From positions 458,948-478,947 of the forward strand of contig ML992509.1 in NCBI GenBank assembly GCA_010093995.1: a stretch of 20,000 bases of DNA, in the 5' to 3' direction. The translations under genes were made by a program, and so were the position numbers. Positions 1-20,000 of this stretch are shown here, piece by piece. Numbering within the stretch: position 1 is the stretch's first letter; every line of letters begins with the position of its first letter. This stretch comes from Elsinoe ampelina (Eukaryota). The notes under the pieces were generated by a model, which was not told where the DNA came from, did no database searches, and saw nothing but the letters and a program-made list of their open reading frames with translations.

Positions 1-24
1 CGCCTTACTGACCAACACCGGTAG

Positions 25-739
25 GCCATTGCCTTCTGGGAAGAATACTTGGAACACGAGAAGCTCAAGGACTACCCAAAGGCAAAAATAGTACTGCTTC
101 GACCCTCGATGGCCTTCCTCCTCCTTCAAACACACGTAAAAGACATTACGTCCCTCCGATCTGCGTTACCAGACTTCCGCAACACCACGCACATCTTTCT
201 ACCCGTGAACGACTGTCAGGATGTCAATCGAGCAGAAGGCGGATCACACTGGTCGCTGTTGTTGGTCAGCATACTCGATAACGTCGCATTCCACTACGAC
301 AGCATGTATCCAGCCAACGCCCGGGAAGCAGATATCTTGACGGCAAAGTTTAGCAAACTGTTGGATAGGAATCTGCGATTCATCAACCTGCCAGACTCGC
401 CACAACAGGACAACGGCAGCGACTGCGGCGTCTTCGTTTGCCTCATCATGCAGCACCTCTTGTTGGGCAGACTCCTGAAAGCACATGCTAACGACAAAGT
501 CAACATGAGTCTGCGGGGCAAAGAAGTCGACGCCACAGGAGGCAGGAAGGAGATGCTACGGGTGATTGAGAGCTTCAGGAAGGAAGGCGAGAGGCGGAGA
601 TCGTGAGTATATGTAGAGTACAAATGTTGGTTGAATGCTTGCTTACAACATCAGGACCTCACAACACCGATCACGCAGCCCCTTCACGAGCGGGAAGGAC
701 CAGTCGAAGAGCCCTCCTAGAATTGGCGAGGAGAACTGA
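25..739 (+). CDS. DEN1: NEDD8-specific cysteine protease (Ulp1/peptidase C48 family, DenA/SENP8-like), 5' part outside the window; exons 25-602 and 655-739
   Basis: Catalytic motifs GGSHWSLL, HYDS and QQDNGSDCGVFV. An upstream intron ends at TAG 22-24 (branch CTGAC 8-12), giving AIAFWEEYLEHE in frame with the ORF at 49. Intron 603-654 (GTGAGT...CTTAC...CAG) gives the C-terminus STSQHRSRSPFTSGKDQSKSPPRIGEEN and stop TGA 737-739. Confidence 0.85.
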
Positions 740-953
740 TCGTTGACAGCGACGACAAGCATTATCACCAAGGCATGATTGACGAGCGACGATTTATGCA
801 TAGACGCATCGAGAATAGCGACAATGGCCACTACAAGTGAAGTACCACTATCAGGTAGTATGGAGTACATGGATTACCCAGGCATAATGGAAGCCGCTTT
901 GCTGTACATTGGCTTATTTTCTATCCCGACTTTTTTATTTCATCTTGCTTCGT

Positions 954-2087
954 TCATGGCAACTTGTCGACCTCGCCCTTCTTTACGCCATTCGTCTCAC
1001 TCTCTTCCGAATCGTATGTTCCCTTCTCCGCCTCCGATACAGTCGCTCGCCAGCTGTGCTTGTCCTCGATCTTGCCCAATTGAATCCCCTTCAACCTAGT
1101 AAGCAACTCCACCACCACCGGCCCCGGCTCATCACTCGCGTCCCTGTACTTGAACGTATCCTTGCCTCTCGTGATACTCTTGATCGGCACCAACGCCGCC
1201 GCCGTCCCCGCCGCCATGACCTCCTCAAACTCTGGCAGCTCCTCAAAAGATATCGGCCTCTTGGTCACCTTCCACCCCAGATCCCTCGCGATATCACACA
1301 CGCTATCCGCCGTCACGCTCTCGATCACATTATTCGAATCCGGCACCACAATCTCGGTCTCGTTCCCTTGCTTCTTCACCCCCAAGAACGCACTCGTGCT
1401 GAACTCATCGATCACCGTCCTCGTCTGGCTGTCCAAATGTAACGTGATCCCGTACCCCTCGTTCCTGGCTTGTTCGCTGTACCGCAGCACCGGTGCGTAG
1501 TTGCCGCCGACTTTGTAGCTGCCTGTGCCGTGCGGGGCGGCGCGGTCGAAGTTGTCGAGGATCAGGGCCTTGACGGGGTTGACGCCGTGGTAGACGCCTG
1601 TCGGGAGGACGAAGACGAGGAAGGTGTACTCTTCTGGTGGGTTGAGGCCGAGTTGTGCGCTGGAGCCGAAGAGGAGAGGACGGATGTACATTGCTGCGCC
1701 GGTGTCGTGGGGTGGGACGAATTCGGCGTTGAGGGCGACGGCGAGGTGGACGGACTTGAGGAAGTGCTCGACTGGTACTTGGGGGATGGAGATGCTTTCG
1801 GCGGAGCGCTGCATTCGTTCGGCGTTCTTGTTAGGGCGGAAGATGTTGATTGTCTTGTCTCCTGGGGCACGGAAGGCTTTGAGGCCTTCGTAGCATTGTT
1901 GGCCGTAGTTCAGACCGGGGGCCATGCCATGGAGGGAGAGGAAGGGCGAGCGAACGAAGCGGGGTGTGGTCCATTTTCCGGTCGACTTGGAGTACGTGGA
2001 TTCGATGTGACCATTGACTTCGCGGACCTTGAAGCCGACATTGGACCAGTCGATTGTGCTGGTTGGCGGGGGCGGGAAGGAAGTCAT
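954..2087 (-). CDS. Branched-chain amino acid aminotransferase (PLP fold-type IV, TOXF-like fungal subgroup), intronless, 377 aa
   Basis: IDWSNVGF, LNYGQQCYEGLKAFR, YIRPLLFG, PLP-lysine motif YKVGGNYAP, GTAA. Likely start is ATG 2087 (MTSFPPPP); the ORF-track extension to 2405 looks non-coding. Confidence 0.9.
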   Translation of the reverse strand: MTSFPPPPTSTIDWSNVGFKVREVNGHIESTYSKSTGKWTTPRFVRSPFLSLHGMAPGLNYGQQCYEGLKAFRAPGDKTINIFRPNKNAERMQRSAESISIPQVPVEHFLKSVHLAVALNAEFVPPHDTGAAMYIRPLLFGSSAQLGLNPPEEYTFLVFVLPTGVYHGVNPVKALILDNFDRAAPHGTGSYKVGGNYAPVLRYSEQARNEGYGITLHLDSQTRTVIDEFSTSAFLGVKKQGNETEIVVPDSNNVIESVTADSVCDIARDLGWKVTKRPISFEELPEFEEVMAAGTAAALVPIKSITRGKDTFKYRDASDEPGPVVVELLTRLKGIQLGKIEDKHSWRATVSEAEKGTYDSEESETNGVKKGEVDKLP

Positions 2088-2458
2088 GCTGGGCGGTAGT
2101 GAGGTGGATGGGTTCGGTGTGACAGGTATGGAGTGAGAGAGTATGGAGTGAAGTTGAGCAGGAACATTTTCAGTGACGCAGGTCTCCAACAATGCAATGC
2201 CGATATCGCAGCGCCTTGTCACGGTCCCCAGCTCCGGCAGTTTCCCCACCAGGTTGAGCCCCTGAAATGTCAAACGGCGCACTGCGAATTTTGGGCAACA
2301 CGAGAGTTTCACGCAACGGTCCCTGAAGACGCGAAGCTGCAAGCTCCTTGGCTGTACCGGCGTGCTGGGAGCTGCAGCTAAAAAATCGCTGCTCCGCGCT
2401 CTCAACAGACGTTCTTCTTTTCTTCACACAGTCCTTTCTGCCATTGAATACTGCAATC

Positions 2459-4116
2459 ATGGCGGAAGTCAAGACTGCCCCATCGACCATCTCCGAGGAG
2501 TCTTTTGAGTTTGTCGAGACTCCAGCAGCTCCTAGCCCAGTGCCAGAGAGCAGCGAGTATGGCGTTCGCACCACTTCGGTGAGTGAGCTGGTGATAAGCA
2601 ATTGAGGTTGTCACTGATGTCCAAATAGTACCCTACCATTCGCAATGCACCTCTTCCCGCAGATGGTGCTGGTAGCGACACCTTCAACAACAAGATCATG
2701 ATCTTCCTCCTCGTTGTCATCCCAGGATGGCTCGCGTGGAAACTGGGCGGAGGTCTCAAGACTACCATCTTCTTTGGCCTGTTCACCACGATCCCGATCC
2801 TCATGGCATTCTGGACTGTCGCTAGTTCAATGTCCCCCCGCAAGAATGAGAAGGCCCGTTTCCCCGGTGCTCCAATCGAGCATTACCTCACCTTCCACCG
2901 TGAGTCGGACAAGCAGAAATACCACGGCAAGGCAAAGATTCCCATGGAGACATTCCACGAGATGTACTTTGATGGTCACGTCAGTGTCAACGGTGACATG
3001 CTCGAGGCCCTCGAGTATCGTCATGATTGGGCTTCATTCCGCTTCACCTTGTCCCTCTTCTGGTTCTTCCTCACTGGCATGATGCCCGAAGTGATCATGC
3101 ACACCCGTTCTCAGGATGAGGAGCAGGTCCGCGACCACTACGATCGTGGTGATGACTTCTACGGCTGGTTCCTTGGTCCACGCATGATCTACACCTCCGG
3201 TATCATCTCCGACGCTAACAAGCACGAGTCTCTTGAGCAGCTCCAGGACAACAAGCTGGCTGTCGTCTGCGAGAAGGTTGGTCTCAAGGCTGGCGAGAAG
3301 CTCCTCGACATCGGCTGTGGCTGGGGTACCCTCGCCAAATTCGCATCTGCCAACTACGGCGCCAAAGCTACTGGTATCACTCTTGGCCGCAATCAAACTG
3401 CTTGGGGTAACGGAGGACTCCGCCGTGTCGGTGTTCCGGAAGAGCAAAGCAAGATTCTGTGCATGGACTACCGTGATATCCCTGTTCCCGAGGGTGGCTA
3501 CAATAAGATCATTTCGCTCGAGATGGTTGAGCATGTCGGTATCCGTCGCCTTTCGGACTTCCTCACTCAATGCTACAACATGCTCGACGATGATGGAGTC
3601 TGCCTCCTCCAGTACTCTGGTCTCCGAAAGTACTGGCAGTATGAGGATCTCATTTGGGGTCTTTTCATGAACAAATACGTCTTCCCTGGTGCCGACGCTA
3701 GTACTCCTCTTGGGTACTTCATCGACAAGTGCGAAGGTGCTGGCTTCGAGGTCAAGCACGTTGACACTATCGGTGTGCACTACTCTGCCACTTTGTGGAG
3801 ATGGTACAGAAACTGGATGGCCAACCGAGACAAGGTTGAGGCCAAGTACGGCAAGCGCTGGTTCAGGGTAATTCGATATCTGAAGTACATATCTGCAGGG
3901 CGAATTTGCTGACATTTACAGATCTGGGAATACTTCCTCGCTTCGTCCACCATCATCTCCCGTCAAGGCTCAGCCACTTGCTACCAGATCACCCTTGTCA
4001 AGAACATCAACTCTACCCACCGGGTTGAAGGTATTCCAGATCACTTTGGTCTTCACGGTGCTCTTGAGCATGCTAAGAAGGCTGGGAAGGCACTGTTCCC
4101 TACCAACAAGGCGTGA
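2459..4116 (+). CDS. SMT1: Sphingolipid C9-methyltransferase (CFA-synthase-like SAM methyltransferase); exons 2459-2578, 2629-3867, 3922-4116; 517 aa
   Basis: N-terminal transmembrane segments, VRDHYDRGDDFY, GPRMIYTSG, SAM motif LLDIGCGWG, SLEMVEHVG, KYVFPG. Introns 2579-2628 (GTGAGT..CTGAT..TAG) and 3868-3921 (GTAATT..CTGAC..CAG) restore one frame ending IWEYFLASSTIISRQGSATCYQI...TNKA-stop. Confidence 0.92.
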
Positions 4117-4341
4117 AAGGACGTACTGCCTTGAACAAGCAACAAGAATGAGGCATGATGTAGCGCCTCCAGAAGGACACGATGTGAGGCCACCGCGGAG
4201 AAGAACAGAGCTCGATGGATCTGAGGAGGAAGGTCCGGTCCGATGGCGATATAGAAAATGACTTGGCCCAAAATGTGCGCATAATATATGTACATTCGAA
4301 AGCTCATAGACACGAATTAAGGTACACCAACAATCCCTGTC

Positions 4342-5469
4342 TCAGAACCTGACTTTCATTCCGTCACATGTCACCACTCGCTCACCCCCCCNNNNNNNNN
4401 NNNNNNNNNNNNNNNNNNNNNNNNNNNNNNNNNNNNNNNNNNNNNNNNNNNNNNNNNNNNNNNNNNNNNNNNNNNNNNNNNNNNNNNNNNNNNNNNNNNN
4501 NNNNNNNNNNNNNNNNNNNNNNNNNNNNNNNNNNNNNNNNNNNNNNNNNNNNNNNNNNNNNNNNNNNNNNNNNNNNNNNNNNNNNNCACAATCAACCCAC
4601 TCCCTCGGCATGCCCACCTCCTCAATCTCCCTGATCCTCTCCTCCCTCCCCCCCTCCAACCCCTTCTCACTCGCCAAATAATCCCGCTCACACGCCCCCC
4701 CCTCGACGCCACACAACAACTCCAACAACAACACCACTAACCCCGTCCGATCCTTGCCCTGGGTACAGTGAATCATGACAGGCCAATTCTCCTCGCGCGC
4801 CAGGGCGGAGAAGACGCACCTCATCTCGCGCCAGGAGGAGAGCAGGCTGTCGGTTGCCAGACCGGTGAGGCCGCGGGGGGACATTGCGGCGGCTAGGATG
4901 CGGATGGCGGGGAGGCGCTGGCCGAGGAGGTAGAGGGTGATGAGGCGGAGGATGGAGAGGAGGGGGAGGAGGGAGATGAGGCGGAGTTGGAAGAGGGGGC
5001 CGTTGAGGGGGATGGGGAGGGTGGTGATTGGGAGGGGAGGAGGGGGGGAGGGGGTGGCGGGGGGGAGGAGAGGGTTGGTTTCTGGAGGGGAGAGGGAGGG
5101 GGGAGGAGGGGTGTTGCGCGTGGCGAGTTGGAGTTTTTCGGTCCTGGGAGGGGGGTTAAGTGGTGGGGTTGGAGAGGAACAGGGGGGATGGACTTGGAGC
5201 GCAGGTCGAGGATGGTGTGGATTTTGAGGGTGGATTGGAGTGTGTCCCGGTCTGAGGGGGAGGCGAAATCGGGGCGGGCGGAGCGGTAGAGGAGACCGGG
5301 TTTCATGCGGCTGTGATGCTTGTTAGATAGTTTATTGGGAGATGGGATATATCATGTGAAAAGCAGAGACGTACTGTTTGCCAGAAATGGCATTGGTAAA
5401 GAGGCCTACATCTCGCACGTTGAGGATGCCGTCAAATTTGATGCTCCCAGGAACGGGAGGAGGAACCAT
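4342..5469 (-). CDS. Protein tyrosine/serine phosphatase (Y_phosphatase3, IphP/PtpB-like); exons 5469-5375, 5310-5194, 5143-gap; 3' end uncertain
   Basis: ILNVRDVG (LNFRD-type motif), LYRSARPD, ILDLRSK/TE and catalytic CX5R HCTQGKDRTG, followed by RDYLAS. Introns 5374-5311 (GTACGT..CTAAC..CAG) and 5193-5144 (GTCCAT..CTTAAC..CAG) join the ORF-track fragments in frame. The stop lies in or just after the N gap; 4342 is valid only if the gap size is exact. Confidence 0.82.
4392..4586. other. Assembly gap (195 N)
   Basis: Run of N flanked by C-rich low-complexity sequence. Confidence 1.
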
Positions 5470-6067
5470 TGTCAGCACATGGGGTATCAATGGATATGGA
5501 TATCAGAGGGACAAGGCTGTCGTGCGTCGTGCGAGGTTCCCAGGATCCACTTTGATGTGCGCCCAAAGCTTCAAGCCCCCGGCGTGATCTGCATCCGAGA
5601 TTGAGGGTCTGCAGGGTAAACAGTCGCGCATCTTCAATGGTCTGCATTGACAGACATGGTTTTCACGACTTGAGGAACAGATTGAGTATACCAAATCTCT
5701 TGACCCATCGGACGTGTGCATCGGGCATATTTTGTACACATTCCGTGAGACAAAGCATCATGTGGAGCGTCTCAAAGCGCGAAAGAGAGTTTCTGAGCTT
5801 TGGTCCTTCTGGCTGCTGTGACGTCGATGACGTTGCGAGGTGCGCTCCTTCAAATGCACCCTCTGTCGATCAAAAAACCACCAGGCCCAGGCTTTGAGAT
5901 GTTGTATTCCGGCCTGACTGCCTTGTAAATTGCTATTCATTAATCGCCCAGCGCCTGGTAGCCCACTCGATCCATTTGAGTCTTGTTTGTCGTGTCCTCT
6001 TTGGAAAGAGCAAAGTGGCTCGTCCCCCTTTTGGACGACCCCGCAGACCCCGAGGCCGACCACCAAC

Positions 6068-9028
6068 ATGGCCGCTTCAATAACATGCCCGGACCCATCC
6101 GCGCATCGAGACACAAAGCTCCAGGAACAGGCATCTACTGCAGCACTTCTCGCAGCCAGTCCGCGACAAAAGACGAATGCATCCGATATCCTCGACAAGG
6201 ATAACAGGCTTTCTTCGAGGAGTCCGTCTTCACCACGTAGCAATTGAAATTGGAAGCTGCATGAAACTGACAATGGCACAGGCGCAGCAATGTCACTAAA
6301 GCATGCGAAGCCCGAAGACCTTCCCAGCTGGCCCAGCACAGGTGGTGTAGCCTTGAGCGCATCGTCTGGCGCTGCGAACCTCGCAAACGCAAATCAAAAA
6401 CCTTTTGAGCATTGGAAACCAGATCCCTCCTCTGCAGCTGGGAAGGCAGCACTCCTAGCAAAGGACTATAAGATGGATCCACTCTGGCAGCCCAGCATGA
6501 GCGCTGCTGGCTCCAAAGCCGCGCTTCTCGCTCACAAAGAAGGTGGGAAACTTCACCTGTGGTCTCCAGAAGCCAGCGCGGCTGGTAGTTCGGCAGCCAC
6601 ACAGGCATTCAAGAACAACACCCTCAGCCCGAATGTCGATTATGGATACACGGAAGATGGCAGGAGCAAGGCCCTCCTCGCTGCTACAAAGTCGGTCAAA
6701 AGTTCTCGCGCCCGCGCAGGATCAGTGCCAACACCTGCGCCACCTGCATATCCAGATTCTGCCAATTCTGCCTACAATGCTTTGAACGCTGCGACAAAAG
6801 CAAACAGGGCGCCCTCGTCGAGAGGTCAGGAAGACTACCAAATGTCTTCTCCCTCCCTCGAGGAGTCGCGGATCAAGCACTTGAGCGACAAGATTTCGAG
6901 AGAAATGTTTACGGACCACCCACCCGTTGATATTGAGGTTCAAGAGAAGAAGCATCAAGACGCGTTGCGCGCTTCTGCTATTTCCATGGCGAAAGGCATG
7001 TACAACTTGCAGCAAAAGAAGCAATCGGAAGGTCCGACCTCGCCCGGCAGCACGGCCGCTTCGACCGCCATTGGCCGCAGCAACACCACTGGAGCACAGC
7101 CAGATATCCGTCAACAAGCTCTCCAGTACATCCATCTCCAGGAAGCTGCCCACAAGCTTGCTGAAGAGCGACTTGCAAAGATGGACCCTGACGGAGCGGC
7201 CAGATATCGCGAGCACTACGGCTATCCATTGCGATCACCCCGGCGTAAGCTGTCGGTCAAGGATCGATACTCCCGGCGACGCGCCAACAGTGATGCTAAA
7301 GTATTACCAGCCGACGATTCAGACTCGGACGACGATGACTTCCGCTCGCGACGCATCAGGAACCAGATGAACCAATTTAACAAGGATTTGGAGAGTCTTG
7401 ACGAGAAGAAGCGCCAGTCAGATCGAGCTGCGCTACTTGCCGCTGCTGAGAAGAAAGTACAAGCCCAGATGCGTACTATGGATGACAAGCTCTATGCCGA
7501 GAAGGGCAAGGTCTCCCAGGCCAAGCTGGATGAGTGGCAAGCACTATCCTACGAGAAGGCCGCTAGGGACAGTGCTAAGCGCACTGAGAATTTTGGAAAG
7601 GCTGACTTAGGCGGTGGGAAGTTTATGGATCAGAGTGAGATAGAAGCTATTGCTGCTGCAAGACTGAAGCCCACCTTGGACGAGATTAACGAAAATGCCG
7701 AAAAGCGCCGTGCTAGGGATGAAGAGATCAGACTCGACATGGAAGAGAAGAAGAGGCAAGAAATGAGCGAGAGGCAGCGTGAGAGGGAAGTCAAGATGCT
7801 GCAGAAGCAGACTAGAGGTGAATACGCCGTGGAAGTGGCAGGAATCATCGCTGACATACCGCCAGAGTCAGAAAAAGCCACTGCGAGGCAAGAGAAAGAA
7901 CAGCAGAAGGCAGCACATAAACAAGAGAGGGAGCAACAGAAAGCCGCTGCTAAGATCGAAAGGGACGCCGAAAAGGCCCGCAGAGCGGAAGAGAAGAAGG
8001 CTGCAAAGGACGATAAGCGACGATCCAAGGATGTCAAGCGTGACGCTGCCGCCGCCGCTACAGCTTCAGCTTCAGCACACGAAATGGCCGACAAGTCCGA
8101 TCACCATCACTCTCCCAAATCATCCTCGGACTCCCCAGACCTGGACGAGCACGAGTCACAATCGCCGGTCATCTCTCGCACTGCGACTGGTGACGCCGTA
8201 CTGCATCCTGGCATCGAGCGACACGTCTCTACCATCTCTACCTCTGCGAGCGACGATGAAGCCGCTGATTCCTCACCGTCTAAGAAACCAGTCACCAAGC
8301 CGGTGGATGCTGCTGAAGTGCCACAAGCAGCACATATCGGGACTGATGGTCCCATAGGCACCACCACGACCATAACTGCAAACAAAAAAGGCACAGAAGG
8401 CAAAGATCTCGAGTCCCCGCCACAATCGCCCAAGTCTCCGCACCGCATCTCTCGCCTCTTCGATCGCTTGAAGCGCAAGAGTAAGCACGAGCGTGATGTC
8501 GAGCCAGGCACGCTGTCCCCAGGTCTCAAGTCCTCCAAGCTGTCCAAATCACCCAAGCATGACACAGACTCTGCGCCAAAGTCCTCGGCTGAAGACGAGC
8601 CCCCTGTCGCTTCCGCCACCGTCGACCCGACTGAGCCTGCTGTAGGTGCTCTGTCGGCTGTCGAGGCTCGCGGCATCGCCGAGAACCATGCCAGTGCCGC
8701 CGCTGCTTCGCCGAGCAGTTTCGTCAGAGGCAAGCCCCAAGATGACGATGCGATCAGTAGCCTCAGCAGTCTGACAAGCGACGAGCCTGCTTCTTCTGTC
8801 GCCAGACCGTCAGGGGATAGTGCCACTACACCATCGAAGACTGGTCAGGATGGCAAGGACGAGGATAGCAAGGAGAAGCGCAGGTCATTTGGCTTGGGCA
8901 TCGGAATGGGGAAGAGTATTCTTCCGAGCTTTGGTAAGGCCAAAGATAGCGGGTCTACGAAGAGACAGAGCATTGATGGCTCAGCCAAGAGTCCTGCGAG
9001 GGAGACGAGGTTTCAGGAACAGTTGTAG
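6068..9028 (+). CDS. EIS1: Eisosome assembly protein Eis1-like (Eisosome1 family); exon 1 6068-6221, intron 6222-6281, probable second intron 7818-7865
   Basis: Repeated SAAGxAALLA motifs, DLGGGKFMDQSEIEAIAAARLKPTLDEI motif recalled from the Eis1 family, long charged coiled coil and a disordered Ser/Pro-rich tail. Upstream exon MAASITCPDP...LDKDNRLSSR splices in frame (GTCCGT..CTGAC..CAG) to SAAMSLKHAKPEDLPS. Confidence 0.78.
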
Positions 9029-9309
9029 GGACAATACGGGTACCAAAAAGGATACTGGGAAATCGGTTGGAAGAATAACTCCCCTGCAAGAAGAGGATCG
9101 AGAATGTATTCATGCAGTATTGCTTCATGAGAAATGTATAATTACGACAGATGAATTATCGTGTCAATTACAGTTTAGACCTTACAAGAATCGATTCGCA
9201 TCACATCGTGATTTGACAGCCATTTCCACAGCCGTAGTACTCTCAGATGCCTCCTAAACGCCCTCGTCATCACCCCATACCCTCCCCCAATCCCTGACCT
9301 CTCTCCGCA

Positions 9310-10578
9310 CTACCTCACAACCCTAACCCCCAACCCCGTCCCCCCCGTCCTAAACCCCTCCACGACCCCACTCCCCACCCCCTCCTCCAACACCCACCCG
9401 AACCGCACCCCACAAAACCCCTTCCACTTCTTCGTCCGCCCCGGCAGTACCCCACTCCACTCCCCCCTCGTCCTCTTCGCCCTCCCCACCGCGTCTTCCT
9501 CCCCGGGGACATTCCCATCCCACCTCTCCCGCACCAAGGACGACAACGCTTCCTTGTGCCGCGGACTGGATCTGCAGATCAACGAGACGAGGTGCGCGCG
9601 GGTCTGCGTGAGCAGGCGAAGGTACGAGGCGGTGTTGGGGAGGGAGAAGGTGAGAGTGCCTTGGCATTCTGCGGAGCGGGATGCGCTAGGGGAGGAGGAG
9701 GAGGAGGACGAGGACGGGGAGGTAGTGGGGGGGCAAGAGGTGGGGAGACCTCCGGTGCCTCCGCCGCGGAGGTGCACTGCGCCTATGCCGCCTACCGCGT
9801 CGAGGGAGCCGGTGGGGGCGGTGGTGCCGGCGTTGGCGACGGGGGTGGAGAGGCCGAGGGAAAAGGCGGATGTGTGGCTTATTGGTGCGGAGAGAGGGAG
9901 GGAGAGGGCCGAGGTGGAGGTGAGGAAGCCGTGGGTGATGAGGAGGCGGGTGGAGTCGGGGGGGAGGGAGGAGGAAGGGATGGTGGGTGAGGTGGGGTGG
10001 AGGGTGAGGAGGGAGATGTAGGCGTCTTGGAGGTCGGAGGGGAGGAGGCTGGAGCGGATGAGGGAGGTCCAGTCTGAGGTGAGCACGAGGCCGTGGCCGA
10101 TGGGGGAGCCGCCTGTGCCTCGACCTGGGATGGTGATGCGGCGGATGGTGCCGGCTTGGGTGAGTTTGGCGATTTCGCGGTCGGTGGTAGTGGGAGAGGC
10201 GCTGAGGGCGTGGATGTGGGCGATGGAGACGATGGGAGCGAGATCTCGGCGGAAGTTGAGCACTTCGGCGATGCGGCTCGAGTTCATGCCTGAAGAGCGT
10301 TCCGGAATGGGGTCAAACATGGTCGATCGGATGTGGTTCATCAGGGAGACGACGTCTTGTGGTGTCCCTGGCTGTGCGAGGCTGGTTATGATACCGCCGT
10401 GGTGTAGTGCCTCATCGTCGCTGTCATGTTGTGTCTTGATCTTTTTCGCCACTGGCTCTGCCGCGGATGGCTTTGTCCGAGCATGGTTACTGAAGGACGA
10501 TGATGACCTCTTCAGAAAGGGATTTTGTTTTGGTTTGGATTGCAGTGGCCGTCGTGCTCCTGTTGCGCTAAATGACAT
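9310..10578 (-). CDS. STK19: STK19-family (winged-helix) protein, intronless, 422 aa
   Basis: Basic N-terminus (possible NLS AKKIK). MFDPIPERSSGMNSSRIAEVLNFRR..PIVSIAHIHAL..SPTTTDREIAKL and C-terminal FSLPNT..YLRLL, RERWDG, GRTKKWK.F.GVRF.WVL..GSG.VE.F.T resemble fungal STK19-domain proteins. Confidence 0.72.
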   Translation of the reverse strand: MSFSATGARRPLQSKPKQNPFLKRSSSSFSNHARTKPSAAEPVAKKIKTQHDSDDEALHHGGIITSLAQPGTPQDVVSLMNHIRSTMFDPIPERSSGMNSSRIAEVLNFRRDLAPIVSIAHIHALSASPTTTDREIAKLTQAGTIRRITIPGRGTGGSPIGHGLVLTSDWTSLIRSSLLPSDLQDAYISLLTLHPTSPTIPSSSLPPDSTRLLITHGFLTSTSALSLPLSAPISHTSAFSLGLSTPVANAGTTAPTGSLDAVGGIGAVHLRGGGTGGLPTSCPPTTSPSSSSSSSSPSASRSAECQGTLTFSLPNTASYLRLLTQTRAHLVSLICRSSPRHKEALSSLVRERWDGNVPGEEDAVGRAKRTRGEWSGVLPGRTKKWKGFCGVRFGWVLEEGVGSGVVEGFRTGGTGLGVRVVR

Positions 10579-10846
10579 GTGGTCGTCCTGTTGTCCAGTT
10601 CACAGATGGAGGCAACCTGATTTGCCACAAAAGCCGTTCCAAGTCATACTCGAAGCTGACTCAGCGCTTATGTCACGTGCTCTACTTGCCTAAGCGTCAA
10701 CGTTGCTGGCGGCTCAACCAGCATTACCGGGCACGCGAATGGATAACAACAGCCACATGTGCAAATCTTCCGAACGATCTTGATCATGTGACAGAAAATG
10801 GAGGTAGTCTGTAAGCAGTTGCTTGATCGCGTGAGGTATGCTTGGC

Positions 10847-10880
10847 GGAAATTTCCAGGTTCTTCTACACACTTCCAGAT
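10847..10880 (+). promoter_or_regulatory. Heat shock element (HSF site) upstream of the Hsp20 gene
   Basis: GAAatTTC (10848-10855) followed by TTC at 10863 and 10873 (10-bp periodic, step-type HSE). TATA-like GATAAATA near 10990. Confidence 0.65.
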
Positions 10881-11133
10881 CCCGCCAGCCGCAGCGGTGA
10901 CCTACTCCTGCATTCGCGTAGGCTCCAGAGATGACCAACGACGACGACAGTCCACGCAGCCATGACTGCCTGTCCCTTTGCGCACAAGGATAAATACCCT
11001 CTCGACCACCACCTCAAGCCTCTCATCAAGAACAAAGAAAACCAAACATCTTATGCAAAGCCTACGCTCAACAACACCACGAGCCTACCGCATCGCGAGA
11101 ACAGCCGTTCCAATCCACACAACAACACGCGCA

Positions 11134-11748
11134 ATGTCTCTCTTCCCACGCTTCGCCTCCGGGGAATTCACTCCCCTCTTCCGCCTCCTCGACGACTACG
11201 CTAGCCACCAACTCACCCGCCCAACCATCCCGGGCAGCACCGCGTCCTCCACCCTGCGCTCCTTCCAACCACGCTTCGACGTGAAGGAGAGCAAAGAGGC
11301 GTACGAACTCGAGGGCGAACTCCCAGGCATCGACCAGAAGGACGTCTCGATCGAGTTCACCGACCCACAAACACTCCAAATCCGAGGTCGCACGGAGAAG
11401 TCGTACGAAGCTGGAACCAGGCCGGGTATTGAAGGCCAGGAACAGGGACGTATCACTGATGCGGAGAAGTACCACAAGCCGTCTGTAGAGGAGGACGACA
11501 CGACCATGTCGGGCGCCAATCCAGACGCGAAGCAGAGCACTGAGGTGTCGACTGAGACGAAGCAGCAGGAGGCGCCGACGCATCGCTACTGGGTCTCTGA
11601 GAGGTCGGTAGGGGAGTTCAGCCGATCGTTTAACTTCCCTACTAGGGTCGATCAGGAGAAGGTCAAGGCTAGTCTGAAGAATGGTGTCTTGTCCATCTTG
11701 GTGCCCAAGGCGGCGGCTCCGGTTGCGAGGAGGATCAATATTGAGTAG
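11134..11748 (+). CDS. Small heat shock protein (Hsp20/alpha-crystallin, fungal Hsp30-like), 204 aa; possible 27-aa N-terminal extension from ATG 11053
   Basis: MSLFPRF..EFTPLFRLLDDY, FQPRFDVKE, ELPGIDQKDVSIEF, YWVSERSVGEFSRSFNFP, ASLKNGVLSILVPK and a C-terminal IxI motif (RINIE). Confidence 0.93.
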   Translation: MSLFPRFASGEFTPLFRLLDDYASHQLTRPTIPGSTASSTLRSFQPRFDVKESKEAYELEGELPGIDQKDVSIEFTDPQTLQIRGRTEKSYEAGTRPGIEGQEQGRITDAEKYHKPSVEEDDTTMSGANPDAKQSTEVSTETKQQEAPTHRYWVSERSVGEFSRSFNFPTRVDQEKVKASLKNGVLSILVPKAAAPVARRINIE

Positions 11749-12017
11749 ACACCCTTCGAGGCCTACCTGAATTGTACTTTTAGCAACGGGGCAACGCACA
11801 TGATATTTGCATAGCATGGACGCACATGATAGATGTCTAGTATCATCCTTGAGAAATGTAAGATAGTTGCAGTAATAATTGAAAGCAAATCAAACCCTGC
11901 CTACCTTTCCTGATCGTAATGGTGCATATGCCCCGCAATAGAATTTTCTTGCGGAATGAGACTGGCCATATAGGTAGATAGTCGCTTTTGATTGGACGGA
12001 AGACGCTAGAATTTCCC

Positions 12018-13121
12018 TTACAACTCGGGATGTAATTCAGGAACACACAACCCCAACCTCCAAAAGTAATCCCTGTGCGCAAACAGCAGCTGCCACAACT
12101 TGTACCGTGACGGAAAGCCAAAGCCAGTCCTACTCTCATGCGCCATGGCTTTGACCGACTCGCTCAGACTGACACCCTTCTCGCCGTCGACTGGGTTCTC
12201 CAGCACCGATGCAAGACTATCGTCTTGGCCGGCGATGCATTCTTTGTCTGCACCGCCATCGCAATATCGTAGGTCTCCAACTTCAGGCGACAGGTTGGAT
12301 TTTGTGATGAAGATCTCTCCAGCGTGAGGGGTGTAGCCCCATTCACTCAGCGGGAGGAGAGGTACTGGGTCGTCGACGTGTGTGACTCGTCGGTATCTGC
12401 TTCCTGCATCTCCCTGTCGGGTGTCGTTCAGCTCGAAACGTCGTCCGAAATATGCGGCCAATTTATCGTTCCCGATCCTCGGCTCGCCGAAGGTGGTGAC
12501 AGTCGGTTTCCAGCCTCTGTTTTCAAGGTCGAGTCCGGCAAAAGCAGCCACTGCTCCACCGAGACTGTGTCCCACTAGCACTAGCTTATAGCCTGGATGC
12601 GATGCCCGAAGTGCGATGATGTGCGGCATGACAATATCCTTAGTGAGCTCCCATGCCCTCATGAAGCCCATGTGCGCAGTGCAGTCGTCGCATTTCTGGT
12701 CGGCCTTGTCGTCACTACCCGGGTATGGTACGTACTCTTGCTTGACCGTCGCGAGGTCCAGAACAGTGTTGGCTAGGCTGTATGTGCCTCTGAATGCGAC
12801 GATGATGCGCTTTTCGGCTGGCGCATGCGACAAAGCCAGGTAGCCACATGAGTCGCTGAGTAGAGGTCCAGTGTTCCACGTTGTGATGAGCTCGAAGGAG
12901 GGAAAGCCGGAGCAGCGCGACAGGCAAGTGAAGGGCTTGGAGATACCGGTGCCAGCAGTGCCAACGCAGTAAGAAATGTCGACGATACGTGAGAGCTCCT
13001 CGAGCTCGGCAAAGACGGTTGATGACACAGTCGTGTTGGTCGAGGAAGTGTCCACGAGTGGTATTTGTGATGCACTCGTCAAACAAGCAGACACAGCTGC
13101 GAAGGTAACAAAGAAGCGCAT
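12018..13121 (-). CDS. Secreted class-3 lipase / feruloyl-esterase-like alpha/beta hydrolase, intronless, 367 aa
   Basis: Signal peptide MRFFVTFAAVSACLTSA, IIVAFRGT, HMGF, nucleophile motif GHSLGG, TFGEPRIGN, RVTHVDDPVPLLP and catalytic His in AHRDYF. Confidence 0.92.
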   Translation of the reverse strand: MRFFVTFAAVSACLTSASQIPLVDTSSTNTTVSSTVFAELEELSRIVDISYCVGTAGTGISKPFTCLSRCSGFPSFELITTWNTGPLLSDSCGYLALSHAPAEKRIIVAFRGTYSLANTVLDLATVKQEYVPYPGSDDKADQKCDDCTAHMGFMRAWELTKDIVMPHIIALRASHPGYKLVLVGHSLGGAVAAFAGLDLENRGWKPTVTTFGEPRIGNDKLAAYFGRRFELNDTRQGDAGSRYRRVTHVDDPVPLLPLSEWGYTPHAGEIFITKSNLSPEVGDLRYCDGGADKECIAGQDDSLASVLENPVDGEKGVSLSESVKAMAHESRTGFGFPSRYKLWQLLFAHRDYFWRLGLCVPELHPEL

Positions 13122-14439
13122 GGCTCCTGTGTGTTGCGACTCTCACATAATCGCCTTTGTAGGAGTGAGTTGTTTCAAGGTATGATGCGCACGAGGTCTT
13201 TCGAGAAGATGGAGTTTGGATCGGACCCGACGCTAGCCGCATGCGTTCCCCCATGATCACAGGGCATGTTGGACCCTCCAGTGTCTGAGACGACAATTTC
13301 TATCCGTTCTACATCGGAGGCTCTAGGTTTTCATAGCATCAAGCTATACATCACAACTATTCAGGGGTTTCGCGAAATGCTCCGCGGTCAAAGGCTTGCG
13401 AGTATGTGCTCTTAACCGGGAAAATAGCTCGCCTTGATGCATAGTCAGTCATCCTCCAATTGACCTGTTTCTCCATCTCTACCGCGAGACAACGGGCTAT
13501 GACTGTGCGTCTTCGATCCGGATATTCTCATCCAAATTGTAAGAGACTACAGCCTCGCAGCAGAGATCTCGCTGCTCGATTTATGGCCACCTCCCTCTCC
13601 ACTTCCCTTGACCACCTTCATTCACGGTCATCACGTCGAAGACAATATATGAGTAATAGCTTCCAGACAGGGAGCAATCCTGGTATATCGGACTGCTTGA
13701 ACATCGCCACTGCTTGGCGCTCTAGTAAGGAACGGAGTCGTGGGTACTGCCAAGGCGATATGTAAGGTACAGGTACTTAAGTGCTGCTGCAGCTTTGATG
13801 CGGGAAGTGCTTGTCAATGCTTCTGCATGTGGCGACTCGCGATTTATACAGCTGTTGTCAGGGTTCAAGCCGTCAATCCAGAGTTGTCTTCGGGCTCTAT
13901 TCCAGATCTATGTTATCCATGGTCCATCTCGTACACACTGCGGCGCAGATGTGCGTTATTCGAGGAGAATACCTGATGATGTCCAGGACAAGCTTTCTCG
14001 GACTCGATACAGTAAAACAAAATTCTTGGCCCGTGCTTGCCGTCGTTCGGAAGTGCCGGAAACAACACTCCTCGAGAGTTTGGGCCAGATCTCTTTCACG
14101 TTTTCTTCGATCAGCCCAGCTGACGTATTTGCTTCGCCATAATGTATGGAACTGCGGGAGTATTGAGATCTCATGCTTTGCGTTGGCCCTGGTAGTACTC
14201 GTGTCGAACCCGCCGAACCCGCCGACCGTGACGCTGCCACATTGAAATGTAGGAATCCTTTCGCACCCACTGCCTACCTGATACAAGGTTGCACTTTCCT
14301 ACTGCGCAGCGAGCTTTCTCATATTTTAGATTCATGCCAGTCGCCTCTAGCTTGGGAGGTACACAATCACCATCGCTAAACAAGAATCAGCCACAGCTAT
14401 CCTTCCGATGCCCATTACTACCATCACCCCACAACACTA

Positions 14440-15384
14440 ATGGCGGACACGAATGCGAGCGATGCTCCCTCCACCAACTCACACGACCTTCAAGCTCTCG
14501 CACAACGTCCCGACGGAACCTTCCCCTCCACCTCCGACCTCCCCACCACCCTCCCCTCCCTCAACTACACCGTCCGCACCCGCCCCCGCCTCTGGTGGAT
14601 GGCCATCTTCTGGACCGTCACGCTAATCGACTCCTGCATCCTCCCCATCACCTTGTACTTCACCCTGCACAACCTCACCTCCCTGTCCCCCAACACCGTC
14701 TTCTCCATCGTCACAGGCGCCATAGGCGGTCTCTCTATCGTCGAGTACGCCATCCGCTCGTGGCGTCTCTGGAAACCCCACAGCACGTGTCGTCCGCTCG
14801 GCGACCCGTCGCGGTGGGCGTTTGATTTCTTCCACTGGATATACTCTTTCGCGTGGCTGATTTGCATGGTGGAGTTGATCGTGGGGAGCGTGCCGGATGA
14901 GCCGTACATGCGGCTTTTGGCGCTGGTGCCGGCGACGTTTCTGTATGTCTTTGGGATACAGTTCTTGCTGTTTGACTTCATGGCGAGGTTCGGGATTCGG
15001 TCGCCCGTCGCGATATCCAGCCAGCCGCGTGGCGAGGTCCCGCGGAATGCGGTTTTCACGTTGGTCGAGGATGTGGTGGCTGTAGATGGCGCTGCGGGGA
15101 CCGAGTACAGGGAGCGATTGGCGGCGCGGTACAAAGCGTCTGAGACGTTCAGGGCGATGATGCAGACTATGACGATGTTTTGGGGATGGGGTGCGCTGGG
15201 GACGGCGGTGTTGACGACTGTGTTGGCTTTTGCGTTGGAGAATAAAGAGGTGGCGTATACCCAGGGGTGGTCGGTACCATTTGTTTGGGCGATGCTATGG
15301 GCGGCGATCAGTTGGCGGTATGTCGAGAGGATGTTGAGAGTGGAGCGAGAGGTCTGGAGGGGCAGTAAGGATGTACCTGTTTGA
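14440..15384 (+). CDS. Uncharacterised multi-pass membrane protein (about 6 TM), 314 aa
   Basis: Long ORF with strong codon bias and several hydrophobic helices (WWMAIFWTVTLIDSCILPITLYF; WIYSFAWLICMVELIVG; MFWGWGALGTAVLTTVLAF; GWSVPFVWAMLWAAI). Soluble motif EDVVAVDG..G.EYRERL.ARY.AS..FR.M. Confidence 0.8.
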   Translation: MADTNASDAPSTNSHDLQALAQRPDGTFPSTSDLPTTLPSLNYTVRTRPRLWWMAIFWTVTLIDSCILPITLYFTLHNLTSLSPNTVFSIVTGAIGGLSIVEYAIRSWRLWKPHSTCRPLGDPSRWAFDFFHWIYSFAWLICMVELIVGSVPDEPYMRLLALVPATFLYVFGIQFLLFDFMARFGIRSPVAISSQPRGEVPRNAVFTLVEDVVAVDGAAGTEYRERLAARYKASETFRAMMQTMTMFWGWGALGTAVLTTVLAFALENKEVAYTQGWSVPFVWAMLWAAISWRYVERMLRVEREVWRGSKDVPV

Positions 15385-15742
15385 TGAGAGGACGAACGTG
15401 GCTTGGGGTGTGGTTGTGTGGTAGTGGGCGTTGCATAGCGGGTTTCGTGTAGATATTGATAGACAGACGAGAGCAATCTTCCGTTTCGAAACGCCGCACG
15501 TAATCTAAACCCAAACTCCGCGACATCTATATGATTTATCTGAGCTGTCTCACGCCTTGCCGCAGCTCCGTTGATCGTCTGGCGAGGCACAGGAAGAATG
15601 AGTAGTTTCCTTGTATCAAAGTGTCTTGAAGCATTTTTCATTCAGAGTACAAATGTGCGCTATGTACACTCACGGAAATGAATGTAATACAAGTCTTCCT
15701 TCCATCTACTGTTGTCGTGCTCCATCCTCAAATCAGCTACCC

Positions 15743-16669
15743 TCAAGAGAAGGCCATGCTCTTCTTGATCTCCGAAATAGCCAACGCCGGGTTGAGACCC
15801 TTGGGGCATGTCCTCGAGCAGTTGAGAATAGTATGGCAACGGTACAAGCTCATGCTGTTGTTGAGCTGGTCCTTGCGAGAGGCGGTCTTCTCATCACGAG
15901 CATCGGCAATCCAGCGGTAGGCCTGCATGAGCACGGCCGGACCAAGGTACTCCTCGCTGTTCCACCAATAGGATGGGCATGATGTGCTGCAGCAGGCGCA
16001 GAGAATGCACTCGTAGAGACCATCGAGCTTCTTGCGGTCGTCACGAGACATGCGGTATTCCTTTCCCTGAGATTTGTTAGAAACTCGTCATTATGATAAC
16101 AAGGGGCGAACTTGTGGACGTACGTCAGGCGCAGGCGTGTCACGCTGCAAATATGGCTTGATGGACCGGTATTGCTTGTAGAATTGTGTCAAATCTGGCA
16201 CCAGATCCTTCACGACGTAGGTGTGTGGTAGAGGATAGATGCGAGTCTCCTTTGCTGTGTCGGTCGGGATACGGCAGAGACACGCCAGTGTGTTGACACC
16301 GTCGATGTTCATGGCGCAGCTGCCACAGATCCCCTCTCTGCAGCTTCGTCGGAATGTAAGTGTAGGATCCACCTCGTTCTTGATTCTGATCAGGGCGTCC
16401 AACATCATAGGACCCGTCTTATTGAGGTCGAGAGTGTATGACTGCATCCGAGGCTTTGCTGTTGGCTCATCTGGGTTCCATCGGTAGATCTGGAATGTCT
16501 TGATCTTCGCATCGGCGTCTGCTGTCGGATCTTGAACAGTCTTTGTCTGTGATGGCGGGACGACTGAACGGCTTGGTGTGGGAAGCTCAGAAGCTGTGGC
16601 CATGGTCCTGCGGAACGCCAAAGGCGCCCGAGGCGCGAGTCTCGATGTCGCAAGTCGTAGTGAGGCCAT
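15743..16669 (-). CDS. SDH2: Succinate dehydrogenase iron-sulfur subunit (mitochondrial complex II); exons 16669-16124 and 16066-15743; 289 aa
   Basis: Mitochondrial presequence, [51 protein letters not shown]. Phase-0 intron 16123-16067 (GTACGT..CTAAC..CAG). Confidence 0.98.
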
Positions 16670-17010
16670 TGTGTGGAGGTGTGACTTGTGGTGTGCAGGT
16701 GGTGAAAGGAATAAGTCTATGATGTCGAGTGTCCGACGAAGAAGGAGCGGAACACAACCCTTACGAGATCAGAACGCGCTGGCTGCTGATTCGTCGATTT
16801 CTGATTAGAGTTCAAGATCTGGCCCAAAGTCCCTCGGCAATCGCATCGTGGCGAGCCAAGCCTATTCATGCGAGGCTCATCATCCGGCTCACCACCTGCA
16901 GTATTACCACAGCCTGACACCGAATCAAATTGATGTGGCTCAAGCCTCCGCGTTTCTTCTGCAACTTGCAACAAATTCGAAAGTGCCGCCACTATCGTTG
17001 CTATAACGGG

Positions 17011-17991
17011 ATGTCCCGGTCGAATAGGGTCGACCTCATCTGCGATTGGGATGGCACGCTGACGAAAAAGGATACCTTGCATCTTGTCGCTAAGGTTGCC
17101 TACGATAAGCGTGGAATGCCACTTGATGGCGACGAGGACTTGTACACTGCCCCCTTGATGCCATGGAGAGGTTTCGGAGAGGTGTATTTGGAAGCATACA
17201 ATCGTCATATCAAATCTTATCACCCGGCCGAGCATGATCGCACGAGCTTGACAGATGAAAGACACTGGCTTACAAGTCTGCGCGATGTCGAGCTGTCAGG
17301 AGTGAGGGCCGCTGAACAAGCCAAGCTCTTCCATGGCGTAAGGTCAGAAGATGTCGAGAAGACAGCTCTGCAAGCTCTAGAAAGCGGCGATTTAGAGCTT
17401 AGACCAGGATGGGAGAGCTTGTTCCAAAAGGCCGCAAGTGAGGATCGCAATCAAGATTGGCGTCTTCATATCCTCAGCGTCAATTGGGGTAAGTCGTTCA
17501 TCCAATCTGTGCTGAGAGCTGCGTGGACAAAACATGCGCTTGCCAAAGGTGTGAACCTACCGTTTGAGGCACTTGGCCTGGTGGTACGAGCCAACGACAT
17601 AGCAGGTCTGCGGCAGCCAGGTGGCAGCACCGGAAAGCTACAAGGGACCGACGGCATAGATATTCGTACGAGCGGAGAGAAGCTCGCCACTATGCCTGCT
17701 CGATGTCGATTCAACATCGATACGGCGCAAAGGCAGCCGCCAGGTCCTGAGGACAGCTTAGTGATCTATCTAGGAGATTCTGATACAGACCTTGAATGTC
17801 TGCATGCAGCGGACATCGGGATCTTTATGCAGGATGATCCGCTGAGTAGTGCTGCAAAGAAGTTGCAGTCCGCGGCGAGGAGACTTGGTATCAGCATGAG
17901 AAGCATCCAGGAAATCCGCTTGGATAAGCTTGAGTATCCATGTATATGGGTGGCGCATGACTTCCAAGATGTTCTGCATGTCTTCAGCTAG
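17011..17991 (+). CDS. HAD-superfamily hydrolase (Cto1 / TH2-type thiamine-phosphate-phosphatase-like); alternative start ATG 16933
   Basis: HAD motif I DWDGTLT, LRPGW, motif II HILSVNW, motif III Lys in TSGEK, motif IV YLGDSDTDLECL..ADIGI. Confidence 0.82.
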   Translation: MSRSNRVDLICDWDGTLTKKDTLHLVAKVAYDKRGMPLDGDEDLYTAPLMPWRGFGEVYLEAYNRHIKSYHPAEHDRTSLTDERHWLTSLRDVELSGVRAAEQAKLFHGVRSEDVEKTALQALESGDLELRPGWESLFQKAASEDRNQDWRLHILSVNWGKSFIQSVLRAAWTKHALAKGVNLPFEALGLVVRANDIAGLRQPGGSTGKLQGTDGIDIRTSGEKLATMPARCRFNIDTAQRQPPGPEDSLVIYLGDSDTDLECLHAADIGIFMQDDPLSSAAKKLQSAARRLGISMRSIQEIRLDKLEYPCIWVAHDFQDVLHVFS

Positions 17992-18138
17992 CGATGAACC
18001 CCAGATGTCAATAGTACCGATTGCAATTGGCTTGTACCAAAGTCATCATTACATTTCTCTCTCTACTTGAAGTAGAGCCGCGTGAGGTTGGTTATAAAAG
18101 ACCACGTGCACGATGTTGCAAATTTGCAAAGTTCGTCC

Positions 18139-18697
18139 TCATCCCTCAGAGTGTTTGTCCTTCAGCCCGTACAATTCTTCACGCAGCCACTCTATCGCAC
18201 TTTCCAAACGATAAAGCTTTACCGAGAGTGTCTCTTCTTTGCCCTCTCCGTCTTGATCCATACTCTTTCCCAGGCTGTCTTTCCTGTTATTCACAGGTGG
18301 AGGCTTGCGTATGGTTTTGTGGTGACTTTGCAAGTCATCATGCGCTTTCCGGACTTCTTGTTTGGCTTGCAGCATCTGTACATCGTTTTCATCGATACCA
18401 TCTCGTCGAAGAACGTAGACGTAGGCTCGGGAGTGGCGGGCGACGTTGATCAAGCGCGCAGCATCAGTGTTGTACTTGTGAAGTCAGCATATTTCCCTCT
18501 CGCCTGGCAGCTTGGGTGATAGAACGAACGAATTCACAGTCAACGTAGCAGGATCTGCAACTCCAGCATATGTCGTTCGCTCGATGTAATCTGTGGCAAC
18601 TGGGATCATTCCGGTGCTGCGAGACGCTGGATATGGCGTGTTCCTTTGCAAGGCTATGACAGTTGATACAGAGCTCGGGAGATTGTTCATGTTCCAT
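18139..18697 (-). CDS. Small orphan protein (167 aa) with a Cys-rich Zn-cluster-like N-terminus and helical/coiled-coil C-terminus; exons 18697-18530 and 18474-18139
   Basis: Two ORF-track fragments are joined in frame by a 55-nt phase-0 intron 18529-18475 (GTTCGT...GCTGAC...AAG), giving ...CWSCRSCYVDCEF/YNTDAARLINVAR... Confidence 0.6.
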
Positions 18698-19143
18698 TGT
18701 GGATGGCCGGGCTGCTAGCTTGACAGCCAAGGATGTTGAGGTGAGATCGTCTTGACGCTATAGCCCGGAGTCTTTGCCACGATGATGTCTGCGATGTTAA
18801 ATGCCTTGTTTGTCGTACTAGAAAGGGTTACATTGGTGCGCACTACCTAGAGTCTTGTTCAGCAGCTTCAACAGTGTGCAGAAACAAACGAGATGAGGTT
18901 ATAAGCGGCGTGGCTTGCAGAGGCGTATTTCACATGTGCTGACCTACCTGCACTCTCGAATCAAAGCAATCAATGACAAAATGGTCTGTTGTTTCAAGCC
19001 ATGAATGCTTAGTTGGGCAATTCAGCCAATAGAGCACTCTGCCACAGGACTCGTGCTGAAATCTATCCATGTAGGCACACTAGGCTATGCCTCACGATGC
19101 CCATTGCTCGTGATGCGCGATGAACAGTTCGAGGCATGCTAAT

Positions 19144-19508
19144 ATGTCGACTTCTCATGGACATCCAAGAGATCCCCAGCTGTCACGGCAGCGGAACAGC
19201 TCCGGATCGACACAGGCAGATCGGTTCGAGAGCGATCGATCTGAGCTGCTGCATCATGTCGCGCACCTCGAAGAGAACGTGCTATGTAGCACGAATTGAT
19301 CAGAAAAAATATGGGATCAGTCATTCTTGCGGACGGATATTGAGCCTTCGGACAGATACAAAGAGGAGGTGAAATTGAATGATTACTATCGGGACCACTT
19401 GCTCTTGAAGACGGGCATTCGGCTTTTCCAGAAGCCCGACCGAGGAATTTTCGAGACGATGTCAAGCCACTTTCGATTGCAGAGAGATGATGTGGTGGAG
19501 ACAAAAAC
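19144..19508 (+). pseudogene. Possible disrupted orphan gene, truncated by the copia LTR
   Basis: Frame from ATG 19144 (MSTSHGHPRD...) runs about 120 codons to the LTR edge with one in-frame TGA (19297-19299). Composition is protein-like, but no family is recognised. Confidence 0.35.
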
Positions 19509-19768
19509 TGTTGACTTGTGTGGGGGAGGAAAAAGGATTAATTACTGCCTGAACCACCAAAATAAGGTAGATTGTAACTATATAAATACTTAACCTAGTA
19601 TACTAAAAGATAGCTAAATCAAAAGAACTCCTTAATAGTAACAGATTAAGACAATAACTATCTAATTTAATTATAAATTAGTAGAGTAGTAGATAAGTGT
19701 TTAGTTCTACTAGGGGATAAACTAAATTAGAATCCTTCTTAGTACTCTAGCTTATACCTTAGTTAATA
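19509..19768 (-). repeat. Long terminal repeat (260 bp) with 8-bp inverted termini TGTTGACT...AGT(C>T)AA(C>T)A
   Basis: TGTTGACT at 19509-19516 and AGTTAATA at 19761-19768, which equals AGTCAACA with two CpA>TpA changes and lies directly next to the PPT. Confidence 0.75.
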
Positions 19769-20000
19769 TACCCCTTTACTAAATAGCTATAAGGCTATTA
19801 TAGCTAGTTAGTAGACTACTAACTCGAGGGATAGCTATTATAAGAAGGCCTTATACCTTCTAGGTAGCAATAGCTTAGTTAATCCATTAGCTAAGGTATC
19901 TACTAATAGTGTCTATGTTACTAAGATAGGGCTAGATAGATCTCTAGCTAGATTAATCTCTTGTCTTAGCTAGTAATAATAGATATTAATATAATAAAGA
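19509..20000 (-). mobile_element. RIP-mutated Ty1/copia LTR retrotransposon, 3' end (RNase H C-terminus about 19999-19808, PPT about 19779-19769, 3' LTR 19768-19509); continues beyond the window
   Basis: Minus frame reads LYYINIYYY*LRQEI...*TLLVDTLANGLTKLL.PRRYKAFL**L. Reversing C>T/G>A changes gives the copia RNase H signature LRHIDIHHHWLRQE...W...D.LADGLTKPL. Purine tract AAAGGGG abuts the LTR. The region is very AT-rich, TpA-rich and CpA/TpG-poor. Confidence 0.88.

Follow-up and report, generated by a model that had tools for sequence, protein, structure and literature searches.

GC-rich islands of opposed strand skew at the 3' ends of convergent genes in Elsinoe ampelina: an extreme form of a known fungal pattern

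What makes a gene turn abruptly from C-rich to G-rich along one strand while its neighbours show nothing of the kind? The question is raised by a 20,000-nt stretch of the Elsinoe ampelina genome (the window), for which an original prediction, made from the letters alone, described five such flips and attributed them to a localised process acting symmetrically about a centre. Opposite GC skews at the 5' and 3' ends of fungal genes have been published (McLean and Tirosh 2011, PMC3315797). That average pattern had gone unnoticed in the prediction, as had the tie of the flip centre to the gene 3' end and to a convergent neighbour.

Skew flips in the window

A changepoint scan of all G/C sites across the whole window, with 300-bp arms, placed the five top C-to-G steps at 4833 (2dLL 159), 9553 (145), 1491 (57), 14807 (49) and 11272 (35); no step in 100 shuffled windows exceeded 23 (95th percentile 17). 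All five predicted flips were recovered, the scan positions lying within about 40 bp of the predicted ones except in Hsp20. The predicted sharpness holds for four of them (BCAT, phosphatase, STK19 and membrane gene), in which sense-strand four-fold skew passes from between -0.6 and -1.0 to between +0.5 and +0.8. The Hsp20 flip, however, is weak and gradual; its position varies with arm length (11270-11380) and its four-fold 2dLL of 16 falls under the cut of 20 used for calling a flip.

Island 1 (900..2160; C-rich to about 1490, then G-rich on the plus strand) lies in the BCAT gene (Aminotran_4; 954-2087, minus strand), with its flip 544 bp before the stop, a four-fold 2dLL of 94 and a four-fold GC content (GC4) of 0.80. 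Its convergent partner, an Ulp1-type protease gene on the plus strand (last coding part at 109..606), has no island. Island 2 (4370..5340; C-rich to about 4800-4830, then G-rich on the plus strand) occupies a minus-strand tyrosine-phosphatase-family gene, which was left out of the gene table, its 3' part containing an N run and its stop (4342) being inferred. The partner here is a CMAS-family methyltransferase gene (2459..4116, plus strand), with C/T-ending codons throughout and no island. Island 3 (9190..10350; C-rich to about 9560, then G-rich on the plus strand) is in STK19 (9310-10578, minus strand; flip 256 bp before the stop, 2dLL 95, GC4 0.80), the initial 200 bp of which are free of skew. 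Its convergent partner EIS1 (6068..9028, plus strand) was predicted to show little skew and has a marginal step near 8810 (2dLL 19). The weak island 4 (10900..11750; flip 11270-11390) is in the Hsp20 gene (11134-11748, plus strand; 2dLL 16, GC4 0.70) and converges on a Lipase_3 gene without an island (12018..13121, minus strand). Island 5 (14400..15470; flip about 14780-14810) lies in a membrane-protein gene to which no Pfam family was matched (14440-15384, plus strand; flip 602 bp before the stop, 2dLL 71, GC4 0.80), and its convergent partner, an SDH2-type gene (Fer2_3; 15743..16669, minus strand), has none. The CMAS/SMT-type, lipase, SDH2 and HAD genes indeed showed little skew (scores 1-10).

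The skew is not only a matter of codon choice, as had been proposed: it reaches its greatest strength at four-fold sites and is also found in introns and in flanks. The spliced intron within island 2 (5144..5193, minus strand) carries the skew of its arm, being C-rich on the sense strand, and its splicing was confirmed by an RNA contig joint at 5142-5193. Both flanks named beforehand (9260-9309 and 15385-15430) are likewise skewed. The window is typical of its genome; 420 kb of the same contig contained 69 steps above 30, or one step per 6 kb, and three shuffles of that sequence gave none above 20.

Island shape, base composition and gene layout

The genome was sampled over 820 kb and 256 genes, called with a skew-aware gene finder that placed some stops and one in-frame EIS1 intron wrongly. 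C-then-G flips were found in 92 of the 256 genes and the reverse order in three, giving a sense strand that is C-biased upstream and G-biased at the 3' end, which is the published polarity of McLean and Tirosh. About two thirds of the sampled genes have no island.

Every flip marks the middle of a GC-rich island some 1.5 kb across. Four-fold GC reaches 0.82-0.86 at the flip. It is 0.55 at distances above 900 bp upstream, in the 31 genes that have 1200 bp or more on that side, and about 0.57 at distances above 750 bp downstream, in the 61 other genes; GC4 per gene is 0.76 in flip genes vs 0.53. The C arm fades 750-900 bp upstream of the flip, which in long flip genes is mid-gene, and is not anchored at the start. 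The four-fold skew jumps by more than 1.2 units with arms shorter than 1 kb, and a step fitted better than a linear gradient by more than 6 in 80 of the 92 flip genes, themselves picked by step score. The symmetry seen in the original prediction is uninformative in itself, because any gene with a C-rich 5' part and a G-rich 3' part reads C-then-G on either strand; the bounded arms and the GC maximum at the flip, however, do support a local, mirror-symmetric process with a centre.

In the C arm, the C/T ratio at four-fold sites is about 15 against a baseline of 1.4, while G/A stays at about 0.9; the G arm is the mirror image. C has replaced T, A and G on the top strand left of the centre and on the bottom strand right of it. 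A weak AT skew runs alongside, A going with C and T with G. Among the other site classes proposed for checking, flanks and introns are skewed in the 820-kb sample (introns by -0.66 and +0.68 in the two arms, on small counts of 130-670 bases per bin) and intron GC within islands is about 0.59 vs 0.49, but intergenic GC in the G arm does not rise (0.49-0.55).

Gene layout sets the position of the centre, which lies some 250-600 bp in from the 3' end of genes facing a convergent neighbour. The median distance from flip to stop is 382 bp regardless of gene length (rho -0.04), whereas the distance to the start scales with it (rho 0.87). Where the 3' neighbour is convergent, 76 of 145 genes flip; where it is tandem, 16 of 109 do. 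Divided further by 3'/5' neighbour, the fractions are 38/87 (convergent/divergent), 36/56 (convergent/tandem), 4/56 (tandem/divergent) and 12/50 (tandem/tandem). The called strand is backed by Pfam matches of the longest exon pieces (E<=1e-12) in 72 of the 127 genes in convergent pairs, the other 55 being unchecked. Both genes flip in 18 of 67 convergent pairs, one in 37 and neither in 12; a single centre in the intergenic gap was ruled out by this lack of concordance. In a test of anchoring at the neighbour's stop, flip-to-stop distance regressed on intergenic length with a slope of -0.28 (interval -0.62 to 0.02).

The process has also changed protein sequence. Counted by eye in STK19, the one protein so examined, a G is gained at seven of the nine conserved residues replaced in the G arm; in the C arm, a G is lost at eight of 13 and gained at two. 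Conserved residues have thus been replaced in the direction of the bias. Its action on silent sites and introns, and its override of conserved residues, mark the force as non-adaptive. The original prediction proposed testing whether flips are conserved, and among 14 of 79 orthologous loci, read by all-site skew rather than at four-fold sites, 13 had nothing as strong. In two orthologous loci the island is in the convergent partner rather than in STK19.

Candidate causes

We tentatively favour strand-polar, GC-biased repair of heteroduplex DNA where converging transcription may park cohesin and crossovers, although we hold it to be less than probable. Converging RNA polymerases would park cohesin and meiotic recombination intermediates at the centre, where repair of heteroduplex would combine an overall GC bias with a strand-polar one. 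If mismatches with C on the 3'-ended strand were repaired less often, C would be kept on the top strand left of the centre and on the bottom strand right of it, and a C-then-G island would become fixed over many meioses. The G-versus-C polarity is a step that we infer, and the argument for it was derived for a break at the centre rather than for a junction that has migrated there.

The proposal draws on budding yeast, in which axis proteins and Top3-marked junctions are described as gathering at the 3' ends of convergent genes (Sun et al. 2015, PMC4530585; Powell et al. 2026, 10.64898/2026.03.13.711646), with crossovers enriched at strongly transcribed convergent sites. Like the islands, these sites are at convergent 3' ends, often inside one gene, and 1-3 kb wide. 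Unlike them, they have no lasting compositional island reported in the parts of the papers available to us, which mention no more than a weak GAN repeat and a 5-nt bias in Top3 cleavage. GC-biased conversion is crossover-specific in yeast (Lesecque et al. 2013, PMC3649680), and the C/C mismatch is repaired 3-5 times less well there (Mancera et al. 2011, PMC3218862). As described, such repair depends on mismatch type and yields a local GC gain able to override selection, similar to the GC maximum seen here at weakly selected sites (four-fold sites and introns); the consulted portions of both papers, however, report no G-versus-C strand polarity. A Spo11-family match and six MutS loci are present in the Elsinoe genome.

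Several observations count against this repair proposal. One orthologue pair flips at a GC of 0.47 with no GC peak, and nine of 24 genes 3' of presumed highly expressed genes flip, no more than the background level. The discordance within convergent pairs and the intergenic GC of the G arm, which does not rise, also weigh against it. The bias towards the weaker gene of a pair, expected from the yeast model, did not emerge consistently in Elsinoe: one of 24 genes presumed to be top-expressed flips, but the T3/A3 expression proxy pointed the opposite way, at -0.13 in non-flip partners of flip genes vs 0.06 in tandem genes (p 0.018) and, among long convergent genes, at 0.19 with a flip vs -0.11 (p 0.006). 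Three RNA runs were spliced, with contig depth unfit for ranking genes by expression; in a run from a related organism, no usable sequence differences fell in strong arms among the differences listed. Further, Zymoseptoria has weak or no GC-biased conversion, for which only intergenic DNA was tested, and a strong average skew at gene ends is seen in Candida albicans, whose lineage is described as anciently asexual.

The C. albicans skew fits mitotic mutation or repair coupled to transcription, in the zone where a sense polymerase stalls or encounters an antisense one reading through, a possible cause, if a doubtful one. It would be a local, intense form of the mutational pressure of McLean and Tirosh, in which the non-template strand behind each polymerase turns C-rich. 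The 3' anchoring and the dependence on a neighbour that is convergent or lies upstream in tandem would be accounted for without meiosis, and a C sink with unchanged G/A would be expected from C-inserting bypass synthesis. However, ordinary damage to an exposed strand removes C, whereas here C and total GC increase, and the tenfold local shift has no known enzyme route. Of the 24 genes presumed to be highly expressed, only one reaches the flip cut, although codon selection may mask flips there.

Selection for structure is unlikely. G-rich RNA past the centre in both directions could form R-loops or quadruplexes that aid termination between close convergent genes, or the C arm of the mRNA could fold onto the G arm, as the original prediction had suggested. 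Flips are enriched in convergent genes, 3' GC skew in human genes has been linked to termination in the literature sampled, and RNA of the STK19 island folds with a z of -3.8 against 20 whole-sequence shuffles, which do not keep the arms apart. Nevertheless, long complementary arms in one register were sought and not found. The inverted repeats are short, 34 nt at most with 71-93% pairing; those of the two strongest islands are of low complexity, they share no centre, and control genes have counts similar to three of the islands. Skewed introns, overwritten conserved residues, the weakness at 13 of 14 orthologous loci and the two thirds of genes that manage without an island also argue against selection.

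Replication offers two further readings. Fork termination or stalling at the flips, for example at head-on polymerases, is quite unlikely, although a leading-strand A/C bias would leave an upward jump and yeast termination sites are reported to jump upward in both GC and TA skew (Marsolier-Kergoat 2012, PMC3459929); the flips here jump likewise, their weak AT skew having the matching sign. The yeast jumps, however, as given there, are about 9%, extend over kilobases and lack a GC peak, whereas here the arms die away within 900 bp, there is a GC maximum and sites recur every 6-9 kb rather than once per replicon. The same source describes a large skew jump at C. albicans centromeres that is unrelated to replication. 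The second reading, in which flips are replication origins or Spo11 break sites with damaged resected single strands, both of them leading candidates of the original prediction, is very unlikely. Mirror symmetry and 700-900 bp arms do resemble resection tracts, and Zymoseptoria has many hotspots in exons, but both origins and breaks yield G-then-C where measured in the sources consulted. In yeast the leading strand is rich in A and C, and the jump at origins therefore runs opposite to that of the flips; origins are described as G/T-rich then C/A-rich on the top strand, slowly decaying and intergenic, and the islands, with short arms and with coding centres placed at a fixed distance from stop codons, differ on every count. 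Mutation at human meiotic breaks, as far as described in Hinch et al. (2023, PMC7615360), is likewise mirror-symmetric, centred and kilobase-scale, but has no gene-end anchoring, and on our reading its polarity is opposite, the exposed strand losing C left of the break on the forward strand, where C is gained here.

Codon optimality or protein composition gradients are refuted as the main cause, despite optimal codons ending in C/T and a baseline four-fold skew of -0.25, since four-fold codons ending in G, scarce among highly expressed genes, account for 65% of the G arm, the skew extends to introns and flanks, and orthologues differ.

Relation to the published skew and significance

The Elsinoe islands are an extreme form of a known, unexplained fungal pattern, present in about a third of the genes examined. 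As in the accessible text of McLean and Tirosh, the sense strand turns from C-rich to G-rich, the effect reaches four-fold sites, flanks and amino acids, and many but not all genes take part; in their fourth group a small G-biased stretch at the 3' end runs into the UTR, and the cause was left open. Their skews, however, are averaged ramps tied to transcription phases, with flat AT skew and with skew falling with GC, whereas the islands are on/off, bounded and GC-peaked, with a C arm that stops short of the gene start in long genes. The islands also depend on neighbour orientation, which that text does not treat. Our literature search, mostly outside subscription journals and in main texts without supplements, found no account of such islands, of the link to convergent genes or of skew in Elsinoe.

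A skew whose cause was left open in 2011 resolves here into discrete, high-amplitude, neighbour-dependent islands, which may be the scar of biased DNA repair at gene meeting points. Their map lets each hypothesis be tested, whether crossovers, cohesin, fork merging or mitotic mutation. Rather unlikely, though far-reaching, is the full reading in which the islands would be a fossil, base-pair-scale map of cohesin holding and crossover resolution in a filamentous fungus, with neighbour transcription placing recombination in coding 3' ends and strand-polar conversion rewriting the codons of a third of genes and the C-terminal sequence of their proteins. If that were true, the average skew published for fungal genes would be many such islands blurred together, and a single genome would suffice to read off crossover sites. 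Whatever the cause, conserved amino acids and codon use are altered in many genes, and therefore codon-bias, selection and phylogenetic analyses in these fungi can be misled.

Skew flips in the window and its genome

Abrupt upward GC-skew changes, from C-rich to G-rich, are real and common in this genome, a 28-Mb fungal assembly. The five flips of the original prediction, in the genes for BCAT (~1490), the phosphatase (~4800–4830), STK19 (~9560), Hsp20 (~11270–11390) and a membrane protein (~14780–14810), are the window's five strongest upward steps, and each beats all 100 shuffles. Flip strength is greatest at four-fold degenerate sites, where STK19, for example, counts C45:G1 and C46:G3 in two middle sixths, then C3:G33 in the last sixth. 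The Hsp20 flip is the weak one of the five (four-fold changepoint score, 2dLL, 16). Pfam backs the earlier gene names (Aminotran_4, CMAS, Y_phosphatase3, Eisosome1, Stk19, HSP20, Lipase_3, Fer2_3), weakly so for the HAD gene; the search of window genes found no family for the membrane protein.

In the 420 kb around the window, 69 upward steps exceed a 2dLL of 30, 65 of them with a true sign change, while three shuffled versions hold no step above 20. Downward steps are weaker (21 vs 48 upward with 2dLL >50), and AT-skew steps are rare. A gene sample was drawn from 820 kb on five contigs by a self-trained gene model, with AT-rich DNA as a large part of its non-coding training set; 256 of the 280 genes called were kept, and short, edge and N-rich genes, including the phosphatase gene, were dropped. 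Flip scores are bimodal, and 92 genes pass the cut (2dLL ≥20 plus sign change); they come from both strands and from each of the five contigs. Reverse polarity reaches 2dLL 20 in just 3/256. With one flip per 4 kb, the window is typical of its genome.

A run of N in the 3' part of the phosphatase gene falls within the most C-rich arm, and N total 5,855 in the 420-kb stretch; assembly gaps may be concentrated in islands, in which case the islands are under-counted. Inside the purine-rich tract of the phosphatase island, contigs of three RNA runs join 4975 to 5031, omitting 55 bases and carrying 4 other letters at the joint; there are no splice ends and the short side has only 21 letters, so this may be a misplaced contig from elsewhere. 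At 19580–20000, GC falls abruptly to 27–33% with many TA dinucleotides, presumably the edge of a RIP-decayed repeat.

Island shape and neighbour orientation

Flip-to-stop distance (median 382 bp, quartiles 280–544) is independent of gene length (rho −0.04), and flip-to-start distance follows it (rho 0.87). In flip-aligned long genes, the baseline >~900 bp upstream (GC at four-fold sites, GC4, 0.55; skew ~−0.25) gives way to a C arm whose four-fold composition climbs to C 0.76 and G 0.06–0.10; after the flip it is C 0.12 and G 0.65, and the G arm has faded by 600–750 bp downstream, where coding DNA extends that far. GC4 is maximal at the flip centre. In the C arm, C/T rises about tenfold over baseline with G/A unchanged, and the G arm is its mirror image, so that one strand on each side is a sink for C. 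Symmetry about a centre had been argued from the polarity reading alike on both strands, which is not evidence for it; the bounded, GC-peaked shape does support a centre.

All five window islands sit in convergent genes. Across the sample, flips occur in 76/145 genes with a convergent 3' neighbour vs 16/109 with a tandem one (p 3e-10); an upstream tandem neighbour raises the frequency further, and where no neighbour transcribes toward the gene it is 4/56. Among convergent pairs, 18 have both members flipped, 37 one and 12 neither; this independence rules out the intergenic gap as the centre. Of the 16 flip genes whose 3' neighbour is tandem, 12 also have a tandem gene upstream, and several of the 16 flip within 190–350 bp of their start, as if the upstream gene set the island's position. 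Only one of 24 presumed highly expressed genes (ribosomal proteins, elongation factors, ATPase subunits, Hsp70s, GAPDH, enolase, ubiquitin) passes the cut, expression being presumed from family and two models being fused with a neighbour; their 3' neighbours pass at the background rate (9/24). An expression proxy (T3/A3) did not assign islands to the more weakly expressed member of a pair and leaned in the opposite direction.

At 11764–11904, one RNA contig that continues from Hsp20 to the lipase gene has two minus-strand introns, both located between the two stop codons. This points to a lipase 3' UTR that is spliced and extends as far as the end of Hsp20, so that the convergent transcripts would overlap. 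At 18008–19000, an RNA contig carries two spliced minus-strand introns (18474–18530 and 18842–18944) where the gene model calls no gene. Either a gene was missed or this is a non-coding RNA, in convergent orientation to the HAD gene; through such misses, some genes counted as tandem may in fact have a convergent neighbour.

STK19 across relatives

The STK19 protein is 89% identical to one of Elsinoe batatas and 63–70% to other Elsinoe/Sphaceloma proteins, which places the window's source in Elsinoe. Of 79 metagenome STK19 loci, 14 were profiled by all-site skew, and none of these flips as strongly as the window's. Only L111 and L112, which probably belong to a single species, flip clearly, ~200 bp upstream of the stop and at GC 0.47. 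In L108 and L138, STK19 is flat and a GC-rich C-then-G island sits in the convergent partner, and in L111 both flip. The pattern is thus widespread and not fixed to a protein. At L111:6850–7350 and in L112, a C/A-rich to G-rich flip at GC 0.42–0.48 lacks a GC peak; this lineage may have strand bias without GC gain.

Judged by alignment, the STK19 protein of the window's lineage has drifted with the skew. At conserved columns (at least 6/8 more distant relatives agreeing; replacements counted by eye), 7/9 replacements in the G arm gain G (among them Y to C, and two each of C to G and L to V) and 8/13 in the C arm lose G (among them E to Q, A to T, R to H, G to S); most are common to E. batatas. 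A GAG/GAC repeat tract on the + strand (9690–9730) encodes a poly-serine insertion, shorter in E. batatas and missing from more distant relatives.

Candidate mechanisms

Elimination of the alternatives treated below leaves a strand-polar, non-adaptive force positioned by neighbouring transcription. Its meiotic version, strand-polar, GC-biased heteroduplex repair at convergent gene ends, is a tentative and somewhat doubtful proposal. In S. cerevisiae, according to the available text of two sources, cohesin, axis proteins and Top3-marked junctions gather at 3' ends of convergent genes, with crossover enrichment at strongly transcribed convergent sites (PMC4530585; 10.64898/2026.03.13.711646); GC-biased conversion in yeast is described as crossover-specific, and C/C mismatches as poorly repaired (PMC3649680, PMC3218862, in part). 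If heteroduplex at such sites placed the 3'-ended strand on top left of the centre and on the bottom to its right, unrepaired C/C and repaired G/G would, we infer, both push toward C-then-G. Searches of the genome found a Spo11-family match, along with six MutS loci. Against meiotic repair count the failed prediction, by the T3/A3 proxy, of islands in the weaker gene, the weak conversion bias of Zymoseptoria intergenic DNA, and the strong average gene-end skew reported for Candida albicans in the available text of McLean and Tirosh (2011, PMC3315797). A mitotic, transcription-coupled version of the force is hardly less likely than the meiotic one.

Replication termination has the right sign and the wrong size and density compared with yeast. 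Initiation, as first suggested, has the wrong polarity, provided polymerase biases are as in yeasts, whose leading strands are A/C-rich in the portion available of Marsolier-Kergoat (2012, PMC3459929), also the source for termination. Damage at resected break ends takes C away where islands gain it (cf. Hinch et al. 2023, PMC7615360, in part). The proposed mRNA fold-back is not borne out: arms pair through short repeats only, with scattered centres and no common register, and the folding z of −3.8 for the STK19 island RNA is expected wherever C and G are segregated. As predicted, the skew goes beyond codon choice: introns track the arms in skew and to some extent in GC, intergenic bases in skew alone, and the phosphatase-gene intron, spliced in an RNA contig, matches its arm. 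Neither codon selection nor protein selection accounts for the introns, the flanks or the non-optimal codons ending in G.

The available text of McLean and Tirosh (2011) describes an averaged C-to-G trend that includes four-fold sites, flanks and amino acids. Tested here in addition are the bounded, GC-peaked shape, the C-sink spectrum and the counted dependence on neighbour orientation, together with scarcity in presumed top-expressed families and movement between orthologues; our literature search, with most subscription journals outside its scope, found no paper describing these features. The flips are an extreme, more structured form of a published, unexplained pattern, and the mechanism of the islands is now mappable.
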